A stretch of DNA of 64,000 nt. Origin: Clostridia bacterium (GTDB taxonomy: Bacteria > Bacillota > Clostridia > UMGS1840). The notes under the pieces were generated by a model, which was not told the origin of the DNA, ran no database searches, and saw nothing but the letters and a program-made list of their open reading frames with translations. How positions within the stretch are numbered: position 1 is the first letter of the stretch; every line of letters begins with the position of its first letter. The stretch lies in contig JAZRFJ010000001.1 in assembly GCA_045661305.1 (NCBI GenBank), positions 2,970 to 66,969 on the forward strand. The letters run 5' to 3'. Position numbers and translations under genes: made by a program. This document shows positions 1 through 64,000 of the stretch, piece after piece.

Positions 1-1
1 C

Positions 2-652
2 GCAAACGGACTTCCCATTACAGTAAATGACCCGAATGTCGATATGAAGCTTGTGTACATAGATGATGTTGTAGCAGAATTTGCAAATGTTCTTGAGAAA
101 AAAGTGCATAAAAACGAAGAATTTTGTTATGTGCCGACAGTTCACGAAATAAAGCTTGGAAAAATAGTTGAACTCATAGAAGGCTTTAAAAAATCAAGAG
201 AAAATCTTTTAGTTCCTGACCAGAATGACGAATTTTCCAAAAAGCTTTATGCAACATATTTAAGCTATCTTCCAAAAGACAATTTTTCATATCCGCTTAA
301 AATGAATGTCGATGAGCGTGGCTCATTCACAGAATTTTTAAAAACTGATGAATACGGGCAGGTTTCGGTAAATGTTGCAAAACCAGGTATTGTAAAAGGA
401 AATCACTATCACAACACAAAAAATGAAAAGTTTCTTGTAGTTTCAGGGAAAGCTGCAATCCGTTTCAGAAAGCCCGATGAGAATGAGGTTATTGAATACT
501 TCGTTTCAGGTGACAAGCTTGAAGTAGTGGATATTCCTACTGGATATACTCATAATATTGAGAATATCGGTGAAAATGATTTAGTCACAATAATGTGGGC
601 AAATGAAAAATTTGATCCTGAAAATCCCGATACATATTTTCTTAAAGTGTAA
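2..652 (+). CDS. capF: CapF/FnlB-like UDP-sugar 4-reductase, C-terminal cupin half (5' end lies outside the window)
   Basis: The frame is open from nt 2. It carries the cupin signature ERGSFTEF..KGNHYHNTKNEKFLVVSG..GYTHNIEN typical of Cap5F/FnlB, and a CapG/FnlC-type epimerase follows directly. Confidence 0.6.
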   Translation, partial: ANGLPITVNDPNVDMKLVYIDDVVAEFANVLEKKVHKNEEFCYVPTVHEIKLGKIVELIEGFKKSRENLLVPDQNDEFSKKLYATYLSYLPKDNFSYPLKMNVDERGSFTEFLKTDEYGQVSVNVAKPGIVKGNHYHNTKNEKFLVVSGKAAIRFRKPDENEVIEYFVSGDKLEVVDIPTGYTHNIENIGENDLVTIMWANEKFDPENPDTYFLKV

Positions 653-679
653 AAGTGCAAAAAAGAAAGGAAGAAAAAA

Positions 680-1816
680 ATGTCAGATAAATTAAAGGTA
701 ATGACTATTATAGGCACAAGACCTGAGATAATAAGACTTAGTGAAGTAATAAAGTGCTGTGATAAGTATTTTAACCATGTTCTTGTTCACACAGGACAAA
801 ACTGGGACTATACTTTAAATCAGGTATTTTTTGATAATTTAAAATTAAGAGAGCCTGATTATTATTTAGACAGCGTAGGAAACCATCTTGGTGAAACAAT
901 GGGCAATATTATTGCAAAATCATATGAAGTTTTGGAAAAAGAAATGCCCGATGCACTTCTTATTTTAGGTGATACAAACTCTGCTTTATGTGCAATAAGT
1001 GCAAAAAGATTAAAAATTCCGATTTTCCATATGGAAGCAGGAAACAGATGTTGGGACTGGAATGTATCTGAAATGATTAACAGAAAAATTGTTGACCATA
1101 TTTCTGATATAAATTTACCTTACACCGAACATTCAAGACGTTATTTGCTTAGTGAGGGTATTGACGGAAAAACAATGTTTGTAACGGGTTCTCCTATGAG
1201 AGAAGTTATAAAGAAGAACATAGACGAAATAAACGCAAGTGACATTCTTAATAAAATGGGACTTGAGCCAAAGAAATATATTCTTGTTTCGGCTCATAGA
1301 GAAGAAAATATTGATAATGAAGAACACTTCCTTTCTCTTATGAACGCAATAAATGAAATTGCAGAAAAATACCAGATGCCTGTTATTTATTCAACTCACC
1401 CAAGAAGTATGAAATTTATTGAAAAAAGAAGCTTCAAATTTCATCCGCTTGTACAAAATCCAAAGCCTTTCGGATTTTTTGACTATAACAAGCTTCAACT
1501 TAACAGCTATTGCGTATTGTCTGATAGTGGAACACTTTCAGAAGAATCTGCAATGCTAAATTTCCCAGGCGTTCTTATCCGTACTTCAACAGAGCGTCCT
1601 GAAGTTTTAGATAAAGGAACTGTTGTTATCGGCGGTATAAAAGGAAAAGATGTAAAACAGGCTATGGACCTTGCCGTTTCGATGTATGAAAACAATGAAG
1701 AAGTTGTTATGGCAGAGGATTATAATGATACAAATGTTTCTGTCAAGGTCGTTAAGATTATTCAAAGCTATGCTAAAATAGTAAAATTAACAACATGGAA
1801 TAAATTTTCAGAATAA
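680..1816 (+). CDS. capG: UDP-N-acetylglucosamine 2-epimerase family, non-hydrolysing (CapG/FnlC-like)
   Basis: 378 aa. The N-terminus MTIIGTRPEIIRLS and the HTGQNWD and GDTNS motifs fit the epimerase_2 family. An AAAGGAAG RBS lies upstream. Confidence 0.7.
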   Translation: MSDKLKVMTIIGTRPEIIRLSEVIKCCDKYFNHVLVHTGQNWDYTLNQVFFDNLKLREPDYYLDSVGNHLGETMGNIIAKSYEVLEKEMPDALLILGDTNSALCAISAKRLKIPIFHMEAGNRCWDWNVSEMINRKIVDHISDINLPYTEHSRRYLLSEGIDGKTMFVTGSPMREVIKKNIDEINASDILNKMGLEPKKYILVSAHREENIDNEEHFLSLMNAINEIAEKYQMPVIYSTHPRSMKFIEKRSFKFHPLVQNPKPFGFFDYNKLQLNSYCVLSDSGTLSEESAMLNFPGVLIRTSTERPEVLDKGTVVIGGIKGKDVKQAMDLAVSMYENNEEVVMAEDYNDTNVSVKVVKIIQSYAKIVKLTTWNKFSE

Positions 1817-1825
1817 TGAGTACAT

Positions 1826-1862
1826 AAAAAAGAGCTATCTTTTTAAAAGATAGCTCTTTTTG
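1826..1862. terminator. bidirectional rho-independent terminator between convergent capG-like gene and secF
   Basis: A perfect 10-bp stem (agagctatct/agatagctct) is flanked by an A-run and a T-run. Confidence 0.75.
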
Positions 1863-1880
1863 TGTTTAGCTTTATAAATA

Positions 1881-2774
1881 TTACTTAACTGCTTTTTTAT
1901 TAGCGCCTTTCATCATAGCCCATACAGGTGATACGATGAAGATTGATGAGTAAGCACCGCCAAGAAGTCCGATTATAAGAGGAAGTGCAAATTCTCTTAT
2001 TGAGCTTCCGCCTAAGATAAAGAGAAGAACAACCATAATAAGTGTTGTGATAGTTGTATTTATTGATCTTCCCAAAGTTCCTGTGATACTCTTATCAACA
2101 ATTTCAGCCATTGTTTCTTTTCTTGCCATTTTTCTGTTTTCTCTTACGCGGTCAAACACAACGATTGTATTGTTGATTGAATAACCCAAAATTGTAAGAA
2201 TAACAGCAATAAATGAAGAATTTACTGAAATTCCGAAAATTGCATATATACTGAGCATAATGAGTACATCGTGGATAAGAGCTATAATAGCACTAACACC
2301 TGATAAAAACTCAAAACGAACTGAAATGTATATAAGCATAAGTGCGATAGCAATAAAGAGTGCAAGTCCTGCTTCCTGAGCAAGCTGTTTTCCATATGCT
2401 GCTGTGAATGAAGAAACTGAATAATCATTATAGTTTTCTGCATCAGGAACATATTTTGCCTTTAAAGCATCCAAAACTGCTTCACTCTGTGCTGTTGAAA
2501 GAGCCATTGTTTTAATTGTGAACTCTTCAGGCTTATCTGTTGTAGCCTGTGCTCTTATTGTTCCTGAAATTCCAGGAACTGCTTCTTTTACTATTGAAAC
2601 AATATCATCCTGAGAAGCATTTTTATCTGTTGTATTAAACACGATGCTTGTTCCGCCTGCGAAATCAATATCAACATTGAGTCCGCCCTGAATAAAGAAA
2701 GAAATAAGTCCTGCAAGGATTACAACTGCTGATACAGCAATGAAAATCCATCTTTTATTATAAATATTAAGCAT
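1881..2774 (-). CDS. secF: protein translocase subunit SecF
   Basis: 297 aa, polytopic, SecD/F family C-terminal half (GYSINNTIVVFDRVRE). It overlaps the secD stop. Confidence 0.9.
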   Translation of the reverse strand: MLNIYNKRWIFIAVSAVVILAGLISFFIQGGLNVDIDFAGGTSIVFNTTDKNASQDDIVSIVKEAVPGISGTIRAQATTDKPEEFTIKTMALSTAQSEAVLDALKAKYVPDAENYNDYSVSSFTAAYGKQLAQEAGLALFIAIALMLIYISVRFEFLSGVSAIIALIHDVLIMLSIYAIFGISVNSSFIAVILTILGYSINNTIVVFDRVRENRKMARKETMAEIVDKSITGTLGRSINTTITTLIMVVLLFILGGSSIREFALPLIIGLLGGAYSSIFIVSPVWAMMKGANKKAVK

Positions 2775-4068
2775 TCTCTTTTCCTCCTTTTAATGATTTT
2801 CCGCCATAAAGAGCTTTGTTTCTAATATTCATATCAACAAGTGCTTTGATAAGAAGCTGTGTGATAACAATAGCTGTGAACATAGAAACTATAATACCTA
2901 TACCGAGTGTGATTGCAAAGCCTTTTATAGGACCTGTTCCGATAAAGTAAAGAACAACTGCAACTATAAGAGTTGTAACATTAGAGTCAATGATTGAAGA
3001 TAATGCTCTGTTAAAGCCTGCGTCAGTTGCTGCACGCAATGTTTTACCTAACTTAAATTCTTCTTTCATTCTTTCAAATATGATTACATTAGCGTCAACC
3101 GCCATACCTATTGAAAGAATAACACCTGCAATACCCGGTAAAGAAAGATTTACATGAAGCACTGCGTAGATAAGGAAGCAAAGTGCTGTGTAAAGAACAA
3201 GAGCAATTGCTGACATAAGACCAGGAAGTCTGTAAAGGATTATCATAAATAACATTACAATAATAAGACCTATAAGTCCTGCCTTAAGACCTGCTTCAAG
3301 TGCGTTTGCACCAAGTGTAGGTCCTGCTGTTCTCTGCTGTGCAACTGAAAGCTTGAACGGTAACTGACCGTCTGAAATCAAAGCTGCAAGCTCATCAGCC
3401 TGTTCCTGAGTAAAATCGCCCTGAATTATAAAGCTTGTAGCATTGATTGCTTCTTTTACCATAGGAGCTGAAATAACTTCTTCATCAAGATGAATTGAAA
3501 TATACTGACCTGAAAGCTTCTGTGTTGCTTCAAAGAACGCCTGCTGAGCCTTTGGTGTAATTTCAATAGCAACAACATACCCCTGTTCGCCTGTTTCTGA
3601 GTTGTTGATATATTCTCTTTCTGCTTTCTTAACATCGTCACCTGTCATTATGATTTTACCTTCTTCGCCTTCATTTGCTGCAGGCTCTCTGAATGTAAGC
3701 TTAGCAGTCTGACCGATGCTTTCGATAGCTTCCTGTGTGTCTGTTACAGCAGGAATTTCAACTTCGAGCTGAGTTCCTTTGATTGTAACTGTTCCTTCTG
3801 TATAACCTTTTCTTGATAAACGGCCGTCAAGAATTTTCTTTGCAACTGCCATTTGTGTATCTGTAGGTTCTTTTCCGTCTTCTGTTTTTTCTGCCTGATA
3901 TACGATAACTGATCCGCCTGCTAAGTCGAATCCTTTTCTTATTCCGTGTTCGTCATCAAAAACAGGACCGATTTTCATGCTGCCAACTGTAAGTCCCGAA
4001 ATTGCAACATAACATAAAAGTACAATCACAACGAGAGTGGCAACAATTTTACTAATGCCTTTTGCCAT
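2767..4068 (-). CDS. secD: protein translocase subunit SecD
   Basis: 433 aa with a large periplasmic-type loop and six TM segments (GMAVDANVIIFERMKEE). Confidence 0.9.
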   Translation of the reverse strand: MAKGISKIVATLVVIVLLCYVAISGLTVGSMKIGPVFDDEHGIRKGFDLAGGSVIVYQAEKTEDGKEPTDTQMAVAKKILDGRLSRKGYTEGTVTIKGTQLEVEIPAVTDTQEAIESIGQTAKLTFREPAANEGEEGKIIMTGDDVKKAEREYINNSETGEQGYVVAIEITPKAQQAFFEATQKLSGQYISIHLDEEVISAPMVKEAINATSFIIQGDFTQEQADELAALISDGQLPFKLSVAQQRTAGPTLGANALEAGLKAGLIGLIIVMLFMIILYRLPGLMSAIALVLYTALCFLIYAVLHVNLSLPGIAGVILSIGMAVDANVIIFERMKEEFKLGKTLRAATDAGFNRALSSIIDSNVTTLIVAVVLYFIGTGPIKGFAITLGIGIIVSMFTAIVITQLLIKALVDMNIRNKALYGGKSLKGGKENA

Positions 4069-4198
4069 GTTTTTTTACCTCCTAATTTTTTGGTGTAGAT
4101 TATACACCATTATAATTAAACACTTCTATCAGTATACTATTTTTTTCAACTTTAGTCAAGTGTTTTTAATAAATTTTAACAAATTATACTTTAAATTT

Positions 4199-4546
4199 TT
4201 AGCCTGCTGGCCATGTAAGCTCTCTTCCGCCGATAATATGGAAATGAATATGAAAAACTGTCTGTCCCGCATCTTTATTACAATTTGAAATAACACGGTA
4301 ACCGTTTTCGTCTATTCCCTGCTCTTTTGCAATTTTTGGAATAGCTTCATATATTTTTCCTATAACTTTGGAATTTTTTTCATCCACATCATTAAGTGTT
4401 GAAATATGCTCTTTTGGTATAACGAGTATATGTACCGGTGCTGTTGGTGAAATATCCCAAAACGCATAAACATAGTCATCTTCATATACCTTTTTTGAAG
4501 GAATTTCGCCTTTTATTATTTTACAAAATAAACAATCATCCATCAT
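4199..4546 (-). CDS. HIT-family nucleotide hydrolase/transferase
   Basis: 115 aa with the histidine-triad motif HIHFHII near the C-terminus and CLFCKI at the N-terminus. Confidence 0.9.
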   Translation of the reverse strand: MMDDCLFCKIIKGEIPSKKVYEDDYVYAFWDISPTAPVHILVIPKEHISTLNDVDEKNSKVIGKIYEAIPKIAKEQGIDENGYRVISNCNKDAGQTVFHIHFHIIGGRELTWPAG

Positions 4547-4558
4547 TCTTCCCTCCGA

Positions 4559-7210
4559 TTATTTATTTATCTGTGCAGAAAGAATATCTTCAGCTTTTAT
4601 GATAGCTTCATCAATTTTGTCCTTATCTTTTCCGCCACCTTGCGCCATATCAGGTTTTCCGCCGCCTTTACCGCCTGTTACAGCAGTAACTTCTCTTATG
4701 ATATTTCCGGCATGAGCACCTTTTTCTATAGCCTCTTTTGAAGCACCTGCAACAAATGTTATTTTATCATCCAAAGCTGATGCAATAACAGTTACAACAG
4801 CATCATTAATATACTTATCTCTTATATTGTCAATCATCATTTTAAGCTCGGAAGCTTCTGAACCATCCATTCTGAATGCAAAAAGCTTTATTCCCGAAAC
4901 TTCTTTCATATTCTTTTCAATATCGTTTACTGCTCCCTTTGAAAGCTGTTGTTTAAGGCTGTCAATCTCATTTTTCTTTTCTTTAAGCTCATTTACAACC
5001 TCTTCAGTCTTTTTAACAAGGTCGCTTAAATTGTTAATCTTCATCGCTTTTGCAGTTTCAATAAGAATATTTTCTCTTTCTTTCTGATATGAAAGGTAAT
5101 TTGCACCTGTAACGGCCTCGATTCTTCTTACACCCGCTGCAACACCGCTTTCAGAAACTATTTTGAATAAACCTACCTGTGAAGTATTTGTAAGATGTGT
5201 TCCTCCGCAAAGCTCTTTTGAGTAATCACCCATCGAAACAACTCTTACTCTTTCTCCATATTTTTCACCAAACAATGCCATAGCACCTGTTTTCTTTGCT
5301 TCCTCAATGCTCATATATTCGCATTTTATATCGTATGCACTTAAAATTGCATCATTTACAAGCTCTTCAACTTTTTCTATTTCATCAGATGTCATAGCTG
5401 AAAAATGAGAAAAGTCAAATCTCAATCTTTCTGAATTTACAAATGAACCTGCCTGATTAACATGGTCACCAAGCACAGTTTTCAATGCTTTTTGGAGAAG
5501 ATGTGTTGTTGAGTGGTTTCTTGCTGTTGCAAGCCTTGTTTTTTTGCAAACACTCATTTTAACAGCATCGCCGACTTTTAAAGTTCCCTCTTCTACTTCA
5601 GCAGTATGTCCGATTTTGCCTTGTGAATATTTAACTGTATCTAAAACTACACATTTTGAAGATGATGATGTTATAACACCCTTATCGCCTGCCTGTCCAC
5701 CGCTTTCTCCATAGAAAGAGGTTTTATCTGTGATAACAGAAACCTTATCTCCAGCTTTCACCTCTGTAACACTCTTATTATCTTTAAATAATGCTATAAC
5801 CTTTGCATCACATGAAAGCTCATCATAGCCTACGAACTCACAATCATCAAGCTCTTTTAAAAGCTTTGCAATTTCGTTTTCCCATCCTAAAGATGAAGTA
5901 TCGCCTCTTGCTTCTCTTGACTGATTTTTCTGTTTTTCCATTTCTTCTCTGTATTTGTCTTCATCAACGCTAAAGCCGTTTTCTTCTGCAATTTCCCTTG
6001 TTAAATCAAGAGGAAATCCATATGTATCATGAAGCTTGAAAGCAACAGAACCGTCAAGAACAGTTTGTCCGCTTTTTTTCATATCAGCTATAATATCATT
6101 TAAAATAACGATACCTGAATCTATTGTCTTGTAGAACTTTTCTTCCTCTAAGCTGATAATCTTTTTGATATATTCCTGATTTTCAAAGATTTCAGGATAT
6201 GCGTCTTTGGACTGTGAAATAACAACATCAGCAAGTCCTGTTAAAAACATATCGTTAATTCCAAGTAATTTTCCATGTCTTGCAGCACGGCGAAGAAGTC
6301 TTCTAAGAACATAACCTCTTCCCTCGTTTGACGGAATAACACCATCCGAAACGAGGAAAACTGTACTTCTTATATGGTCTGTAACAACACGGATTGAAAT
6401 ATCTGTCTTATGGTCTTTTCCATATTCCTTGTTACAAAGCTTACATACGCTGTCAAGGACTTTTCTTACTGTGTCAACTTCAAAAAGCGAATGAACTCCC
6501 TGCATAATAGCAGCAATTCGCTCTAACCCCATACCTGTATCTATATTAGGATTAGCAAGCGGATTATAATTTCCGTCAGCATCTTTGTCAAACTGAGTAA
6601 AAACAAGGTTCCAGAATTCAACATATCTGTCGCAATCACAGCCTACCTTACAATCAGGCTTACCGCAACCGTGTTCTTCTCCTCTGTCAAAATATATTTC
6701 AGAACAAGGACCGCAAGGACCTGTTCCTATTTCCCAAAAGTTGTCCTCTTTACCAAATCTCACCATTCTATCAGGTGATACACCAACTTTTTTAGTCCAG
6801 ATGTCATAAGCCTCGTCATCATCAAGATAAACGCTCACCCAAAGCTTGTCCACAGGAAGCTGCAATCTTTCGGTGATAAATTCCCATGCCCAACCTGTTA
6901 CTTCATTTTTAAAATAGTCACCAAACGAAAAGTTGCCGAGCATTTCAAAGAATGTTCCGTGTCTTGCAGTAATACCAACACGCTCAATATCAGGTGTTCT
7001 TATACATTTCTGACATGTTGTTACTCTTTTTCTTGGCGGAGTTTCTTCCCCTGTAAAATATTTTTTGAGTGGTGCCATACCTGCATTTATAAGAAGAAGT
7101 GAATTATCGTTTATCGGAACAAGCGGAAACGATTTCATCTTCAAATGTCCTTTTTCTTCAAAGAAAGATAAAAATTCTTCTCTTATCTCATTTAATCCCA
7201 TTTTTTTCAT
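4559..7210 (-). CDS. alaS: alanine--tRNA ligase
   Basis: Class II AlaRS core, editing domain (HSTTHLL, CGGTH) and C-terminal DHHA1. I moved the start to ATG 7210 (MKKMGLNEIR), which has an AAGGAGA RBS 10 nt upstream. Confidence 0.95.
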   Translation of the reverse strand: MKKMGLNEIREEFLSFFEEKGHLKMKSFPLVPINDNSLLLINAGMAPLKKYFTGEETPPRKRVTTCQKCIRTPDIERVGITARHGTFFEMLGNFSFGDYFKNEVTGWAWEFITERLQLPVDKLWVSVYLDDDEAYDIWTKKVGVSPDRMVRFGKEDNFWEIGTGPCGPCSEIYFDRGEEHGCGKPDCKVGCDCDRYVEFWNLVFTQFDKDADGNYNPLANPNIDTGMGLERIAAIMQGVHSLFEVDTVRKVLDSVCKLCNKEYGKDHKTDISIRVVTDHIRSTVFLVSDGVIPSNEGRGYVLRRLLRRAARHGKLLGINDMFLTGLADVVISQSKDAYPEIFENQEYIKKIISLEEEKFYKTIDSGIVILNDIIADMKKSGQTVLDGSVAFKLHDTYGFPLDLTREIAEENGFSVDEDKYREEMEKQKNQSREARGDTSSLGWENEIAKLLKELDDCEFVGYDELSCDAKVIALFKDNKSVTEVKAGDKVSVITDKTSFYGESGGQAGDKGVITSSSSKCVVLDTVKYSQGKIGHTAEVEEGTLKVGDAVKMSVCKKTRLATARNHSTTHLLQKALKTVLGDHVNQAGSFVNSERLRFDFSHFSAMTSDEIEKVEELVNDAILSAYDIKCEYMSIEEAKKTGAMALFGEKYGERVRVVSMGDYSKELCGGTHLTNTSQVGLFKIVSESGVAAGVRRIEAVTGANYLSYQKERENILIETAKAMKINNLSDLVKKTEEVVNELKEKKNEIDSLKQQLSKGAVNDIEKNMKEVSGIKLFAFRMDGSEASELKMMIDNIRDKYINDAVVTVIASALDDKITFVAGASKEAIEKGAHAGNIIREVTAVTGGKGGGKPDMAQGGGKDKDKIDEAIIKAEDILSAQINK

Positions 7211-7254
7211 TTTATATGTATCTCCTTTTAAAAGGTTAATCAATAGCAAAAATG

Positions 7255-8607
7255 CTATTGATTAACACCGTATTTCTCTTTTAATTTATCTCTTCGTGTT
7301 GAAGAAATGATTGCACCGCCTATAACGGCATTCAAAAGCATAATATCAAATATGATATTATAACAGAAAAGTTTTTCAGAAATTCCTGCCTCTCCGCTTA
7401 TTATAAGAGGAGCAACAAAAGCATATAAGCTAATCAGTGCAAGTATTATCATATATAAATAGTGTGCTTTTACTTTTTTGTTTCCCTCGCTCTTTATATT
7501 AAGTCCGCAAAATACTATAATACCAAGTGCAACAGCAATAACAAACCACAAACTTGGTTGCATAAATCTTCTTTTTAATGCACTATATAAGGTAAAACCA
7601 TTTTTAAGCGTACCATCAGGCTGATTGGCAAGATACCTGGCTCGTATCTCAAAAGCATTTCCCGCAGTAATCTCAAGTTTTTCCTTGAAGAAAGACGGAT
7701 TTTTAATATAATATCCGAGAATATCCGAATAACTATAATCAATATCTATTTTTTCTTCTATTTCAAAATTAGATTTACCGGCATACTTTTCTATTAAAGC
7801 AGTATCTTGAAATGTACTGTCAACACTCATAGGATTATCCTTATATATTCCGTAAAAGGTTGAGTTTACAAGATTATCATATTTTATCTGCTCACTTACA
7901 CCGCCCCCAAAAAGTGCAGAAACGGCAGTTATAGAAAGAACACACGCTAATGATACAGATAAGATATACTTTTTATCATTTCTTATAAGAAATGTGGGAA
8001 TTATAAGTAAATTAAGAAATATTCCCAAAATAAACCAGCCCTCAGACAATCCGCCTGCAAAAAGACACAACAAGCAATAAATAACACTCATAAAAACAGA
8101 GGTTTTTACATAAAACTGCCACAGCAAAATAAATGTCATAATAAGTATTGAGGCAAGAAGTAAGCCTTGGGTTGTAATAGTGTTATAATGAAGCAAATAT
8201 GCAAAATCACCAAACACAAAAATAGTCATAAACTCAAATAAGACTGCGTGCCATTTCTTTTTGAAATTTATTTTGTAAATAATTACGCCAAAAAAGGCAA
8301 AAACTGCAAGGAACAATAAAAAACCCGTTACTCTTATATCAATTACAGGAATAATTTTAGAAAGAGGTCTTAAAATCCAGTTCATCGTGCCGTGATAATA
8401 ATTTTCATAAGGAATACTGCTGTAAGTAAAAGGGAGTAATGAAGCTGTATCTCCCGCAGCATAACCGCCCGAAGAATATTCATAAAAATTTCCACCCGCT
8501 ATTCCTGAGGGCGGTATAAGATTTGAAAACAAAAATATTACAAAAAGAATTGCAAGGGCAATATTTTTGTGCGTAATATATCTTTTTATATTTTTTGTAT
8601 TTTCCAT
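7255..8607 (-). CDS. polytopic membrane protein of unknown function
   Basis: 450 aa with more than 10 hydrophobic segments and one soluble loop. I recognise no motif. Confidence 0.6.
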   Translation of the reverse strand: MENTKNIKRYITHKNIALAILFVIFLFSNLIPPSGIAGGNFYEYSSGGYAAGDTASLLPFTYSSIPYENYYHGTMNWILRPLSKIIPVIDIRVTGFLLFLAVFAFFGVIIYKINFKKKWHAVLFEFMTIFVFGDFAYLLHYNTITTQGLLLASILIMTFILLWQFYVKTSVFMSVIYCLLCLFAGGLSEGWFILGIFLNLLIIPTFLIRNDKKYILSVSLACVLSITAVSALFGGGVSEQIKYDNLVNSTFYGIYKDNPMSVDSTFQDTALIEKYAGKSNFEIEEKIDIDYSYSDILGYYIKNPSFFKEKLEITAGNAFEIRARYLANQPDGTLKNGFTLYSALKRRFMQPSLWFVIAVALGIIVFCGLNIKSEGNKKVKAHYLYMIILALISLYAFVAPLIISGEAGISEKLFCYNIIFDIMLLNAVIGGAIISSTRRDKLKEKYGVNQ

Positions 8608-8657
8608 ACTATCTTTTTTTCTCTTTTCGATATTTTAATTTTAAGCTATTATAAAGC

Positions 8658-9026
8658 TTAGGCTTCTTCTTTTAAATTTTTTCCGCAGCTATTACAGAAT
8701 TTTGCATCGCAAGCATTATTACTACCGCAAGAAGGGCAAGAAACAACGCTCTTAATTTCATTAATTCTTGATTTTAAAGACTCTATTTCCTTATATTTAG
8801 CATCAACATCTTCCATAATAAGCTTTATATCTTCAGAAATTTCAATCCCGTTTTCAAAATCTCTGTAACAAAGAACGCCTGCATTTTTAAACATTTTTTC
8901 TATTTTCGCTTCACATTCATTTATAGAAAGATTGAGCTTTGTAACCTCGTAAATTTCTCCTGATTTTACCTTTGCAAGCTTTGTTGCCTTTGAGGCACTT
9001 TCTTTAACTTTATCAAACCAACTCAT
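8658..9026 (-). CDS. small coiled-coil protein with C-terminal zinc-ribbon
   Basis: 122 aa with a CPSCG..x..CNSCG double CxxC at the C-terminus. Confidence 0.6.
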   Translation of the reverse strand: MSWFDKVKESASKATKLAKVKSGEIYEVTKLNLSINECEAKIEKMFKNAGVLCYRDFENGIEISEDIKLIMEDVDAKYKEIESLKSRINEIKSVVSCPSCGSNNACDAKFCNSCGKNLKEEA

Positions 9027-9097
9027 AAAAAATCTCCTTTATATAGTATTCTTATTTTATTTTAACATATATTTGCCATTTTAGCAATAGTTTAGAC

Positions 9098-9862
9098 CTA
9101 AAAACCGCAAAAATGATTACAGCTATACATACTTATCGCGCCTGCAACTGCAACATTCAACGATTCAATTTCGCTTTCCATAGGAATGATATACAGTTTA
9201 TCTGCAAGATTAAGTATGCTCTTATCTGCACCATTTGCCTCGTTTCCCAAAGCAATGATACATTTCTTATCAAAATGTATTTTATTTATATCCTCAGATT
9301 TTTCGGACAGACAACTTACATAAAAGCTGTACCCCTCTTTTTTAAAGCGTTCTACTTCTTCTTCCAAAGAAGGTGTTCTTAAAATATTAAGTGCAAGAAC
9401 AGACGACATTGCCGAGCGTATAATTTTAGGAGAATAAATATCTGCCGTTTTGGAGTCTAAAATAACAGTATTAAAACCAAACGCACAGGCAGTTCTCAAA
9501 ATAGTTCCGACATTTCCCGGGTCTGAAACACCGTTTAAAAGAAGAATTTTATCTGACACATTATCATAACAAAATTCTTTCATTTTAAAAACTGCAGCCA
9601 TCCCCTGCGGAGTAACAGTATCGGAAAGCTCTTTCATTATCTGCTCGCTTACAACATAGCAGGGGCATTTATAGTCCATATCAAGAAGCTTTTCATCAGT
9701 AACAAAAATTCTTTCTGCACCACAAAGCTTCAAGCTGTCTTTTACATTTTTTATCCCTTCCGCAAAAAAAGTTTTTGTCTGCTCTCTATATTTTTTATTT
9801 TTCAATTTTTTCGTCTGAACAACGATATCATTTTTCAGACTTGTAATAGTTTTTATATCCAT
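9098..9862 (-). CDS. TrmH/SpoU-family RNA 2'-O-methyltransferase (RlmB-like)
   Basis: 254 aa with SpoU motifs (DPGNVGTILRTA, LGNEANG, SLNVAVAG). Confidence 0.85.
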   Translation of the reverse strand: MDIKTITSLKNDIVVQTKKLKNKKYREQTKTFFAEGIKNVKDSLKLCGAERIFVTDEKLLDMDYKCPCYVVSEQIMKELSDTVTPQGMAAVFKMKEFCYDNVSDKILLLNGVSDPGNVGTILRTACAFGFNTVILDSKTADIYSPKIIRSAMSSVLALNILRTPSLEEEVERFKKEGYSFYVSCLSEKSEDINKIHFDKKCIIALGNEANGADKSILNLADKLYIIPMESEIESLNVAVAGAISMYSCNHFCGF

Positions 9863-9867
9863 ATTTT

Positions 9868-12045
9868 TTAAGCTCTGCGTGCGTTATAAACGCCCTTTAT
9901 ATTATTAAGTCTGCCAAGAACGCGTGTAAGCTTTTCCTGACTTTCAACCTGTATTGTTACATTTATATTATCTATTGTGTTATGCGTTGTCGTTTTTGCC
10001 TGAAGAGCCATAATCGGAACTCGCATATCGTTGAGTGCCAGAGTAACATCAACGAGTAATCCCGAACGGTTGGAAGCCTCTATAACAACATCAACATTAT
10101 GGCTTTCACCGTTGTAGCCCTCCCACTCTACTTCAACAAGTCTTTTCTTATCTCCGTCAGATTTTTCTATATCTAAAAGTGCCTGACAGTTTTTGCGGTG
10201 AATTGTTACGCCTCTTCCCCTTGTGATATAACCGATTACATCATCACCAGGAACAGGAAAACAACATTTAGCTGTTCTAACCAGACAATTATCAATTCCT
10301 TTGACAGAAATTCCGCTTTTTTTCTTACTGTCCTGCTGATTTTTTGCATTTTGATTTATATCTTCAATCAGCTTTTTCTCATCAGGAACTTTATTATTCT
10401 TTTGGGTATAGTCTTCGATACGGTTGCATATTTTCTCTACATTTATACCGCCGTTACCGATAATAGCATAAAAATCGTCTTCTTTTGCAAAGCTATATTT
10501 TTTAAGAAGATGGGCAAGAAGATTTTCGTCACTGAGAAGCTCCTTGAGTGACATATTATACTTTTTAAGCTCTTTTTCAAGAAGCTCTTTTCCCTTTGCG
10601 ATATTTTCTTCTCTTTTTTCTTTTTTAAACCATTGATTTATCTTACTTCTTGCCTGACTTGTTCTGGCAATTTTAAGCCATTCAGTATTAGGCGAAGAAG
10701 ATGCAGAGGTTATAATTTCGATGATATCACCGTTATTAAGCGGAGTATCAATCGTTGCCATTCTTCCGTTTATCTTAGCACCAACCATTCGCCAACCAAC
10801 AGCACTGTGTATCATAAATGCAAAGTCAATCGGTGTTGAGCCGCTTGGCAAGCTATAAACATCGCCTTTTGGTGAAAAAACAAAAACCTCGTCGGAAAAC
10901 AAATCTATTTTAATATGACTGATATATTCACTTGGATTAGAAAAATCCTTTTCCGTTTCCAAAAGCTGACGAACCCATTGAAATTTATCACCGTTATTTT
11001 TTACATTTGAGCCGCCCTCTTTATATTTCCAGTGAGCAGCAATACCATATTCAGCTGTTCTGTGCATATCCCATGTGCGAATCTGGATTTCAAACGGTGT
11101 ACCCGCATTACTCATAAGAGTAGTGTGCAAAGACTGATACATATTTTTCTTTGGCATACTTATATAGTCTTTAAATCTGCCTGGAATAGGCTTATAAAGC
11201 TCATGAACATATCCCAAAACGGTATAACATTCCGCTATTGAGCCTACTATAATTCGTATTGCAAATAAGTCATAAATTTCATCTAAGCTTATATTTTTTG
11301 AATACAATTTTTTATATATGCTGTAAAAATGCTTTGGTCTTCCTTCGATATGGCTTTGTATTCCACATTCATTAAGCTTATTTGAAAGTTCGTTTTTTAT
11401 CTCTTCTACTATTTTTATTCGCTGTTCTCTTTTTTGTGCAATTCCCGAAGAAATTTCATGATAGCCTATGGGGTCAAGATAAAGAAGTGATGTATCTTCA
11501 AGCTCCCATTTAAAGTTATTCATACCCAATCTATGAGCAATAGGAGCATATATTTCCATAGTTTCCAAAGACTTTTCAAGCTGTTTATTTTGGGGCATAC
11601 TTTTCATCGTACGCATATTATGAAGTCTGTCGGCAAGCTTTATAAGAATAACTCTTATATCCTTTGCCATAGCCATAAACATTTTTCTTAAATTTTCGAT
11701 TTGTTCTTCTTCTTTGGAACTGAAATTAATTCTTCCGAGTTTAGTTACGCCATCAACAATATCAGCAATTTCAACACCAAACTCATTTTTTATCTCGTCA
11801 TAGGAATGCTGGGTATCTTCTATAACATCATGTAGAAGTGCTGCACAAATAGACTCATCATCTAAAAATATTTCTGTAAGAATGAGAGCGACATTATACG
11901 GATGGAAAAAATACGGTTCACCGCTTTTTCTGAACTGGTCTTTATGTGAATCTTTTGCATAAAGATATGCCTTTGTGATAAGCTCTTCGTTTGTCTTTAA
12001 ATTATAAGATTTTATCTTATCAAGAAGCACTTTTAGTTCATCCAT
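9868..12045 (-). CDS. relA: bifunctional (p)ppGpp synthetase/hydrolase RelA/SpoT (Rel)
   Basis: 725 aa with an HD hydrolase domain (HDVIEDT), a RelA_SpoT synthetase core, and TGS and ACT-like C-terminal domains. Confidence 0.95.
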   Translation of the reverse strand: MDELKVLLDKIKSYNLKTNEELITKAYLYAKDSHKDQFRKSGEPYFFHPYNVALILTEIFLDDESICAALLHDVIEDTQHSYDEIKNEFGVEIADIVDGVTKLGRINFSSKEEEQIENLRKMFMAMAKDIRVILIKLADRLHNMRTMKSMPQNKQLEKSLETMEIYAPIAHRLGMNNFKWELEDTSLLYLDPIGYHEISSGIAQKREQRIKIVEEIKNELSNKLNECGIQSHIEGRPKHFYSIYKKLYSKNISLDEIYDLFAIRIIVGSIAECYTVLGYVHELYKPIPGRFKDYISMPKKNMYQSLHTTLMSNAGTPFEIQIRTWDMHRTAEYGIAAHWKYKEGGSNVKNNGDKFQWVRQLLETEKDFSNPSEYISHIKIDLFSDEVFVFSPKGDVYSLPSGSTPIDFAFMIHSAVGWRMVGAKINGRMATIDTPLNNGDIIEIITSASSSPNTEWLKIARTSQARSKINQWFKKEKREENIAKGKELLEKELKKYNMSLKELLSDENLLAHLLKKYSFAKEDDFYAIIGNGGINVEKICNRIEDYTQKNNKVPDEKKLIEDINQNAKNQQDSKKKSGISVKGIDNCLVRTAKCCFPVPGDDVIGYITRGRGVTIHRKNCQALLDIEKSDGDKKRLVEVEWEGYNGESHNVDVVIEASNRSGLLVDVTLALNDMRVPIMALQAKTTTHNTIDNINVTIQVESQEKLTRVLGRLNNIKGVYNARRA

Positions 12046-12166
12046 GTTTTTCCCCTCTCTTTCTCAACAAATTTCTTTATTAAAAAACAATAAACATAAA
12101 AAAGCCAAACACATATAAAACTGCGTTTTTTCCGCCGTTTTATGTTCAGCTTTATTATTGTTTATA

Positions 12167-13873
12167 TTAAACAAGCTTTATGTCTTTAAGCTTTAATGCA
12201 ACGTTTTTCTTATCGCGATATTCGTTAGTATACGGTGTAACAATAGCATTGACTGTATCGCCGTCACGAAGCATTCTTATCGAGCTATTAGTACCCATAC
12301 CAAATCCGATAACCATAATTGAGAAGCCTTTTTTAGTAAATCTTAAACGAATATGCTTATCATTTCCGAAATAAGTAAGATTTTCAATTTTTACTTTCTC
12401 AATAAGGAAAAGCGGAACAGGATTACCCATACCGCACGGCTGGATAACCTCAAGCTTATCTGTAAGGTCGAGTGAAATATCCTTCTCGGTGATTTTGCCG
12501 TCATACACTATTTCTTCAACAAAGAATTTTGAAGAATATGTTTCTTTAGCAAAAGCATTGATTTTTTCTCTCAAATTATCAATATTGTCTTTCTTTATTG
12601 CTAGACCTGCTGCAAGCTCATGACCGCCGTATTTAGTGAGAATATCTTCGCAGTAAGACAGTGCTGCGAACATATTAAAACCGGCAACTCCTCGGCAAGA
12701 GCCCTTGGCATCTTCGCCTTCTATTGAAATGAGAACACATGGTTTCCCATATTTTTCTGTTATTCTGGAAGCAACTATTCCTATAACTCCATGATGCCAT
12801 TTGTCACTTGAAAGAACAATAACTCTGTCAGTTTCGTGAAGCTTTCCTTTTTCAATTTCACTACACGCTTCAATAAGAATTTCCTGCTCTATCATCTGTC
12901 TGCGTGTGTTTTCTTCGCAAAGCATACAAGCAAGCTTTCTTGCCTCATCCTCCGAAGAAGTAGTAAACAGCTTGACAGCATCAAGTGCATTTCCTAATCT
13001 TCCAACAGCATTTATTCTCGGAGCAATAATAAAGCCTACATGAGAAGACTCCAGCTTTTTATTTGCAAGTCCGGCTTCCTCAATCAAGCATTTAAGTCCG
13101 ATGTTTCTTGGATTTTTAAGAAGTTCTAACCCTATCGAAACAAATATCCTGTTTTCATCTGTAAGAGAAACTATATCCGCAATAGTTCCCAAACATAACA
13201 AATCACCATAGGTTTCAAGCAAATCTTTTGAGTTGCCTTTTCCGTCTAAAGCCTCAATAAGCTTAAATGCAACTCCTACACCCGAAAGTTCCTTAAAAGG
13301 ATATTCACAGTCATCTCTCTTTGGATTTATCACAGCATATGCATCAGGAAGAATTTCTTTACATTTATGGTGGTCTGTTATAACAACCCAAATCCCCAAG
13401 GATGTTGCATATGCAATATCCTCATATGCAGTTATTCCGCAATCTGCTGTTATAATAAGCTCTGTATTTTCATCTTTAAAATTCTTCACAGCGTCTTTAT
13501 TAAGACCATACCCCTCATCTGAACGGGAGGGAATATAATAAGAAACATTTGCGTTTCTTGATTTTAAGTATAAGTATATAATTGAAACAGCTGTTATTCC
13601 GTCAACATCGTAATCTCCGTAAACAACTATTTTGCCATTTCTCTCTATTACCTCATTTATTTTTGATACACCTTTATCCATGTCTTTAAGCAAGAAAGGG
13701 TCAATAAGTTTTGAAACATCAGGGTACATGAACTGTTGTGCCTCCTGTACAGTTTCAATTCCTCTGTTTACCAAAACTCTGGCACATAATGGGTTTAAAT
13801 TCAGCTCTTTTTCAAGCTTGGCAGCTATTTCAGAATCAGACTGCCTCATAACCCATTTACTTTTTTTAATCAT
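12167..13873 (-). CDS. recJ: single-stranded-DNA-specific exonuclease RecJ
   Basis: 568 aa with DHH motifs (DYDVDG, ITDHH) and a DHHA1 domain. Confidence 0.9.
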   Translation of the reverse strand: MIKKSKWVMRQSDSEIAAKLEKELNLNPLCARVLVNRGIETVQEAQQFMYPDVSKLIDPFLLKDMDKGVSKINEVIERNGKIVVYGDYDVDGITAVSIIYLYLKSRNANVSYYIPSRSDEGYGLNKDAVKNFKDENTELIITADCGITAYEDIAYATSLGIWVVITDHHKCKEILPDAYAVINPKRDDCEYPFKELSGVGVAFKLIEALDGKGNSKDLLETYGDLLCLGTIADIVSLTDENRIFVSIGLELLKNPRNIGLKCLIEEAGLANKKLESSHVGFIIAPRINAVGRLGNALDAVKLFTTSSEDEARKLACMLCEENTRRQMIEQEILIEACSEIEKGKLHETDRVIVLSSDKWHHGVIGIVASRITEKYGKPCVLISIEGEDAKGSCRGVAGFNMFAALSYCEDILTKYGGHELAAGLAIKKDNIDNLREKINAFAKETYSSKFFVEEIVYDGKITEKDISLDLTDKLEVIQPCGMGNPVPLFLIEKVKIENLTYFGNDKHIRLRFTKKGFSIMVIGFGMGTNSSIRMLRDGDTVNAIVTPYTNEYRDKKNVALKLKDIKLV

Positions 13874-14038
13874 AATTCAGTCCTGCCTTTATATATTTTT
13901 TACTATTATATCACTAAATAAAAAAATTTGCAAGTCAAATTACAAAAAATGTACAAAAAAAATAACAATTTTAAATATAGTGTTTTTTCGACAAAAAAGA
14001 CAGTAGATTTTCGTAAAAATCAGCTGCCTTTAAAATAA

Positions 14039-15298
14039 TTAACCTAATTTGCGAAGAATGTACGCCGCAATATTTTTCGTATAGCTAACCAAACGGTCAC
14101 ATTCTATATATTCATTTGGCTGGTGTGCACCGCCAAGTTCACTAAAATCGCGTCCTGCACCGTAACCGTAAGCACGGTCGCTACCATATTTTGAGATAAC
14201 TGATAAATCAGAAAGACAAGAACCGCAAACCAAAATTTCATCTCCTGTTGCCTCTCTTGCTGCCTCAACCATTCCGACAACATCCTCGCTGTCAGGCTCA
14301 CAGTGAACATAATGGAAAAATCTTGTTGCAGGTTTAAATCCATCTCCGATAATCCCAAGAGGCTCAAGCCTTTTTGCAAGTATTTCTTCAATTTGTGAAA
14401 ATTCTTTGTAAATTTCGTCTTTTGTTTTATCTGTATAGAATACGAAATATGCTTCTCCTATTCCTAAATCCATACCGTTGTTACCGACACGCACGCCCAT
14501 ATAGCGAAGTGAAGTGTCAGGAATTATTGTCCCTTTATAAAATCTGTTTTCCGAAAGTTCTTTTCTTCTGTTCTCTTTAAATTTTGCTATTTCCTCAAGT
14601 ACAATCGGTATAGCTTTTGCAGTAAGCTCAGCACTGTCAACTGTTTCTTTAGTATGATATGTATATTTCATCTCACCGCCGCCTGAACCGCAGTGCCATA
14701 TCTGGTTATCCCGTCCATCCATACTTACTATACTTTCACATTGTGTTTTTAAAACTGCTGCAAGTGCACCGTGAGAGCCGCCATATTCTTCATCGCTGTA
14801 TGCTGAAAACACAAGGTTTGATGACGGCACAAAGCCTTCTTCTTTAAGGAGCTTTATAATAAAAAGTGCAGACGCTAACGCATACTTATCATCGCACGCA
14901 CCTCTGCCATAGATTTTTCCATCTTTTATTTCACCACTCAGAGGGTCTTCATCCCAGTTTGCAGGATCGCCTATTTCTACAGTATCAGTATGTGCCATAA
15001 GCATAAGTGTATCTTTATCTTCTTTACCTTTCCAGACAGCATTGACATTATAACGGTTTTCAAGTCCGCGTCCCTCTAAATAATCAGGATGATTTTTGAA
15101 GTCCTTAATATCAAGAGGAGAATAAATTTCACTTTCAAGTCCAAGTTCCTGACAGAGAGAATAAACATATTCTGCCATCGGTTGCTCGTTTCCGTGAGTT
15201 TTAAAATTCTCCGAATTAATTTTTATCATTGAGCTTAAAAGTCTAAAGAGTTCCTCTTTTCTTTCTTCAATAAGCTCGCATATTTTTTTTACTTTCAT
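14039..15298 (-). CDS. M20-family metallopeptidase/deacylase (ArgE/DapE/CPG2 family)
   Basis: 419 aa with the metal-ligand motifs HTDTV, GACDDK and SDEEYGG. Confidence 0.8.
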   Translation of the reverse strand: MKVKKICELIEERKEELFRLLSSMIKINSENFKTHGNEQPMAEYVYSLCQELGLESEIYSPLDIKDFKNHPDYLEGRGLENRYNVNAVWKGKEDKDTLMLMAHTDTVEIGDPANWDEDPLSGEIKDGKIYGRGACDDKYALASALFIIKLLKEEGFVPSSNLVFSAYSDEEYGGSHGALAAVLKTQCESIVSMDGRDNQIWHCGSGGGEMKYTYHTKETVDSAELTAKAIPIVLEEIAKFKENRRKELSENRFYKGTIIPDTSLRYMGVRVGNNGMDLGIGEAYFVFYTDKTKDEIYKEFSQIEEILAKRLEPLGIIGDGFKPATRFFHYVHCEPDSEDVVGMVEAAREATGDEILVCGSCLSDLSVISKYGSDRAYGYGAGRDFSELGGAHQPNEYIECDRLVSYTKNIAAYILRKLG

Positions 15299-15343
15299 GG
15301 TTTAACCCCCATTGTTTATATTTTTATAAACCGTTATAAAAGT

Positions 15344-15380
15344 TGAAAAAAAGACAGATTTCTATATCAAAACCTGTCTT
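15344..15380 (-). terminator. rho-independent terminator of the tRNA operon
   Basis: On the - strand, an aagacag/ctgtctt stem is followed by a U6 run directly after tRNA-Gly. Confidence 0.6.
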
Positions 15381-15385
15381 CTTTC

Positions 15386-15460
15386 TGGAGCGGAAGACGA
15401 GATTCGAACTCGCGACGTTCACCTTGGCAAGGTGACGCTCTACCACTGAGCCACTCCCGC
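15386..15460 (-). tRNA. tRNA-Gly (anticodon GCC), CCA encoded
   Basis: I folded the cloverleaf by hand: gcgggag acceptor, anticodon loop cuuGCCaa, T-loop GTTCGAATC. Confidence 0.9.
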
Positions 15461-15476
15461 ATAATATTTGAAATTG

Positions 15477-15552
15477 TGGTGCCTCCGACTAGAATCGAAC
15501 TAGTGACACAGGGATTTTCAGTCCCTTGCTCTACCAACTGAGCTACAGAGGC
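15477..15552 (-). tRNA. tRNA-Phe (anticodon GAA), CCA encoded
   Basis: Cloverleaf with acceptor gcctctg/cggaggc, anticodon loop cuGAAaa, T-loop GTTCGATTC. Confidence 0.9.
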
Positions 15553-15649
15553 AAATCTCTATGCACACTAAAGTGAGATGATAACTCCAAAAAACACCGA
15601 AACTTAAAACCAAGTCCCCCCGAAGTAAAACATCCCCCGAAAGTAAAGA

Positions 15650-15726
15650 TGGCGACCCGGATGGGGTTCGAACCCACGACCTCTAGCGTGACAGGCTAGC
15701 GTTCTAACCAGCTGAACTACCGGGCC
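15650..15726 (-). tRNA. tRNA-Asp (anticodon GUC), CCA encoded
   Basis: Cloverleaf with anticodon stem ctagc/gctag, loop cuGUCac, T-loop GTTCGAACC. Confidence 0.9.
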
Positions 15727-15759
15727 ATATTTACTTCCTCTTTTTTAGAGAACAGAAAT

Positions 15760-15788
15760 ATTATATCACATTAAATATGTTTTGTCAA
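15760..15788 (-). promoter_or_regulatory. sigma-A promoter of the Asp-Phe-Gly tRNA operon
   Basis: On the - strand, TTGACA, a 17-nt spacer, then TATAAT, about 30 nt upstream of tRNA-Asp. Confidence 0.7.
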
Positions 15789-15870
15789 TACTTTTTTTCT
15801 TTTTTATTGTTTTTTATTTTATTCCTCTTCCCGCTCTAATTTCAATAAAGCGGGAAGATTATAAATAAAT

Positions 15871-17121
15871 TTATGCTTTTCTCTCTATATAAGGTTCTTT
15901 TCCTTTGTTAATACAGTCTTTTGTTATTACAACCTTTTTTATTGTCGGGTCTGATGGTGCCTCAAACATTATATCTGTCATGACATTTTCAACTATCGAA
16001 CGAAGACCTCTTGCACCTGTTTTTTGGTCTATTGCTTTTTTCACAATAGCTTTCAAGGCATCATCTTCAAACTCAAGTTCAACACCGTCATATCGCATAA
16101 GCTTGCAGTATTGTTTTAAAACAGAGTTTTTAGGCTCTTTAAGAACTCTCAACAAATCTTCTTCCGCAAGCTCAGAAAGTGCAACAACATTCGGGAGTCT
16201 TCCGGCAAATTCAGGAATAAGCCCAAACTTTATTAAATCCTGAGGAATAACCTTTGAAATTAAAGCTGATTTTGTTGTTTCTTTTTTTGACGCAATAGTA
16301 GAATTAAATCCAAGCGACGAGCTTTGCGTTCTCTTTTCGATAATTTTTTCAATTCCATCAAACGCACCGCCACATATAAAGAGAATATTTGTAGTATCAA
16401 GCTTCAAAAACTCCTGTTGAGGATGTTTTCTTCCACCCTGAGGCGGAACATTTGCAACAGTTCCCTCAATGATTTTTAGGAGTGCCTGCTGAACGCCTTC
16501 ACCGCTTACATCCCTTGTAATAGACGGATTCTCACTTTTTCTTGCAATTTTATCTATTTCGTCTATATAAATTATTCCTTTTTGTGCACGCTCAATATCA
16601 TTATCAGCAGCCTGAATAAGTCTTAAAAGAATATTTTCAACATCTTCGCCCACATATCCCGCTTCAGTTAAAGTTGTTGCATCGGTAATAGCAAGCGGAA
16701 CATCAAGAATTTTAGCTAAAGTCTGTGCAAGAAGTGTTTTTCCACTTCCTGTGGGTCCTAAAAGAAGAACATTGCTCTTTTTAATTTCAGTATCGTCTTT
16801 CGTATCGTTTTTCCATACTCTTTTATAGTGATTATATACTGCAACAGATAAAGCTATTTTGGCTCTATCCTGACCTATAACATAATCATCAAGTTTTTCT
16901 TTTATTTCTTTTGGCTTAAGATTTTTCGGATTGTTAGCTGTCTTTTTCTTCTTTGCCCTTTGCGGAGAGAAAAATTCACTATTAGGCATAATAATTTCAA
17001 AACAGTTTATAACACATTCGTCACATATATTTGCAGCACCGCCCGTTATAAGCTGGTCTACTTCGCCTTGATATCTTCCGCAAAAATAGCAGAAATTATT
17101 ATCATTATTTCTGTTTGACAT
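15871..17121 (-). CDS. clpX: ATP-dependent Clp protease ATP-binding subunit ClpX
   Basis: 416 aa with an N-terminal zinc-binding CxxC..CxxC and Walker A GPTGSGKT. Confidence 0.97.
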
Positions 17122-17208
17122 TAAATTTCAATTCCTTTTCAATATTAAAAGTTAATAATGACGGTATGATGAGCTGTCATCATACCGCATCAATCTTTAT
17201 TTATTTTT

Positions 17209-17790
17209 CTACCTTTTTTCTATAACCTTGTCAATAAGACCGTATTCCAATGCCTGCTGTGCTGTCAAGAAGTTATCTCTTTCAGTATCCCTCTGGATAA
17301 CCTCAAGTGGCTGACCTGTTCTTTCGCTCATAATCTGATTGAGTTTTTCACGAATTCTGATTATTCTGTCAGCATGGATTTTTATATCTGTTGCCTGTCC
17401 TTTAGTCCCGCCTAAAGGCTGATGAATCATAATTTCGCTGTTTGGAAGTGCTATACGCTTTCCTTTTGCCCCTGCAGTGAGTAAGAATGCTCCCATGCTT
17501 GCAGCCATACCAACACAGATTGTAGATACATCACATTTGATATACTGCATTGTGTCATAAATTGCCATACCGGCTGTAATCGAACCACCGGGACTGTTAA
17601 TATAGAGATTAATATCCTTATCAGGATCCTCACCCTCCAAAAACAGAAGCTGAGCAACCACCAGGCTCGCTGTTGCATCGTTTACCTCATCTGACAAAAA
17701 TATTATTCTGTCTTTAAGTAATCGCGAAAATATGTCATAGCTTCTTTCACCGCGACCTGTCTGTTCAATTACATAAGGAATAAAGCTCAT
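17209..17790 (-). CDS. clpP: ATP-dependent Clp protease proteolytic subunit ClpP
   Basis: 193 aa with the catalytic-Ser context GMAASMGA and His IMIHQP. Confidence 0.97.
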
Positions 17791-17814
17791 TAGATAACCA
17801 CCTTTATATTACTT

Positions 17815-19323
17815 TTATTCTTCAGTTTTTTTCTTTCTTGTTGTTTTAGCTGGTTTTTCTTCTGTATCAGCTGCTTTTTTTGTTGTTGTTTTCTTTGTTG
17901 CTGTTTTTTTAGCTGGTTTTTCTTCTGCATCAGCCTTTTCTGCTGTCTTTTTTGTTGTAGCTTTCTTTGTTGTTGTCTTTTTAGCAGGATTTTCTTCTTT
18001 CTTCAATTCAGCCTCTTTTTCCTTTAAGTACTCTTCTTCAGAAATTTCCTGACAAACAGCATTTTCTTTAACAAAGTCAACTGCTTTCTTAACAATTATG
18101 TCTTTTTCAAGTTCAGCTCTTGGTATCATTGAAAGGACTTTATCCTTTTCAACGCCATACTGTTCTGAAATCTTTTCAACTTCATTATTCACATCATCAT
18201 CTGTTGCTTCAATTTTTTCTGCCTTAGCAACAGCGTTGAGAACGAGAAGTGATTTTACCTGTGCTTCAGCCATAGGTTTGAACTGACTTAAGTAACTAGC
18301 TTCGTCCATGCCTGTAAATTTAAGATACATTTCTCTTGAAATACCCTGTTGCATCATTGATGTTTCCTGTTCGCGTGCAATATAATTTACTCTGTCTTCA
18401 ATCATTGCATCAGGAATTTCAACCTCAACAGTTTTAGCAATTTCCGAAATCACGCTGTTTTCAAATTCAGCATCTGCTCTTTCATCGAGCTGTTTTTGCA
18501 TTTTAGCTTTCATATCAGCTTTATATTCTTCAATTGTATCAAACTCTGAAATATCTTTTGCAAAATCATCGTCAAGCTCAGGAAGTTCTTTTTTGCTTAC
18601 TTTAACGATTTTAACATCAAACTGTGCTTCTTTACCTTTCAATTCTTCTGCATGGTAATCTTCCGGGAATGTAACATTAACCTTAACATCATCATTTGTG
18701 CCTTTTCCGATAAGCTGGTCTTCAAAGCCAGGAATAAACTGTCCTGAACCGATTGTAAGGTCATAGTTTTCTGCACTTCCGCCTTTAAATTCTTTTCCGT
18801 CTACAAAGCCCTTATAGTTAATTGTAGCAATATCGCCATTTTCGATAGCACGGTCTTCAACTGTAATCATTCTTGAGTTTCTTTCTCTTAAAGATTCAAG
18901 CTGAGCATCTATCTGTTCATCTTTTACAGTATAGACAACTTTTTTAGCTGTTATACCTTTATAATTTTTAACTTCAACAACAGGACGAACATAAACCTTT
19001 GCTGTAAATGTGAAGCCTTTTTCTTTAGAAACATCATCAATAGAAATATCAGGCTGAGAAACAACATCAAGTTTTGTTTCATCGAGCGCTTTTTCATAAG
19101 CTTCAGGCAAAAGATCATTTATAGCGTCTTCAAAAAATACGCCTTCCCCATACATTCTTTCAATCATAAAACGCGGTGCTTTACCTTTTCTGAAGCCCGG
19201 AATCATAATTTTTTTCACATTTTTGATATAAGCCTTCTGAGTAGCTTCTGCAAATTTTTCAGCATCAATACTAACAGAAAACTCTACCTGATTCTTTCCT
19301 AAATCTTTTACTTTGATAGCCAT
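17815..19323 (-). CDS. tig: trigger factor (peptidyl-prolyl isomerase) with a ~58-aa Lys/Thr-rich C-terminal extension
   Basis: It has a ribosome-binding N-domain (GFRKGKAP), an FKBP domain and a C-domain. The tail is AKKTTTKKATTKK..EEKPAKKTATKKTTTKK. Confidence 0.95.
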   Translation of the reverse strand: MAIKVKDLGKNQVEFSVSIDAEKFAEATQKAYIKNVKKIMIPGFRKGKAPRFMIERMYGEGVFFEDAINDLLPEAYEKALDETKLDVVSQPDISIDDVSKEKGFTFTAKVYVRPVVEVKNYKGITAKKVVYTVKDEQIDAQLESLRERNSRMITVEDRAIENGDIATINYKGFVDGKEFKGGSAENYDLTIGSGQFIPGFEDQLIGKGTNDDVKVNVTFPEDYHAEELKGKEAQFDVKIVKVSKKELPELDDDFAKDISEFDTIEEYKADMKAKMQKQLDERADAEFENSVISEIAKTVEVEIPDAMIEDRVNYIAREQETSMMQQGISREMYLKFTGMDEASYLSQFKPMAEAQVKSLLVLNAVAKAEKIEATDDDVNNEVEKISEQYGVEKDKVLSMIPRAELEKDIIVKKAVDFVKENAVCQEISEEEYLKEKEAELKKEENPAKKTTTKKATTKKTAEKADAEEKPAKKTATKKTTTKKAADTEEKPAKTTRKKKTEE

Positions 19324-19468
19324 TATAAAATTCCTCCATTTTGCATTTATAACATCAATTTATTATACCACATATTTTCAAAAATGCAAGTGTTTTTTCA
19401 AAATTATCCATATTTTATTGAAATTTTTGGAATATTCACCACAACAGTTTAATAATTTCCAAAAATTA

Positions 19469-21772
19469 TTAAAGCTTCGCTCTTATAATCTTTCCGCTTG
19501 TTGTTTTTGGAAGTTCATCTTTAAATACAACAATTCTCGGATATTTATACGGAGCAGTATGCTCCTTAACATAATTCTGAATTTCTTTTTTAAGTTCTTC
19601 ACTCGGGTCAGTTCCTTTTGTAAGGACTATGCTTGCTTTAACTACCTGTCCTCTTATTTCATCAGGCTCGGCAGAAACTCCGCACTCTAAAACATACGGA
19701 AGCTCCATAATAACATTTTCAATCTCAAAAGGTCCGATACGATAGCCTGAAGATTTGATAACATCATCAATTCGTCCTACATACCAATAGTAACCGTCCT
19801 CGTCTTTCCACGCAACATCACCTGTATGATAATATCCGTCATGCCATACCTCGTCAGTTTTTTCCTTATCACCATAGTAGCCTGAGAACAATCCGCAAGG
19901 TGCACCGTCTTTAATATTAATACAAATTTCTCCTGTTTCACTTGTTTTAACCTGCTTTCCGTCTGCATTAAGAAGCTCAACCTTATAAACAGGAGCAGGT
20001 TTACCCATTGAACCGATTTTGTGAGGCTTTCCAACAAGATTACCAATAATCATTGTGCTTTCCGACTGTCCGAAGCCCTCTTTTATCTGTAATCCTGTTA
20101 CTTTCTCAAACTGCCTGTAAACTTCAGGATTCAATGCTTCTCCTGCTGTTGTCATATGCTTTACAGATGATAAATCATATTTTGAAATATCCTGTTTAAC
20201 CAGCATACGAAGCATAGTCGGAGGTGCACAGAAGGTTGTTATATTGTGTTTTGCAAACATAGGAAGAATTTCGGCCGCATCAAAACGGTCAAAATCATAA
20301 ACGAATGTTGCAGCTTCACATAACCATTGTCCGTAAAGCTTACCCCACATTGCTTTTGCCCAGCCTGTATCTGATATAGTAAAATGCAGTCCGTCGGGGT
20401 CTACATTGTGCCAGTATTTTGCAGTATGGAAATGTCCCAAAGGATATTTATGATTATGTGCTGCAATTTTAGGATAGCCTGATGTTCCTGATGTAAAGAA
20501 CATAAGCATCAAGTCATCACCGCACGCAGTATCCTCTGTTCTATCAAAATGAGAGCTGAAACGCTTGTATTCTTCGTCAAAATTTCTCCAGCCTTCTCTT
20601 TCTCCGCCCACTATCATTTTTGTTGTAAGCTGTGGACAGCTTTGGGCTGCTATATCAACCTGATGTGCAACATCGTCATCGCTTGTACAGATAATTGCAC
20701 TTATTCCTGCTGAATCAAAACGATATTTAAGGTCATGCTCCTGAAGCTGATTAACAGCAGGAATAGCAATAGCACCAAGCTTATTAAGACCGAGCATTGC
20801 AATCCAGAACTGATAATGACGCTTTAAAATAAGCATAACTCTGTCGCCCTTTTTAATCCCAAGAGAAGCGAAATAGTTTGCACACTGGCTTGAAAGCTTT
20901 CTCATATCTGTGAAAGTAAATCTTCTTTCCACATTATCTTTTGAAATATGAAGCATAGCAAGCTTGTCCGGTTCTCTTCTTGAAAGCTCATCAACAAGGT
21001 CGAAAGCAAAATTAAACTTATCTTCATTTTTGAATTTTATTGATGTCGGTGTTCCCTGTTCATCTTCTGTAACATCAATAAATTTATGGTATATTCTGTC
21101 TTTTGTGTCCGCACTTTTATGTACAGTACCTATAATCTGTTCAGTAGTAGCCATATCGGAAGCCATTTCCTCAACAGTATCATCATCAGCCCTGAGTACA
21201 AATGCATAAAATTTGCAGTCCTTTCCGTCTACTGCAATCATTCCGTGGGGGGTTTTACTGTTATAATAGATACTGTCACCAGGACCTAAAACTTCTTTAT
21301 GATTGCCAACCTGAACCATAAGATGTCCTTCGATTACTATATCACATTCCTGACCTTCGTGGGTTTTTAATTCAATGTCCTTATGTAACGCATCTTCACT
21401 GTAAACACATTCAACATAAAGAGGCTCAGCAACACGCTTTCTGAATGAAGAAGCAAGATTATAATAGGTCATTCCGTGTGCTTTTTCAATTCTTTGACCT
21501 TCTCCTCTTCTGGTAACGGTATATGATTTAAGCATAGGGCTTACACCCTCAACTATATCAGTAACATCAACACCGAGTGCAATCGCACACCGGTAGATAA
21601 ACGCAAAGCTCAAATCATGCTCGCCCTTTTCACAAGCCACATATTCTTCTTTTGTAACATCAGTAAGCTTTGCCATCGTTTCAACAGAAATTCCCATAAT
21701 TTCTCTTAATTCTTTGATTCTTTTGGCAATCTCCATTATTTTTAAATCCAAACCGATAAAGCCCTTATCCAT
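19469..21772 (-). CDS. fusion protein: XRE-type HTH + cupin + AMP-forming (medium-chain-type) acyl-CoA synthetase
   Basis: HTH (IKELREIMGISVETMAKLTDV), cupin (GPGDSIYYNSKTPHGM), and AMP-binding motifs FTSGTSGYPK, YHTGD, GRIDDVIKSSGYRIGPFEIE, PKTTSGKIIR. I set the start at ATG 21772 (MDKGF), which has an AAGGAGA RBS. The 19 upstream codons of the ORF-track call translate the arm of a structured element. Confidence 0.85.
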   Translation of the reverse strand: MDKGFIGLDLKIMEIAKRIKELREIMGISVETMAKLTDVTKEEYVACEKGEHDLSFAFIYRCAIALGVDVTDIVEGVSPMLKSYTVTRRGEGQRIEKAHGMTYYNLASSFRKRVAEPLYVECVYSEDALHKDIELKTHEGQECDIVIEGHLMVQVGNHKEVLGPGDSIYYNSKTPHGMIAVDGKDCKFYAFVLRADDDTVEEMASDMATTEQIIGTVHKSADTKDRIYHKFIDVTEDEQGTPTSIKFKNEDKFNFAFDLVDELSRREPDKLAMLHISKDNVERRFTFTDMRKLSSQCANYFASLGIKKGDRVMLILKRHYQFWIAMLGLNKLGAIAIPAVNQLQEHDLKYRFDSAGISAIICTSDDDVAHQVDIAAQSCPQLTTKMIVGGEREGWRNFDEEYKRFSSHFDRTEDTACGDDLMLMFFTSGTSGYPKIAAHNHKYPLGHFHTAKYWHNVDPDGLHFTISDTGWAKAMWGKLYGQWLCEAATFVYDFDRFDAAEILPMFAKHNITTFCAPPTMLRMLVKQDISKYDLSSVKHMTTAGEALNPEVYRQFEKVTGLQIKEGFGQSESTMIIGNLVGKPHKIGSMGKPAPVYKVELLNADGKQVKTSETGEICINIKDGAPCGLFSGYYGDKEKTDEVWHDGYYHTGDVAWKDEDGYYWYVGRIDDVIKSSGYRIGPFEIENVIMELPYVLECGVSAEPDEIRGQVVKASIVLTKGTDPSEELKKEIQNYVKEHTAPYKYPRIVVFKDELPKTTSGKIIRAKL

Positions 21773-21802
21773 TTTAAAATTCTCCTTTTTTAAAATATAC
21801 TC

Positions 21803-22080
21803 TAGCGTGACAGTAGTTATCCGAACCACGCCTGGAATGGCGTTATTTCGGCATTTTTTAACTTGTCGCTCTCGAAAGGCGACAGCCTTACTTCGTTCTC
21901 CGCGTCAAAAACTGCTCAAAATTCCATCCCTTTCAGGTTCAAAGAATTTTTTGCAAACTATTTTTATGTCAATACAAGAAAAAAACGCAAGCAATACTGT
22001 TGTATTGTCAAGGCTTTTGACGCAGTAGTGACAAAAAAGAGAAAGCAAAAAACGAGGTTCGGATATCTTCTGTCACGCTA
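21803..22080 (-). ncRNA. unclassified 278-nt hairpin-bounded structured leader element, copy 1 (homologous to 51287-51563)
   Basis: The 25-nt terminal arms (22080-22056 and 21827-21803) are 23/25 complementary. The element is collinear with the copy upstream of hisS, and internal hairpins sit at matching positions. Confidence 0.55.
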
Positions 22081-22085
22081 CACAT

Positions 22086-22402
22086 AAAAAAACCCGCCTC
22101 AAAGAGTTTTTCAATGTCTTTGAGACGAGCTTATAATCAAAAATCAAAAATTATAATACCCGCGGTACCACTCAAATTGCACTTTTTAAAAAAAGCACCA
22201 CTTTCAGACTCTTTCAAGCCCTATGCACTAACGCAGCCTACGCGAAAAGGTTCTACTTGCTTTTATAAAAAATAAAAAAGCTTTCTTCCTTTCAACTCAG
22301 GAGCTACAAACATCGGTATTCACTTTTTTGGCTCGCACCAACCGCCAATTCTCTCAAAAGCTATCTCCGAAGCCCTCTCCGTCAAAGTTTTTAAATTTTT
22401 AC
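22086..22402 (-). promoter_or_regulatory. T-box riboswitch leader (tRNA-sensing transcription attenuator)
   Basis: AG box GAGAGA (22350-22355), distal loop GGUUGGUGCGA (22333-22343) and T-box sequence AAUUUGAGUGGUACCGCG (22161-22178). An 11-bp terminator with a U7 run lies at 22086-22127, and its 5' strand (CUCAAA) can alternatively pair with the T-box UUUGAG. Confidence 0.85.
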
Positions 22403-22408
22403 GCGACT

Positions 22409-22437
22409 ATATTAACATATTTTTTCTGTTTTGTCAA
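22409..22437 (-). promoter_or_regulatory. sigma-A promoter of the T-box leader
   Basis: On the - strand, TTGACA, a 17-nt spacer, then TAATAT. Confidence 0.7.
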
Positions 22438-22458
22438 TAGTTTTTCAAAAAATAAATC

Positions 22459-23163
22459 TTATACTGTTATATTCTGCTGTCTTTCGGGCTGAGATGGTTT
22501 TAAATAGGATGCACTAAATTCAGAATAATGAAGAACTTCGCCTTTTTCTATTTTTTTAAGTGCAGCTTTTCCTACACTTACTGCGTTTTGTAAACATTTT
22601 TCTTCATCAGCAAAAAAACAAAGCTCACCCAAATTTTCTTTTATATAGTCCTTATAGCTTATTACACCGTCACCGCAGAAAATAACTTTTTTCTTTTTTG
22701 CACCTTTCTCTTTTATTATTTCAAAAAGCTCATCAAGAGAAATTCCGCAATCATCAAGTATTTTTTCGCCATTATAATAAAGTGCTGTATAAACTTCTTT
22801 TCTTCTTGCGTCAATAATCGGACATATAAGACCATCAAATTCTTCAATATTATGCATAAGACCGTCAAGTGTGCTTACAGCAACCATTTTCTTGTTTTTT
22901 GCGTGAGCTAAACCTTTCATTGCAGAAATTCCGATACGAAGTCCCGTAAATGAACCAGGTCCGTTTGAGCATACATAATAATCAATATCATCAAGCGAAA
23001 TATTACTTTTCTCTATCATTTCAATTATCTTCGGTATAAGCGTACAGGAATGTGTAAGTCCTGTATTTTCATTAAAGGAAGCAAGCACTTCATTATTTTT
23101 CATAACACAAACCGCTAAAGTTGCACCTGAGGAATCTATAACTAACAAATACCTATCTTTCAA
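22459..23163 (-). CDS. tsaB: tRNA t6A37 biosynthesis protein TsaB (YeaZ)
   Basis: 234 aa, ASKHA-fold YeaZ family (GPGSFTGLRIG). It overlaps tsaE. Confidence 0.9.
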   Translation of the reverse strand: MKDRYLLVIDSSGATLAVCVMKNNEVLASFNENTGLTHSCTLIPKIIEMIEKSNISLDDIDYYVCSNGPGSFTGLRIGISAMKGLAHAKNKKMVAVSTLDGLMHNIEEFDGLICPIIDARRKEVYTALYYNGEKILDDCGISLDELFEIIKEKGAKKKKVIFCGDGVISYKDYIKENLGELCFFADEEKCLQNAVSVGKAALKKIEKGEVLHYSEFSASYLKPSQPERQQNITV

Positions 23164-23590
23164 TTTTTATTATCCTTTCATCATCATTCTCGGTATAACT
23201 AATTGTTACCTTTATTGTATTATATCCGTCAAGAAGTGAAAAAGCTTTCTGGGGCCACTCTATAATATTGATACTGCCGTCGCTTAAATACTCATTAAAA
23301 CCAATATCAAAAAGCTCGTCCTCCGATGTTACTCTGTATAAATCAAAATGGTTTACTTTCGGCTCTGACGGGTACTGATTAACAATTGTAAAGGTAGGGC
23401 TTGAACCACCCTCAGAAAATCCAAGTCCGTATAACATACCGTTTGTAAAACAGGTTTTCCCTGCTCCAAGCTCGCCGTACATAAGAACAATATCATTTTC
23501 TTTAAGGCTCTTAACAAACTCACCTGCAAGCTTATATGTATCTTCATAAGATTTTGTCGTATATATCTGATAATTTTCCACTAAAAACAA
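23153..23590 (-). CDS. tsaE: tRNA t6A37 biosynthesis ATPase TsaE (YjeE)
   Basis: 145 aa with Walker A GELGAGKT and the SPTFT motif. Confidence 0.9.
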   Translation of the reverse strand: MFLVENYQIYTTKSYEDTYKLAGEFVKSLKENDIVLMYGELGAGKTCFTNGMLYGLGFSEGGSSPTFTIVNQYPSEPKVNHFDLYRVTSEDELFDIGFNEYLSDGSINIIEWPQKAFSLLDGYNTIKVTISYTENDDERIIKIER

Positions 23591-23691
23591 TCCTTTTTTT
23601 AAAACTTAATACCATTATAATCCTTTTACTTCGTTTTGTCAACCGATAATATGATATAAAACAAAATAAGGGTGCTTTTACACCCTTATTT

Positions 23692-24264
23692 TTAAAGTAG
23701 AAGTGGTTGGATTTGTCTTCTTACCAAGGCATTTTCAATAGTTTCTTCAACCTTGTTAAAATCACAGACCAGCGATGTTGGTTTCTTCTCGCAATCATCC
23801 TGTCCCAAAGGTACAAAATATACATTTTTCAGTGCAAGGACTGTTCCCAGACTTTTTGCTGATTGAGAAAGTCCGTCATTAGTTGCAAGTGCTATAACAA
23901 CGGGAATTGAATTTCGCAATGATGCCTTTGCCGCCATTGTAACGGAAGTATCTGTTATACCATTTGCAAGCTTTGAAAGAGTGTTTCCAGTACATGGTGA
24001 AATAACAAGCACATCAATATATTTTTTCGGTCCGATAGGCTCTACCTCCGCAATGGTATGCAATACTTTATTACCGCATATTAACTCTATTTTTGCAATA
24101 TGGTCTTCTGCTTTTCCGAAGCGCGTGTCAGTTTCATAAGCGTGTTCTGACATAATCGGAAAAACATCGTGCCCTCTTGCACACAAAATTTCAATAACCC
24201 TTATTGATTTTTCAAATGTACAGTAAGAACCAGTAAGACAGTATCCTATTCTTATGTTATCCAT
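23692..24264 (-). CDS. spoVFB: dipicolinate synthase subunit B
   Basis: 190 aa, flavoprotein family (CLTGSYCTF). It is translationally coupled to spoVFA. Confidence 0.85.
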   Translation of the reverse strand: MDNIRIGYCLTGSYCTFEKSIRVIEILCARGHDVFPIMSEHAYETDTRFGKAEDHIAKIELICGNKVLHTIAEVEPIGPKKYIDVLVISPCTGNTLSKLANGITDTSVTMAAKASLRNSIPVVIALATNDGLSQSAKSLGTVLALKNVYFVPLGQDDCEKKPTSLVCDFNKVEETIENALVRRQIQPLLL

Positions 24265-25129
24265 TCGTCTTCAGTTCCTTTTCTCTGCCGATTATGACAG
24301 ACGAAATGAGTTCTCCGGCTGTTTTTGGAGAAAATTTCCCAGGGATTCCAAGTGCATGAAAATACTTGATTTTCCTTTTTTCAAGTGCCTCAAAATCACA
24401 TCCGCCAAGGCATGATGCAAGGTCAATAACAACACATGAAAGATCCAATGTACTAATCACATCTTCATCTATCACCTTAGACGGAACTGTATTTATTAAA
24501 AACTCGCATTTTGTAGCTTCTTTTTTTAAATCACTATATCCGATGTGTTTTATTCCCCCAAAATCGCACCAGGCATAATCCCTTTCCTTTCTTGCCGCAA
24601 CAACAGGTATTCCCCCAAGTGATTTCACATAACCAGCAAGTATTTTCCCTATTCTTCCGTACCCTGTTATGAGTACCTTTGAACCATATATCCCCGAGGG
24701 TGATGATGAAACCATCATGCCTATCGTTCCCTCAGCAGTAAGTGCAGCATTTTTTACGGTCAGCATTTCCATAAGTGAATAATCATTTACAAAATTACTT
24801 TTTGAAAAAAAGCCCTCACCGATTATTCCGCCATATACTTTTTTGGAAGAAGTAAGAAAGTTATTTATCTCCTCCAGGCTTATAAGCATACGATTAAGCG
24901 GAGCATTAAGATACTCCCCGTTTTTGCTCACAGGCATCGGAAGCACAACAATATCTGCTTTTTTTATTCCTTCCTCTAAACTTTCTGCTTTCCTTAAGTT
25001 TGATATTTGTGTTTCATCCGCCTCCGAAAAACCATATATTTGGGTATCAAACCCATTTATTAAAAAATTTTTGGCTGCATAAAGCTGTCTTTCATCTCCG
25101 CCTAAAACAAGAACCTTTTCTTTCATCAA
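24257..25129 (-). CDS. spoVFA: dipicolinate synthase subunit A
   Basis: 290 aa with a Rossmann GYGRIG motif, paired with the B subunit. Confidence 0.85.
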   Translation of the reverse strand: MMKEKVLVLGGDERQLYAAKNFLINGFDTQIYGFSEADETQISNLRKAESLEEGIKKADIVVLPMPVSKNGEYLNAPLNRMLISLEEINNFLTSSKKVYGGIIGEGFFSKSNFVNDYSLMEMLTVKNAALTAEGTIGMMVSSSPSGIYGSKVLITGYGRIGKILAGYVKSLGGIPVVAARKERDYAWCDFGGIKHIGYSDLKKEATKCEFLINTVPSKVIDEDVISTLDLSCVVIDLASCLGGCDFEALEKRKIKYFHALGIPGKFSPKTAGELISSVIIGREKELKTNG

Positions 25130-25246
25130 ATCACCCTCGATAATATATTATTCTCATTTTTCTTTTGTGTTACTGATTTTGATTTTTGTAACAATATAAA
25201 AAAGACTTGAGATGTTTTTATCTCAAATCTTTTTGAATATAATTTT

Positions 25247-26122
25247 TTACGACTTTCTTTCTGAACCTAAATAAAATAACGCCAAAGTCCCTGGTCCTGC
25301 ATGACAACCGATTACAGGGTCAAGATAGTTTATAACAACTTCTTTTATATTATATTTCTTTTTAATCTCAGAAATAACATATTGTGCGTCTTCTTCACAA
25401 TCACCATGTCCTATTGCAATAATCTGATTTTCTTTATCCTGAGCATATTTTTCAAACTGTTCCACAAGGTAATTCATAGCTTGTTTTCTTCCTCTTATTT
25501 TCCCTGTTGTAACAAGCTTGCCGTCAATATCAACATGCAAAAGCGGTTTTATTCCGAGCATTGTTCCTGCAACAGCCGTTGTCGCACTTACTCTTCCGCC
25601 TCTTTTTAAGAAGAAAAGGTCATCTACTGTAACTGTATGACACATATTAAGCTTATTTTCTTCTATCCAATCACGCACTTCCTCGATAGTTTTTCCCTCT
25701 TCTTTCATTAAAGCAGCATTATAAACCAAAAGTCCTTCCCCTAAAGCTGCACAAAGAGTATCAACAGTATAAAGCTTTATATCAGGATATTTATCTCTTA
25801 TAATATTTGCTGCTATTGTTCCTGACTGATATGTTCCGCTAAGTGCACTCGTAAACCCTATATAAAGAATATCTTTCCCCTCTTTTGCAATACTTTCAAA
25901 TACATCCGCAAAGCTTTCAGGAGAAGCAAGTGAAGTCCTCATACTTACTTTGTTTCTCATTTTTACATAAAGCTCTTTTAAATTAGTTTTTTTGCCTTTA
26001 ACATACGCTTTATCTTCAACATCATTTACAAAATAGCTAAGTGATACAATTTCGATTCCATACTTGTCTATTATTTCCTCAGGCAAGTTTGCTGTAGAAT
26101 CTGTTACTATAATATATTCCAT
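25247..26122 (-). CDS. DegV-family fatty-acid-binding protein (paralogue 1)
   Basis: DegV signature (IVTDSTANLP, GFTSALSGTYQS, VDTL). I moved the start to ATG 26122 because the upstream ATG lies inside the GGAGG RBS. Confidence 0.9.
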   Translation of the reverse strand: MEYIIVTDSTANLPEEIIDKYGIEIVSLSYFVNDVEDKAYVKGKKTNLKELYVKMRNKVSMRTSLASPESFADVFESIAKEGKDILYIGFTSALSGTYQSGTIAANIIRDKYPDIKLYTVDTLCAALGEGLLVYNAALMKEEGKTIEEVRDWIEENKLNMCHTVTVDDLFFLKRGGRVSATTAVAGTMLGIKPLLHVDIDGKLVTTGKIRGRKQAMNYLVEQFEKYAQDKENQIIAIGHGDCEEDAQYVISEIKKKYNIKEVVINYLDPVIGCHAGPGTLALFYLGSERKS

Positions 26123-26279
26123 TGTTTTTTCCTCCATATAGTATTTAATACCATATTAACACATTTTATAAACTATGTCAAGTGGTTATTAAGATTTTTT
26201 CAACTATATATAAAAAAAGAAGACGGTTTTTATATCTTCCGTCTTCATTCTTTCTATTTTCAACTTGGTTTAAACCTTT

Positions 26280-27149
26280 TTATCTTTCTTTTCCTAAAAA
26301 GAAGAATGCCAAAGTGCCAGGTCCTGAATGAGAGCCTATAACAGGGTCAATATAATTTTTAATAATTCCCTTTATTTTATATTTTTTCTTAATTTCGGAG
26401 ATAAGATACTCAGCATCCTCTTCACAATCTGCATGACCTAAAGCAAATACCTGATTTTCAGGCTCAACCACAGTTTCCTCAAATTTTTTGATAATTGCAT
26501 CTAAAGCTGCTTTTCTTCCTCTTACTTTAGAAACAGCTACAAGCTTTCCGTCGTTATCAACATGCATAACAGGCTTTATACCAAGAACTGTTCCTGCAAT
26601 TGCAGAGGTAGCGCTTATTCTTCCGCCCCTTTTTAAGTAAACAAGGTCATCTACTGTGAACCAGTGGCACATTTTGAGCTTATTTTCTTCTACCCAATCA
26701 CGCACTTCTTCGATAGATTTCCCCTCTTCTTTCATTAATACGGCATTATAAACCAAAAGTCCCTCACCCAAAGCTGCACTTAGTGTATCAACTGTATAGA
26801 GCTTAATGTCAGGATATTTTTCTCTTATCATTTCAGAAGCAATTACACTTGACTGATAATTCCCACTCAAACCGCCTGAAAAACCTATGTAAATAATATC
26901 CCTTTTTTCTTCTGCTAGCTTTTCAAATTTAGAATAAAATACATCAGGAGAAGCAAGTGAAGTTCTTGTCTGTGCTTTTTCGCGCATTTTATCATAAAAA
27001 GCCTTAAGGTCTGTCTTTTTCCCCTTTTCGTAACCCTTATATTCCACTCCGTCTACAAAATAAGTCATTACTATAAGTTCAATTCCATACTTTTCAATTA
27101 TTTCCTCAGGCAAATTAGCCGATGTATCTGTCATTATAACATAAGACAT
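26280..27149 (-). CDS. DegV-family fatty-acid-binding protein (paralogue 2)
   Basis: 289 aa, clearly paralogous to the neighbouring DegV. Confidence 0.9.
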   Translation of the reverse strand: MSYVIMTDTSANLPEEIIEKYGIELIVMTYFVDGVEYKGYEKGKKTDLKAFYDKMREKAQTRTSLASPDVFYSKFEKLAEEKRDIIYIGFSGGLSGNYQSSVIASEMIREKYPDIKLYTVDTLSAALGEGLLVYNAVLMKEEGKSIEEVRDWVEENKLKMCHWFTVDDLVYLKRGGRISATSAIAGTVLGIKPVMHVDNDGKLVAVSKVRGRKAALDAIIKKFEETVVEPENQVFALGHADCEEDAEYLISEIKKKYKIKGIIKNYIDPVIGSHSGPGTLAFFFLGKER

Positions 27150-27170
27150 AAAAAACGCCTCCTCTTTAAT

Positions 27171-27764
27171 TTATTCTTTATTTTTCTTTGAATCTGCTTT
27201 TTCTTCAGGCTCAAAGGTCATTATTTCGGTAAGAAGCTTGAAAGCATTAGCAGAAAGTGCTGTCTGCATTATAAGATTATAAAAGTCATCATCGTTAGTA
27301 TTTTCATCTAAAATCGGAGATAAAGCAGACGCAACCTCATCAGCAAGAGAATTCATAACTGCATACTCACTTTCAGAAAAAATGTTATACAATTTTTTGA
27401 CTTCTTCTTCATTCATATTAAGAGGAAAAATCTTCATTATCGTTGCAATACTAAGACTTTGCTTTAATGTACAAACAATAATAAGATATACAAGATGCAC
27501 TCTGTAATATTTTTTCTTTACAGGAGGCGGAATAATATCCATTTTAACATAATTGTTTATCATAGAAGGCGTTATAAGCCTTGAGTCATTTACATTCTTT
27601 ACATAAAGTTCTAAGTATTCATTCATAAGAAGTATGACCTGGTCCATATAAAGCCCTATATCAGGTATTTCCTCCCACAAAGGAAGCTTATGCTTTAGCA
27701 TTATATCCTCAAGCTCAGGCAATTTTTTCTGAAATCCGTTCTTATCAAATTGCATCTTACTCAC
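27171..27764 (-). CDS. DUF1836-like protein (commonly linked to degV)
   Basis: 197 aa. The motif GLYMDQV..TPSMINNYVK resembles the DUF1836 family. The call is by recollection only. Confidence 0.6.
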   Translation of the reverse strand: MSKMQFDKNGFQKKLPELEDIMLKHKLPLWEEIPDIGLYMDQVILLMNEYLELYVKNVNDSRLITPSMINNYVKMDIIPPPVKKKYYRVHLVYLIIVCTLKQSLSIATIMKIFPLNMNEEEVKKLYNIFSESEYAVMNSLADEVASALSPILDENTNDDDFYNLIMQTALSANAFKLLTEIMTFEPEEKADSKKNKE

Positions 27765-28489
27765 ATCCTTTCTCTGCGTTTTTCACCGCCATATAGAAGT
27801 GCAATCAAATAAACATACTTTGCACCGTTTTCCTTTAAAATTTTTGCACATTCAGAGGCAGTTGCCCCTGAAGTTATAACATCATCAACAAGAAGCACCG
27901 TTTTCCCCGAAAGCTTCTTTTTAAAGCGTTTATTTATTATAAACGCACCTTTTATACTTTCATATCTTTCCTCTAACTTTTGCTTTGCCTGCTGTATATT
28001 CGATTTTTTTATAATAAGATTATCATACACTTTAAGCCCGAACTCTTTTGCAACAAGATGGCAAAGTTCAACTGCTGTACAATATTCCCTCTCGTGATAA
28101 TTTGTAATCACAGTAGGAACAGGAACTGAGAAATCACATTTAACATTCATCTTTCTAAACTGCAAAGACATAAGCTTTGATGCCGATTTTACTTTATAAT
28201 AATTCTTTCGGAATTTCATTTTTGTAAATGCTTCCAAAAAAGAGTCTTTATAAGGATACAATGCAATAGCACCGTCAAAATTCGGCGAAAGCTTATCACA
28301 GTATTCGCACAATATTTCCTCATGAGAAATAAGCCGTCTGTTACACAATGCACATTTTCTGTGAGAATTATAAATATCTACTTTCTCCCTACAGCTTTTG
28401 CAAAGACCATCTCCTGAATTAATCCTTTTGTCACACGAAAAGCATCTGTCAAAAGAAATAGAAAATAACTTCTTAATCTTCGTCCTCAC
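27761..28489 (-). CDS. comFC: ComF-family protein (ComFC-like phosphoribosyltransferase)
   Basis: 242 aa with N-terminal Cys-rich zinc fingers and a PRTase motif VLLVDDVITSGAT. Confidence 0.85.
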   Translation of the reverse strand: MRTKIKKLFSISFDRCFSCDKRINSGDGLCKSCREKVDIYNSHRKCALCNRRLISHEEILCEYCDKLSPNFDGAIALYPYKDSFLEAFTKMKFRKNYYKVKSASKLMSLQFRKMNVKCDFSVPVPTVITNYHEREYCTAVELCHLVAKEFGLKVYDNLIIKKSNIQQAKQKLEERYESIKGAFIINKRFKKKLSGKTVLLVDDVITSGATASECAKILKENGAKYVYLIALLYGGEKRRERM

Positions 28490-30683
28490 CTATAAGCTCC
28501 ATAACACAATCTATATTGTCTTTGTTTTTTTGTTTCAGTTCTTTTAGTCTGTATTTTAAATCATCGCAATAAGTTTGCCTGTTTTGTATTATTCTGTTAG
28601 CCTTTGCCAGGAAGCTTCTCTTTGTAAACTCAAGTATTCCTACATATGTGTCCTGTCCGAAATATTTCATAACGCTTTCTACTTTCGGGTCATAAGAAAT
28701 TCCAAGAGAAGGAACACCTGCTACAAAAGCATATATGAGCATATGAAGTCTCATTCCGACTACAAACTCACTTTTTTTAGCAAGTGCAATACACAATTCT
28801 GCACTCATTCTTCTTTCTATACAGATACTGCTTGTTTTTTTCGCCATTCTTCTGCAAAACTCAATGTCATGAGGATGCTGAAGCGGAATAAACACTGCTT
28901 CATAACCATGTTCTTTTTTAAGTTGCTTTATCGCATTTGTAAATTCATTTTCAAAAAGTGCTGCATCTTTCCATTCACGAAGAGAAACTATAATATATTT
29001 TTTTGAGAAAAGGTCATATCTGAAAAGTAAATCCTCTGCTTCTTCCATAGAAATTTCACTAAGTCCGACAGCAGGGTCACAGGTTACCTTAATTTTAGGA
29101 TTGAGAACACCCAATTCCTCCAAAAACTCTTTGGAATCAGGCTCCCTTAATGTAATAATATCTGTCTTGTTAAGAACATTTTTTGTTCTTTTTATATTTG
29201 ATTTCTTATTTACCGGTCCTATTCCATTTGCATAAAGCATAACCTTGTTATCATATTTTTTTGCAAGAAGAATAAGCGTAAGATAATAAAGAAGAGACTT
29301 TGTAGATGTAACATCCTGAATAACACTTCCGCCACCCGAAATAAAGAGTTTTGACTTTCTGAGTGCCTTTATAATTGCAAATATATTCCATCTGTTAAGT
29401 GCATTTACTTTATAAATATTTTTTGCTTCCTGCGGTTTATTTGAAAGAATTGTAATAGCCACATCAGGCTTTCTTTTTTTGATATCGCGGATAATCATTT
29501 TAAGTATTGCATCATCACCGCTGTTTGAAAAACCGTAATAACCTGAAAGTATAATTTCACCGCTTTTTTTCTCGCTTGAAAGTGCTTTATATATCTCTAC
29601 AGCATCGTCGCACATTTTTGATGCAGAAAAGTTTTCTTCGACAAGCTTTCTGATAGCTTCTACTGTACGGTTTTTTCTTTCTTTATCCATAAGATACGCA
29701 CTTGACACAGCCTCATAAACCTTTTTAGGAGTTATTTCAGGCAATTTTCTGCAAGTGAAATTTGAAATCATATTTTTTTCAAAATCTTTTTCCAAAAGAA
29801 CGCCATGATGCCCGTAGCTTCCTGTAAGAACAACTATTTTTCCTGCCATCATAGCCTCAAGTGCTGCCCTTGAAATTCCAACAAAGACATCGCAAATTTT
29901 TATAATATTATTAACATCCTGTCTTGCACCTGTGAGAATAACAGTTTTAGCGCGGGTCTTTTTATTAACGCTGTCAGCCATTTTTTTAAGTTCAATGTAA
30001 GCTTCGCCATCTCCCACAAGAATAATCTGCACATTTTTCAAAGTCTTGTTTAAATCTTCGGCCTGTTTAACAAGCGCAAACATACTTTCACAATTTGACC
30101 TCTCCATACGGCAGACACACACAATCTTTTTTGAATCCTTTTTAAGTGGAAATTCATCATACAGATAGCCATAATCCGAATTATCTAAAAACGGTTGTGG
30201 GTCTATCCCATTTACAGTTGTAACAACATCTTTTGCCTTTACACGGCTGTTTTTTATAAGATGTCTTCTTAAATCATCAGAAACAGCAAGATTTTTTTCG
30301 CCCCATACAGAAAATTTTTCAATAAATTTATTTTTGGTAAATGAAAAATGAAGTGTTGAAACGAAACCAAAATCATATTTTAATCTAAGAAGCTTTATAA
30401 TAAAATTAGGTATTCTTGCATGAGAATGAACAATGTCGAACTTTTCTTCGCGTATGGATTTAGAAAGAGTTTTATATGAGGTTATAAGTGCTTTTGGTGT
30501 TTTTGATGTAAGCGGTGCATAAATATGCCCTATTCCCTCTCTTTTAAGCACATCAACATAGACACCGCCCTCGGACGCTACCTTAACATAATATCCTCTT
30601 TTATGTAACTCTCTGGCAAGCTCTAAAATGTGAGTTTCTGCTCCGCCGATGTCCATTCGCATGGAAACAAGTAATATCCTCAT
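28473..30683 (-). CDS. csaB: fusion of GT4-family glycosyltransferase (N) and polysaccharide pyruvyl transferase CsaB (C)
   Basis: 736 aa. The N-terminal half is GT4-like (MRILLVSMRMDIGGAETH). The C-terminal half is CsaB-like (GYYGFSNSGDDAIL.., SGGGSVIQD, GMRLHMLIYA). Confidence 0.8.
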   Translation of the reverse strand: MRILLVSMRMDIGGAETHILELARELHKRGYYVKVASEGGVYVDVLKREGIGHIYAPLTSKTPKALITSYKTLSKSIREEKFDIVHSHARIPNFIIKLLRLKYDFGFVSTLHFSFTKNKFIEKFSVWGEKNLAVSDDLRRHLIKNSRVKAKDVVTTVNGIDPQPFLDNSDYGYLYDEFPLKKDSKKIVCVCRMERSNCESMFALVKQAEDLNKTLKNVQIILVGDGEAYIELKKMADSVNKKTRAKTVILTGARQDVNNIIKICDVFVGISRAALEAMMAGKIVVLTGSYGHHGVLLEKDFEKNMISNFTCRKLPEITPKKVYEAVSSAYLMDKERKNRTVEAIRKLVEENFSASKMCDDAVEIYKALSSEKKSGEIILSGYYGFSNSGDDAILKMIIRDIKKRKPDVAITILSNKPQEAKNIYKVNALNRWNIFAIIKALRKSKLFISGGGSVIQDVTSTKSLLYYLTLILLAKKYDNKVMLYANGIGPVNKKSNIKRTKNVLNKTDIITLREPDSKEFLEELGVLNPKIKVTCDPAVGLSEISMEEAEDLLFRYDLFSKKYIIVSLREWKDAALFENEFTNAIKQLKKEHGYEAVFIPLQHPHDIEFCRRMAKKTSSICIERRMSAELCIALAKKSEFVVGMRLHMLIYAFVAGVPSLGISYDPKVESVMKYFGQDTYVGILEFTKRSFLAKANRIIQNRQTYCDDLKYRLKELKQKNKDNIDCVMELIGEDED

Positions 30684-30719
30684 TTTAAAAAATTCACCTT
30701 TTCTTTTTTACCACCAAAA

Positions 30720-31355
30720 TTATCTTCTGAAGTCCTCATCATTTTCGTCTGCTACATCAAGCCTTACAGGAAGAAACTTGAAAACCTCTATTCCCTCTTC
30801 TAAAAGTGCTTTTCTTATAAGCATAGGGTTGAGATTTTTACTCTGGCCACAGGCAAGAACACACTTGATACATAAATTCTCCTCATTTTTTTCAAGAGAA
30901 ATTTCATATATATAATCCCTAAGATTTATAGTCTTTATTTTTCCCTTTGCTTTTTTTTCAACATTTATTTCACTCTTATTGAAAAAATCTAAAAGCTTTT
31001 CATCACACGAAGTTCTTATTTCAATTTCATAAAAAGCTTTATGACTGGAATTAAAACTCTTTTCGTAGTCTATATGTAATTTTTTAATCAAAATACCATT
31101 TGGTGATGCTTTTTGAAGTCTTGAAAATATTTCTTCCTCGCTCATATCCTTTGTAAGCTCAAAATCAGCAAACTCGCTTTTTCCGCAAACCCCAACAGGA
31201 ATAGGATTTGCCACAGAAAGGACAATATGGGGATTATATCCATTTGAATATTTTAAGGGAAGCTCTGCCCTTTTTAAAATTTTCCCCATCGCTTTCATAA
31301 GCTCTAAATGGGAAATATATCTTATATTCTTTTCAAATTCAAGTCTTATTTTCAT
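30720..31355 (-). CDS. DUF2344/TIGR03936-like radical-SAM-associated protein
   Basis: 211 aa. The N-terminus IRYISHLELMKAMGKILKRAELPLKYSNGYNPH is typical of this family. Confidence 0.7.
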   Translation of the reverse strand: MKIRLEFEKNIRYISHLELMKAMGKILKRAELPLKYSNGYNPHIVLSVANPIPVGVCGKSEFADFELTKDMSEEEIFSRLQKASPNGILIKKLHIDYEKSFNSSHKAFYEIEIRTSCDEKLLDFFNKSEINVEKKAKGKIKTINLRDYIYEISLEKNEENLCIKCVLACGQSKNLNPMLIRKALLEEGIEVFKFLPVRLDVADENDEDFRR

Positions 31356-31392
31356 TTCATACCCTCAGCCTTTGATAACTTTTTTCAAAGTA

Positions 31393-32130
31393 TTACAGTT
31401 CTTCTTTCTTCAGATTAAGTACATAAGCCTTTGCCTTCATAGCAAGCTCATCATTTATCGGAAGAAGGTCGATATCTTCGTTATATTTTCTTAAAATTGC
31501 TTTTTTTATAAGTGCATCTGCAAATTCAGGATTTTTTGGCAAAAGTGGACCGTGAAGATTTGTTCCGAAAATATTTTTATACCAAATGCCCTCTTTTTTA
31601 TCTTTTCCGTTGTTACCGTAACCTCTTATTACAGTTCCAAGAGGCATTGCATCATCACCAATGTATATTTTTTCAGTATGATTTTCAAAGCCTGCAATAA
31701 CACCGAACTGTGTATCTATGCATACATTCCCCATAAGCTTTTTATCACCTTGCTGACTTTTCTCTACACGCATATCACAAATTCCGAGTCCCTCTGTTTT
31801 CTCATCCTGTAAAAAATAATAATTTCCAAGAAGCTGACAGCTGTCGCATACAAATAACATTACTCCGTCATTATCACGATAAGAAATAAACTCATCCTTG
31901 AATGAAAGGAGCTTATCACCTGCTTTTTTCAGGTCCTTTTCACTTCCACCGCCTAAAAAAACAATATCTGCATCTTTTAAATCTATTTCATCGTCTATAT
32001 TAACAGAAATGATATTAACATCAATTCCCCGAAGTTGGCATCTCTTTTTTAACACAACAATATTTCCCACATCACCGTAAAGGTTCATAATTTCAGGAAA
32101 AAGATGAACTATATTGAGCGTTTTTTCCAT
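31393..32130 (-). CDS. gatD: lipid II isoglutaminyl synthase, glutaminase subunit GatD
   Basis: CobQ/CobB-type GATase (LFPEIMNLYGD, CDSCQLLG, ENHT). It lies directly downstream of murT. I moved the start to ATG 32130. Confidence 0.85.
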   Translation of the reverse strand: MEKTLNIVHLFPEIMNLYGDVGNIVVLKKRCQLRGIDVNIISVNIDDEIDLKDADIVFLGGGSEKDLKKAGDKLLSFKDEFISYRDNDGVMLFVCDSCQLLGNYYFLQDEKTEGLGICDMRVEKSQQGDKKLMGNVCIDTQFGVIAGFENHTEKIYIGDDAMPLGTVIRGYGNNGKDKKEGIWYKNIFGTNLHGPLLPKNPEFADALIKKAILRKYNEDIDLLPINDELAMKAKAYVLNLKKEEL

Positions 32131-32146
32131 ATTTATAACATTCCTT

Positions 32147-33511
32147 TCAATATATTTTATCCTGTGTGCCATGTTCTTTTCTGTACTGCTTTAATTTTTT
32201 ATTTAAGTTTTTATGAGCATCAAATATCAGTGTATAGTTAACAACAACATACACAACCTCAGCCTCGGTACGAAGCATTTCCATTGCACCCTCGGTCGGG
32301 TCTTCAAATACTTTTGGCTCATCACAAACATCTGCATAGTAAAGTCTTAACGCAACATCATATTTTCTTCTTCCCGAAACACCGTAACCGCAAAGATTTT
32401 TCAGCTTTTCAAATTCAACATCGTAAAGCCAGGAAATATCTGTTCCATCACTTTCAAAATCATTTACACCTATAATAACAGCTTTTTTTCTTTTATCATT
32501 CTCAATTGCTGAAATTGCCTGATTGAAGCCGGCAGGATTTTTTGCGAGATTAAGAATTACAGGCTTTGTGAAGTGAAATTCTTCCATTCTCCCTACCTGT
32601 GTTTCATATTCCCTGAAAATATTTGTATAGTTTGATATATAAAGTCCGATAGTTTCGCATACACTTATTGCTGCAAGCATGTTATAGATATTATAAAAAC
32701 CGTAAGTATTTGAATGAACTTCAAATTTATCATTCAGTTTAAAGCTTACTTGTCCGTCAGAATTAACCTCTGTTGCGAAATAGTCCGGCTCATTTCTTGA
32801 AAAATCGCACTCTGGACAGGAATATTTTCCCAACTGGCTGTAATGGTGATATTCATAAGAAAGCTCTGAACCGCATTTTAAACAGAATTTGCCTTCATTT
32901 GTTTCAGCTTCATCGTTTGTGCTTTTTTCATTTATTCCGTAACGAACTACCTTGTTCTCGCAAATAAAGGAAAAATAATTTGAAACAGGGTCATCTGCAT
33001 TTAGGATAAGTGTTGCATCGGGTGCTTTATCAATCGCAATTTTTATCTGTTTCGCTGTAAGCTCTGTATCACCGTATCTGTCAAGCTGGTCTCTGAAAAG
33101 ATTTGTAATCACAATATAATCGGGTGAAATATGGTCAAAAACTATCTTTGCACTCGCTTCGTCAATTTCGATAACTGCCCATTCTGCATCAAGTTTCCCA
33201 AAAATATTTGTTTTTTCTAAAAACGCAGTTACAACACCAAAGAGCATATTTGCACCGACTTTATTGCAGACAGTCTTTGCTCCTGTAGATTCGATAATGG
33301 TATTTATCATATTATTTGTAGTCGTTTTTCCGTTTGTCCCAAGAGTACATATAATACCTTTATGTATCTTCGGAGAAATTAACTTCAATATATCAGGACA
33401 GATTTTCATAGCAATCTGTCCCGGCAGAGATGAACCGGCTTTCCCCAAAATTCTCCCTGCAATTATTAAAAGCTTACATACAATTACAGATAAACTTAAT
33501 TTAAAATTCAT
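32147..33511 (-). CDS. murT: lipid II isoglutaminyl synthase, ligase subunit MurT
   Basis: Mur-ligase P-loop GTNGKTTT, a Cys4 ribbon (CLKCG..CPECD) and a DUF1727-type C-terminus. I set the start at ATG 33511, which has a GGAGG RBS. Confidence 0.9.
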   Translation of the reverse strand: MNFKLSLSVIVCKLLIIAGRILGKAGSSLPGQIAMKICPDILKLISPKIHKGIICTLGTNGKTTTNNMINTIIESTGAKTVCNKVGANMLFGVVTAFLEKTNIFGKLDAEWAVIEIDEASAKIVFDHISPDYIVITNLFRDQLDRYGDTELTAKQIKIAIDKAPDATLILNADDPVSNYFSFICENKVVRYGINEKSTNDEAETNEGKFCLKCGSELSYEYHHYSQLGKYSCPECDFSRNEPDYFATEVNSDGQVSFKLNDKFEVHSNTYGFYNIYNMLAAISVCETIGLYISNYTNIFREYETQVGRMEEFHFTKPVILNLAKNPAGFNQAISAIENDKRKKAVIIGVNDFESDGTDISWLYDVEFEKLKNLCGYGVSGRRKYDVALRLYYADVCDEPKVFEDPTEGAMEMLRTEAEVVYVVVNYTLIFDAHKNLNKKLKQYRKEHGTQDKIY

Positions 33512-33585
33512 AGCCAACCTCCAAAGGAAATTGAAAACATCTGGTTTTCCTTTTTTATTTTTTCTCAAAATAATACAGCACTCGG

Positions 33586-35256
33586 CTATACTTCCATAAT
33601 AACAGGAAGTATCATAGGTGTTCGTTTTGTTTCCTTATTAAAATACATTCCAAGTGCAGATTTTATCTCGCTTTTTAAAGTAGCCCAGTCTGTAACATTT
33701 CTTTCCAATAGCGCATCAAGTGTTTCCTTTGAAATACGCCTTGTTTCCTCCATTAGCTCTTCGCTTTCTCTCATATAAACAAATCCTCTTGATATAACAT
33801 CAGGACCTGCAATAATCTGATGCGTCTGTGCGGAAATAGAAACAACAACAACGATAAGACCGTCTTGCGCAAGATGCTTTCTGTCACGGATTACAATATT
33901 TCCTACATCACCCACAGAAAGACCGTCTACAAATATCTGTCCGCTTGTAACACTACCTGCTATTTTAGCATTGTTCGCATCAATCTCAAGAATATTTCCG
34001 TTTTGAAGTATAAATATATTTTCATCCTTTATACCAACTTTAAGTGCAAGCTCTCTGTGATTTAAAAGATGCTTATACTCTCCGTGAACAGGCATGAAAT
34101 ATTTTGGCTTTGCAAGTGCAAGAATAAGCTTAAGCTCTTCCTGACAAGCATGCCCTGAAACATGAACATCAGCTACATTATCATATAATACCGTTGCACC
34201 TTTTTTAAAAAGTCCGTTTATTACTGTTGCAACAAGCTTTTCATTACCAGGAATAGGATTTGCACTTAAAACAACAAGGTCGTTTTTGTCTATTTCCACT
34301 TTTTTATGACCTGAAAATGCCATCCTGTGAAGACCACTCATAGGCTCGCCCTGAGAGCCTGTTGTTATTATAGTGATATTTTCATCGTTATATTTTTTTA
34401 TATCATCAAGACTGATTAGTGTTCCGTGCGGAACATCCATATATCCAAGTTCCATTGCAACCTGCAAAATATTTTCCATACTTCTTCCTGAAACTGCAAC
34501 TTTTCTGTTGTATCTCACAGAAGCATTTATTATCTGCTGTACCCTATGAACATTTGACGCAAAGGTTGCAATAATAATTCTCTTATCCGGATTAGTGAGA
34601 AAAATATTGTTAAGTGCTTTACCAACTGTACTTTCACTCTGTGTAGAGCCTGGTCTTTCGGCATTTGTAGAGTCCGACATTAAAAGCAAAATTCCTTTTT
34701 TTCCAAGTGTTCCTATTCTTGTAAGGTCAATCATTTCATCTGAAACAGGCGTTGCGTCAATTTTGAAATCACCCATATGGAGTATAGTTCCAAGAGGTGT
34801 ATGAACAGCAATCGCAACAGAATCTGCTATTGAATGGTTAGTATGAATAAATTCTACACTCATACTTCCAAAAGAAATTGTATCTCCTGCATGAATCTGA
34901 TTAAGCTTTGCACTTGATACTAAATTATGCTCCTTTAATTTAAAACGGACAAGTCCTATTGTAAGCATCGTTCCAAAAATGGGAAGCTCCGGCAATTGCT
35001 TTAACAAATAAGGGATGCTTCCTATATGGTCCTCATGACCATGAGTAATAACAAGTGCTTTTATCTTATTCTTATTTTTTATAACATAAGAAAAATCAGG
35101 TATAACAAGGTCTACCCCTAAAAGCTCCTCGTCAGGAAATGCAATCCCGCAATCAATTATAATGCTCGAATCCCCATATTCTACCACAGTGAAGTTTTTT
35201 CCGATTTCATTAAGTCCGCCCAATGGGATAACTCTTACTTTTTTATTTTTTGACAC
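33586..35256 (-). CDS. rnj: ribonuclease J
   Basis: 556 aa, metallo-beta-lactamase/beta-CASP family (HGHEDHIG). Confidence 0.95.
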   Translation of the reverse strand: MSKNKKVRVIPLGGLNEIGKNFTVVEYGDSSIIIDCGIAFPDEELLGVDLVIPDFSYVIKNKNKIKALVITHGHEDHIGSIPYLLKQLPELPIFGTMLTIGLVRFKLKEHNLVSSAKLNQIHAGDTISFGSMSVEFIHTNHSIADSVAIAVHTPLGTILHMGDFKIDATPVSDEMIDLTRIGTLGKKGILLLMSDSTNAERPGSTQSESTVGKALNNIFLTNPDKRIIIATFASNVHRVQQIINASVRYNRKVAVSGRSMENILQVAMELGYMDVPHGTLISLDDIKKYNDENITIITTGSQGEPMSGLHRMAFSGHKKVEIDKNDLVVLSANPIPGNEKLVATVINGLFKKGATVLYDNVADVHVSGHACQEELKLILALAKPKYFMPVHGEYKHLLNHRELALKVGIKDENIFILQNGNILEIDANNAKIAGSVTSGQIFVDGLSVGDVGNIVIRDRKHLAQDGLIVVVVSISAQTHQIIAGPDVISRGFVYMRESEELMEETRRISKETLDALLERNVTDWATLKSEIKSALGMYFNKETKRTPMILPVIMEV

Positions 35257-35379
35257 AAATAAACCTCCATAAAATTATTTTTTCCGTTCGTATTTTTAAA
35301 AAAACTCACACAAAAAAGTGTGTTTTTATAATTCAGATGTATTATTCCCTTTTTTTAACACTTTTATAAATCTGAATTT

Positions 35380-35931
35380 TTATTTCTTCATTAATTTTAT
35401 ATTACGCATAACATAAAGAACAAACGACATACACATAACAAAAGCACAAATTGTTACAAACAAATCTGAAATATGAGGCGGTATATCATACCACAGCATA
35501 TGTACAATCATCATTGCATAAAGGGTACAGGTAGAAAGCTTTCCGTGCCAGTCAGCACCTTTAACCTCACCTGATTTGTTTATACCGATAATTCCTGTTA
35601 CAGCGGTAACAATTTCTTTCACACTTAAAAGCAAAAAAAGATACATCATCTTTGTAAACCTTGAAAAGAGACAAAGAAGCATTGCTGCCTGGGTAAGCTT
35701 ATCCATAATAGGGTCAAGGATTTTCCCAAAATCTGAAACCATATTGAATTTTCTAGCGATAAATCCGTCCAGAACATCTGTAAGCCCTGAAAGAAGCACC
35801 AGTATAACTGTCAACGAAAAATTATCATATTTCAAATAAGTTATAACAATTACAGGTATCAACAGCAATCTGAAAAAGCTGAGCATATTTGGTATTGTTA
35901 ATATATCTTCTTTAGAGAATTTCAACTTCAT
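35380..35931 (-). CDS. CDP-alcohol phosphatidyltransferase family protein (PgsA-like)
   Basis: 183 aa with the motif DGFIARK..x..G..LDPIMDK. Confidence 0.85.
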   Translation of the reverse strand: MKLKFSKEDILTIPNMLSFFRLLLIPVIVITYLKYDNFSLTVILVLLSGLTDVLDGFIARKFNMVSDFGKILDPIMDKLTQAAMLLCLFSRFTKMMYLFLLLSVKEIVTAVTGIIGINKSGEVKGADWHGKLSTCTLYAMMIVHMLWYDIPPHISDLFVTICAFVMCMSFVLYVMRNIKLMKK

Positions 35932-36050
35932 TTTCTTTCTCGCTTTCCATACACAAATTAGTGTTTAAAGTACCAACTTTGTGCAATTTCTCATATTTTA
36001 GTATAGCACATTTATAAAATTATGTCAAGCATTCTTCACACAAAAGACAC

Positions 36051-36092
36051 AAAAAAGAAGATTGCAACAAAACCATTGCGTTTTGCTGCAAT
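36051..36092 (-). terminator. rho-independent terminator of the 684-aa membrane protein gene
   Basis: A 13-bp stem (attgcaacaaaac/gttttgctgcaat, one mismatch) is followed by a U-rich tract on the - strand. Confidence 0.65.
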
Positions 36093-36099
36093 TCTCCTT

Positions 36100-38154
36100 T
36101 TATCTATATTTGAAAAATCCCGTTTCCTTTTCAAAAGGCATCATATCTTTATCTTCTTTTTTGACTTCTTCTTTAGTAACATTATTATCCTCGATTTCAT
36201 AATCAAAGAAATCATTTTCCTCCTCCATTTCAAACGGAAGCGGGAAAACAGGAGCTGTTTCCTTGGCAAACTGTTCTTCATGCGGCATTTCATAATCGAA
36301 AAATTCGTCTTCGTCTTCAAACGGAAGCGGATTATTTACTACTTCTTCAAGTGGTTGCGTTTCTTGTATTTCATATTCAAAAAATGCTTCCTCTATTTCA
36401 AACGGCATTTTTTTGTTTTCCGCACCTGCTGAAATATTATTTTTTGAAGAAGTCGGCCTTTTTTGATTCATAACTTCCATATTATATTCAAAAGTTTTTC
36501 TGACAAGTGTACGCTTTTTAATTAAGTACATAAGAATAGAAAGAAAGAATGATACAATCACTATCAGAACTACACAAAAAAGTAAAGTTTCAAGTGCCAA
36601 TGCGTTTTCAATTCTTTTTGTATTTAAAACAAGGTCTTCATATACATAAATATACTTCTGCTCGCTTTGGGAAATTGATTCACATAACTTTAAAAGTTCC
36701 CTTATTTGTCTTTTTTTGTTAAGCTTGACACCATTTTCAGAATACAAAAGCTCACTGCCCTGTTCATTTATATATCTTATGATGCTCTCATTTTGGAATT
36801 TCTTTTCTTTTATACTTGTTATAAGAGAAAGAAGAAAAATTTTATCTTTTCTGTCTGATTGAAGTACCTTTTCATAAATCATGCAAACTTGTGGATACAA
36901 AGAAAGACTAAAGTTTTCATTAATATACTTTATGTTTTCTATATCTTTAACTGAAACCTGAAGCATCCCGTCAGTTTGATATATAACCTTATCAGAAAAG
37001 TCATACAAAGGCTTTTGGTTATTAAGAAATCTTTTGAATGATATAAGTGCACAAAGTGCATCGGTAGTTTCAGCTGTAACATCAGAATTTTCATCTACCT
37101 TAAAGCTTCCGTCTTTTTGTTGGTATTTCAAAAGCCCGTCAAGGAGATTATTTCCATGCTTTATAAAACGAGCATCCTCATCAGGATTTATTCCAAGTGT
37201 ACACAATGCAGTTATGACAGCAGAAGTAGTTTTGATATTACTTTTTGAATAGGCTTTATATGAACCGTCATCTGACTGTTTTTTGGAAAGTACAGACAAA
37301 CTTTTATCTATACACATATCAACATAATGATAAAGAGTAGGCTCGTCCTCAATTCCGTATTCCTTTTCAAACTCTTCAAATGTTACTTTTATGCCTTCTT
37401 CTTTTCTTTTTTTATCAAGTTCTTTTTTAAGCTCAATAGTTTGTTCTCTTATTTCATATTTTCTTCTTTCGTTATTATAATCCTTCGCCAAAGCAAGAAT
37501 TGAAAGAGCTGAAAGATAATATGGAGATGTGCTGTCGGTTGATGTATAAGTTCCGTCAGGAAGCTGAGAATCCACTATTTTAGCCATTATATCTTCACGG
37601 AATTTTAAAATGTCAACATCATAATCATAGTTATAAGCATCAAGTGCTATAAGTCCCCATGCATAACCCTCAAGTCCGTTTTTTCCAAGAGAATAAGCCG
37701 TATCACGATTATAAATATTGTCAGCAAGAAAATCATAGCTCTTTCCGTTAGCTCCTTTTATCGTATAAGGATTTGCATTACAGGCAAGCATTGCCAAAGA
37801 CATTTGTGCACCTGTTGCGGCAGGCAAAGAGTATAACTTCTCATTTGTACTGTATTTATCACTTATAAAATTATTTAAGACCGCAGAGTAATTATTATAA
37901 TTATCCGAAAAACCTCCCTGAGAGAGTGCAACCACAAGCTTAGCATCGGAAAAATCAAAAACATTTTCCAAAACATCTGAGTTTATTATATAACCGTTTG
38001 ATTGTGATTTTTTATATGAAATTATATTTTCTATTGCAATATCAAGTTTTTCTGCTGTGCTTTTAGGTGTAGCGTAACAGCACGGAAACGACAGAAAAAA
38101 TACGAACAATACACATACGAGTTTAATTATAAAGTTAGTTTTTTTGCAGTTCAT
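36100..38154 (-). CDS. single-pass membrane protein: signal peptide, prenyltransferase/terpene-cyclase-like repeat ectodomain, TM, acidic repeat tail
   Basis: 684 aa. The ectodomain has recurrent ..QxxDGS[FY].. repeats (KKQSDDGSYKAY, KYQQKDGSFKV, DSQLPDGTYTS). The TM is at LLFCVVLIVIVSFFLSILMYLI. The tail carries 4x PFE-x3-5-FFxY[ER]. Confidence 0.7.
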   Translation of the reverse strand: MNCKKTNFIIKLVCVLFVFFLSFPCCYATPKSTAEKLDIAIENIISYKKSQSNGYIINSDVLENVFDFSDAKLVVALSQGGFSDNYNNYSAVLNNFISDKYSTNEKLYSLPAATGAQMSLAMLACNANPYTIKGANGKSYDFLADNIYNRDTAYSLGKNGLEGYAWGLIALDAYNYDYDVDILKFREDIMAKIVDSQLPDGTYTSTDSTSPYYLSALSILALAKDYNNERRKYEIREQTIELKKELDKKRKEEGIKVTFEEFEKEYGIEDEPTLYHYVDMCIDKSLSVLSKKQSDDGSYKAYSKSNIKTTSAVITALCTLGINPDEDARFIKHGNNLLDGLLKYQQKDGSFKVDENSDVTAETTDALCALISFKRFLNNQKPLYDFSDKVIYQTDGMLQVSVKDIENIKYINENFSLSLYPQVCMIYEKVLQSDRKDKIFLLSLITSIKEKKFQNESIIRYINEQGSELLYSENGVKLNKKRQIRELLKLCESISQSEQKYIYVYEDLVLNTKRIENALALETLLFCVVLIVIVSFFLSILMYLIKKRTLVRKTFEYNMEVMNQKRPTSSKNNISAGAENKKMPFEIEEAFFEYEIQETQPLEEVVNNPLPFEDEDEFFDYEMPHEEQFAKETAPVFPLPFEMEEENDFFDYEIEDNNVTKEEVKKEDKDMMPFEKETGFFKYR

Positions 38155-38251
38155 ATATTCTCACCTTTCACATATTTAATAATTATATTATATAAGAAAA
38201 AGATGTTTTTGTCAACAAAACTTAAAATTTTTTATTTTTTTGTAAAATGCC

Positions 38252-38280
38252 TTGCAAAGTAAGCCTTTATATAGTAAAAT
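38252..38280 (+). promoter_or_regulatory. putative sigma-A promoter of rarA
   Basis: TTGCAA, a 17-nt spacer, then TAAAAT, 24 nt upstream of the ATG. Confidence 0.5.
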
Positions 38281-38304
38281 ATATTCATAGGGGGTGGTTT
38301 TACC

Positions 38305-39570
38305 ATGTCAAAGCCGTTGGCAGACAGAATAAGACCTGAAAATCTTGACGAGGTTTTCGGACAAAAGCATCTTATCGGAGAAAACATGCCGCTTAGGGTT
38401 ATTGTAGAGAAAAAGGTTATCCCGAATATGATTTTTTACGGCCCAAGCGGAACAGGAAAAACAACAATTGCAAATATAATAACTAAAATTACAAACAAAA
38501 AATTGTATCAGCTTAATGCTACAAATGCTTCTGTAGCAGATATAAAGGCTATAATTTCAGACCTTGACGGTTATTTCAGCCGAGACGGTGTCGTTCTATA
38601 TCTTGATGAGATACAGAATTTCAATAAAAAGCAACAGCAATCGCTTTTGGAGTATGTTGAAAAGGGACAGATTACTCTTATTGCAGGAACAACTGAAAAT
38701 CCGAGCTTTTACATATATAATGCACTTTTATCAAGATGCAGTGTCTTTGAGTTCAAAGAATTAAACGAAGAAGACCTTATGTTTGCGATAAAAAGAGCCG
38801 TCGAAAAGCTAAACGAAACGAGTAAAGCTGTATTTTCCGATGAAGCAATAGAATACATTGCGATTAATTCCTGTGGAGATTGCAGACGGGCAATAAATGC
38901 TGTTGAAATGTGCGTTTTGACATCTAAACCTGATAAAGATAATGTTGTATTTGTTGATGAGGAAACAGCGAAGCGTGTTTGCGGAAAAAATAATTTCAGA
39001 TACGACAAATTCGGTGACAGTCATTACGATATACTTTCTGCGTTCCAAAAATCAATAAGAGGCAGTGATGAAAATGCAGCACTCCACTATCTTGCTCGCC
39101 TTATATCAGCAGGTGATATAATATCGCCTATAAGAAGACTTCTTGTTATTGCAAGTGAAGATATAGGACTTGCATATCCACAGGCGGCATCTATTGTAAA
39201 TGCACTTTGCGACAGTGCAACAAGGCTCGGACTTCCCGAAGCCCGTATTCCGCTTGCACAGGCTGTTATACTTTTGGCAACTGCACCGAAATCAAATTCT
39301 GCTATTTGTGCTATTGATATGGCACTTAGTGATGTTACTACTATTAACTGCGGTGATATTCCCGCTCATCTTAAAGATTCGCATTATGCTTTTTCAAAAG
39401 AGCTTGGTCACGGTCTTGATTATAAATATCCCCATGACTTTAAGAACCACTATGTTAAACAGCAGTATTTGCCCGACCCGATAAAAGAAAGAATTTACTA
39501 CAATTATTCGGATAATAAAATGGAAGAGCAGATGAAAGCATATGCACAGAAAATAGGGAAAATTAAATAA
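38305..39570 (+). CDS. rarA: replication-associated recombination protein A (RarA/MgsA AAA+ ATPase)
   Basis: 421 aa with Walker A GPSGTGKTT and Walker B LYLDEIQ, plus a MgsA C-terminal domain. Confidence 0.92.
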   Translation: MSKPLADRIRPENLDEVFGQKHLIGENMPLRVIVEKKVIPNMIFYGPSGTGKTTIANIITKITNKKLYQLNATNASVADIKAIISDLDGYFSRDGVVLYLDEIQNFNKKQQQSLLEYVEKGQITLIAGTTENPSFYIYNALLSRCSVFEFKELNEEDLMFAIKRAVEKLNETSKAVFSDEAIEYIAINSCGDCRRAINAVEMCVLTSKPDKDNVVFVDEETAKRVCGKNNFRYDKFGDSHYDILSAFQKSIRGSDENAALHYLARLISAGDIISPIRRLLVIASEDIGLAYPQAASIVNALCDSATRLGLPEARIPLAQAVILLATAPKSNSAICAIDMALSDVTTINCGDIPAHLKDSHYAFSKELGHGLDYKYPHDFKNHYVKQQYLPDPIKERIYYNYSDNKMEEQMKAYAQKIGKIK

Positions 39571-39667
39571 ATATATATAAGATGCTGTCAGAATTTTGAA
39601 CAGCATCTTTTTTGTAAATTTCTTTTCCGCGCATCTCCCTAAAAAGAATAAAATTTTAAAATTTCTA

Positions 39668-39696
39668 TTGACAAATCCCCAATAATGATGTATAAT
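39668..39696 (+). promoter_or_regulatory. consensus sigma-A promoter of the solitary tRNA
   Basis: TTGACA, a 17-nt spacer, then TATAAT, ending 14 nt before the tRNA 5' end. Confidence 0.75.
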
Positions 39697-39710
39697 TAGC
39701 TTTGTTGTGA

Positions 39711-39785
39711 GGCGGATTGGTCAAGCGGTTAAGACACGGCCCTCACAAGGCCGAAACACGGGTTCGATTCCCGTATCCGTCACCA
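39711..39785 (+). tRNA. tRNA-Val (anticodon CAC), CCA encoded
   Basis: Hand-folded cloverleaf: acceptor ggcggat/atccgtc (G2-U71 wobble), anticodon stem cggcc/ggccg, loop cuCACaa, T-loop GTTCGATTC, discriminator A73. Confidence 0.8.
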
Positions 39786-39876
39786 GACACACAAAAAGAA
39801 TAAAGAATAGTAGCTGAATTAACTCATTTACTTATTCTCTATTCTTTATTTTTTTATTTTAAAACGAGGTTATATA

Positions 39877-40593
39877 ATGAAAGAATATTTTAAACGCACA
39901 GAATATCTTCTTGGTGCAGCTTCGATGGAGAGATTAAAAAACTCCCGAATTGCAGTATTTGGGATAGGCGGTGTCGGCGGATATGTTTGCGAAGCACTTA
40001 TAAGAAGTGGGATAGGTCAGATTGATATATTTGACAATGATACAATAAGCGAAACTAATATAAACAGGCAGATTATTGCAACTGTTGATACAATAGGAAA
40101 ACCAAAAACCCAAGTTATGAAAAAAAGGTTACTCTCAATTAATCCGTCTTCCGTTGTTAATGAGCACAATGTTTTTTATTCATCAAAAAACAGCGCTGAT
40201 TACGATTTTTCCATATTTGATTATGTTGTTGATGCTATTGATACCGTAAGCTCAAAAATAGAACTTATACAAAAATGCAAAGAAACAGATACAAGAATTA
40301 TAAGCTGTATGGGAACAGGAAACAAGCTTGACCCTACTAAGCTTGAAATTTCAGATATTTCAAAAACCTCTGTTTGTCCTCTTGCCCGTGTCATGAGATA
40401 TGAACTAAAGAAAAGGAACATAAAAAAGCTTAAAGTTCTTTATTCTAAAGAAATACCTATAAAACCAACTGTAAGTTTCAATGAGGATTTACCATCAGGT
40501 AAACGCTCCGTACCCGGAAGCACCGCTTTTGTTCCCTCAGCGGCAGGTTTAATAATTGCAAGTGAGGTAGTAAAAGACATACTTAATAACTGA
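39877..40593 (+). CDS. tcdA: tRNA threonylcarbamoyladenosine dehydratase (ThiF/E1-like, TcdA)
   Basis: 238 aa with the Rossmann motif GIGGVGG and a TcdA-type layout. Confidence 0.85.
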   Translation: MKEYFKRTEYLLGAASMERLKNSRIAVFGIGGVGGYVCEALIRSGIGQIDIFDNDTISETNINRQIIATVDTIGKPKTQVMKKRLLSINPSSVVNEHNVFYSSKNSADYDFSIFDYVVDAIDTVSSKIELIQKCKETDTRIISCMGTGNKLDPTKLEISDISKTSVCPLARVMRYELKKRNIKKLKVLYSKEIPIKPTVSFNEDLPSGKRSVPGSTAFVPSAAGLIIASEVVKDILNN

Positions 40594-40600
40594 TTGAAAT

Positions 40601-40635
40601 CAAAAGAGCTGTGATATCACAGCTCTTTTTGTTTT
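40601..40635. terminator. bidirectional terminator between tcdA and the DUF4340 gene
   Basis: Stem aagagctgtga/tcacagctctt flanked by A and T runs. Confidence 0.7.
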
Positions 40636-40645
40636 ATATACAATT

Positions 40646-42022
40646 TTATTTTTTCTCCAAAATTTCTTTTATGTTCTTCACAGCCTCAGGCAAACGCTTT
40701 TTAAGAAGAATTTTTTCTCCTTTTCCGTTTTTTGCGAGAATATAATTTCTGTCATCATATGAAACATATTCATATTTAACTGTTTTTCCGTCTGTGTACT
40801 TAAATGTAACAGTATATTCTCCGCCTTTTGTATCAATAGGTTTAGGAAGCATGGTATCAACAGTTATACCTATTATTTCACGATATGCCTCTTTGAAATC
40901 ATCCTCTTTTATATCTTTACCGTTTATTTTGTAGCTGTAGCTGTCCTCTTTTCCCGATATATCAAAAGCAAATTTTTCTCCCTTACCCTCTATAACAACC
41001 TGATTTATTTTTGTTATAAGAACAAGATGTGCCGATTTATCCATAAGTAAATCAGGAGTAAAGGTATCAAGCAAATTATAAAGTGATGGTTCCATAGCAA
41101 AAATGTAATTTTCACCGTTAAAAACAGTATAAACATAACCGTTTTTATCCTTGTTTCCAAATTCAAACACATGCTTATTTGTTCCATCCTCGATTGTAAC
41201 AGTTTTCTTTCCTATTCCGTATTTACCTTTATTACTTATACTGTCATCAGCAAGAAAATACCCTATATTAACTGTATATCCGTTTTCTGAAAGCATTTGA
41301 TAAAACGGTGTAAGTCTGTCCTCATTCACAGCCATTTTTTTAGGATATGTCATTACAAAGCTTGTTGTAACATCTAATATATTTGCTTCTTCTTCAGTTT
41401 CTGCAACCTTAAAGCCGACATAATCAGCACCGTCTTTTTTAATCATAACTGATTTTACATCAGGTGTGATAGTCGCAAGGGTAGTCTGTCTGAAACCGTC
41501 TGTATGTGTAGTAAAATACGATGCAATATAAGGTAAGACTGCATAAGTTCTGCCCTCATACTCCAAGAAATGCTGATTTTGACCGATAACCTCATTCCCA
41601 AGTATTACAGTTTTATCTGTTCCGTCTTTAAAATGAATTGTCACTCTTGCACATTCCGAAAACCCTACATCTTCACCCGTAAGTTCCTTTTGTGCCCTTA
41701 TTGAAAGAAATGAATTAAATGTACCTGACATAAGCGATGAGGAATACGGTATGCCTTTGTTATTAAGAAGCTCATATTCGCCTTCGCCTTTATTTACGAT
41801 AGTAAAGGTTTGTTTTTCATTTTTAACGGTAACACTGTCAACATCTTTATTTTCAAAGTCAGTTACAACGATATCCTCTGAAACATCTGAGAAAGAATTG
41901 TCTTCCTGTACATCGTTTGTGTTTAAATCGGGCATTTTCAGTGCAAAAACAAGTCCGACACAAAGAATACCGATAACAACAACAGCAATAACAATATTTC
42001 TTATAAGCTTTTTATTATTCAT
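40646..42022 (-). CDS. DUF4340-like membrane-anchored protein (GldG-operon accessory)
   Basis: 458 aa with an N-terminal TM anchor. It is the last gene of the ABC/GldG operon, the usual position for DUF4340. Confidence 0.6.
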   Translation of the reverse strand: MNNKKLIRNIVIAVVVIGILCVGLVFALKMPDLNTNDVQEDNSFSDVSEDIVVTDFENKDVDSVTVKNEKQTFTIVNKGEGEYELLNNKGIPYSSSLMSGTFNSFLSIRAQKELTGEDVGFSECARVTIHFKDGTDKTVILGNEVIGQNQHFLEYEGRTYAVLPYIASYFTTHTDGFRQTTLATITPDVKSVMIKKDGADYVGFKVAETEEEANILDVTTSFVMTYPKKMAVNEDRLTPFYQMLSENGYTVNIGYFLADDSISNKGKYGIGKKTVTIEDGTNKHVFEFGNKDKNGYVYTVFNGENYIFAMEPSLYNLLDTFTPDLLMDKSAHLVLITKINQVVIEGKGEKFAFDISGKEDSYSYKINGKDIKEDDFKEAYREIIGITVDTMLPKPIDTKGGEYTVTFKYTDGKTVKYEYVSYDDRNYILAKNGKGEKILLKKRLPEAVKNIKEILEKK

Positions 42023-43440
42023 TACAGATATCTCCTCTTAAGCCATATGATTATGCCTGCAAGAAGAAGTCCCACAGGGATAAGCCATACAAGCACATAA
42101 TAAAGAACGGTAATCACAACATCATTAGGACGTGTAAAAAGTCCTTTTGTAATGATTTTTGAAGAAATCTTTAACGAATCACTTGAGTTTGTAAGGTAAG
42201 TAACTGCATTTTCAGTAAACTCGCTGTTTGCACGGTTTCCTGTCATCTGTTCTGTAAGCTCAAAAGCAAGCACATTTCCGATAGCAAAAACTGATGCTGT
42301 TTTTTCTTCACCGCTATCTGTTACAACCGTTTTTTCGCTAAGCACACACAAATCAACAGATCCTTGTAAATCGTTATCATCAAATTCAAATGAGCTTGCA
42401 TTAAGATTTGTTTCCACAAATGAATCATTTGATGATTTTACAAGTGATGTTACAGTTGCTTTTTGAGGATTGTTCTCCACTATATCAAATCCCATTGTGC
42501 CACCTACAAACATAACAGGAAGCTTTAAGGAAATAATATTTGAAGTTATCTGATGTTCCTGCAAATCAGGTGCAAATTCAACGGGTGAGCCGAGTGTTTT
42601 TGTTGAATCATTTTCTATAACATAACCATGAACAGGCTTTATTCCCCATTCTAAAAGGTAGCTTTCAAATGTCGGACATGAGTTAAGTCCTGGTGAATAT
42701 AGCAAAACAAGCTTTCCGCCATTATCCAGAAAAGCATCTATTTTTTCGCATTCCGAAGCGGAAAAGTCAGATGACGGCATAACAGTTGCCAAAACATCAG
42801 CATCCTCAGGAATAGGTGCATTCATAATTGATATTGTTTCTATATCGTTATCCTTATCTTCTATTACACTGTTGAAGGTTGATGTTTCTCTCTCTCCGTG
42901 ACCTTCGAGGAAATAGAATTTATTTTCTGTTACCTTTCCCGTAACAAACAAAATTCCGTTTGTGAGCTTTGATTCAAGGTCAAAGCTTGACATACTTGAC
43001 TGACCTGTTGAAGAAAGGTTTTTCACTAAATTTGCAACGGAAATAACCTTGTAGCTATCCCCATATTCCAAAATTATATCGCCCTCCGATATAGCTTCAC
43101 CAAGCTGTTGATACTTAGTGAGCATTGTCTGATTTTTATATATGTCAATAAACTGAAAATCTATTTTATTTGTAAGCTGTCTATATCTTTGAAGATACTC
43201 TTTAACACGAACATCAACATATTCTTCAGGTGCTAAAACATATGCCTTAACTTCTACATCAAGCTCCTTTAAAATATCTTTTGTTTCCTCGGATATTTCA
43301 TAAATTTTATCCTCTGTCAAATCTATTTTGAGAGGCACTTTTGATGATATTGTTGTAACTATGAGATTAATAAGTATAACTGCAATAACTACAACTGCAG
43401 TTATAACCCAGGAATTAACCTTGTATTTTGTATTTTTCAT
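42022..43440 (-). CDS. GldG-like ABC-transporter auxiliary protein (ABC_transp_aux family)
   Basis: 472 aa with TM segments at both ends and a large external domain. It follows an ABC-2 permease. Confidence 0.7.
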   Translation of the reverse strand: MKNTKYKVNSWVITAVVVIAVILINLIVTTISSKVPLKIDLTEDKIYEISEETKDILKELDVEVKAYVLAPEEYVDVRVKEYLQRYRQLTNKIDFQFIDIYKNQTMLTKYQQLGEAISEGDIILEYGDSYKVISVANLVKNLSSTGQSSMSSFDLESKLTNGILFVTGKVTENKFYFLEGHGERETSTFNSVIEDKDNDIETISIMNAPIPEDADVLATVMPSSDFSASECEKIDAFLDNGGKLVLLYSPGLNSCPTFESYLLEWGIKPVHGYVIENDSTKTLGSPVEFAPDLQEHQITSNIISLKLPVMFVGGTMGFDIVENNPQKATVTSLVKSSNDSFVETNLNASSFEFDDNDLQGSVDLCVLSEKTVVTDSGEEKTASVFAIGNVLAFELTEQMTGNRANSEFTENAVTYLTNSSDSLKISSKIITKGLFTRPNDVVITVLYYVLVWLIPVGLLLAGIIIWLKRRYL

Positions 43441-43455
43441 CCTAAATCCCCTCCC

Positions 43456-44160
43456 TTACTTATATCTTCTTGTTTCGATATTTCTTTTTGCAAGGAAAAG
43501 AAATACACCAATAAAGCTTAAATAATAAATAATATTCGGCAAATTAAGAAGTCCACTCTGAAAATCTGTATATCTGCCCATTACAGAAAACCAACTAACA
43601 ATTTCTTTTAACACTTCATTTGTAATGCTTGTTGTCCAGCTGTCAAGCTGATAAACAAAGAAAAGCGAAACAAATGTTAAAATAGCTGAAACAACCTGGC
43701 TTTCAGTACATGATGAAATGAATAGCCCTACTGCTATAAATACACCCCATATAAGCATGAAGCCTATATACTGTCCAACAACTTCACTCATTATAGGTGA
43801 GCCTATCACAGAAAAAATAACAGGATATATAAGAGTTATAACACAGCCTACTCCAAACACAGCATATGCCGCAAAGAATTTTCCAAGTACAATATCCCAC
43901 ACACTTACGGGTGCAGTAATCAAAAGCTGGTCTGTTTTTTTAGCCTTTTCTTCTGATAAAAGTTGCATTGTAAGAACAGGTACAATAAAAAGACAAAGCA
44001 CATTTACATAGTTTAATATGTAGTCAACTGATGCCTGTGTTGTATATAACATAATCGCATAAAACTGCATTGACGCAAGAAAAATAAACGGAGCTAAAAA
44101 CACATATGCAATCGGAGTTTTAAAATAATTTTTGAATTCTTTTTTAAATATCGCACTCAT
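43456..44160 (-). CDS. ABC-2 type transporter permease (GldF-like)
   Basis: 234 aa with six TM segments. It is translationally coupled to the ATPase. Confidence 0.8.
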   Translation of the reverse strand: MSAIFKKEFKNYFKTPIAYVFLAPFIFLASMQFYAIMLYTTQASVDYILNYVNVLCLFIVPVLTMQLLSEEKAKKTDQLLITAPVSVWDIVLGKFFAAYAVFGVGCVITLIYPVIFSVIGSPIMSEVVGQYIGFMLIWGVFIAVGLFISSCTESQVVSAILTFVSLFFVYQLDSWTTSITNEVLKEIVSWFSVMGRYTDFQSGLLNLPNIIYYLSFIGVFLFLAKRNIETRRYK

Positions 44161-45254
44161 TATTCTTCCTCCTCGCTTTCTCTAGGCTCAGTTTTTTCTT
44201 CCAAAGCTACCTCTTCTTTTTCTTCTTTTTCTTCAGGTTTCACAAAAATACTCTTTATTTTTTCAATAAAAGAAACTGGCTTTTCTTCATCGTCCAAAGA
44301 TTCGTGAATTTCCTCACTTGTAACACGCACAAAAACATCCTCTAAAGTCGATTTTCTTCTTTCAAAACCTAAAATAACCATTCCCTCGTCTTTAAAAAGA
44401 TTAAAAAGCTTTTCACGGATATCTTCATCCTTGTCAAGAGAGGATATTTCGATTTCAACAACACCCTGCTCCTTTGGTGAATCTATGATATGAGTTCCTA
44501 TAAAATCAGTGTTGCTTACGATTTCATTCACACGGTTTCTCTCGCCTTTTATCTTCATAAGATATGTATTTGTTTCACCGCCTGAAAGGTTCTCTATCGT
44601 ATCCTGTGCAACAATTCTTCCTTTATTTATAATAATAACTCTGTCACAAAGTGCAGTAACTTCCTGCAAAATATGTGTGCTTAAAATAACAGTTCTTTCT
44701 TTGCCGAGCTTTTTTATAACATTTCTTATCTCAATAATCTGTGTTGGGTCAAGACCAACAGTAGGCTCGTCTAATATAAGAACTTCAGGATTTCCGATAA
44801 GTGCACCCGCAAGTCCCACTCTTTGCTTATAACCTTTTGAAAGGTTTCTTATAAGGCGGTTTTTCATATGAGTAATGCCAACCTGTGACATAACAAGCTC
44901 AATATGCTCTTTCTTCTCCTCCTCATTCCCTTTTACACCCTTTAAATCATATACAAAATCAAGGTACTCATTAGGTGTCATTTCGTTATAAATAGGCGGA
45001 TGCTCAGGAAGATAGCCTATCTTTCTTTTAGCCTCTTTCGGATTATCAAGGATGTCAAATCCGCAAACACTCACCTTTCCGCTTGTTTTTGATAAATAGC
45101 CTGTCAGGATATTCATTGTTGTACTCTTTCCCGCACCATTAGGTCCCAAAAAGCCTAAAATTTCGCCCTTTGAAACTGAAAATGATATATCGTTGACAGC
45201 TTTATTGCTTCCGTATTTTTTAGTAAGTCCGGAAATTTCTATAACTGTACTCAC
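44160..45254 (-). CDS. ABC transporter ATP-binding protein (GldA-like) with acidic C-terminal tail
   Basis: Walker A GPNGAGKST, signature LSKGYKQR, Walker B LILDEP. The tail is EEKEEKEEVALEEKTEPRESEEEE. Confidence 0.9.
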   Translation of the reverse strand: MSTVIEISGLTKKYGSNKAVNDISFSVSKGEILGFLGPNGAGKSTTMNILTGYLSKTSGKVSVCGFDILDNPKEAKRKIGYLPEHPPIYNEMTPNEYLDFVYDLKGVKGNEEEKKEHIELVMSQVGITHMKNRLIRNLSKGYKQRVGLAGALIGNPEVLILDEPTVGLDPTQIIEIRNVIKKLGKERTVILSTHILQEVTALCDRVIIINKGRIVAQDTIENLSGGETNTYLMKIKGERNRVNEIVSNTDFIGTHIIDSPKEQGVVEIEISSLDKDEDIREKLFNLFKDEGMVILGFERRKSTLEDVFVRVTSEEIHESLDDEEKPVSFIEKIKSIFVKPEEKEEKEEVALEEKTEPRESEEEE

Positions 45255-45331
45255 TTTCGTTTTCCTCCCAAAAAATTAATCACTTTTTTATTATATAACA
45301 AATATATGTTTTTTTCAAGAACTTTTTTTAT

Positions 45332-46360
45332 TTATTCAATTGTGACTCTCATCGACGGCGGAACTATATTAACAAAGGTAAGGCCCGGATTTAATACAAG
45401 CTCTTTTCCGTCAGCAGTTTTGTAAACAGTTTTTGCTCTTCTTGAATTTTTCTGCCATGTTATATCAACTGCTTTTCCATTTGTTATATATTTTCCTTTT
45501 CCGCTTCCGACAGTACGCATATCCTGTCTGCCTGCAGTATCCCCCGAAATGGTATAATTTGAAACCTCCTGTAAAATTATATTTACAGGTGCATAAAGAG
45601 TGCCGTCAGGGCTTTTGTGAACAGTAGAAGAATTCATCGTTCTTTTATAGTTTTTTTCTTCTTCATCATATTCGTATGTTACTTTATAGATTGAATTGTA
45701 AGGGATAACGATTTTCTTTGCACTTGCATCCGATGTAAGCTCTGTCATTTCATCATTGTAAGGAAGAAATTTTGCATCTGTTTTTTGGGATATTCCCTTT
45801 TTCTCCATAGCCTTTTTTATATTTTTAATACTTGTATAAACGCTGTGATAATCGTATTTATATTTTTCTTCTCTCCAAAAATAGCTCTCATCACCCAAAA
45901 TTCCGTTCATCATTTTTACGCCTAAATTTCTCAAATCCTCGCTTGCTCGCGGGCTTACACCAAAGCCTGTAAAGAAAGCGTCATGCTCAAACACAAAATC
46001 ATAAAAATAATGTCTTACTGAACGGATTGGACCTATTTTTGCAGTATCCTTGCCTTTAAAAAACGCAAGTAACCTCGTTACTCCTCCCTCAACATACATT
46101 TCATAAATCATATATGCGTCCGAAAGTCCGCTGTGAGGCCACGAATCCTTGCCGTCATTATCAATTACAACAGCAATCGGTCTTTCATCATTATCATTAT
46201 ATTTTTCTTTTATTTCAGGCTCTTTTTCTGTCACTTCTTCTATCGGAGGATTTAGATTTTCTTCCGCTTTTTCGTTTTTCTTCTTACCGCAGCCGCTAAA
46301 TAATCCGAATGAAATTGTGAGTGTTAACAAAAGTGAAATTGTTCTTAATATATTTTTCAT
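45332..46360 (-). CDS. DUF3048-family lipoprotein (YerB-like)
   Basis: 342 aa with a lipobox LFSGC. The IGPIRSVRHYF motif is typical of DUF3048. Confidence 0.7.
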   Translation of the reverse strand: MKNILRTISLLLTLTISFGLFSGCGKKKNEKAEENLNPPIEEVTEKEPEIKEKYNDNDERPIAVVIDNDGKDSWPHSGLSDAYMIYEMYVEGGVTRLLAFFKGKDTAKIGPIRSVRHYFYDFVFEHDAFFTGFGVSPRASEDLRNLGVKMMNGILGDESYFWREEKYKYDYHSVYTSIKNIKKAMEKKGISQKTDAKFLPYNDEMTELTSDASAKKIVIPYNSIYKVTYEYDEEEKNYKRTMNSSTVHKSPDGTLYAPVNIILQEVSNYTISGDTAGRQDMRTVGSGKGKYITNGKAVDITWQKNSRRAKTVYKTADGKELVLNPGLTFVNIVPPSMRVTIE

Positions 46361-46372
46361 TAACTATACTCC

Positions 46373-47494
46373 TCAATTTTTAGAATAATCAATGATAAGA
46401 TTACATGTATTGCAATTATCATAACAGTAAACATAAACTACCTTTTTCAACATGGAAAGCTCTCTGAAATCTTCATATGTCATTACTGAATAGAAACTAT
46501 TGAAATTTATAGTCCCAACAGTCGTTTCAAAAGAATATGCACAAATTCTATCATCCCATTCAACTTCTTTTATATTAGACCAATTTGTCAACTCGCTCTC
46601 GCTTGAAAAGCTGTCAACCTTTTTAAATATTCCAAGCATATTTCCACCGACATAATAAGGAAGCCCTGCAACTGCATATCCGCAAAGCTGAGGTGTTCTT
46701 GGTTGAACTTCTGCTGGCTTTAATGTACTGATATTATACAACAAAGCCTCTGTCTCGGTATTATTTCTTTCATCTCCTGCAGTTGAAAGCATACCATAAT
46801 AATAACCGTTATCATAGTTTATAAGATGTCTGTATAAAGATATTTCATTTTGAGCGTTAAGTGCATACCAAATAATGTCATTGTCTCCTATCTCATATAC
46901 ATCTTCGTTTTCTATTCCTGTTATACCGATTTTTTGAGGACTTTGTGCCACTGCATATGTAACCTCCTCACCATTTACAAATCCTGTAACAGCACCATCC
47001 GCAACTGATTTTACAATCATTGGGTATGCACCGTAATCCAGTGCCAATTCAACCTCATCAAAATTATTTTCAACAATCAAACAATTCTCATTTTCGTTTA
47101 CATTGGCTACCGATTTTAAAGTATCAAAATTTTCTATAAGAATAACTTTAAAAAGATATTCTTCAATTTCAAGATCATTTAATAAAACAGGTACAGTTGT
47201 TGTTCTTTGTGTTTCATAAGCGAACATATTTCTTTTGTAATATTCTTTAGAAGAACATCCCACAAATCTGCCGTTTTTATCGTCATACACAGCTACAATA
47301 ATAAGAAATTCTGTATTAACATCTTCTATACATTCATCAACATAGAAAGAAATTTCAGCTTCTAAATTATTACCGCCTTTGAATGTAACACTTTCGAATT
47401 TATAATTAAAATCATACAATGGCTCTGCCATAACGCAGTTAAAGCTCATGAAAATCAAAATAAAAATTACCATTGTCAAAAAAATCCTTTTCAT
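46373..47494 (-). CDS. secreted protein of unknown function
   Basis: 373 aa with a signal peptide (..FNCVMAEP). I recognise no motif. Confidence 0.55.
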   Translation of the reverse strand: MKRIFLTMVIFILIFMSFNCVMAEPLYDFNYKFESVTFKGGNNLEAEISFYVDECIEDVNTEFLIIVAVYDDKNGRFVGCSSKEYYKRNMFAYETQRTTTVPVLLNDLEIEEYLFKVILIENFDTLKSVANVNENENCLIVENNFDEVELALDYGAYPMIVKSVADGAVTGFVNGEEVTYAVAQSPQKIGITGIENEDVYEIGDNDIIWYALNAQNEISLYRHLINYDNGYYYGMLSTAGDERNNTETEALLYNISTLKPAEVQPRTPQLCGYAVAGLPYYVGGNMLGIFKKVDSFSSESELTNWSNIKEVEWDDRICAYSFETTVGTINFNSFYSVMTYEDFRELSMLKKVVYVYCYDNCNTCNLIIDYSKN

Positions 47495-47643
47495 ATAAGT
47501 TGTCCCTCCGTTTTTTATAATACATTAATTTTATCATGTTAGCACAGTATTGTCAAGATTTTATTCCCAAAATATTATAGGTGAATTATATTACATTTTT
47601 ATGCAATAATAAATATAAAGCAATACAAAAAAGGGGAACAATA

Positions 47644-48105
47644 ATGAAAAAAAGAGTAAACGAGTCTTCTTCACAGCAGGTCCATGTGCTGACAATGTCA
47701 AATTTAAACGGATATAACAGACTTTTTGGCGGACAGCTCCTATCATGGATTGATGAGGTTGCAGCAGTTGTTGCAAGAAGACATTCAAACCATAATGTTA
47801 CAACAGCTTCAATAGGTATGCTGAAATTCAGAAAGCCTGCCTATGCGAATGAAACAGTGGTTTTAAAAGGAAAAATCACATATACAGGGAAAACCTCGAT
47901 GGAAGTTGAGGTTAAAACCTATGTGGAAAAATTAAACGGCGAAAAAATTCTTATTAATGAAGCTTATGTAATAATGGTTGCACTTGACGAAAATGAAAAG
48001 CCCGTGGAAGTCCCTGGACTTATTTTAGAGAATGAGGAAGAAAAAAACAACTGGGCACTTGCTTTAAAAAGAAAAGAACACCGAAATTCTTTCCACTCGG
48101 ATTGA
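47644..48105 (+). CDS. acyl-CoA thioesterase (hot-dog fold, YciA/BFIT type)
   Basis: The motif LFGGQLLSWIDEVAAVVARRH fits this family. I set the start at ATG 47644, which has an AAGGGGAA RBS. Confidence 0.8.
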   Translation: MKKRVNESSSQQVHVLTMSNLNGYNRLFGGQLLSWIDEVAAVVARRHSNHNVTTASIGMLKFRKPAYANETVVLKGKITYTGKTSMEVEVKTYVEKLNGEKILINEAYVIMVALDENEKPVEVPGLILENEEEKNNWALALKRKEHRNSFHSD

Positions 48106-48158
48106 CATTTTTTATAGTTTATGTTAAAATATAGTAAAAATATATCAGGAGAATAAAA

Positions 48159-48821
48159 ATGTATAAATGTGCAATATTTGATTTAGACGGAACCTTAGCC
48201 GATACCTTAAAAACCATCAGTTATTTTGCAAATAAAGCTTTAACTCGCTTCTCGCTTTCACCATATAAAGAAGAAGACTATAAATATATGGTTGGGAACG
48301 GTGCAAAAATTTTAATCAAAAGAACTCTTGAAAACCAAAATTCATATACTGATGAGCTTTTTGAAAAAGTATTTACATATTACAACGAAATATACAATAA
48401 TGATTTTTTATATCTCACTTCTCCATACGAGGGGATTTGTGAGCTTTTAAATTTTTTAAAAGAAAATAAAATAAAAATAGGTGCACTTTCAAATAAACCC
48501 CACTATCCCACAACAATGATTTTGGATAATATATTTGAAAAAGAAACATTTGATTTAAAGTTTGGACAAAGAGAAAATTATCCCATAAAGCCTGACCCCA
48601 CTGTTCTTCTTGATATGCTTGAAGAATGGAATATAAAGCCAGAGGAATGTCTTTATATAGGTGATACAAAAACAGATATGGAAACAGGAAAAAATGCAGG
48701 TGCATTTACAATAGGTGTCTTATGGGGATTTCGTGACAGAGATGAGCTTGAAAAGCATAATGCTGATTTTATTGCCGAAAAGCCGTCTGACATTATTGAA
48801 TTTATAAAAAAGGATTTTTAA
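48159..48821 (+). CDS. HAD-superfamily hydrolase (phosphoglycolate-phosphatase-like)
   Basis: 220 aa with motif I DLDGTLADT and motif IV GDTKTD. Confidence 0.85.
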   Translation: MYKCAIFDLDGTLADTLKTISYFANKALTRFSLSPYKEEDYKYMVGNGAKILIKRTLENQNSYTDELFEKVFTYYNEIYNNDFLYLTSPYEGICELLNFLKENKIKIGALSNKPHYPTTMILDNIFEKETFDLKFGQRENYPIKPDPTVLLDMLEEWNIKPEECLYIGDTKTDMETGKNAGAFTIGVLWGFRDRDELEKHNADFIAEKPSDIIEFIKKDF

Positions 48822-48823
48822 AA

Positions 48824-51205
48824 ATGAACAAAAAAGTCTATAAAACTCTCGAATTTGATAAAATTTTAAAAAAAGTTGCTGCTTACGCTGTCTTGGAAAA
48901 AACAAAGGATAAAATATATTCTCTTGAACCTAAAACAGATATTGAAAATGTAAGGCTCGTTCTTAATGAAACCGACTTTGCAACAAGAGCAATAATAAAA
49001 GCAGGCTCACCTCCGATTTATAACTACGGTGATTTTTCGGATATGACAAAGATAACAAAAAGGCTTGAAGTAACAGCTCCTCTCAACACTAGAGAGCTAC
49101 TGGCTGTTGCTACGCTTTTTAAAAGCTCACGCCTTTTAAAAGGATATCTTTCAGACTGCAATTTCCCCGTTTTTGACGGCTATATTGAAATGCTCATCGT
49201 AAACAAGCATCTTGAAGATGAAATTTTTTCAAAAATAATTTCAGAAGAAGAAATCGCTGATAACGCAAGTGATACACTCTACTCTATAAGAAGAAAGAAA
49301 ATTTCTTCTCAGGGTAAAATCAGAGAAACACTCCAGAAATTCACAAACTCTCCTAACTTCAAAAAATATCTTCAAAATGCAACAGTAACACTAAGAAACG
49401 AGCGTTTTGTTCTTCCTGTTAAGCAGGAATACAGAAACGAAATTCAGGGACTTGTGCACGACAGCTCCGACAGCGGTGCAACAGTATTTATAGAGCCTAT
49501 GAGCGTCGTTAATCTTAATAACGAGCTTAAAGAGCTTGATATAAAGGAAAAGGCAGAAATTGAAAAAATTCTTTTTGATTTATCATCAATGTGTGCAGGC
49601 TACTTTGAAGAAATAAAAACTCTTGACACACTTATTTCAAACCTTGACCTCATATTCTCAAAGGCAAAGTACAGCCTTAATATAAAAGGTGAGCTTCCAA
49701 AGCTTAATGATAAAGGAATTATTATATTAAAAAAGGCTCGCCATCCGCTAATACCTTCTGAAAAAGTTGTTCCCATTGATGTAAGTATTGATGAGGGCTT
49801 TGATACACTTGTTATAACAGGTCCAAATACAGGCGGAAAGACAGTTTCTCTAAAAACAATAGGGCTTCTTACACTTATGGCACAATCAGGAATACTCATT
49901 CCTGCATTTATGGGAAGTGAGATTGCTGTCTTTAAGGAAATATATGCAGATATAGGTGATGAACAAAGTATCGAACAATCGCTTTCCACTTTTTCATCAC
50001 ATATGAAAAATATTGTTTCAATTTTAAATAATATCACTTTTGATAACCTCGTTTTATTCGATGAGCTTGGTGCAGGAACAGACCCGACCGAAGGTGCAGC
50101 ACTTGCGATAGAAATAATTGAGTATTTAAGAAAAAGAGGTGCAAGAGTGGCTGCAACAACGCATTATCCTGAGCTTAAGCTTTATGCTCTTTCAGGAGAA
50201 AAAGTTTGTAACGCATCGTTGGAATTTGATGTTGAAACACTTATGCCAACCTACCGTCTTATTATGGGTATGCCAGGCAGAAGTAACGCCTTTGCGATTT
50301 CAAAAAAACTCGGAATGAGCGATGAAGTGATTGATAATGCACAATTAAGAATTTCAAAAGATGCACTCAAATTTGAAGATATTTTAACAACTATTGATAA
50401 AAACAGAATTGAGGCTGAAAAAGAAAAAGAAGAGGCTGAAAGCTTAAAAAAGCAAGTTGAAGAATTAAAAAAGGAGCTTAAGAAAAAACAAGAAGATGCT
50501 TACTCCAAAAGCCACAAAATAATCGAAAAGGCAAGAGCTGAAGCACTCTTAATAACCGAAGAGGCAAGAGAAAAGGCAGAAGAAATAATAAGCGACCTTA
50601 ACAAAAAAGCCAAAAGTCAGGCAGAGCGTGCAAAGGCAGTAGGCGATGCAAGAAAAAAATTAAAGGAACAGCGTGATAAACAAGCCCAGAAGCTTTCGGA
50701 CGAAAACAAAAAAGGTAAAAATCCGCTTAATATCAAGGATATTAAAATAGGCCTTACCGTAATGTTTGAAGAAATTGACGCTGAAGTTACAGTTGATACC
50801 CTTCCTGATAAAGACGGAAATCTTACTGTTTTAGCAGGAATAATGAAAGTTAAAACAAATATCTCAAAGCTGTATGCTTGCGAAACTAAAGCTAACAAGG
50901 AGAAAAAATCTGCCCGTTCTTTAGAACGCAACTCTTCAAATGTAAGTATTAAAAACCGTGAATTTCGTCCTGAGCTTGATTTAAGAGGAATGAATTTAGA
51001 GGAAGCTGAATTTGTAACGGAAAAATTTATTGATGACGCAATTTTAGGTCATATTCCAAGCATCGTTATTATTCACGGAAAAGGCTCAGGAATACTTCGA
51101 AGCGGTATTCATGCACTTCTTAAAAAGAATAAAGCTATAAAGTCTTTTCGTCTGGGTACTTTCGGTGAGGGTGAAGCTGGTGTTACCATAGCAGAATTGA
51201 AATGA
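48824..51205 (+). CDS. mutS2: endonuclease MutS2
   Basis: 793 aa with Walker A GPNTGGKT, a coiled-coil linker and a C-terminal Smr domain (LDLRGM..HGKGSG). Confidence 0.95.
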   Translation: MNKKVYKTLEFDKILKKVAAYAVLEKTKDKIYSLEPKTDIENVRLVLNETDFATRAIIKAGSPPIYNYGDFSDMTKITKRLEVTAPLNTRELLAVATLFKSSRLLKGYLSDCNFPVFDGYIEMLIVNKHLEDEIFSKIISEEEIADNASDTLYSIRRKKISSQGKIRETLQKFTNSPNFKKYLQNATVTLRNERFVLPVKQEYRNEIQGLVHDSSDSGATVFIEPMSVVNLNNELKELDIKEKAEIEKILFDLSSMCAGYFEEIKTLDTLISNLDLIFSKAKYSLNIKGELPKLNDKGIIILKKARHPLIPSEKVVPIDVSIDEGFDTLVITGPNTGGKTVSLKTIGLLTLMAQSGILIPAFMGSEIAVFKEIYADIGDEQSIEQSLSTFSSHMKNIVSILNNITFDNLVLFDELGAGTDPTEGAALAIEIIEYLRKRGARVAATTHYPELKLYALSGEKVCNASLEFDVETLMPTYRLIMGMPGRSNAFAISKKLGMSDEVIDNAQLRISKDALKFEDILTTIDKNRIEAEKEKEEAESLKKQVEELKKELKKKQEDAYSKSHKIIEKARAEALLITEEAREKAEEIISDLNKKAKSQAERAKAVGDARKKLKEQRDKQAQKLSDENKKGKNPLNIKDIKIGLTVMFEEIDAEVTVDTLPDKDGNLTVLAGIMKVKTNISKLYACETKANKEKKSARSLERNSSNVSIKNREFRPELDLRGMNLEEAEFVTEKFIDDAILGHIPSIVIIHGKGSGILRSGIHALLKKNKAIKSFRLGTFGEGEAGVTIAELK

Positions 51206-51251
51206 TAAAAAAGAAAAAACAAACAAAAGAAGTAAAAACCCTTTTTCGTTG

Positions 51252-51280
51252 TTGACTTTTTTTCCTTATTATGTTAAAAT
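51252..51280 (+). promoter_or_regulatory. sigma-A promoter of the hisS-aspS operon
   Basis: TTGACT, a 17-nt spacer, then TAAAAT. The predicted TSS falls at about 51287, the first nt of the structured element. Confidence 0.65.
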
Positions 51281-51286
51281 ATACTT

Positions 51287-51563
51287 TAGTCATCGGAGTG
51301 TCGAACTGTTTGCGGTTTAAAAAGGAAAATTTTGTATAATACTGCAGAAAATTCTGCAAATATACGACAGTATAATTTTTGAATTTTCCTTGTCTTTTAT
51401 CAAAATTTTCTCTTTTTTAACTCTCCGACCTTATACTTAGAAAAATTTCAAATGATTTGGATGCGGAGTTTGAAGTTGGGCTATCGCCCTACAAAAACGA
51501 CAAGTTCAAAGCATTAAAATTTAGCAAGTATAAGGCGTAAAGAGTTCGGCCCTCCGATGACTA
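51287..51563 (+). ncRNA. unclassified 277-nt hairpin-bounded structured leader element, copy 2 (homologous to 21803-22080)
   Basis: A perfect 12-bp closing helix (51287-51298 with 51552-51563) extends imperfectly to about 30 bp. Nested hairpins are present. The element is collinear with copy 1. Confidence 0.55.
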
Positions 51564-51593
51564 TGAAATAATTTTTTAAAGGAAGTAAAAAAA

Positions 51594-52862
51594 ATGAGCG
51601 TAAAAATAACAGCTCCTAAAGGCACAAAGGACATTTTGCCTGATGAGAGCTACAAATATCAATATATAGAAGATACCTTGCGTAATCTTAGCCGTACCTT
51701 TAATTTTCACGAACTAAGAACACCAACCTTTGAACATACCGAGCTTTTTTTAAGAGGTGTGGGTGATACAACAGATGTTGTAAATAAAGAAATGTACACT
51801 TTCTTGGACAAGGGTGACAGAAGTATCACATTAAGACCTGAGGGTACAGCAGGTATAGCAAGAAGCTTTGTTGAACACGGACTTTACAGCGGTGTTCTTC
51901 CCCAAAAGCTTTACTATCTTATTTCCTGTTTCCGCTATGAAAAACCGCAGGCTGGCAGATTAAGAGAATTCCATCAGTTCGGAATTGAAATGATGGGAAC
52001 AGATACTCCGTCTGCTGATGCTGAGGCAATTATGTTTGCAGACAGTATATTTGAAAAATTCGGATTAAAAGATTTTATAACCTTAAATCTTAACAACATA
52101 GGCTGTAAAACCTGCAGAAAAGAATATAACGACAAATTAGGAAATTTCCTTTTCGAGAAAAAAGACGAGCTTTGCGAAACCTGCAGAGAGCGTATGGAAA
52201 AAAATCCTATGCGTGTTTTTGACTGCAAAAGTCCTGTATGTAAAAGCATAGTAGAAAACGCACCTACAATTTTCGATTCTGTGTGTGACGGTTGTAAGGA
52301 TCATTTTAAAAAAGTTACGGATATTCTTGATAATGTAGGAATTTCATATAAAATAGATAAAGCTATCGTTAGAGGTCTTGACTACTATTCAAAAACTGTT
52401 TTTGAGTTTGTGACCCAGAACATCGGTGCACAAGGGACTGTGCTTGGCGGTGGAAGATATGACGGTCTTATAAGCGATATTGGCGGTAACGATGCAGCTG
52501 GAATAGGCTTTGCTATGGGACTTGAAAGATTGGTACTTCTTCTTTCACAGATAGAAAACTTCCCTGTAAAAGCTGACACCCCTGACATTATGCTCATTCC
52601 TATCGGTGATGAAGCTAAAAAGACTGCGTATAAGCTTCTTTACGATTTAAGAAAGAACAATATCGCCGCAGAAATTGATATAAACGAGCGTTCAGTAAAA
52701 GCACAGATGAAATATGCCGATAAAACAGGTGCAAAATATACTGTTGTAATCGGTGATGACGAAGTAAATAACGATAAATATACTTTAAAAAATATGCAAA
52801 ACGGAGAAACCTGTGAGCTTAATCTTGCGGGAATTTCAAAATATATGGAGGAAATCAAATAA
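51594..52862 (+). CDS. hisS: histidine--tRNA ligase
   Basis: 422 aa, class II aaRS (GTKD, LRPEGT, FRYEKPQAGRLREFHQ, GGGRYD). Confidence 0.95.
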   Translation: MSVKITAPKGTKDILPDESYKYQYIEDTLRNLSRTFNFHELRTPTFEHTELFLRGVGDTTDVVNKEMYTFLDKGDRSITLRPEGTAGIARSFVEHGLYSGVLPQKLYYLISCFRYEKPQAGRLREFHQFGIEMMGTDTPSADAEAIMFADSIFEKFGLKDFITLNLNNIGCKTCRKEYNDKLGNFLFEKKDELCETCRERMEKNPMRVFDCKSPVCKSIVENAPTIFDSVCDGCKDHFKKVTDILDNVGISYKIDKAIVRGLDYYSKTVFEFVTQNIGAQGTVLGGGRYDGLISDIGGNDAAGIGFAMGLERLVLLLSQIENFPVKADTPDIMLIPIGDEAKKTAYKLLYDLRKNNIAAEIDINERSVKAQMKYADKTGAKYTVVIGDDEVNNDKYTLKNMQNGETCELNLAGISKYMEEIK

Positions 52863-54670
52863 TGGCTGAATTTTTAACAGGTTTTAAAAGAACTAATTAT
52901 AATAACGACCTTGACAGAAGTTATATCGGAAAAACTGTAAGCGTTACAGGTTGGGTAAATAAGCAAAGAGATATAGGTGCTCTTGTTTTTGTAGATTTAA
53001 GAGATAGAACAGGCATCGTCCAGATTGTTTTTGATGAAACTGTTGACAACAGCTTACTTGAAAAAGCAAAAACTGTAAGAAACGAATATGTTCTCGCAGT
53101 AAAAGGTGTTGTACGAGAAAGAAGCGGTGCATTCAATCCTAATTTAAAAACAGGTGAAATTGAAATTGTTGCAGATGAGCTTAGAATTTTATCAGTTTCC
53201 GAAACAACTCCTTTTATGATTGCAGACGATATAAATACAAATGACGCACTTAAATTAAAATACAGATACCTTGATTTAAGACGCCCCGAAATGCAGAAAA
53301 ATATCATTATGCGTCATAGAATTTCAAAAATTGCACGCGATTATTTTGACGAAAATAACTTCCTTGAAATAGAAACTCCTTATCTTCAGAAATCAACTCC
53401 TGAGGGTGCAAGAGACTATTTAGTTCCAAGCCGTGTTCACCCAGGAAAATTTTATGCACTTCCGCAATCTCCTCAGCTTTATAAACAGCTCCTTATGATT
53501 GCAGGCTATGACAGATATATTCAGATTGCCCGTTGTTTCAGAGACGAAGATTTAAGAGCAGACAGACAGCCTGAATTTACTCAGATAGACTTGGAAATGT
53601 CTTTTGTTGAGGCAGAAGATGTTATGAGTGTAAACGAAGGCTTCTTAAAAAGACTTTTTAAAGAAGTAAAAGGTATTGATATTAAAACACCGTTTTTAAG
53701 AATGGACTATCAGGAAGCAATGGACCGTTTTGGGTCAGATAAACCTGATAACAGATTTGGATTAGAGCTTGTTGATATTTCAGATGAAGTGAAAGATGTT
53801 GACTTTGTTGTATTTAAGTCTGCGTTAGATGCAGGCGGAAGTGTTCGTGCAATAAACGGAAACGGCATGGGTGCAAAGCTCTCAAGAAAAGAAATTGACG
53901 CTTTAGGCGAATATGTAAAAACAATCGGCGGAAAAGGCCTTGCATATATTGTTATTAATGAAGACGGAAGTATAAAATCCCCTATTGCAAAATTCTTATC
54001 AGAAGAGCAGATGGCAGCCGTTGTAGAAAAAATGGCAGGAAAACCTGGCGACATCATTCTTATAGTTGCTGACAAAACAAGCGTTGTTTATACAGTTTTA
54101 GGTAACTTAAGATGCCATCTTGCTAAAAAGTTTGACCTTATTGAGCCTGAAACATATTCTTTCTTATGGGTTGTAAACTTCCCGCTTTTAGAATATGATG
54201 AAGAAGAAAACAGATATGTAGCAAAGCACCATCCGTTTACTGCACCTCTTAACGAGGACCTCGATAAGCTTGAAACTGCACCTGGTGAAATAAGAGCAAA
54301 GGCTTACGATATCGTTCTTAACGGTATGGAAGTAGGCGGCGGAAGTATCAGAATTTATGATACAGAGCTTCAATCTAAAATGTTCAAGGTGCTTGGATTT
54401 ACAGAAGAACAGGCTTGGGAAAGATTCGGATTTCTCATGGAAGCTTTCAAATTCGGACCACCACCTCACGGCGGTATGGCATATGGTCTTGACAGACTTT
54501 GTATGATTTTATCAGGAAGTGAATCTATCCGTGATGTAATAGCATTCCCGAAAGTTCAGAACGCATCTGAGCTTATGTCAAATGCTCCTGATATCGTTGA
54601 CGAAAAACAGCTTGACGAGCTTAATATAAAATGTACAAAAGTTGTAAAAGATGCAGCGGAAGAAGAATAA
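52862..54670 (+). CDS. aspS: aspartate--tRNA ligase
   Basis: 602 aa (QSPQLYKQLLM, FRDEDLRADRQPEFTQ, GGGSIRI, GLDRL). Its start overlaps the hisS stop. Confidence 0.95.
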   Translation: MAEFLTGFKRTNYNNDLDRSYIGKTVSVTGWVNKQRDIGALVFVDLRDRTGIVQIVFDETVDNSLLEKAKTVRNEYVLAVKGVVRERSGAFNPNLKTGEIEIVADELRILSVSETTPFMIADDINTNDALKLKYRYLDLRRPEMQKNIIMRHRISKIARDYFDENNFLEIETPYLQKSTPEGARDYLVPSRVHPGKFYALPQSPQLYKQLLMIAGYDRYIQIARCFRDEDLRADRQPEFTQIDLEMSFVEAEDVMSVNEGFLKRLFKEVKGIDIKTPFLRMDYQEAMDRFGSDKPDNRFGLELVDISDEVKDVDFVVFKSALDAGGSVRAINGNGMGAKLSRKEIDALGEYVKTIGGKGLAYIVINEDGSIKSPIAKFLSEEQMAAVVEKMAGKPGDIILIVADKTSVVYTVLGNLRCHLAKKFDLIEPETYSFLWVVNFPLLEYDEEENRYVAKHHPFTAPLNEDLDKLETAPGEIRAKAYDIVLNGMEVGGGSIRIYDTELQSKMFKVLGFTEEQAWERFGFLMEAFKFGPPPHGGMAYGLDRLCMILSGSESIRDVIAFPKVQNASELMSNAPDIVDEKQLDELNIKCTKVVKDAAEEE

Positions 54671-54695
54671 GTAAAATGACGGAGGATAAAGCTTA

Positions 54696-55205
54696 ATGAA
54701 CAGTTTTAAAGAAGCGGTACAGTCGTTTTTCGCAAACTTACCTGTTCCGCTTTGGGCAAGAATAATGCTTTGTGCTATGCTTCCCATGATTGAAGCAAGA
54801 TATTCTATACTGTTTTTTATGGATAGCGGATATGCTTACTGGCAACTATTCTTATTAAGCGTACTCGGAAATATGCTTCCTATCCCGTTTATAATTTATC
54901 TGTTCCGACCGCTTCTTGGGTTTTTAAGACGAACAAAGCTTTTTTCAACACTTGCAAAAAAGATTGAAGAAAGAACTATGAAAAAGTCAGAACAGCTCCA
55001 AAAATATTCAGCTTTCGGCCTTTTTGTTTTTGTAGCCATTCCTCTTCCTGGAACGGGTGCAATAACAGGTGCTATGATTGCTGCACTTTTGGATATGAGA
55101 GAGCTTTATGCACTACCTGCTTTATTTTTAGGAACTGTAACAGCAACCTTTTTAACAACAGGTGCGATGACAATTATTCAAAATATGATAAGCTTTATAT
55201 TTTAA
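54696..55205 (+). CDS. small membrane protein, COG2426-like (putative small multidrug export protein)
   Basis: 169 aa with four TM segments. The motifs LPMIEAR and IPLPGTGAITGA fit the family. Confidence 0.6.
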   Translation: MNSFKEAVQSFFANLPVPLWARIMLCAMLPMIEARYSILFFMDSGYAYWQLFLLSVLGNMLPIPFIIYLFRPLLGFLRRTKLFSTLAKKIEERTMKKSEQLQKYSAFGLFVFVAIPLPGTGAITGAMIAALLDMRELYALPALFLGTVTATFLTTGAMTIIQNMISFIF

Positions 55206-55222
55206 ATTTTTGTATTAAATGT

Positions 55223-55260
55223 AAAAAGTCCCTTGTCATTTTTTTGACAAGGGACTTTTT
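55223..55260. terminator. bidirectional rho-independent terminator (hairpin T1)
   Basis: aaaaagtcccttgtca / tgacaagggacttttt, a perfect 16-nt palindrome with a T-rich loop. Confidence 0.8.
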
Positions 55261-55291
55261 ATAGCTATTTTATTGGATTTCTGAAAAAGAC

Positions 55292-55320
55292 TTGAAAAAT
55301 GTGTAAATTTATGTTATAAT
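55292..55320 (+). promoter_or_regulatory. sigma-A promoter of the small hydrophobic-peptide mRNA
   Basis: TTGAAA, a 17-nt spacer, then TATAAT. Confidence 0.65.
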
Positions 55321-55399
55321 ATGAATTAAGATAAGACTTCTTAATGGTGTTTAACACTGGCGGTTATGCCAACATCTTCTTAAAAAGGGGGTGTGGCTT

Positions 55400-55468
55400 A
55401 TGGACGAAAATTACATAATTTCTTTTATGATAATTTTATTGCTTTTAGCATTAACCATAAAAAAGTAA
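55400..55468 (+). CDS. 22-aa hydrophobic peptide, type I toxin-like (MDENYIISFMIILLLLALTIKK)
   Basis: It is not in the ORF track because it is too short. A GGGGG SD lies 9 nt upstream of the ATG. The peptide has a polar N-terminus, one TM-length hydrophobic core and a KK C-terminus. Confidence 0.55.
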   Translation: MDENYIISFMIILLLLALTIKK

Positions 55469-55550
55469 CGCCAGCCCGTGACAAAAGTTAGCGTTACTCC
55501 TTTATAAAACGTTTTCTTTTGGCATAACCGTTTGAGGTCTTGCCTTTTGT
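55458..55550 (-). ncRNA. candidate antisense (antitoxin) sRNA overlapping the 3' end of the peptide mRNA
   Basis: It is driven by the - strand promoter at 55557-55585. It ends at the hairpin gtaacgc/gcgttac (55465-55497) followed by U6 on the - strand. The U-tract is antisense to the last codons AAA AAG TAA. Confidence 0.5.
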
Positions 55551-55556
55551 ATATAT

Positions 55557-55585
55557 ATTATAGAATATTTTTTTTGATTTGTCAA
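55557..55585 (-). promoter_or_regulatory. consensus sigma-A promoter convergent with the peptide gene
   Basis: On the - strand, TTGACA, a 17-nt spacer, then TATAAT. Confidence 0.7.
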
Positions 55586-55596
55586 TAGGTTTTCGT

Positions 55597-55636
55597 AAAA
55601 AAATCCCTTGTCGGTGTTCGACAAGGGATTTTTTGT
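55597..55636. terminator. bidirectional rho-independent terminator (hairpin T2, near-twin of T1)
   Basis: aaaaaaatcccttgtcg / cgacaagggatttttt. The stem sequence is almost identical to T1. Confidence 0.8.
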
Positions 55637-55663
55637 TTTAATTAATCAAATTGTAATTATTGA

Positions 55664-55834
55664 TTATGCCTTAGGCTGTGAAGAAGCATCTGAAAGTGCT
55701 AAGTTGTAAACTGTTGTAACAGTTCCGTTAGCATCTGTAGATGTAGCAGCTTTGATAGGATTTACATCAGCTGCGATAGCTTCTCTTGACTGTAATTCAA
55801 TAATTTCAACTGTTGGTCTTGTATATTTTTTCAT
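55664..55834 (-). CDS. unannotated 56-aa ORF, last gene of the cohesin/dockerin-like operon (MKKYTRPTVEIIELQSREAIAADVNPIKAATSTDANGTVTTVYNLALSDASSQPKA)
   Basis: An AAGGAGG SD lies 7 nt upstream of the ATG. The ORF starts 29 nt after the upstream gene's stop and is followed by terminator T2. It is below the ORF-track length cut-off. Confidence 0.6.
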   Translation of the reverse strand: MKKYTRPTVEIIELQSREAIAADVNPIKAATSTDANGTVTTVYNLALSDASSQPKA

Positions 55835-55863
55835 TATATTATTCCTCCTTAAAAATCATTGAA

Positions 55864-56691
55864 TTAGTTCTTTGTTGCAGTCTGATAATCTGCATCGGTT
55901 GTAGTTTCGCCTACAAATATCTGGCAATCATATTCTTTTGAGAAATCAAGAATATTACCATCTGGGTCATAAAGTCTGATTACCCAATAGTTTCCATCGA
56001 GAACATCATCTGCACCAACATATTTATGTCCGCCAAATACGATACCATATTCTCCTGCTGCAAGATTTCCTGTAGCTTTAGCAAATACTGTTGCTACTTT
56101 TGAACCAGCTGCGAAGCCTTCTGTAACTGAACCATCTGCAGCTTTTACGCCTTCGTATGTTGGCTCGAATACTTCTTCGCCTGATTTAACTGTTGTTGTG
56201 AATGTAGCACTAGCAATTGTAGCCATACCACCATCATTCATGTCATCTAAATTGTTGGATTTTCCAATAGTTTCAAAAGTATATGTTGTACCATTCGCTG
56301 CATCGCTTGGAACAGTGAAAGTAGCTGTCATTGCAACAGAGCTTGATTTAACAACAAATGTATCTTCTGTTTCGCCATTAAAATAAATATATTTTTTATC
56401 TCCATCGGTTTTATCAGGAAAATTCTGGAAAATTCCATAACCGCCATCTGCTAAACCAGTTAAGGTTAACTCACTCGGATAGTATATTCTCACACCGGCA
56501 AATGCGCCATTAACCTCTAAGTCTGCGCCAGCATCAAAATAGAACTCTAAGTTAACTGTTTGACCTGGCTCAACTGTTGCTGGTAAATTGGATGTTAATG
56601 TAATTGTTGCTTCATCTTCAAAAGCTAAAGTTACTAATGAAAATGAAAGAATCACTGCAACTATTGCGAGTAAACTTAAAAATCTTTTCAT
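55864..56691 (-). CDS. secreted protein with cohesin-like N-terminal domain
   Basis: 275 aa with a signal peptide. ITLTSNLPATVEPGQTVNLEFYFD..FAGVRIYYPSELTLTG resembles the first strands of cohesin modules. The call is by resemblance only. Confidence 0.5.
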   Translation of the reverse strand: MKRFLSLLAIVAVILSFSLVTLAFEDEATITLTSNLPATVEPGQTVNLEFYFDAGADLEVNGAFAGVRIYYPSELTLTGLADGGYGIFQNFPDKTDGDKKYIYFNGETEDTFVVKSSSVAMTATFTVPSDAANGTTYTFETIGKSNNLDDMNDGGMATIASATFTTTVKSGEEVFEPTYEGVKAADGSVTEGFAAGSKVATVFAKATGNLAAGEYGIVFGGHKYVGADDVLDGNYWVIRLYDPDGNILDFSKEYDCQIFVGETTTDADYQTATKN

Positions 56692-56705
56692 AGTATTATC
56701 TCCTT

Positions 56706-57851
56706 TTATTTATTAATTATGTAAATAGCTTCGCCAACTGCATAATTAACTTTTTTATCATTATACTTATTTTTAACCTGACCATAGTCTCTTGAACCAA
56801 TCTCGGTATTTTCATCAATATCACCAAGAATTATATCACTACCTTCAAATATAGGTTCACCAACTGCGTAATTAACTTTTTTGTCATTATATTTGTTTTT
56901 AATCTGACCATAGTCTCTTGAACCAATTTCACTGTTTCCGTCAATATCCCCAAGCAATAAGCCTGTATCATATTTAGCATATAATGTAATTGATTCTGTT
57001 ACTGGAATATTAGCGCCAGCATCATAATCTGTAGTACCCTCTGCTGTTGTCCATTTGTAGAATGTGAAACTAACAACTCCACTATCTGTAACGGCAGAAG
57101 TAGCATCAGCTTTAGTTACAGCAGCAGGGGCAGTTACAGCACCATTAACAGCAGTAACAACAATTGCTTCTGAATCTGTACCATTAACAAATGTTACTTT
57201 AATAGTATCTTCCCCACCGCCAACTTCTTTTGGTGTAGCAGTAAATTTAGGATACAAAGCAAGGTCAGAGGTTACTTTTAATGTTGCTAAATTAACTTCA
57301 ACTTCGTTACCCTCATCGTCAATGTAATACCAAGCATCTGCAAAAGTATAGGTGTTTTCGTTATCTGCAGCTTTTGTTGGTGCTTCTTCACCAGTATAAG
57401 CTATTCCAGCGTCTGATGTAGGCTCAACTTCAACTGTTTGAAGTGCTGTTTTTTTATCCCCATTGTAGAATGTAACAGTAAATGGCTGAGCTATTGTACC
57501 AATTTTTGTTTTGTCGATAGCATCACCGCCCATATACACTGTTACTGTTTCTCCAGCATTGAGTGTATCTTTAAGGTCAAAGTTGATAACTGTTTCGCTA
57601 TCCTGTGTAAGCTGATTGATATACTGAATTGAAGATGTGTTAATTTCAGTACCTTTAACAGCCACAATAGTTGTTTGTGTGTTTACATCATCGCTTGTAT
57701 ATGAAGCGTCGTAACCACCACTTTCGCCCTTTTCCAAAGTTACAGCTGTTGTTAATTCTGGATTAGGCGTAACTGTGATTTCAGCAAATGAAGTTAATGA
57801 CATTGTGCCTATAACGGCAATTGCAGAAATCATTGCAATAAGCTTTTTCAT
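56706..57851 (-). CDS. secreted protein with two Listeria-Bacteroides-type repeats and a C-terminal duplicated EF-hand (dockerin-like) module
   Basis: 381 aa with a signal peptide. FTVTFYNG..YTFADAW and IKVTFVNG..FTFYKW..ITLYAKY are the repeats. It also has 2x GDIDGNSEIGSRDYGQIKNKYN, a 12-residue DxDxN..D Ca-loop plus helix. Confidence 0.65.
   Translation of the reverse strand: MKKLIAMISAIAVIGTMSLTSFAEITVTPNPELTTAVTLEKGESGGYDASYTSDDVNTQTTIVAVKGTEINTSSIQYINQLTQDSETVINFDLKDTLNAGETVTVYMGGDAIDKTKIGTIAQPFTVTFYNGDKKTALQTVEVEPTSDAGIAYTGEEAPTKAADNENTYTFADAWYYIDDEGNEVEVNLATLKVTSDLALYPKFTATPKEVGGGEDTIKVTFVNGTDSEAIVVTAVNGAVTAPAAVTKADATSAVTDSGVVSFTFYKWTTAEGTTDYDAGANIPVTESITLYAKYDTGLLLGDIDGNSEIGSRDYGQIKNKYNDKKVNYAVGEPIFEGSDIILGDIDENTEIGSRDYGQVKNKYNDKKVNYAVGEAIYIINK
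56730..56954 (-). repeat. tandem duplication encoding the two dockerin-like segments (33-aa units, 9-aa spacer)
   Basis: Units at 56856-56954 and 56730-56828 encode LGDID[GE]N[ST]EIGSRDYGQ[IV]KNKYNDKKVNYAVGE. The units are also highly similar at the nucleotide level. Confidence 0.85.
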
Positions 57852-58018
57852 AGGTTTTTTCTTCCTTTCTATGCCTCTGTTTATTTTTTGATTTTTAAAT
57901 TTTTTCGAGGCGGATTTTATTTAATTTTTTTATACAAAAGCCAAAAGCTTTAATAAACAAAACAGCTATTTTGTTAACTAAATACTTTTTTCGCCATTTT
58001 TTCGCTTTTTTTTGTACA

Positions 58019-58050
58019 CAAAAAAAGCGGTGCATCAGCACCGCTAAAAA
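58019..58050. terminator. bidirectional terminator downstream of doc
   Basis: Stem agcggtgc/gcaccgct flanked by A runs on both sides. Confidence 0.6.
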
Positions 58051-58062
58051 GTAAAAATTTAT

Positions 58063-58440
58063 TTATTTCTTAAATTTTTTTATCCACTCTAAAATCTCGT
58101 TATATTTCATTTTCCCTGCAGCGACAGCTAACCCCAACTCAATAACATCTTCGTTCAAACAATTCATTTTTATCCCCTCAGCCTCCAAGAATGTGAGCAT
58201 GACATATATACCTATTCTCTTATTTCCATCGATAAATGCGTGATTAGATATTAATGAAAATCCTAAGCTTGCTGCTTTTTCCTCTTTTGTTTTATATAGT
58301 TCCTCGCCACCAAAGGTTGAATATGCGTTGTTTATTGCACTTTCTAAAAGTCCGATATCTCTAACCCCGATACTTCCGCCTGTTTCTTTGGCTATTAGTT
58401 GATGAAGAAGTAAAACTTTTTGCTTAGTTAATTTTATCAT
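58063..58440 (-). CDS. doc: type II toxin, Doc/Fic family
   Basis: 125 aa with the Fic/Doc motif HAFIDGNKRIG. It overlaps the antitoxin stop by 4 nt. Confidence 0.9.
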   Translation of the reverse strand: MIKLTKQKVLLLHQLIAKETGGSIGVRDIGLLESAINNAYSTFGGEELYKTKEEKAASLGFSLISNHAFIDGNKRIGIYVMLTFLEAEGIKMNCLNEDVIELGLAVAAGKMKYNEILEWIKKFKK

Positions 58441-58679
58441 TTTGCCAACTCCTCAAAAGCAGGTCTGAATTTATCCAAAACTCTTTTTGCTGCAATATCA
58501 ATTTTCTCATCGTCTGTAATATCGAAATAAGAATTTGAATCTACATCAATAAGAATAAACTTTGGTTTATTGTTTTTGAATATAATTGCCTGACCATTAT
58601 TTTCAGCTACCTTAGCTACCTTTGAAAAATTTTGATTTGCTTCTGTCATAGTAGCAATTGTTTCAGTATTGATGTTCAT
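58437..58679 (-). CDS. phd: type II antitoxin, Phd/YefM family
   Basis: 80 aa. The N-terminus (TEANQNFSKV..GQAIIFKNNKPKFILIDV) is typical of Phd/YefM. Confidence 0.85.
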   Translation of the reverse strand: MNINTETIATMTEANQNFSKVAKVAENNGQAIIFKNNKPKFILIDVDSNSYFDITDDEKIDIAAKRVLDKFRPAFEELAK

Positions 58680-58769
58680 AATATTCCTCCTATTTTTTAT
58701 TCAATAAATATATCCTATTTGTTATATTATACACGAATTACAGCATAATGTCAACTTGTTTTTAATTTT

Positions 58770-59831
58770 TTACTTATTAACCTTTATATAATGCACAACA
58801 ATCGCAACAAGTGCAAAAACTCCAAAAACTCCGCACAGAGGATAAATTGTTCCGATTAACTTATCAAAACCTACAAGACTTAACAGACAAGCCAGAAAAC
58901 TTAGAAAAATTGTAAGAATAGCAGACTTTTTCCTTTGGAAATTATATTTTTCTTTAACATATTCACACACTGCGACCAAGGAAGAAAGGGAAGTGGAAAA
59001 CATTGCGCCTAATAGAAAGAAAGCGTACGCAAAACCGACAAATATATTTGCCTTTTCTGCTATAAACAGCATCGGCAACTGTGAAAAAGTGCTTTCCCTA
59101 TCAGTATTCATCGCCATAATAATACAAAAAGAAATTAGAGTTAAAATTAAGCAACCCGTTGCTGTTCCTGCCACAAGAATTTTTTTTGATTTGTACTTTT
59201 GTGCAACAGGAGCAAGAATTCCTATTGAGCCAAAAAAGTTATATGAAACATAAAGAAGGGCAGATATCAGAGGATTTTGTAACAGAGTGTCTTTGCTTTC
59301 CTGAACAACAATTGAAAAGCCGTTCTTGTTTAAAGCACTTATTCCTATAACGACAGCACCAAGTATAAGCGGTGGAACAAAGAGCGAGAAAACATTAATA
59401 ACCCCTCGTATGCCTTTTAGAGAAACAAAGCAAACAAGAAAACAAAAAATGGAACTTCCAACTATAATATGTAATCCCAAGAGCTGATTAAGAAGTGCAC
59501 CTGCACCCGCACACATAATTATATATATTCCTATAATAAAAAACACCTGAATAAATCCGACAAAATTTCTTAAACTTTCCCAATAGCCTCTTTTTTGTGG
59601 AATTACGATTTCATCCATAAGAATTATGCCTGTTTTTTGGGAAAGATTAAGGACTATGTATCCAAAAATAAAAAACAACATAATTGCCAGAATCATTCCC
59701 ATAAATCCATTTTTGCCATAAATTCCGAAAAATTGCCATAGCTCTTGTCCCGAAACAAAGCCTGCCCCCAAAAAGCAACCTGCAAAAACAAAGCCAAGCT
59801 GTATTATATTTAAAAATTTCAATTTTACCAC
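58770..59831 (-). CDS. YkvI-family membrane protein (APC-superfamily-like transporter)
   Basis: 353 aa with about 11 TM segments. The N-terminus AGCFLGAGFVSGQELWQFFG is typical of YkvI. Confidence 0.65.
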   Translation of the reverse strand: MVKLKFLNIIQLGFVFAGCFLGAGFVSGQELWQFFGIYGKNGFMGMILAIMLFFIFGYIVLNLSQKTGIILMDEIVIPQKRGYWESLRNFVGFIQVFFIIGIYIIMCAGAGALLNQLLGLHIIVGSSIFCFLVCFVSLKGIRGVINVFSLFVPPLILGAVVIGISALNKNGFSIVVQESKDTLLQNPLISALLYVSYNFFGSIGILAPVAQKYKSKKILVAGTATGCLILTLISFCIIMAMNTDRESTFSQLPMLFIAEKANIFVGFAYAFFLLGAMFSTSLSSLVAVCEYVKEKYNFQRKKSAILTIFLSFLACLLSLVGFDKLIGTIYPLCGVFGVFALVAIVVHYIKVNK

Positions 59832-60169
59832 CCCGTAATATATTTATTATACAATTATATATATAAGGCATTTTTTTGTCAAGCGAAACATTTTTCATTT
59901 TTCGTGTTTTTCAGAAAAAGTTACAAAAAAAAGAAAAAAATTCAAAAAAATATTGACAAATAAAAAAAACTGTGTTATATTAATAAATGCCTTTTTGCAG
60001 GCGTTCTTTTTTTATGCGAAAAAAGGGCAGGCTTTTTGTGGAGATTTGAGGGTTTGTTCAAAGTGTTGGTTTTTAGAATCCACAGTATTTATGCTTAAAG
60101 GTGACATAAAACTTGTTAAAAATTTATTATATACATTTTTATAATGTTCTTTAGACGGAGGTGCTAAAA

Positions 60170-60319
60170 ATGAGAGTAAAAATTACATTAGCTTGCACAG
60201 AATGCAAACAGAGAAACTATGACAAAATGAAAAACAAGAAAAACGATCCTGATCGTTTGGAAATGAAAAAGTATTGCAGATTTTGCAGAAAGCACACAAT
60301 GCATAAAGAAACAAAATAA
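60170..60319 (+). CDS. rpmG: 50S ribosomal protein L33
   Basis: 49 aa, [49 protein letters not shown]. It has a GGAGG RBS and is not in the ORF track. Confidence 0.95.
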
Positions 60320-60355
60320 TAAGGCTATATACGCCGTATGAAAGGAATGAATACC

Positions 60356-60553
60356 ATGAGCGAGAAAAAAGAAAATGCTTTGGTTAAAGGCTTTAAAGGT
60401 ATAAAGTCAGAAATGAAAAAAGTTACATGGCCTTCTTTTAAACAGGTTGCAAATAATACATGGACTGTTATTCTTTCAGTAATTATCGTTGGTTTGATTA
60501 TATTTGTTCTTGACTTTGTATTTGGTGCACTGTTGCAGAATTTTATAAAGTAG
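60356..60553 (+). CDS. secE: preprotein translocase subunit SecE
   Basis: It has a single C-terminal TM and the motif KKVTWPS. I chose the start at ATG 60356; 60338 is also possible. Confidence 0.9.
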   Translation: MSEKKENALVKGFKGIKSEMKKVTWPSFKQVANNTWTVILSVIIVGLIIFVLDFVFGALLQNFIK

Positions 60554-60568
60554 TAAGGAGTATTGTTG

Positions 60569-61087
60569 ATGGAAGATGCTAAATGGTATGTAATCCACAC
60601 TTTTTCCGGCTACGAAAATAAAGTAAAAAGCAATTTGGAAAGACTGATTGAAAACAGAGGATTGCAGGATAAAATAGTAGACATCAGACTTCCTGAAGAA
60701 GAAGTTGTCGAAATAAAAGGCGATGAGAAAAAGGTTACCAAAAGAAAGTTGATGCCAAGCTATCTGTTTCTTAAAATGGTGATGGATAATAACACATGGT
60801 ATGTTGTAAGAAATACCAGAGGTGTTACCGGCTTTGTCGGCCCAGGCTCAAAGCCTGTTCCTCTCAGTGATGAAGAAGTTATCGCAATGGAGCTTGAAAA
60901 GCGTACAATCGAAATTGATTTTGAGGTTGGCGATGATGTAAGAATCATTGAAGGCTCTTTTGAAGGTTTTGTCGGCGTAGTTCAGTCGATAAATCTTGAA
61001 GAAGAAAAATTCACCGTCCTTCTTTCAATGCTCGGCCGTGAAACACCGGTTGAATTTGAATTTGGACAGGCTGAAAAATTAGCATAA
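60569..61087 (+). CDS. nusG: transcription termination/antitermination factor NusG
   Basis: MEDAKWYVIHTFSGYENKV with NGN and KOW domains. An AAGGAG RBS lies 8 nt upstream of ATG 60569. Confidence 0.95.
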   Translation: MEDAKWYVIHTFSGYENKVKSNLERLIENRGLQDKIVDIRLPEEEVVEIKGDEKKVTKRKLMPSYLFLKMVMDNNTWYVVRNTRGVTGFVGPGSKPVPLSDEEVIAMELEKRTIEIDFEVGDDVRIIEGSFEGFVGVVQSINLEEEKFTVLLSMLGRETPVEFEFGQAEKLA

Positions 61088-61249
61088 AACATACCTTGTA
61101 TGTTTTATATAAAATGGGTATTTTCAGGTGAAAATTCCCGTGGGAGAATAAAGGGGCGGTATGAAAAGGCTGCTTTTTGCACCTTTTCCTAAGGAGTTCC
61201 CGAAGTTCAACATTATTACCACATTTTTTTTAATTAGGAGGTGTTCTTC

Positions 61250-61675
61250 ATGGCACAAAAGGTTGTAGGCTTTATAAAACTTCAGATTGAAGCAGGTAAA
61301 GCAACACCAGCACCACCTGTTGGACCTGCACTTGGTCAGCACGGTGTAAACATTATGCAATTCACAAAAGAATTCAACGAAAGAACAAAAAATGATATGG
61401 GACTTATAATCCCTGTTGTTATCACAGTATATGCTGATCGTTCTTTCTCATTCATCACAAAAACCCCACCTGCTGCTGTACTTCTTAAAAAAGCATGTAA
61501 GATTAACAGCGGTTCAGGCGTACCGAACAAAACAAAGGTTGCATCAATCAGCAAAGCAGACTTGCAGAAAATTGCTGAACAGAAAATGCCGGATCTCAAT
61601 GCCGGTTCAATCGAAGCTGCAATGAGCATGATTGCCGGTACTGCAAGAAGCATGGGTATTACTGTACAGGACTAA
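61250..61675 (+). CDS. rplK: 50S ribosomal protein L11
   Basis: [34 protein letters not shown] with an AGGAGG RBS. Confidence 0.97.
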
Positions 61676-61749
61676 TTTAAGTCAAACAAAAACGTGGGAG
61701 AGCCTTTTTAAAATAGGCTTGATACATTAACCACAGGAGGTAAATTTTT

Positions 61750-62445
61750 ATGTTTAGAGGAAAAAAATATAAGGATTCCGCAAAGCTTGTTGATTCTGCA
61801 AAATTATATGACAGCGTAGAGGCACTTGACCTCGTTTGCAAATGTGCAAAAGCTAAATTTGATGAAACAGTTGAGCTTCACATTAAGCTCGGTGTTGACT
61901 CAAGACACGCTGACCAGCAGGTTAGAGGTGCAGTTGTTCTTCCTAACGGAACAGGTAAAACTGCAAGAGTGCTTGTTTTTGCAAAAGGCGAAAAGCTTGA
62001 TGAAGCTTTAGCTGCAGGTGCAGATTATGCAGGTGCGGAAGAATTAGTTACAAAAATTCAGGGTGAAAACTGGTTTGATTTCGATGTTGTTGTTGCTACA
62101 CCTGATATGATGGGTGTTGTCGGCAGACTCGGTAAAGTTCTCGGTCCAAAAGGCTTAATGCCAAACCCAAAAGCAGGAACAGTTACAATGGATGTTGCTA
62201 AAGCTATTGCTGAAATCAAGAGTGGTAAAATTGAATACCGTCTTGACAAAACAAACATTATTCACTGTCCTATCGGAAAAGTTTCTTTCGGAAAAGAAAA
62301 ACTTTTAGAAAACTTCAACGCTCTTATGAGTGCTGTTATCAAAGCAAAACCTGCTGCTGCAAAAGGTCAGTATCTTAGAAGCGTAGCAGTTGCTTCAACA
62401 ATGGGTCCTGGTGTGAAAATCAATCAGGCAAAAATTGACGCTTAA
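61750..62445 (+). CDS. rplA: 50S ribosomal protein L1
   Basis: 231 aa. The motifs [12 protein letters not shown] and [14 protein letters not shown] fit L1. Confidence 0.97.
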
Positions 62446-62518
62446 TTTTTGATAACAAAGTGGGCTGATAATATCTGCCCGAAAAAACAAAAATAAAAAA
62501 GAAAAAACAGATTTAGTA

Positions 62519-62547
62519 TTGACAAAATGAATTTTTTGTGTTAAAAT
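62519..62547 (+). promoter_or_regulatory. sigma-A promoter of rplJ-rplL
   Basis: TTGACA, a 17-nt spacer, then TAAAAT. Confidence 0.7.
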
Positions 62548-62552
62548 AACTC

Positions 62553-62849
62553 TGTTGTTCCTAAGACAATAGGTGTCAGGTGGGATTCAGGGAGATTTGA
62601 AAGGCATTTCGTATGCTGATTAAGTTGATTGGAAATCTCGTATCTTCTGACTTAAAGTTTCGCCTATCGAGGATAATATAAAAATTGACATTATTTTAGA
62701 TTTTTATATGCTACCCTCGTTTGTCTTGCGGGGGTAGCGTTTTATTGTGTGTTAACACAACAAGGTTCTCCGAAATTCTCGAATTTTAATTCGTTAGAAT
62801 TTCGTGAGGTTCTTATTTTACTATAAATTAAATGGAGGTGTAAAGGTTT
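62553..62849 (+). promoter_or_regulatory. ribosomal protein L10 leader (autoregulatory attenuator)
   Basis: A long structured leader sits between the promoter and rplJ. The 5' part CCUAAGACAAUAGGUG resembles the L10(L12)4 binding mimic. An intrinsic terminator gctaccc/ggggtagc with a U-tract lies at 62710-62746. Confidence 0.6.
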
Positions 62850-63356
62850 ATGCCAAGTAATAAGGTTTTAGAAGCAAAAAAAGGTCTTGTTGAAGAGCTT
62901 AAAGCTAAACTTGACGGTGCGCAGGCTGGTGTTTTAGTAGACTATCGCGGAATCACTGTTGAAGAAGATACAGCTCTCAGAAGAGCTATGAGAGAAGCAG
63001 ACATTGATTACACAGTTGTAAAAAATACTCTTCTTAACTTTGCTATTAAAGGAACAGATATTGAAAGCATCAGTGCATTTCTTGAAGGCCCATCAGCGCT
63101 CGCTGTTTCAAAAAGCGATCCTGTAGCTCCTGCAAGAGTAATCGGTCAATTTATCGACAAGCACGAGAAGCTTACAATTAAAACAGGCTTCATGGACGGA
63201 AGAGTTATTGACGCTGCAGAAATTGTTAAAATTTCTAAATTACCGTCTAAAGAAGAAATGCTTGCTAAAGCATTCGGCAGCATGAAGGCTCCGATTTCTA
63301 ACTTAGCAAGAGTTATTAACCAGATTAAAGAGAAAAAAGAAAGCGAAGTAGCTTAA
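62850..63356 (+). CDS. rplJ: 50S ribosomal protein L10
   Basis: 168 aa, typical L10 N-terminus with a GGAGG RBS. Confidence 0.97.
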   Translation: MPSNKVLEAKKGLVEELKAKLDGAQAGVLVDYRGITVEEDTALRRAMREADIDYTVVKNTLLNFAIKGTDIESISAFLEGPSALAVSKSDPVAPARVIGQFIDKHEKLTIKTGFMDGRVIDAAEIVKISKLPSKEEMLAKAFGSMKAPISNLARVINQIKEKKESEVA

Positions 63357-63429
63357 TTCTCAAAAATCAAAAAATTTAAAAATTAAATTAAAAGTTTAAA
63401 AGAAAAATCAAAAACGGAGGATTTTTAAA

Positions 63430-63804
63430 ATGAGCGAAAAAATCACAAAATTTATTGACGAAATAAAAGAACTTACAGTATTAGAATTAGCTGAATTAGT
63501 TTCAGCTTTAGAAGAAGAATTCGGCGTAAGCGCTGCTGCTGGCGTTGCAGTTGTTGCTGCTGGTGCTGCTGCAGGCGGTGCTGCTGAAGAAAAATCAGAG
63601 TTTGATGTTGTTATGACTTCATTCGGTGACAAGAAACTTGATGTTATCAAAGTTGTTAGAGAAATCACAGGTCTTGGACTTAAAGAAGCAAAAGAAAAAG
63701 TTGAAGGCGTTCCATCAACTCTTAAAGAAGGCGCATCTAAAGAAGAAGCTGAAGAAATCAAATCTAAACTTGAAGCTGCTGGTGCTGCTGTTGAACTTAA
63801 GTAA
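63430..63804 (+). CDS. rplL: 50S ribosomal protein L7/L12
   Basis: 124 aa with an Ala-rich hinge and the C-terminal domain [17 protein letters not shown]. Confidence 0.97.
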
Positions 63805-64000
63805 TTATTACTTATTTAACCTGTACAAAAAGTACAAAAAGAAAAATTGTAGAGCTATTGCAATATTTTGCGGTGGCTCTATTTTTATGAGTTTGCAAAG
63901 CAAACTCAATGAATTGCCTGTCGGCATGAATTTAAATTATAAATTTCGGCTCTTTGTCAATAGTTGTGGTGAAAAAAGTTATAAAGAATTTTTGAGGTGG

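Follow-up and report, generated by a model that had tools for sequence, protein, structure and literature searches.

The window, by which we mean the whole 64-kb stretch of DNA that was analysed, carries two copies of a small element, each inserted in the leader of a gene: a ligase fusion on the minus strand and hisS on the plus strand. The genes, signals and element copies are as follows.

22086..22394, minus strand: T-box leader (22118-22394) plus terminator and U-tract (to 22086), intact, upstream of copy 1
21803..22080, minus strand: copy 1, including the duplicated TA at each end; 278 bp; nhmmer E = 4e-54
19469..21772, minus strand: HTH_3 + cupin + AMP-binding ligase fusion gene, downstream of copy 1
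51252..51280, plus strand: hisS promoter-like site TTGACT-17-TAAAAT (with TG), kept in relatives without the element
51287..51563, plus strand: copy 2, including the duplicated TA at each end; 277 bp; nhmmer E = 1.8e-72
51594..52862, plus strand: hisS, downstream of copy 2

Copy 1 is flanked by the T-box terminator on one side and by the RBS of the HTH-cupin-AMP-ligase gene on the other; the T-box itself (22118-22394, minus strand) scores 79.4 bits (E = 2e-17), short of the Rfam gathering score of 93. Copy 2 lies 6 nt past the -10 box of the hisS promoter, in a leader that in this lineage is short and has no T-box. Two placements given in an earlier note on this DNA hold: copy 1 starts 5 nt after the U-tract of the T-box terminator, and both copies end 30 nt ahead of the ATG with the SD outside the element. 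In the predicted folds of both copies the element is self-contained, and SD and start codon lie outside its helices.

Read on the minus strand from 22080, copy 1 opens with TAGCGTGACAGAAGATATCCGAACC and closes with the inverted complement of these letters; the 23 matches in 25 reported earlier for the two ends (22080-22056 and 21827-21803) were reproduced. The collinear 277-nt unit said to lie at 51287-51563 on the plus strand was also confirmed, with inverted ends of its own (TAGTCATCGGAGTGTCGAAC / GTTCGGCCCTCCGATGACTA) that match at 18 of 20 positions and can be extended to 25. Recomputing the two shared blocks gave the same counts, 40 identities in 54 nt and 26 in 40 nt. The similarity exceeds chance, as had been argued, the local alignment score being 40 against 18.5 +/- 2.6 (maximum 31) in 500 shuffles; with the reverse complement it was 20. 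Exactly two occurrences of a 28-base pattern drawn from the core common to both copies are present in the window; 0 were expected, and none came up in 100 shuffles. Over their whole length the copies are only 48% identical; they are members of two diverged subfamilies.

The elements measure 276-281 bp. They contain no conserved ORF, the sole overlapping ORFs being unconserved and antisense, and neither window copy was found to hold a promoter or terminator on its sense strand. Rfam 15 has no family over the element, whether the whole window is scanned at the gathering threshold, both copies at E <= 10 or nine homologous loci at E <= 0.1, which agrees with the earlier note, whose author did not recognise it as any known RNA family.

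RNA folding compared with shuffles gave z = -6.9 and -11.3 for the two copies. From 13-15 copies, RNAalifold derived a closed three-way junction in which a 26-pair terminal helix is joined by a left and a right arm; these parts map to the window as follows.

22079..22080, minus strand: upstream TA of the target-site duplication, copy 1, from filled versus empty sites
22054..22078, minus strand: left terminal inverted repeat, copy 1 (GCGTGACAGAAGATATCCGAACC..); 5' strand of the terminal helix (helix 1)
21946..22052, minus strand: left arm, copy 1, a long A+U-rich hairpin with an AUAC-NACA-GUAU tip; helices 2-4
21826..21942, minus strand: right arm, copy 1; covariance model R1, 107 bits, E = 1.8e-21; helices 5-7
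21860..21903, minus strand: conserved core of the right arm, copy 1, GCGGAG..GAAGU-[hairpin]-..CGACAAGUU
21805..21829, minus strand: right terminal inverted repeat, copy 1; 3' strand of the terminal helix (helix 1)
21803..21804, minus strand: downstream TA of the target-site duplication, copy 1, from filled versus empty sites
51287..51288, plus strand: upstream TA of the target-site duplication, copy 2, from filled versus empty sites
51424..51540, plus strand: right arm, copy 2; covariance model R1, 120 bits, E = 1.7e-24
51562..51563, plus strand: downstream TA of the target-site duplication, copy 2, from filled versus empty sites

In a 15-sequence alignment 92.8% of cells are paired, whereas shifting the 3' partners by 1-3 columns leaves 36-52% paired. 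Among the 15 homologues, double-sided changes occur at 61 of 94 pairs, including 23 of the 26 in the terminal helix, and compensatory changes are present in all helices. No shuffle of 500 reached the observed values. These figures exaggerate the significance and are not a probability, owing to the kinship of the sequences and to their use in deriving the structure. The secondary structure is supported by covariation, and the contrast is large despite the kinship. The earlier note had read this as a selected RNA fold; homology and the kept fold stand, but a selected leader RNA of these two genes does not, as the comparison with relatives below makes plain.

Three internal hairpins had been proposed, of which the apical GGC-UNUC-GCC and the AUAC-GACA-GUAU hairpins are supported in the 15-sequence alignment. 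The third (gucaa/uugac in copy 1, ugcaga/ucugca in copy 2) is weaker, being 83% paired with 3 double changes against 91.5% pairing for a rival longer-range helix. The right arm is the best-conserved module across all subfamilies. At its apex the consensus structure has G-C pairs alternating with GA opposite GA; the copy-2 lineage has three U-A pairs in place of two GA oppositions and one C-G pair. In the divergent copies L022b/L020b the sequence of the apical hairpin is wholly changed and the flanking purine-rich strands are kept.

The core pattern GCGGAGNNNGAAGTNNGGCTNTCGCC was scanned against metagenome and genome collections. The metagenome scan gave one real match (L002), a copy approximately 93% identical to copy 2 that sits between xseA and xseB, plus one GC-rich chance match; the genome scan gave 19 AT-rich matches plus three GC-rich chance matches, and the hosts of all 19 are MAGs labelled Clostridia, Acutalibacteraceae, Eubacteriales or Oscillospiraceae. 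In total there are about 19 homologues, in 15 MAGs and one metagenome contig, in unlike gene contexts. A follow-up search with a profile built from 15 copies and with covariance model R1 of the right arm recovered the pattern matches together with two divergent copies (L022 5057-5334 and L020 5072-5313), and gave no other match in the window, nor any in about 100 kb of DNA from sister species. The nhmmer and covariance-model matches in many other genomes have E-values of 1e-10 to 1e-81. IMG/VR scans with two patterns gave no match, and a typical copy searched with blastn found none among the PLSDB plasmids or the INPHARED phages.

The neighbours of these homologues are unrelated housekeeping genes, with no tie to one gene class or pathway: besides hisS and the ligase gene they include pyrF-[el]-pyrE-[el]-pyrB, dxs, fhs (formate-THF ligase), an aminotransferase, xseB, and yycI-like, DUF5714 and PhoU-like genes. 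Homologues also occur in inter-cistron gaps, in 3' regions and after terminators, and many, the antisense copy L016 among them, span the interval from a stop codon, formed by the element's own TAA/TAG, to the next SD; this placement fits a TA target combined with survival of harmless insertions. Relative to neighbouring genes, about 13 copies are in sense orientation, 3 are antisense (L016, L015 and L021) and 2 are ambiguous, a bias that is real and moderate. Copies 92-95% identical occupy separate loci (the window hisS leader, L002 between xseA and xseB, and L016), and the window, L022 and L020 each have two subfamilies coexisting in one genome. Deletion variants lack the left arm (L006, L007/L020), and the hybrid copies L004/L005/L009 have the left flank and left half in common and differ in the right half. 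Eight genome matches lie within approximately 150 nt of a contig end, as expected of repeats. Copy number is 2 in the 64-kb window and 1-3 pattern matches per fragmented MAG. As judged from these assemblies, the family is shown to be scattered over unrelated loci of uncultured Oscillospirales/Clostridia.

For comparison with sister genomes, HisS and ligase homologues were fetched with their contigs. At the hisS leader, copy 2 is present at the same position in a relative with 98% identical HisS (L025). The element is missing from this leader in L026 (HisS 91%), L027 (89%) and L028; L026 and L027 have the same TTGACT-17-TAAAAT promoter, SD and start, and at the empty site of L027 the mutS2-hisS synteny is kept. 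The ligase leader lacks the element in L033, L029 and L030, whose ligases are 97, 96 and 93% identical and whose T-box, terminator, SD and start are all retained, and the T-box leader of the ligase gene is likewise element-free in L031. The empty hisS sites (L026, L027) read TAAAATataattTAtgaaa and the window reads TAAAATatacttTA[GTCATCGG...CCGATGAC]TAtgaaa. The empty ligase sites read gatgtaTAgag where the window has tatgtgTA[GCGTGAC...GTCACGC]TAgag, also written as gggttttttgatgtaTAgag versus gggtttttttatgtgTA[GCGTGACAG...CTGTCACGC]TAgag. At both sites, one TA has become TA[element]TA.

Because the element is absent from orthologous leaders of close relatives and the TA is doubled in the window, both copies are recent, precise insertions with a TA target-site duplication. 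Comparison of genomes shows that each copy entered at a TA dinucleotide, of which one copy now stands on either side of the element, and shows both insertions to be recent relative to the closest available genomes, where the same leaders are without it. The earlier proposal of a conserved leader RNA of the ligase gene and hisS fails at this point: the copies are absent from the orthologous leaders, they are bounded by TA, and their homologues stand beside unrelated genes.

All full-length homologues have terminal inverted repeats (TIRs) of 25-37 bp with 2-4 mismatches, nearly all of them in the form TA.../...TA. There are at least 8 TIR types, the outer 13-17 bp being almost wholly different between subfamilies and still complementary within each element, and the inner motif YCGAAC, about 13-17 bp from each end, is common to the types. 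A single protein reading duplex ends would explain why the ends match within each copy and differ between copies. Terminal-helix mismatches comprise 22 G-U, 17 A-C and 27 others; the lack of a G-U excess is as expected of inverted repeats read as duplex DNA. As a further observation, conservation is higher in the internal right arm than in the terminal repeats, unlike the case in textbook MITEs.

We conclude, with a probability of roughly 0.88, that the element is a TA-duplicating non-coding MITE, recently inserted. The assignment is drawn from its small size (under ~500 bp) without an ORF or transposase gene of its own, its 25-37-bp TIRs, the 2-bp TA duplication, its scattered and polymorphic copies, copy 1 being absent even where the ligase is 97% identical, and its deletion derivatives. 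The 2-bp TA duplication is of the IS630 / Tc1-mariner type. The earlier note had set out beforehand how a MITE would appear; of that picture the TA duplication and the scattered non-leader copies were found, but the copy number seen is low and the copies are not the dozens of near-identical ones it had described. The family is a new one of a known kind, with no sequence relation to RUP, Correia, bcr1 or any Rfam family. The search for a parent IS comprised blastn-short of the TIRs against all fetched DNA, an inverted-repeat scan for elements of 150-3000 bp and a Pfam search of nine unassigned window ORFs, and in neither the window nor the roughly 340 kb of fetched loci did it reveal a transposase or a full-length parent with matching ends; since no transposase was found in the DNA searched, the IS630/Tc1-mariner assignment is made only on the TA duplication and TIRs.

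Under the MITE reading, a transposase acting in trans would recognise the 25-30-bp TIRs and cut TA with the 2-bp stagger that is characteristic of the IS630/Tc1-mariner superfamily. Insertions would survive mainly where they are harmless, in the gap between a stop codon (TAA/TAG supplying the TA) and the SD, or in a 5' leader. As a consequence of those positions both window copies would be co-transcribed, copy 1 presumably only on read-through of the T-box and copy 2 in an hisS mRNA that probably starts at or in the first bases of the element. In mRNA the element is predicted to form a closed three-way junction with a 26-30-bp terminal helix and two arms, and the modelled fold would leave terminator, promoter and SD untouched. 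Its effect on the host gene is likely to be small, that of a 277-nt structured passenger in the leader; the long stem could be an RNase III target or alter mRNA half-life, effects that have been demonstrated for Correia and ERIC elements (PMC2229807, PMC10969869).

The negative search for a transposase in the window and fetched loci, an apparently low copy number, variable matched ends, a conserved internal arm and an orientation bias are points we counted against a plain MITE. The latter two enter into a reading that is compatible with the MITE and adds to it, namely that the mobile element is selected mainly as a portable RNA module. In the host mRNA the terminal stem and the GA-rich right arm would serve as a processing site, stabiliser or protein-binding platform, and useful sense insertions would be retained. 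The mobile bcr1 RNA provides a precedent (PMC3184786). About 13 of 16 scorable loci are in sense orientation (two-sided binomial p ~0.02), although this could reflect harm done by antisense copies or a replication-strand bias instead of benefit. The right arm is best conserved in all subfamilies, even the divergent L022b/L020b, and the U-A replacements in the copy-2 lineage are those expected of positions stacked in a helix. Compensatory change in DNA palindromes can, however, arise without selection, through template-switch correction of quasi-palindromes, and sister species do without the element at the same sites.

Mismatch types bear on the same question. Right-arm mismatches are 23 G-U versus 5 A-C, which is in favour of an RNA, but 16 of the 23 G-U come from three adjacent columns at one helix end, and the ratio without those columns is 7:5. 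The left arm, with 7 G-U and 10 A-C, has no strand asymmetry, and the terminal helix is likewise without strand bias. The right-arm G-U excess is therefore weak evidence for a sense-strand fold, and as a test of RNA versus DNA the G-U to A-C asymmetry is uninformative overall, driven as it is by the three right-arm columns. Within the MITE reading itself, the conserved right arm and the sense bias suggest that part of the element is also selected as a single strand, most simply as RNA; that the element is selected mainly for this we consider unlikely.

A broader formulation, in which the mobile module is read as a folded single strand whose ends, unlike in their outer halves between subfamilies but always paired, serve only as a stem and whose GA-rich right arm is the core, would embrace single-strand transposition as well as a portable RNA domain, a platform for processing or protein binding that is selected in sense orientation in operon mRNAs, and we think it rather improbable. 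Its first form, transposition via a folded single-stranded intermediate with paired ends recognised by structure (HUH-type or integron-attC-like), would account for outer 13-17 bp that are unrelated among at least 8 subfamilies and always complementary within an element (23/26 double changes), for two subfamilies in one genome (the window, L022, L020) and for the orientation bias. The inner GTCGAAC...GTTCGAC motif also loosely resembles attC R''/R' boxes. Yet perfect TIRs reaching a duplicated TA are the classic cut-and-paste DDE signature, IS200/IS605 and Helitron-type elements are without TSDs and TIRs, and the G|TT crossover that attC sites have at the base of the stem is missing here. G-T is, moreover, not preferred among the mismatches of the terminal helix, and co-evolution of subfamily and transposase explains the matched ends equally well, so that single-strand transposition itself seems quite doubtful. 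The better-kept core, the variable but matched ends, the two subfamilies in one genome and the sense bias leave structural recognition, or a right arm that is a functional RNA, a small but appreciable likelihood in our estimate.

Far less credible is a new family of structured leader RNA, acting in cis like a riboswitch or other leader to control the ligase fusion and hisS. The strong fold, the compensatory changes in every helix, the placement of both window copies just before the SD and the lack of an Rfam match would all agree with it. Against it, the same leaders are without the element in genomes with 89-97% identical proteins where promoter, T-box, SD and start are conserved, a TA duplication bounds the element, its homologues have unrelated neighbours, lie in 3' regions and include at least three in antisense, and the complete T-box upstream of copy 1 already regulates that gene. 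The empty sites and the duplicated TA refute a gene-specific structured leader RNA, by the earlier note's own standard for refutation as well. A similarity due to chance, or a segmental duplication decaying in this genome, for which only the low overall identity of the window copies speaks, can be dismissed, given the absence of the core pattern from shuffles, an alignment score far above theirs and the strong matches in many other genomes.

Several further identities were considered and rejected. A small peptide in the conserved core is interrupted by in-frame stops in some copies, a tRNA-like T-arm in the right TIR could form only 3 bp, no RT gene is nearby for a retron msr/msd, and no outward promoter was found on the sense strand. 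An integron attC, with R''/R' boxes (RYYYAAC/GTTRRRY) at the foot of its stem, a G|TT crossover and associated cassette ORFs, was set aside: here TA forms the base of the stem, the GTCGAAC-like motif is 13-17 bp further in, and the insertion is without an ORF.

With the assignment to a MITE a false lead is cleared away: an element in a 5'-UTR that folds strongly, covaries and has no Rfam match resembles a new riboswitch class and is in all probability a transposon insertion. A further gain is a MITE family, not listed before, for the uncultured Oscillospirales of gut and rumen; such elements interrupt MAG assemblies, which then end at them, and can give rise to hybrid junctions. The filled and empty alleles of the hisS leader and of the T-box-ligase leader form natural pairs in which the effect of a 277-nt insert on mRNA fate is measurable. 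A core kept better than the ends, ends that vary and yet match, and the sense bias make a small, testable puzzle on element recognition.

Among known systems, riboswitch and T-box leaders are alike in being structured 5'-UTR segments with covarying helices just upstream of an SD. The element differs from them in not being conserved at orthologous sites, in having neither a gene class nor an expression platform, and in leaving the SD unsequestered. EFAR-type palindromic intergenic repeats are similar to the element in the same way as ERIC/IRU. The latter are imperfect palindromes in transcribed intergenic regions, often by stop codons, with effects on mRNA stability (PMC2229807). Both groups differ from the element in their hosts and in being shorter single hairpins, whereas for the element mobility is shown directly by empty sites.

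Known MITEs have TIRs, TA termini, TSDs, long RNA stem-loops and RNase III processing (PMC2229807, PMC10969869). RUP, the IS630-Spn1-dependent MITE of Streptococcus pneumoniae, shares with the element a non-coding sequence, TIRs, TA insertion and termini, intergenic location, a Firmicute host and presumed mobilisation in trans (PMC2229807). At 107 bp RUP is shorter than the 277-bp element; about 100 copies of it occur per genome, no internal motif has been reported for it, and its TIRs match a known IS. The element, in contrast, has a branched fold, a conserved internal arm, a seemingly low copy number and no parent IS found in the DNA searched. There is no sequence similarity between the two, and membership is not claimed. 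Correia/NEMIS elements of Neisseria likewise have a TA duplication, TIRs of about 25 bp, insertion near genes and co-transcription, the last probable for the element (PMC2229807, PMC10969869). Correia TIRs pair in mRNA to give a long stem that is cut by RNase III, and the transposase is unknown there too (PMC2229807, PMC10969869); in the element a stem of 26-30 bp is predicted. Correia elements further differ in their size of 100-155 bp, proteobacterial hosts, IHF site, promoter-like ends and unrelated sequence.

The bcr1 repeat of the Bacillus cereus group is, like the element, a small, mobile, transcribed Firmicute repeat that is patchy between close strains (PMC3184786). It differs in being about 155 bp long, with 5-bp direct repeats, not TA, two independent stem-loops in place of a closed three-way junction, and an unrelated sequence. 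Compensatory base changes preserve the multi-stem RNA fold of bcr1 (PMC3184786), and as bcr1 is mobile and transcribed, a fold kept by compensatory change in an element such as that described here has precedent.

The flanks of four element copies were compared, two in the window and two at loci outside it:
window 21790-21802, right flank of copy 1
window 51274-51286, left flank of copy 2
L002 521-530 and L016 1646-1655, flanks at homologue-bearing loci
The right flank of copy 1, TA followed by GAGTATATTTTAA, is identical at 12/13 positions to the reverse-complemented left flank of copy 2, TA followed by AAGTATATTTTAA, and ACAGAAAGGA adjoins TA in both L002 and L016. Native target contexts are alike for copies 1 and 2 and for L002 and L016, and these sequences suggest that the element's target preference may involve more than TA alone.

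Further homologue-bearing loci differ in arrangement:
L022 4140-4416 and 5057-5334, a pair of elements from separate subfamilies, either side of pyrE within a pyrF-pyrE-pyrB operon
L006 2587-2767, L007 6226-6425 and L020 536-734, short variants (181-197 bp)
L004 5194-5470, L005 1016-1291 and L009 3146-3422, copies with a common left half
Both L022 elements start at the stop codon of the preceding gene and end just ahead of the following SD. The short variants retain the terminal repeats and the right arm while missing the left arm; in L007 and L020, a tRNA gene and its terminator directly precede them. L004, L005 and L009 share the element's left half and a small zinc-ribbon-like ORF upstream, but the right half and the downstream genes differ in each of the three, and the right end of the L005 element belongs to a different TIR type. 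This pattern reflects either inter-copy recombination or chimeric joining at the repeat during MAG assembly.

The window also carries an ORF missing from the corresponding site (L025 5674-6048) in a relative with 98% HisS identity:
window 46373-47494 (-), 373-aa ORF with a signal-peptide-like N-terminus
This ORF has no Pfam match, and its place in L025 (5720-5910) is taken by ~200 bp with abundant CATGAATT/AATTCATG repeats.

Across the whole window, only four tRNA genes and an L10 leader reach the Rfam gathering score, and the T-box leader, at 79 bits, falls below its gathering score of 93:
window 15389-15726 (-), 39711-39782 (+) and 62542-62754 (+), tRNA genes and L10 leader
window 22118-22394 (-), T-box leader
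window 19469-21772 (-), downstream HTH_3, cupin and AMP-binding (acyl-CoA-synthetase-like) fusion gene
The pairing of T-box and fusion gene, an unusual T-box target, is kept in relatives down to ~82% protein identity (L029, L030, L031 and L033).

The hisS-aspS leader regions are as follows:
window 51252-51593
L026 2520-2595, L027 9960-10033 and L028 9920-10000, loci lacking the element
In this lineage hisS-aspS has a short leader, ~50 nt from a TTGACT-17-TAAAAT promoter, and a T-box is absent from it in the window and in all three loci; the Bacillus subtilis hisS-aspS operon is under T-box regulation.

What the first reader, a model, noticed from the sequence alone, without database searches (positions are those of the whole stretch)
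22086..22437. T-box riboswitch controlling an atypical target (HTH-cupin-acyl-CoA synthetase) in tandem with the unknown element
The leader has a consensus promoter, Stem I features (AG box, distal loop GGUUGGUGCGA), the T-box sequence AAUUUGAGUGGUACCGCG and an 11-bp terminator with U7. Known T-box regulons are aminoacyl-tRNA synthetases, amino-acid biosynthesis genes and transporters. Here the only downstream gene before the next terminator is an AMP-forming acyl-CoA synthetase fused to a DNA-binding/cupin module. The antiterminator bulge reads UGGU, which predicts a tRNA with discriminator A73. I could not fix the specifier by eye. The 3' side of the specifier region reads GUGAAUACCGAUG (22323-22311), giving candidates UAC (Tyr), ACC (Thr) and AUA (Ile). 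AAU (Asn) is also possible but disfavoured if tRNA-Asn has G73. One hypothesis (inference) is that the ligase activates a carboxylic-acid precursor for amino-acid salvage by reductive carboxylation. That physiology is well known in rumen and gut anaerobes, for example arylacetates to aromatic amino acids and 2-methylbutyrate to Ile. It would make uncharged-tRNA control logical. The antiterminator loop also carries an unusual extra hairpin (UUAUAAU..AUUAUAA, 22133-22158).
Basis: partly seen in the sequence, partly recalled or inferred. Interest (0 to 1): 0.65.

Follow-up and report, generated by a model that had tools for sequence, protein, structure and literature searches.

The report
Valine T-box controlling a branched-acid CoA ligase
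A standard tRNA-sensing T-box switch, specific for valine, controls an enzyme that most likely activates isobutyrate so the cell can rebuild valine from it. Comparison with hundreds of related gut bacteria suggests which genes carry out this long-known salvage route.

Summary
The T-box is real. It matches RF00230 over its full length (79.4 bits, E 2e-17; below Rfam's cut-off of 93, which about half of the orthologous leaders tested pass). Promoter, Stem I, antiterminator and terminator are all present.

It is invariant in 74 parsable orthologous leaders and is framed by a Stem I with strong covariation.

The target is a 767-aa fusion of an HTH-like domain, a cupin and an acyl-CoA synthetase. 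Its nearest characterised relatives, MacsMa and MbcS, activate 2-methylbutyrate and isobutyrate.

In 51 of 80 related genomes the Val-T-box gene heads a cluster encoding a P-loop protein, a four-subunit 2-oxoacid:ferredoxin oxidoreductase (VOR) and IlvE. About 40 of them also carry a tandem paralogue behind an Ile (AUC) T-box.

The best reading is therefore that valine starvation induces isobutyrate-CoA ligase, and reductive carboxylation then yields valine. The enzyme chemistry is inferred, not shown.

The "unknown element in tandem" is a 278-bp MITE-like insertion that is absent from orthologues 96% and 93% identical. The N-terminal module resembles both HTH-cupin regulators and HppE-type iron enzymes, so DNA binding is unproven.

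Overall this is a known kind of riboswitch with a new and informative target.

The parts
22409..22437 (-). Sigma-70-type promoter: TTGACA (22437-22432), 17-nt spacer, TAATAT (22414-22409), with TG before the -10
   Evidence: 10 of 12 matches, the best site in the 4.5 kb scanned. It is conserved in L081 and L082.
22118..22394 (-). T-box leader, match to RF00230
   Evidence: 79.4 bits, E 1.9e-17, model positions 1-219. Orthologous leaders score 86-102 bits.
22294..22388 (-). Stem I: K-turn (UGA / UGAG), helix GGAG/CUCC, specifier loop, AG bulge AGAGA (22354-22350), distal loop GGUUGGUGCGA (22343-22333)
   Evidence: Alignment A2 of 72 sequences. 93% of cells pair against 30-44% when partners are slid, and 14 of 17 pairs show compensatory changes.
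22305..22307 (-). Specifier codon GUA (Val), followed by the conserved purine G at 22304 and the 3' strand CUCC of the helix at 22303-22300
   Evidence: Invariant in every parsable leader of the orthologue type (74, window included) and in all 72 distinct Stem I sequences of alignment A2. The neighbouring triplet UGU is not invariant (GGU in L022 and L032).
22161..22178 (-). T-box sequence AAUUUGAGUGGUACCGCG. The bulge UGGU (22170-22167) pairs with the tRNA 3' end NCCA, and its U predicts discriminator A73.
   Evidence: The window's tRNA-Val(CAC) ends GUC-A-CCA.
22119..22176 (-). Antiterminator helix with the 7-nt bulge UGGUACC and a clade-specific 8-bp extension hairpin in its loop
   Evidence: second fold. 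The loop length varies among orthologues.
22086..22132 (-). Intrinsic terminator. Its 5' strand overlaps the 3' strand of the antiterminator, and it is followed by U7.
   Evidence: -20.5 kcal/mol, z -6.1, 0 of 200 shuffles fold as well.
21803..22080 (.). MITE-like insertion: 274 bp plus TA on each side, with 28-nt terminal inverted repeats. It lies in the 5' UTR between the terminator and the RBS. It is not part of the riboswitch.
   Evidence: Absent from L081 (96% identical protein) and L082 (93%), whose empty site reads ATGTA-TA-GAGTT. Inverted repeats. Folds at z -7.3. No sense-strand promoter-like site inside it.
21770..21785 (-). Ribosome-binding site GGAG (21785-21782) and start codon ATG (21772-21770)
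   Evidence: The N-terminus aligns with orthologues.
19469..21772 (-). Regulated gene, 767 aa: HTH_3 (aa 17-77), Cupin_2 (133-190), AMP-binding (264-633), AMP-binding_C (683-761)
   Evidence: Best solved relative is 3ETC/MacsMa at 634 bits. All adenylation motifs are intact.

Best explanation
This is a transcription-attenuating T-box riboswitch specific for tRNA-Val.

Mechanism of the switch. Transcription starts at the promoter at 22437-22409. When uncharged tRNA-Val (anticodon UAC, discriminator A73) pairs with the GUA specifier in Stem I and with the UGGU bulge, the antiterminator is stabilised and RNA polymerase reads through the terminator at 22132-22086. Otherwise transcription stops there. 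Read-through transcripts cross a recently inserted 278-bp MITE-like element and express a single gene.

What the gene does. The gene encodes a fusion of an HTH-like domain, a cupin and an AMP-forming acyl-CoA synthetase. The ligase domain most likely converts isobutyrate to isobutyryl-CoA. A 2-oxoisovalerate:ferredoxin oxidoreductase (VOR) would then reductively carboxylate that to 2-oxoisovalerate, and IlvE would transaminate it to valine. Valine starvation would thus switch on valine salvage from a fermentation acid that is abundant in the gut.

What is shown and what is inferred.
- Shown by sequence and comparison: the identity of the T-box, its architecture, the Val specifier, the conserved link between T-box and gene, the Val/Ile paralogue pairing, and co-location with VOR and ilvE in relatives.
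- Inferred: the ligase substrate, the direction of flux, actual antitermination by tRNA-Val, and any role of the N-terminal module.
For: The T-box itself:
- Full-length RF00230 match, E 1.9e-17; orthologues score up to 102 bits.
- Stem I covariation: 93% of cells paired against 30-44% when slid, 14 of 17 pairs compensatory, 0 of 500 shuffles reach the observed value.
- Mutually exclusive antiterminator and terminator.

The specifier:
- GUA followed by a purine is invariant in all 74 parsed leaders of the orthologue type and in all 72 distinct Stem I sequences.
- UGGU predicts A73, and the window's tRNA-Val has A73.

Conservation:
- 79 of 80 species-level loci have the T-box core on the gene's strand upstream of the gene, about 63-200 nt before a long ORF's start codon.

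Paralogue logic:
- About 40 of the 80 loci carry a tandem paralogue whose own T-box reads AUC (Ile): 35 leaders parsed, 39 distinct sequences.
- 18 type-specific residues track the specifier, also in distant members. L084a has AUC and the Ile-type pattern; the Solobacterium member L087 has GUC and the Val-type pattern.

Enzyme family:
- The best NCBIfam hit is MbcS. The best solved relative by far is MacsMa/3ETC.
- MbcS is selective for 2-methylbutyrate and isobutyrate (PMC10026030). MacsMa prefers 2-methylbutyrate (PMC10455477).
- MacsMa carries the Ile-type residue at 3 of 6 ligase signature positions and the Val-type residue at none.

Pathway context:
- In 51 of 80 loci the Val-T-box gene is followed, usually within about 20 nt, by a P-loop gene, a 2x[4Fe-4S] delta subunit, a VorB-type alpha subunit (537 bits against a cut-off of 399), beta and gamma subunits, and IlvE (448 bits against 307).
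- Leu (CUC) T-boxes in front of a LeuA-like gene sit next to the cluster.
Against: - The window copy scores below Rfam's gathering threshold (79.4 against 93).
- The specifier loop lacks the canonical GAA/AGUA S-turn consensus.
- The window's 64 kb contains no VOR or BCAT gene. In the window's own clade (L001-L021, L081, L082) the gene stands alone, so the downstream steps are unverified for this organism.
- The cognate tRNA-Val(UAC) is not in the window.
- The ligase scores far below the MbcS equivalog cut-off (445 against 850), so its substrate cannot be transferred by homology.
- Some family members (L085, L086) have no T-box.
- The MITE could alter expression.
- No experiment exists for any member of this fused family in the searchable literature.
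Confidence: 0.75

Rival explanations
1. Same Val T-box, but the ligase supplies isobutyryl-CoA as a primer for iso-branched membrane fatty acids, as MbcS does in S. aureus. When valine, the normal primer precursor, is scarce, the cell would scavenge isobutyrate for lipids rather than for valine.
For: MbcS, the best named family hit, has exactly this role (PMC10026030). In the window's clade the gene is not next to VOR or ilvE.
Against: In 51 of 80 relatives the gene is co-operonic with VOR and IlvE. Co-inducing those under Val starvation makes sense only in the biosynthetic direction. Leu T-box/leuA neighbours also point to amino-acid supply. The two roles are not mutually exclusive.
Confidence: 0.12
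2. The protein is mainly a transcription factor (a 'trigger enzyme'). The T-box controls the level of a DNA-binding HTH-cupin regulator, whose ligase domain or cupin senses the acid or the amino acid and which then controls VOR/ilvE or other genes in trans. This would be analogous to T-box control of the anti-TRAP regulator in B. subtilis.
For: - HTH_3 and Cupin_2 pass Pfam's thresholds, and the module is present in every family member listed.
- 12 of the 18 type-specific residues lie in this module, clustered at cupin residues 95-118.
- In Lachnospiraceae locus L086 the T-box-less paralogues are transcribed divergently from the P-loop-ferredoxin-VOR operon, which is a regulator/target layout.
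- The best structural hit is the HTH_3 regulator 1Y9Q.
Against: - The ligase domain keeps every catalytic motif and is about 63% identical to unfused ligases, so it is an enzyme too.
- The module matches HppE, HEPD and MPnS equally well. As I recall it, the helical domain of those enzymes does not bind DNA.
- The invariant H138/E142/H176 set looks like a metal site.
- No operator was identified.
- This reading complements the best explanation rather than excluding it.
Confidence: 0.2
3. The T-box in this window is a relic. The MITE insertion between the terminator and the RBS provides its own promoter or blocks read-through, so the ligase is no longer under tRNA control in this strain.
For: A 278-bp insertion sits 8 nt after the U-tract. 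It contains two TTGACA hexamers and folds very stably (z -7.3).
Against: - The T-box is nearly identical to those of the uninterrupted orthologues L081 and L082, with all functional motifs intact.
- The promoter scan found no site of at least 9 of 12 matches on the sense strand inside the element, and no sense-strand terminator.
- The RBS and start codon are untouched.
Confidence: 0.07
4. One reading: the specifier is UAC (Tyr), ACC (Thr), AUA (Ile) or AAU (Asn) in GUGAAUACCGAUG, and the ligase activates an arylacetate or 2-methylbutyrate.
For: The loop AGAUA/GAAUA at 22365-22361 / 22320-22316 looks superficially like an S-turn followed by UAC.
Against: - That loop lies only about 11 base-pair layers below the distal loop, and its sequence is not conserved across orthologues.
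- CCGA pairs with UCGG in a helix that covaries.
- The invariant triplet at the canonical position is GUA.
- The Ile codon belongs to the paralogue's T-box.
Confidence: 0.01

Closest known systems
Transcriptional T-box leaders of Firmicutes (Rfam RF00230), for example Val-specific valS leaders and the Leu-specific leader of the B. subtilis ilv-leu biosynthesis operon (examples from my own knowledge)
   Same: Stem I with K-turn, specifier loop, AG bulge and distal loop; the UGGN bulge; the antiterminator/terminator switch; a codon followed by a purine; control of a gene that raises supply of the cognate amino acid.
   Different: - The target is an acyl-CoA synthetase fusion, and in relatives a ligase-VOR-IlvE salvage operon. 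It is not an aaRS, a classical ilv/leu gene or a transporter.
- The 3' side of the specifier loop reads UUU-GUA-G with no GAA S-turn consensus.
- The antiterminator loop is longer.
- The window copy scores below Rfam's threshold.
MbcS, methylbutyryl-CoA synthetase of Staphylococcus aureus (PMC10026030)
   Same: Best NCBIfam match for the ligase domain. An AMP-forming short-chain ligase selective for isobutyrate and 2-methylbutyrate.
   Different: The score is only 445 bits against an equivalog cut-off of 850. MbcS has no HTH-cupin extension, feeds fatty-acid synthesis, and the MbcS paper I read (abstract and outline) does not describe it as T-box-controlled.
MacsMa, medium-chain acyl-CoA synthetase of Methanosarcina acetivorans (PDB 3ETC)
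   Same: Closest solved relative: 634 bits over the whole ligase domain, about 60% identical in the printed alignment (my estimate, the tool gives no figure). It prefers branched 2-methylbutyrate (PMC10455477). It shares the Ile-type residues at three signature positions.
   Different: Archaeal, unfused, and of unknown physiological role. The Val-type protein differs from it at all six signature positions.
Reductive carboxylation of branched-chain acids to branched-chain amino acids in rumen and gut anaerobes (classical physiology; my own knowledge, mentioned in PMC7356843)
   Same: The predicted pathway: acid to acyl-CoA to 2-oxoacid (via a ferredoxin-dependent oxidoreductase) to amino acid.
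   Different: In the literature I could search, the activating enzyme and its regulation were not assigned to genes. Here a specific gene family and its tRNA-dependent control are proposed.
Two-domain helical + cupin proteins: the HTH_3 regulator 1Y9Q, and the non-haem-iron enzymes HppE, HEPD and MPnS
   Same: The N-terminal 195 residues have the same two-domain fold (Foldseek E about 1e-14). An invariant His/Glu/His set is present in the cupin.
   Different: Only about 21% identity and low TM-scores (0.31-0.47, different domain orientation). Here the module is fused to a ligase. Neither DNA binding nor metal binding has been tested.

Membership tests
T-box leader (RF00230) | Significant full-length match to the family covariance model | tested here: met
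   79.4 bits, E 1.9e-17, model positions 1-219. This is below the curated gathering score of 93, so the default scan misses it. The loss comes from long insertions. Orthologous leaders score 86-102 bits, and 6 of the 11 scored reach at least 93.
T-box leader (RF00230) | Stem I with K-turn, specifier loop, AG bulge and distal loop, supported by covariation | tested here: met
   Alignment A2. 93.1% of cells paired against 30-44% when slid; 14 of 17 pairs with compensatory change; AGAGA and GGUG invariant.
T-box leader (RF00230) | Specifier triplet on the 3' side of the specifier loop, followed by a purine and the lower helix | tested here: met
   GUA followed by G or A is invariant in all parsed orthologue-type leaders. 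The paralogue has AUC at the same position.
T-box leader (RF00230) | Conserved T-box sequence forming an antiterminator with a UGGN bulge, mutually exclusive with a terminator | tested here: met
   AAUUUGAGUGGUACCGCG at 22178-22161. Folds: bulge UGGUACC; terminator -20.5 kcal/mol, z -6.1.
T-box leader (RF00230) | Loop-E/S-turn consensus (AGUA...GAA) in the specifier loop. This is common in the family but is not what defines it. | tested here: not met
   The loop reads AGGG on the 5' side and UUUGUAG on the 3' side. The Solobacterium orthologue keeps GAA. I treat this as a clade variant.
T-box leader (RF00230) | Read-through induced by uncharged cognate tRNA | not testable with these tools
   Needs an in vitro antitermination assay or in vivo starvation assays.
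MbcS/Macs-type branched short-chain acyl-CoA synthetases | AMP-binding and AMP-binding_C domains with intact adenylation motifs and the catalytic Lys | tested here: met
   Pfam 214.5 and 75.8 bits. TSGTSGYPK, GFGQSES, YHTGD, GRIDDVIK and PKTTSGK are all present.
MbcS/Macs-type branched short-chain acyl-CoA synthetases | Reaches the MbcS equivalog cut-off | tested here: not met
   444.6 bits against a cut-off of 850. It is a relative, not an MbcS equivalog.
MbcS/Macs-type branched short-chain acyl-CoA synthetases | Selective activation of isobutyrate or 2-methylbutyrate | not testable with these tools
   Inferred from the Val/Ile specifiers, the A/G and M/L differences between the two types, and the match of MacsMa to the Ile-type.
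XRE-HTH + cupin transcription regulators | HTH_3 and Cupin_2 domains in tandem | tested here: met
   HTH_3 25.8 bits (cut-off 23), Cupin_2 46 bits (cut-off 27.2). Model pLDDT 80.7. 1Y9Q is the top hit.
XRE-HTH + cupin transcription regulators | Sequence-specific DNA binding | not testable with these tools
   HppE, HEPD and MPnS share the fold and match about as well as the regulator. From my own knowledge they are not DNA-binding proteins.
MITE (for the 21803-22080 element) | Terminal inverted repeats, a target-site duplication, and an empty site in orthologues | tested here: met
   28-nt inverted repeats, 89% complementary. TA on both sides, with the empty site ATGTA-TA-GAGTT in L081.
MITE (for the 21803-22080 element) | Multiple copies in a genome | tested here: not met
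   One copy in the 64-kb window. No exact match to the terminal repeat in the metagenome collection. The rest of the genome is not available.

The most novel reading that the evidence does not exclude
The fused protein is a two-layer controller of branched-chain amino-acid salvage. The T-box reports demand (uncharged tRNA-Val or tRNA-Ile). The type-specific HTH-like/cupin module, which has a conserved His/Glu/His site, senses supply or product (the acid, the 2-oxoacid or the amino acid). It then either regulates transcription of VOR/ilvE or gates the ligase allosterically. That would make it a new class of 'trigger enzyme', present in at least 588 species-level genomes of uncultured gut and rumen Clostridia. 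It would also explain their likely dependence on isobutyrate and 2-methylbutyrate.
Probability: 0.3. Interest if true: 0.75.

Novelty: new member of a known kind. Interest (0 to 1): 0.6.

Why it matters
The riboswitch itself is ordinary. Its specifier, however, works as a built-in label for an uncharacterised protein family with thousands of members.

- Val-labelled and Ile-labelled paralogues sit in front of a VOR-IlvE cluster. Together they give a gene-level model for making valine and isoleucine (and, via LeuA, leucine) from isobutyrate and 2-methylbutyrate. That physiology has been known in rumen bacteria for decades, but the papers I could search do not tie it to genes or to regulation.
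- The model makes the pathway directly testable through enzyme assays, isotope labelling and antitermination assays.
- It suggests a cultivation aid, branched-acid supplementation, for many uncultured gut Clostridia.
- It extends the known T-box regulon to acyl-CoA ligases and ferredoxin oxidoreductases.
- It shows that T-boxes of this clade can fall below Rfam's threshold, so default annotation may miss some of them, as it missed this one.

Tried and rejected
- The Rfam scan at gathering threshold missed the T-box. The permissive scan was needed.
- The single-sequence MFE fold of Stem I gave a non-canonical register and z -0.8, so it was not informative.
- RNAalifold on the MAFFT alignment recovered only the distal helix. 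The canonical structure had to be supplied explicitly.
- UGU (Cys) and UUG (Leu), which overlap GUA, were rejected. Only GUA is invariant, and Cys would need UGGA in the bulge, since bacterial tRNA-Cys has U73 (my own knowledge).
- CUU (Leu) in the Solobacterium leader was rejected because that protein has the Val-type signature.
- A Leu-type (isovalerate) ligase with its own T-box was looked for and not found. Instead, Leu T-boxes precede a LeuA-like gene.
- The 'unknown element' was tested as a structured-RNA partner. It has no Rfam match and is absent from close orthologues, so that idea was rejected in favour of a MITE.
- The search for more MITE copies found one in the window and none in the metagenome scan.
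- Literature: nine searches found no report of a T-box on an acyl-CoA synthetase or VOR. Vitreschak 2008, Gutierrez-Preciado 2009 and Shah 2009 are not held, so prior mention there cannot be excluded. Wels 2008 never mentions CoA, acyl or ferredoxin.
- No operator for the HTH domain was identified.
Full report

Yes. On the minus strand, a near-consensus promoter (TTGACA-17-TAATAT with an upstream TG, 22437-22409) is the best promoter-like site in the 4.5 kb scanned.

A default Rfam scan of the window reports no T-box. A permissive scan of the leader gives a full-length RF00230 match at 22394-22118: model positions 1-219, 79.4 bits, E 1.9e-17, against a gathering score of 93. The shortfall comes from three long insertions relative to the model. 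Orthologous leaders score 86-102 bits, and 6 of the 11 scored pass the threshold.

- AG bulge AGAGA at 22354-22350
- distal loop GGUUGGUGCGA at 22343-22333
- T-box sequence AAUUUGAGUGGUACCGCG at 22178-22161

The 3' part folds either as an antiterminator with the 7-nt bulge UGGUACC, or as a strong terminator (-20.5 kcal/mol, z -6.1) followed by U7. The extra hairpin in the antiterminator loop is real. It is simply a clade-specific extension of the upper helix, of variable length. The T-box core occurs only once in the 64 kb.

**2. What does it regulate?**

The start codon is at 21772. The ORF 19469-21772 encodes 767 aa: HTH_3 (aa 17-77), Cupin_2 (133-190), AMP-binding (264-633) and AMP-binding_C (683-761). 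Upstream lie tsaE and tsaB; downstream lie tig, clpP and clpX. A weak A/U-rich hairpin follows the gene, and tig has its own extended -10 promoter.

**3. The specifier**

The fusion protein is very common: 8000 hits in the capped search and at least 588 species-level genomes, all of them uncultured gut or rumen Clostridia. In 79 of the 80 loci fetched, the T-box core TGGTACCGCG lies on the gene's strand upstream of the gene, about 63-200 nt before a long ORF's start codon. The link between T-box and gene is therefore conserved across the family.

I parsed Stem I from its K-turn (UGA...GAAG / CUUC.GAG). Every parsable leader of the orthologue type, 74 including the window, has GUA followed by a purine immediately 5' of the lower helix. 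In an alignment of 72 distinct Stem I sequences, GUA, AGAGA, GGUG and the K-turn GA are invariant.

The canonical architecture, tested explicitly, holds well:
- 93.1% of cells form standard pairs, against 30-44% when partners are slid.
- 14 of 17 pairs show compensatory changes.
- None of 500 shuffles reaches the observed covariation.

In the window the codon is at 22307-22305, the purine G at 22304, and the helix strand CUCC at 22303-22300.

It is too close to the distal loop to be the specifier loop, and it is not conserved. The overlapping triplet UGU is not invariant (GGU in L022 and L032), and Cys would require UGGA. The bulge UGGU predicts A73, and the window's tRNA-Val(CAC) ends GUC-A-CCA. 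The cognate tRNA-Val(UAC) is not in the window.

**4. Paralogue logic**

About 40 of the 80 loci carry a second, tandem paralogue of about 755 aa, 65-68% identical, directly upstream and with its own T-box. In every parsed case that T-box reads AUC (Ile): 35 leaders, 39 distinct sequences.

Eighteen positions are at least 90% conserved within each type but differ between the two types:
- Twelve lie in the HTH-cupin module, clustered at cupin residues 95-118.
- Six lie in the ligase: N330H, A472G, M475L, A487G, M574L and G577A (Val-type residue first). The last two flank the A5 motif GFGQSES.
- The Ile-type has Gly where the Val-type has Ala at two positions. That is as expected if its substrate is one carbon larger.

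The signature tracks the specifier in distant members fetched independently:
- L084a has an AUC leader and the Ile-type signature.
- The Solobacterium protein L087 has a leader reading GAACUU-GUC-A-CUCC and the Val-type signature. This supports GUC (Val) rather than CUU (Leu).

**5. What the enzyme is related to**

The best NCBIfam model is MbcS (445 bits, far below its equivalog cut-off of 850), followed by acetate-CoA ligase. The best solved relative by a wide margin is 3ETC, at 634 bits against 351 for the next.

- 3ETC is MacsMa of Methanosarcina acetivorans, whose preferred substrate is 2-methylbutyrate (PMC10455477).
- MbcS selectively activates 2-methylbutyrate and isobutyrate (PMC10026030).
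- In the residue-by-residue alignment, MacsMa has the Ile-type residue at 330 (H), 472 (G) and 577 (A), and the Val-type residue at none of the six positions. All adenylation motifs and the catalytic Lys are intact.

**6. Pathway context**

In 51 of the 80 loci, the Val-T-box gene is followed, usually within about 20 nt, by this gene set:
- a MinD/ParA-like P-loop protein
- a 68-aa 2x[4Fe-4S] protein (the delta subunit)
- a VorB-type 2-oxoacid:ferredoxin oxidoreductase alpha subunit (537 bits, cut-off 399)
- beta and gamma subunits
- IlvE (448 bits, cut-off 307)

That is the complete route from acid to acyl-CoA to 2-oxoacid to amino acid. In L064, L077 and L034, a Leu (CUC) T-box in front of a LeuA-like gene sits next to the cluster. 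This fits leucine being drawn from the same 2-oxoisovalerate, and would explain why I found no Leu-type ligase.

In the window's own clade (L001-L021, L081, L082) the gene stands alone, and the window has no VOR or BCAT. For this organism the downstream steps are therefore inferred.

Not all family members have T-boxes. L085 and the Lachnospiraceae pair L086a/b (one Ile-type, one Val-type) lack them. In L086 the pair is transcribed divergently from the P-loop-ferredoxin-VOR operon.

**7. The 'unknown element'**

I aligned the window's tsaB-to-gene spacer with those of orthologues whose proteins are 96% (L081) and 93% (L082) identical. The T-box is nearly identical in all three, but 278 bp (21803-22080) are present only in the window.

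- The element has 28-nt terminal inverted repeats.
- It is flanked by TA on both sides, where the empty site reads ATGTA-TA-GAGTT.
- It folds very stably because of the repeats (z -7.3).
- It has no Rfam match.
- It contains no sense-strand promoter-like or terminator-like site by the scan.

It is a MITE-like insertion in the 5' UTR, not a partner riboswitch. I found only one copy in the window and no exact match to its terminal repeat in the metagenome collection, so multi-copy status is unproven.

**8. The N-terminal module**

A model built on a 41-sequence alignment is confident: pLDDT 80.7, with the cupin core above 90 and a disordered linker at residues 197-223. Foldseek against the PDB gives the HTH_3 regulator 1Y9Q first (E 1.3e-14). 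The non-haem-iron enzymes HppE, HEPD, MPnS and Psf4 follow at almost the same significance. They share the helical-plus-cupin architecture, but from my own knowledge they do not bind DNA.

H138, E142 and H176 are invariant in the family. From memory, the HppE iron ligands form a similar His/Glu/His triad. So the module could be a regulator, a metabolite or metal sensor, or a catalytic domain. Its type-specific residues suggest that it recognises a Val/Ile-specific small molecule.

**9. Mechanism, rivals and novelty**

The best-supported model is as follows. Uncharged tRNA-Val stabilises the antiterminator. The ligase is then made and activates isobutyrate. VOR and IlvE convert isobutyryl-CoA to valine.

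The rivals, each with my rough confidence:
- A lipid-primer role like that of MbcS (about 0.12). Co-operonic VOR and IlvE in relatives argue against it.
- A mainly regulatory 'trigger enzyme' role (about 0.2). This is compatible with the main model.
- Decoupling of the switch by the MITE (about 0.07).

In the literature I could search there is no report of a T-box on an acyl-CoA synthetase or on VOR. Key subscription papers are not held.

Verdict: this is a genuine T-box of the known kind with a new and informative target. Its interest lies in the functional assignment it gives to a very large uncharacterised protein family and to a classical but genetically unassigned salvage pathway.

Noticed in passing
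window 21803-22080: A 278-bp MITE-like insertion with 28-nt terminal inverted repeats and flanking TA. It sits between the T-box terminator and the RBS and is absent from orthologues 96% and 93% identical. There is one copy in the window and no exact match to its terminal repeat in the metagenome scan.
   Followed up: yes
L022-L080, e.g. L041:1048-3635: A tandem upstream paralogue of the fusion protein (about 755 aa) with its own T-box. That T-box reads AUC (Ile) in every parsed case.
   Followed up: yes
L041:6290-10274 and 50 other loci: A conserved cluster directly after the Val-T-box gene: a MinD/ParA-like P-loop protein, a 2x[4Fe-4S] delta subunit, VOR alpha/beta/gamma subunits and IlvE. 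The role of the P-loop protein is unknown; it may be an Fe-S maturation factor.
   Followed up: partly
L064:~1-1100 (reverse strand), L077:~1-1100 (reverse strand), L034:9590-10271: Leu-specific (CUC) T-boxes in front of a LeuA-like gene, adjacent to the ligase-VOR cluster. This suggests leucine is drawn from the same 2-oxoisovalerate pool.
   Followed up: partly
L083:3020-5296, L084:5001-7268: A third type of the fusion protein (the P0124 group, 43-47% identical to the window protein) with its own signature residues. It has no T-box of its own and sits after an Ile-type gene. In L083 it is followed by a class I/II aminotransferase. Its substrate is unknown.
   Followed up: partly
L086:1-7268; L085:5001-7283: Family members without any T-box. 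In the Lachnospiraceae locus L086, an Ile-type plus Val-type pair is transcribed divergently from a P-loop-ferredoxin-VOR operon, which is a regulator/target-like layout.
   Followed up: partly
window 22304-22310 and 22373-22376; alignment A2 columns 13-16 and 87-93: The specifier loop of this T-box clade lacks the usual AGUA/GAA S-turn consensus. It reads AGGG on the 5' side and UUU-GUA-G on the 3' side. The Solobacterium orthologue (L087) keeps GAA.
   Followed up: partly
window 21203-21376 (cupin, aa 133-190): H138, G140, E142, D144 and H176 are invariant across 41 diverse family members. This looks like a 2-His-1-carboxylate metal site, and the fold matches HppE, HEPD and MPnS as well as it matches the HTH_3 regulator.
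   Followed up: partly
window 62542-62754 (+): A ribosomal protein L10 leader (RF00557, 56.5 bits) with a 71-nt insertion in its first hairpin.
   Followed up: no
window 19324-19400 (-): tig has its own strong extended -10 promoter (TTGCAT-17-TGgTATAAT). It is therefore not co-regulated with the ligase gene, even though they are adjacent on the same strand.
   Followed up: partly

Follow-up and report, generated by a model that had tools for sequence, protein, structure and literature searches.

In the window, the 64,000-nucleotide stretch of Clostridia bacterium DNA analysed here, hisS-aspS lie a little upstream of a short region bounded by two terminators. The terminator of an upstream 169-aa gene (55220-55263) forms its left edge, and a bidirectional hairpin (55598-55634), which ends a 56-aa gene on the minus strand and would also halt read-through of a plus-strand transcript, forms its right edge. 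Between them, two near-consensus promoters face each other, as a first-pass annotation of this DNA had proposed: TTGAAA-17-TATAAT with a TG extension on the plus strand (55292-55320; 11 of 12 matches), with a predicted mRNA start at ~55327, and TTGACA-17-TATAAT on the minus strand (55557-55585; 12 of 12 matches). Promoter-like sites as such occur in the 3-kb region about as often as in shuffled sequence (11 found vs 11.3 expected), and the facing pair are the best two of these 11.

The plus-strand transcript would carry a 22-codon open reading frame (ORF; 55400-55468, with the ATG at 55400 and the stop codon at 55466-55468) behind a Shine-Dalgarno (SD) sequence whose GGGGG (55387-55391) stands 8 nt before the ATG, in agreement with the SD-preceded hydrophobic ORF described earlier. 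Its product, MDENYIISFMIILLLLALTIKK, is a single short hydrophobic helix that ends in a KK tail, and its best 12-residue Kyte-Doolittle mean is 3.24. Two of its features count against reading it as a membrane toxin, namely an acidic N-terminus and a hydrophobic stretch of only ~16 residues, which is short for a membrane span; the Ibs toxins are equally short in this respect. With the peptide as query, Pfam gave no match at E <= 10, NCBIfam gave only noise (YtzI, 13 bits vs a cut-off of 33), and PHROGs gave no significant match; the peptide falls outside the Fst, Ldr, Ibs, TisB, Hok, and holin-like toxin families as modelled by the Pfam and NCBIfam HMMs.

From the minus-strand promoter, an antisense sRNA of ~93 nt is predicted, running from 55550 to 55458, where ~90 nt had been suggested. 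Against the peptide mRNA, this putative antitoxin has full complementarity, covering the final codons and the 3' UTR. The 93-nt RNA folds to -29.6 kcal/mol; a 5' stem-loop (GGCA.GACC-UCAAAC-GGUU.UGCC) is joined by a single-stranded A-rich linker to a terminator. The terminator hairpin GTAACGC...GCGTTAC (55465-55497, minus strand), followed by U6 (55464-55459), was omitted by a simple terminator scan because its loop is long; in the full fold it appears as an extended stem. No second copy of the cassette was found in the window by blastn, tblastn, or an nhmmer sRNA profile. A 42-nt similarity at 22417-22458 was considered as such a copy and rejected, being merely a promoter-like site.

The peptide mRNA is itself predicted to be strongly structured, with a minimum free energy (MFE) of -65.7 kcal/mol vs -44.3 +/- 4.2 kcal/mol for shuffles (z = -5.14; none of 200 shuffles was as stable). 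In this fold, all elements of which lie on the plus strand, the 5' end is locked to the 3' UTR. The 5' arm of helix P1, AAG.UAAGACUUC (55328-55340), pairs with 55534-55546, its core in the window being 55332-55340 with 55534-55542; the 5' arm of P3, GGCGGUUAUGCCA (55359-55371), pairs with 55520-55532; and a small hairpin, P2 (GGUGU-UUA-ACACU, 55346-55358), stands between the two 5' arms. The fold-back, previously estimated at 12 bp plus 7 of 8, came out at 13 bp in P3 and 9 bp in the P1 core, G-U pairs counted. Directly 3' of the 5' arm of the lock lies a feature absent from the first-pass annotation, the hairpin P4 (ACAUCUUCUU-AAA-AAGGGGGUGU, 55372-55394), in which the SD (55385-55394) is paired with an anti-SD (55372-55381) and the ribosome-binding site is predicted to be sequestered. 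The 3' arms of P3 and P1 together make up the 3' UTR core UGGCAUAACCGUUUGAGGUCUUGCCUU (55520-55546), which is also the template of the sRNA 5' stem-loop. One recognition sequence (AAGAC.UC ... CGGUUAUGCCAA) is present in both the mRNA 5' UTR and the sRNA 5' stem-loop, so that the two would compete for a single site in the 3' UTR. Alternatively, the core can fold locally into a hairpin (-11.2 kcal/mol) with UUUU behind it, and the mRNA may end there (55521-55548) rather than further downstream. All elements listed in the first-pass annotation (promoters, ORF, hairpin, and fold-back) were recovered in place.

Conservation and genomic context of the family

A 20-nt probe from the 3' UTR brought up the relatives for which a search had been proposed. 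The whole arrangement recurs in ~70 copies elsewhere, on 60 metagenome contigs, five IMG/VR viral contigs, and one ENA contig (L081) that carries two tandem copies, in both of which the toxin promoter has the same sequence. UTRs and promoters are nearly invariant across the family. Because the family was gathered with an exact 20-mer, the copies so found share it by construction and the invariance of the core is partly an ascertainment artefact; L170, found with an independent probe, has a single mismatch in the 20-mer. With ~70 homologous copies in unrelated contexts, chance is ruled out as their origin. BLAST searches against GenBank phages and PLSDB plasmids returned promoter-like fragments only.

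In 80 related genomes, the syntenic site lacks the cassette, and synteny ends at 55206. The query of that search was the flanking 169-aa protein, and it yielded the absence of the cassette and no cassette homologues; an exact-match look-up of the same protein returned no record. Window-type copies occupy scattered chromosomal sites outside prophages, between unrelated housekeeping genes, and group-2 prophage copies are promoter-bearing inserts between the tape-measure gene and the next tail gene. Judging from this position, the prophage copies in tail modules are moron-like inserts. At some loci, the sRNA gene stands alone beside a toxin remnant with a truncated ORF. As read from the contigs, these surroundings suit a selfish or accessory element, and the provenance of the copies marks the peptide/sRNA family as common in gut Clostridia and their prophages. 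A literature search found no account of this family of 20-24-aa peptides and their sRNAs, which is apparently so far undescribed, but of an already known kind of system.

The pattern of sequence change marks the 22-codon ORF as coding. Loss of the ORF amid conserved surroundings, which had been named as an argument against the first-pass reading, was looked for; what was seen is that the ORF nucleotides diverge strongly across the family, yet the frame stays open at 20-24 codons. An intact hydrophobic ORF of 19-26 aa is present at 57 of 75 sites, and indels among the copies are multiples of three. Substitutions follow the order 3 > 1 > 2 of codon positions in all three peptide groups, with 415/206/605 differences at positions 1/2/3 in group G1 and 1007/510/1190 and 605/354/903 in the other two. 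The peptides share one design throughout the three groups, hydrophobic with a K/R tail; the SD stands at a proper distance, either directly or across a hairpin; and the stop codon always lies within the antisense terminator stem, as it does in the window. For group 3, an overlapping 41-45-aa frame was rejected, the stop position and the codon-position pattern favouring the 24-aa hydrophobic frame.

The RNA elements are likewise conserved. Of 62 distinct family flanks, 56 keep the antisense promoter intact, scored as an exact -10 with a -35-like box at a spacing of 16-18. The terminator, defined as an unbroken stem of 6 bp or more with a U-rich tail and sought in each sequence separately, is kept in 55 of the 65 distinct sRNA copies aligned, with 44 different arm sequences and a median stem of 11 bp; RNAalifold on the MAFFT alignment of these sRNAs missed it because the hairpin is misaligned there. 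When family mRNAs are folded one by one, the MFE structure contains the 5'-3' lock in 41 of 46. In 21 aligned mRNAs, P3 is 99.6% paired and P1 90.8%, vs 37-53% for slid controls, and all changes on the 5' side of P1 keep the pairing; the P1 of the window copy is slightly weaker than that of most relatives. In L171, a different complementary pair, with a P1 of 14 bp, has taken the place of the entire lock around a group-2 peptide. The predicted fold-back is supported both by the pair-preserving changes and by this full compensatory replacement. P2 and P4 were assessed from per-sequence folds, the MAFFT alignment putting these short helices out of register. A hairpin of varying sequence is found at the P2 position in most family members, and the SD is paired to upstream sequence at a minimum of four of its five positions in 27 of 45 family mRNAs, not in all, with varying anti-SD sequences. 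The sequences show how the cassette is built, that each of its elements is conserved, that the ORF bears a coding signature, and that the helices covary.

Proposed mode of action and alternative readings

Type I toxins are defined as small (<60 aa) hydrophobic peptides with a membrane helix and a charged C-terminus (PMC6563280). The window peptide is small and hydrophobic, has a charged C-terminus, and is predicted to form a membrane helix; its ORF is genuinely coding and under selection; and a putative cis antisense RNA gene, equipped with a promoter and a terminator of its own, overlaps the toxin mRNA. We therefore consider it likely that the region at 55292-55585 is a self-contained module of the type I toxin-antitoxin (TA) sort. 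This reading was put forward in the first-pass annotation, and family conservation and architecture now speak for it: the cassette is real, type I TA-like, and probably functional. Transcription of both RNAs, toxicity of the peptide, and the mode of action of the antitoxin we infer.

In the mechanism we propose, the plus-strand promoter, of the sigma-A type, would drive an mRNA of ~220 nt, or of ~314 nt if read to the next terminator. As made, this mRNA would be doubly locked, first by pairing of its 5' end with the 3' UTR in two helices (13 bp and 9-12 bp) that flank a small hairpin, and second by burial of the SD in the adjacent anti-SD hairpin. The convergent consensus promoter would drive the ~93-nt sRNA, complementary to the last codons and 3' UTR of the mRNA, which would probably nucleate through its A-rich single-stranded linker or through hairpin loops and then extend into a long duplex, by analogy with bsrG/SR4 and txpA/RatA. 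By the same analogy, the duplex would be cut by RNase III and/or the translational block would be tightened, the peptide would be made only upon loss of the sRNA, and it would then damage or depolarise the membrane.

Nearly the same 24-nt core occurs in three otherwise diverged peptide groups and in toxin-less orphan sRNA genes, and with such a near-common core the sRNAs could cross-neutralise one another's toxins. One could speculate further that the toxin 5' UTR is a built-in copy of the antitoxin stem-loop; that the sRNA displaces the 5'-3' lock and does not merely coat the mRNA; that the sRNAs indeed cross-neutralise; that chromosomal or orphan copies protect, as immunity or anti-addiction modules, against incoming prophages with the same lock; and that the L171 lock is an escape variant. 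We advance this scheme tentatively and would not bet on it.

Among the alternatives, the one that survives best holds that the peptide is useful rather than toxic, serving in superinfection exclusion, holin or membrane modulation, or phage defence, with the antisense RNA tuning its expression. The group-2 copies, as independent promoter-bearing inserts in prophage tail operons, hold the classic moron position that such a role would suggest, toxicity is argued here by analogy, and the peptide matches no toxin family. However, the window-type copies lie at scattered, unrelated chromosomal sites outside prophages, the sRNA-only loci with a truncated ORF are better explained by decay of a toxin and retention of its antidote, and a double translation lock combined with a consensus-strength antisense promoter is typical of products that are kept off. 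A useful peptide is, in our view, unlikely. Far less probable still is a purely RNA-level element, either a structured sRNA pair or a cis-regulatory RNA, in which the small ORF is untranslated. Such an element would agree with UTRs and an sRNA that are far more conserved in nucleotides than the ORF, with the strong structure of the RNA (z = -5.1), and with the existence of orphan sRNA loci, but it leaves unexplained why the ORF is open, in frame, hydrophobic, and properly spaced from an SD in all three groups, with indels in multiples of three and substitutions in the order 3 > 1 > 2; moreover, the window has no downstream plus-strand gene to be regulated. A housekeeping small RNA such as 6S RNA, or a chance assembly of AT-rich promoter look-alikes and a spurious ORF, can be dismissed almost entirely: the cassette lies just 3' of hisS-aspS and 6S RNA in Bacillus adjoins aspS, the paired 5' and 3' ends give a rod-like RNA, and the count of promoter-like sites equals the shuffle expectation, but neither 6S nor any other housekeeping RNA matched in Rfam even at E <= 10, and the element is missing from the 80 syntenic loci and has its ~70 homologues in unrelated contexts, on which grounds the 6S identity was rejected.

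If the cassette is a type I TA-like module, it extends a sparse record. According to a 2019 review, Clostridial type I TA systems were known essentially from C. difficile only, and such systems are missed by annotation because their ORFs are tiny (PMC6563280). Through the cassette, a compact peptide family (20-24 aa) is defined whose copies abound in uncultured gut Clostridia and also in their prophages; in the prophages they hold a moron position in tail operons. Its predicted RNA architecture of 5'-3' lock, SD hairpin, and 93-nt antisense RNA is unusually clean and well conserved, which makes it tractable and a possible model for the competition of antisense RNAs with intramolecular locks. 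The cassette is also a marker of accessory DNA in metagenome-assembled genomes and might serve as a counter-selection tool for genetically difficult gut anaerobes; C. difficile type I TA systems have already been turned into such a tool.

Comparison with known systems

The Ibs/Sib systems of E. coli likewise combine a very short, almost purely hydrophobic toxin (18-19 aa) with multiple and tandem copies per genome. They are proteobacterial, and the Sib RNAs overlap the entire ibs ORF. The absence of an Ibs match here follows from the Pfam scan, which gave no family at all. A RAGATH-35 match (18.6 bits, E = 0.38) was treated as chance because it did not recur in the family loci. With hok/sok of plasmid R1, the cassette shares, in its predicted fold, a toxin mRNA held inert by a 5'-3' fold-back, formed in hok by the fbi and tac elements, and a sequestered ribosome-binding site. 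Hok is proteobacterial and has ~50 aa, and Sok pairs with the 5' leader (mok) and not with the 3' UTR, whereas the antisense RNA described here would target the 3' segment that forms the fold-back.

The C. difficile modules (CD0956.2/RCd10, CD0977.1/RCd11, and others) also have a Clostridial host, prophage-borne and chromosomal copies, and a hydrophobic peptide with a charged C-terminus paired with an antisense RNA (PMC6563280). Compared by description only, their toxins are longer, with 34-59 aa (PMC6563280) vs 20-24 aa in the present family. The host here, unlike theirs, is an uncultured Oscillospiraceae-like gut bacterium. The txpA/RatA genes of the B. subtilis skin element are likewise convergent, with transcripts that overlap at their 3' ends. 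TxpA has 59 aa, and its silencing relies on RNase III, which degrades the duplex. No similarity to RatA or TxpA was found in Rfam, Pfam, or NCBIfam. The first-pass annotation had likened the cassette to both txpA/RatA and bsrG/SR4, and the 3'-overlapping convergent antisense layout of these systems is what we found.

With bsrG/SR4 of the B. subtilis prophage SPbeta (and the related bsrE/SR5), the cassette shares a small hydrophobic peptide with a lysine-rich C-terminus, a convergent antisense RNA with its own promoter that overlaps the 3' end of the toxin mRNA, an SD partly sequestered in a hairpin, paired 5' and 3' mRNA regions, and a prophage location (PMC3834814, PMC6563280). It has the BsrG/SR4 architecture as a likeness of design, which is not evidence of homology. 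The Rfam BsrG model (RF01412) aligns end to end with the RNAs of the window and of L139, at 22.5 and 21.8 bits vs a gathering threshold of 55, and matches none of 11 other family loci. Since these scores are far below threshold, homology with BsrG is not established, and Rfam BsrG membership was rejected on the window score and its recurrence in just one of 12 other family loci. The bsrG/SR4 peptide has 38 aa vs 20-24 aa here, with no detectable sequence similarity. The sRNA of our family, at ~93 nt, is also shorter than SR4, which has ~180 nt and a 123-nt overlap. Finally, in this cassette, unlike in bsrG/SR4, the 5' UTR of the mRNA carries the recognition sequence of the predicted antitoxin.

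Architecture of the cassette

The cassette lies in an intergenic stretch (55206-55663) to the right of a gene for a 169-aa membrane protein (PF06695, small multidrug export family), which follows hisS and aspS and whose own terminator occupies 55220-55263. A bidirectional terminator (55598-55634) separates it from a 56-aa ORF on the minus strand. The first-pass annotation had described an unannotated cassette here, at 55292-55585, and its elements were all recovered: a plus-strand promoter, TTGAAA-17-TATAAT at 55292-55320, which is also TG-extended; a perfect minus-strand promoter, TTGACA-17-TATAAT at 55585-55557; a GGGGG Shine-Dalgarno (SD) sequence 8 nt ahead of the ATG at 55400; an ORF running from there to a stop codon at 55466-55468, with the product MDENYIISFMIILLLLALTIKK; and a hairpin at 55465-55497 followed by U6 on the minus strand.

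The proposed fold-back of the mRNA held as well, the plus-strand RNA 55327-55560 folding at -65.7 kcal/mol against -44.3 +/- 4.2 for shuffles (z = -5.14). In this fold, two long-range helices lock the 5′ UTR to the 3′ UTR: P3 (13 bp, 55359-55371 with 55520-55532) and P1 (9 bp, 55332-55340 with 55534-55542, lengthened by three further pairs), with a small hairpin, P2, between their 5′ arms. The SD (55385-55394) is paired with an anti-SD (55372-55381) immediately 3′ of P3. Alternatively, the 3′ UTR core can fold locally (-11.2 kcal/mol); this hairpin is followed by UUUU and may be the terminator of the mRNA itself. The duplex between the 5′ UTR and the core is far stronger (-30.1 kcal/mol), and a transcript ending at the core hairpin would be expected to rearrange so that both of its ends are paired in the lock.

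The predicted antisense RNA (93 nt, minus strand, 55550 to 55458; total energy -29.6 kcal/mol) consists, from 5′ to 3′, of a stem-loop (GGCA.GACC, loop UCAAAC, GGUU.UGCC), an A-rich single-stranded linker and a terminator. The mRNA 5′ UTR (AAGACUUC...CGGUUAUGCCAA) and this stem-loop (AAGACCUC AAA CGGUUAUGCCAA) are near-copies, so the sRNA and the 5′ end of its target mRNA are predicted to compete for one site.

Conservation across a family of copies

An exact-match look-up with the 56-aa neighbour protein led to one ENA contig (L081) with two cassette copies in tandem; the 56-aa protein and a 267-aa neighbour accompany the cassette there (16-1019). When both copies were aligned with the window, the two promoters, the 5′ UTR motifs TAAGACTTCTTAA.GGTG and GGCGGTTATGCCA, and the 3′ UTR TGGCATAACCGTTTGAGGTCTTGCCTTTTGTA were invariant. 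The ORF nucleotides were heavily diverged, with the ORF still open and all indels multiples of three (products MEYVYIMMYIITIIVLIITIKK for copy A and MIRYILKIIFLIIVFLIAFTIKVK for copy B). A 20-mer probe from the 3′ UTR was used to collect the family, giving five true copies in IMG/VR viral contigs (plus two chance matches) and 60 metagenome contigs, several with two copies. Exact 20-22-nt core matches on three contigs (L083 3215-3234, L084 6654-6673 and L143 2250-2269) sit within otherwise unrelated, GC-richer sequence and were treated as chance. A probe anchored on the 5′ UTR added one copy with a single core mismatch (L170).

The copies encode three groups of peptides: G1, the window type (20-24 aa, ending ...[ST]IKK); G2 (24 aa, M[KR]KYILR...FTIKVK or ...LTQKVR); and G3 (24 aa, M.KKLL...IIFSIKA[EQ]). 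In all three, the terminator hairpin contains the stop codon in its 5′ arm. Probing with the C-terminus of the G2 peptide recovered a copy on an IMG/VR contig (L171 753-969; 3300029305_008391) with a G2-type peptide, MKQYIRIIFFTLLFLIAFTIKVK, entirely different UTRs and a different antisense core, which shows that the family extends beyond the reach of the 20-mer probe. The core sequence thus appears to be conserved strongly, though not universally.

The ORF is intact at 57 of 75 sites, where it encodes a hydrophobic peptide of 19-26 aa; most of the other sites are contig ends, A-run frameshifts that lengthen the C-terminus, or orphan loci. Pairwise differences at codon positions 1/2/3 number 415/206/605 in G1, 1007/510/1190 in G2 and 605/354/903 in G3; these counts are phylogenetically non-independent, and the order 3 > 1 > 2 nonetheless recurs in three groups. 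This order is the signature of translated sequence, which argues that the ORF is coding and that its hydrophobic residues are maintained.

In G3 members (L091, L095, L097, L111 at 3074, L115, L122, L132, L140, L145 at 9736, and L148), the SD is separated from the start of the 24-aa hydrophobic ORF by a hairpin with a perfect 7-bp stem (ATGCTTA-TGAAAAG-TAAGCAT). This hairpin buries two upstream ATGs and, when folded, would leave a distance of about 8 nt between the SD and the true start. From the ATG nearest the SD, a second frame of 41-45 codons (MKSKHC...) overlaps the ORF and is open in most members; this frame was considered as the conserved ORF and rejected, as the codon-position pattern favours the hydrophobic frame instead.

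The antisense gene is conserved as well. Its promoter, with an exact TATAAT and a -35-like box at a spacing of 16-18 (17 in 50 cases), is found in 56 of 62 distinct flanks. A terminator is found in 55 of 65 distinct sRNAs, its stem unbroken over 6 bp or more (median 11), with at least three G-C pairs, and its tail U-rich; these 55 stems have 44 different arm sequences, so the hairpin has been kept by compensatory change. Several loci (L116, L121, L142, and L098 and L126, which are two sites on one 56.6-kb contig with a portal protein gene near L098) keep the sRNA promoter, core and terminator with the putative toxin ORF reduced to its last codons (e.g., ...SIKK and stop), and are apparently orphan antitoxin genes whose toxin 5′ part was deleted.

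As for the lock, the 3′ core is paired with the 5′ UTR in individual MFE folds of 41 of 46 distinct mRNAs. In an alignment of 21 mRNAs, P3 is 99.6% and P1 90.8% paired, against 37-53% when the partner is slid by 1-3 columns, and 5′-side variation is restricted to pair-preserving transitions. Because the search probe fixed the 3′ side, double compensatory changes could not show in this set. In the divergent L171 copy, CAGAUAAAAGGUUA (5′) pairs with UAAACCUUUUAUCUG (3′), and GGUUGACC is complementary to GGUCAACC; its mRNA folds at -70.8 kcal/mol (z = -8.2), and an antisense TTGACA-17-TATAAT promoter is kept. Together, the pairing statistics and the L171 copy show the lock to be a conserved, selected structure. 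In 27 of 45 folds the SD is sequestered, with at least four of its five bases paired upstream; the anti-SD sequences vary.

Genomic setting

The genomes most similar to the window are MAGs of uncultured Oscillospiraceae and Clostridia from animal guts, with 70-86% nucleotide identity over hisS-aspS and the 169-aa gene. In comparisons with the nine closest loci, synteny breaks off at the stop codon of the 169-aa gene or just ahead of it (55206 for L001), and none of the 80 related loci examined has the cassette, which thus lies at the edge of a variable region. As synteny with L001-L010 stops at the 169-aa gene, the right-hand side of the window is a strain- or species-specific island. Downstream of the break, L001 has DegV-like, MarR-like and glutathione-peroxidase-like ORFs (named by eye from translations). 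In the window, 55664-57851 on the minus strand holds the 56-aa ORF (N-terminus MKKYTRPTVEIIEL...), after secreted-looking proteins of 275 and 381 aa, the latter with C-terminal repeats (GDIDxNxEIGSRDYGQxKNKYN) of dockerin-like appearance; the 56-aa and 275-aa proteins match no Pfam family. A Phd/YefM antitoxin gene (80 aa, PF02604) and a Fic/Doc toxin gene (125 aa, PF02661), sharing 4 nt (58063-58679, minus strand), form a type II toxin-antitoxin module in the same variable region. Elsewhere, a 42-nt stretch at 22405-22458, upstream of a 234-aa minus-strand ORF, shares 86% identity with the promoter region of the sRNA (TTGACA-17-TAATAT on the minus strand); it looks like an ordinary promoter, as no cassette core follows.

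Among the other copies, G1 cassettes lie between unrelated chromosomal genes (DeoR/S6, DHFR/ECF-S, Fe-hydrogenase, SDR, HAD/PL8 lyase). G2 cassettes are found in prophages (L082, L086, L096), flanked by the tape-measure gene and by the tail gene that follows it (phrog_23201/380), near baseplate genes and an integrase, a position and form typical of morons. Tandem pairs combine groups, G2 with G1 in L081 and G2 with G3 in L111.

Relation to known systems

Rfam matches nothing over the cassette region at a gathering threshold; across the window, only the ribosomal protein L10 leader and four tRNA genes do (62542-62754; 15389-15726; 39711-39782). Below threshold, a single match stands out, an end-to-end alignment to BsrG (RF01412), the mRNA for the toxin of a Bacillus type I system. 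Membership in BsrG fails, as this match reaches 22.5 bits where the threshold is 55 and recurs in only 1 of 12 other family loci. The aspS neighbourhood and rod-like fold had suggested 6S RNA, which was ruled out as Rfam gave no 6S match; the cassette is neither a housekeeping RNA nor a chance product.

Pfam, NCBIfam and PHROGs gave no family match for the peptides, and no similar DNA was found in GenBank phages or PLSDB plasmids. For Clostridia, a 2019 review of type I systems deals solely with toxins of 34-59 aa from C. difficile (PMC6563280), and our literature search found no description of the cassette family. From these failed memberships and the literature, we rate the cassette as a putative new family of a known kind, type I toxin-antitoxin in design. 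Its anatomy, conserved among the copies, together with the coding signature of the ORF, the antisense gene and the lock, supports at the sequence level the type I-like reading of the first-pass annotation.

The peptide mRNA would be translationally inert, its two ends joined through the lock and its SD masked. The sRNA, perfectly complementary over ~93 nt of the mRNA 3′ end, would pair there, likely starting, as judged from the folds, at the complementary single-stranded linkers of the two RNAs; this pairing could lead to cleavage of the duplex and/or a stronger translational block. The proposed mechanism is the one documented for bsrG/SR4, where the antitoxin promotes decay and also extends SD sequestration (PMC3834814). 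In design, the cassette belongs to the same 3′-overlap class of type I modules as bsrG/SR4 and txpA/RatA, and its 5′-3′ fold-back is hok-like.
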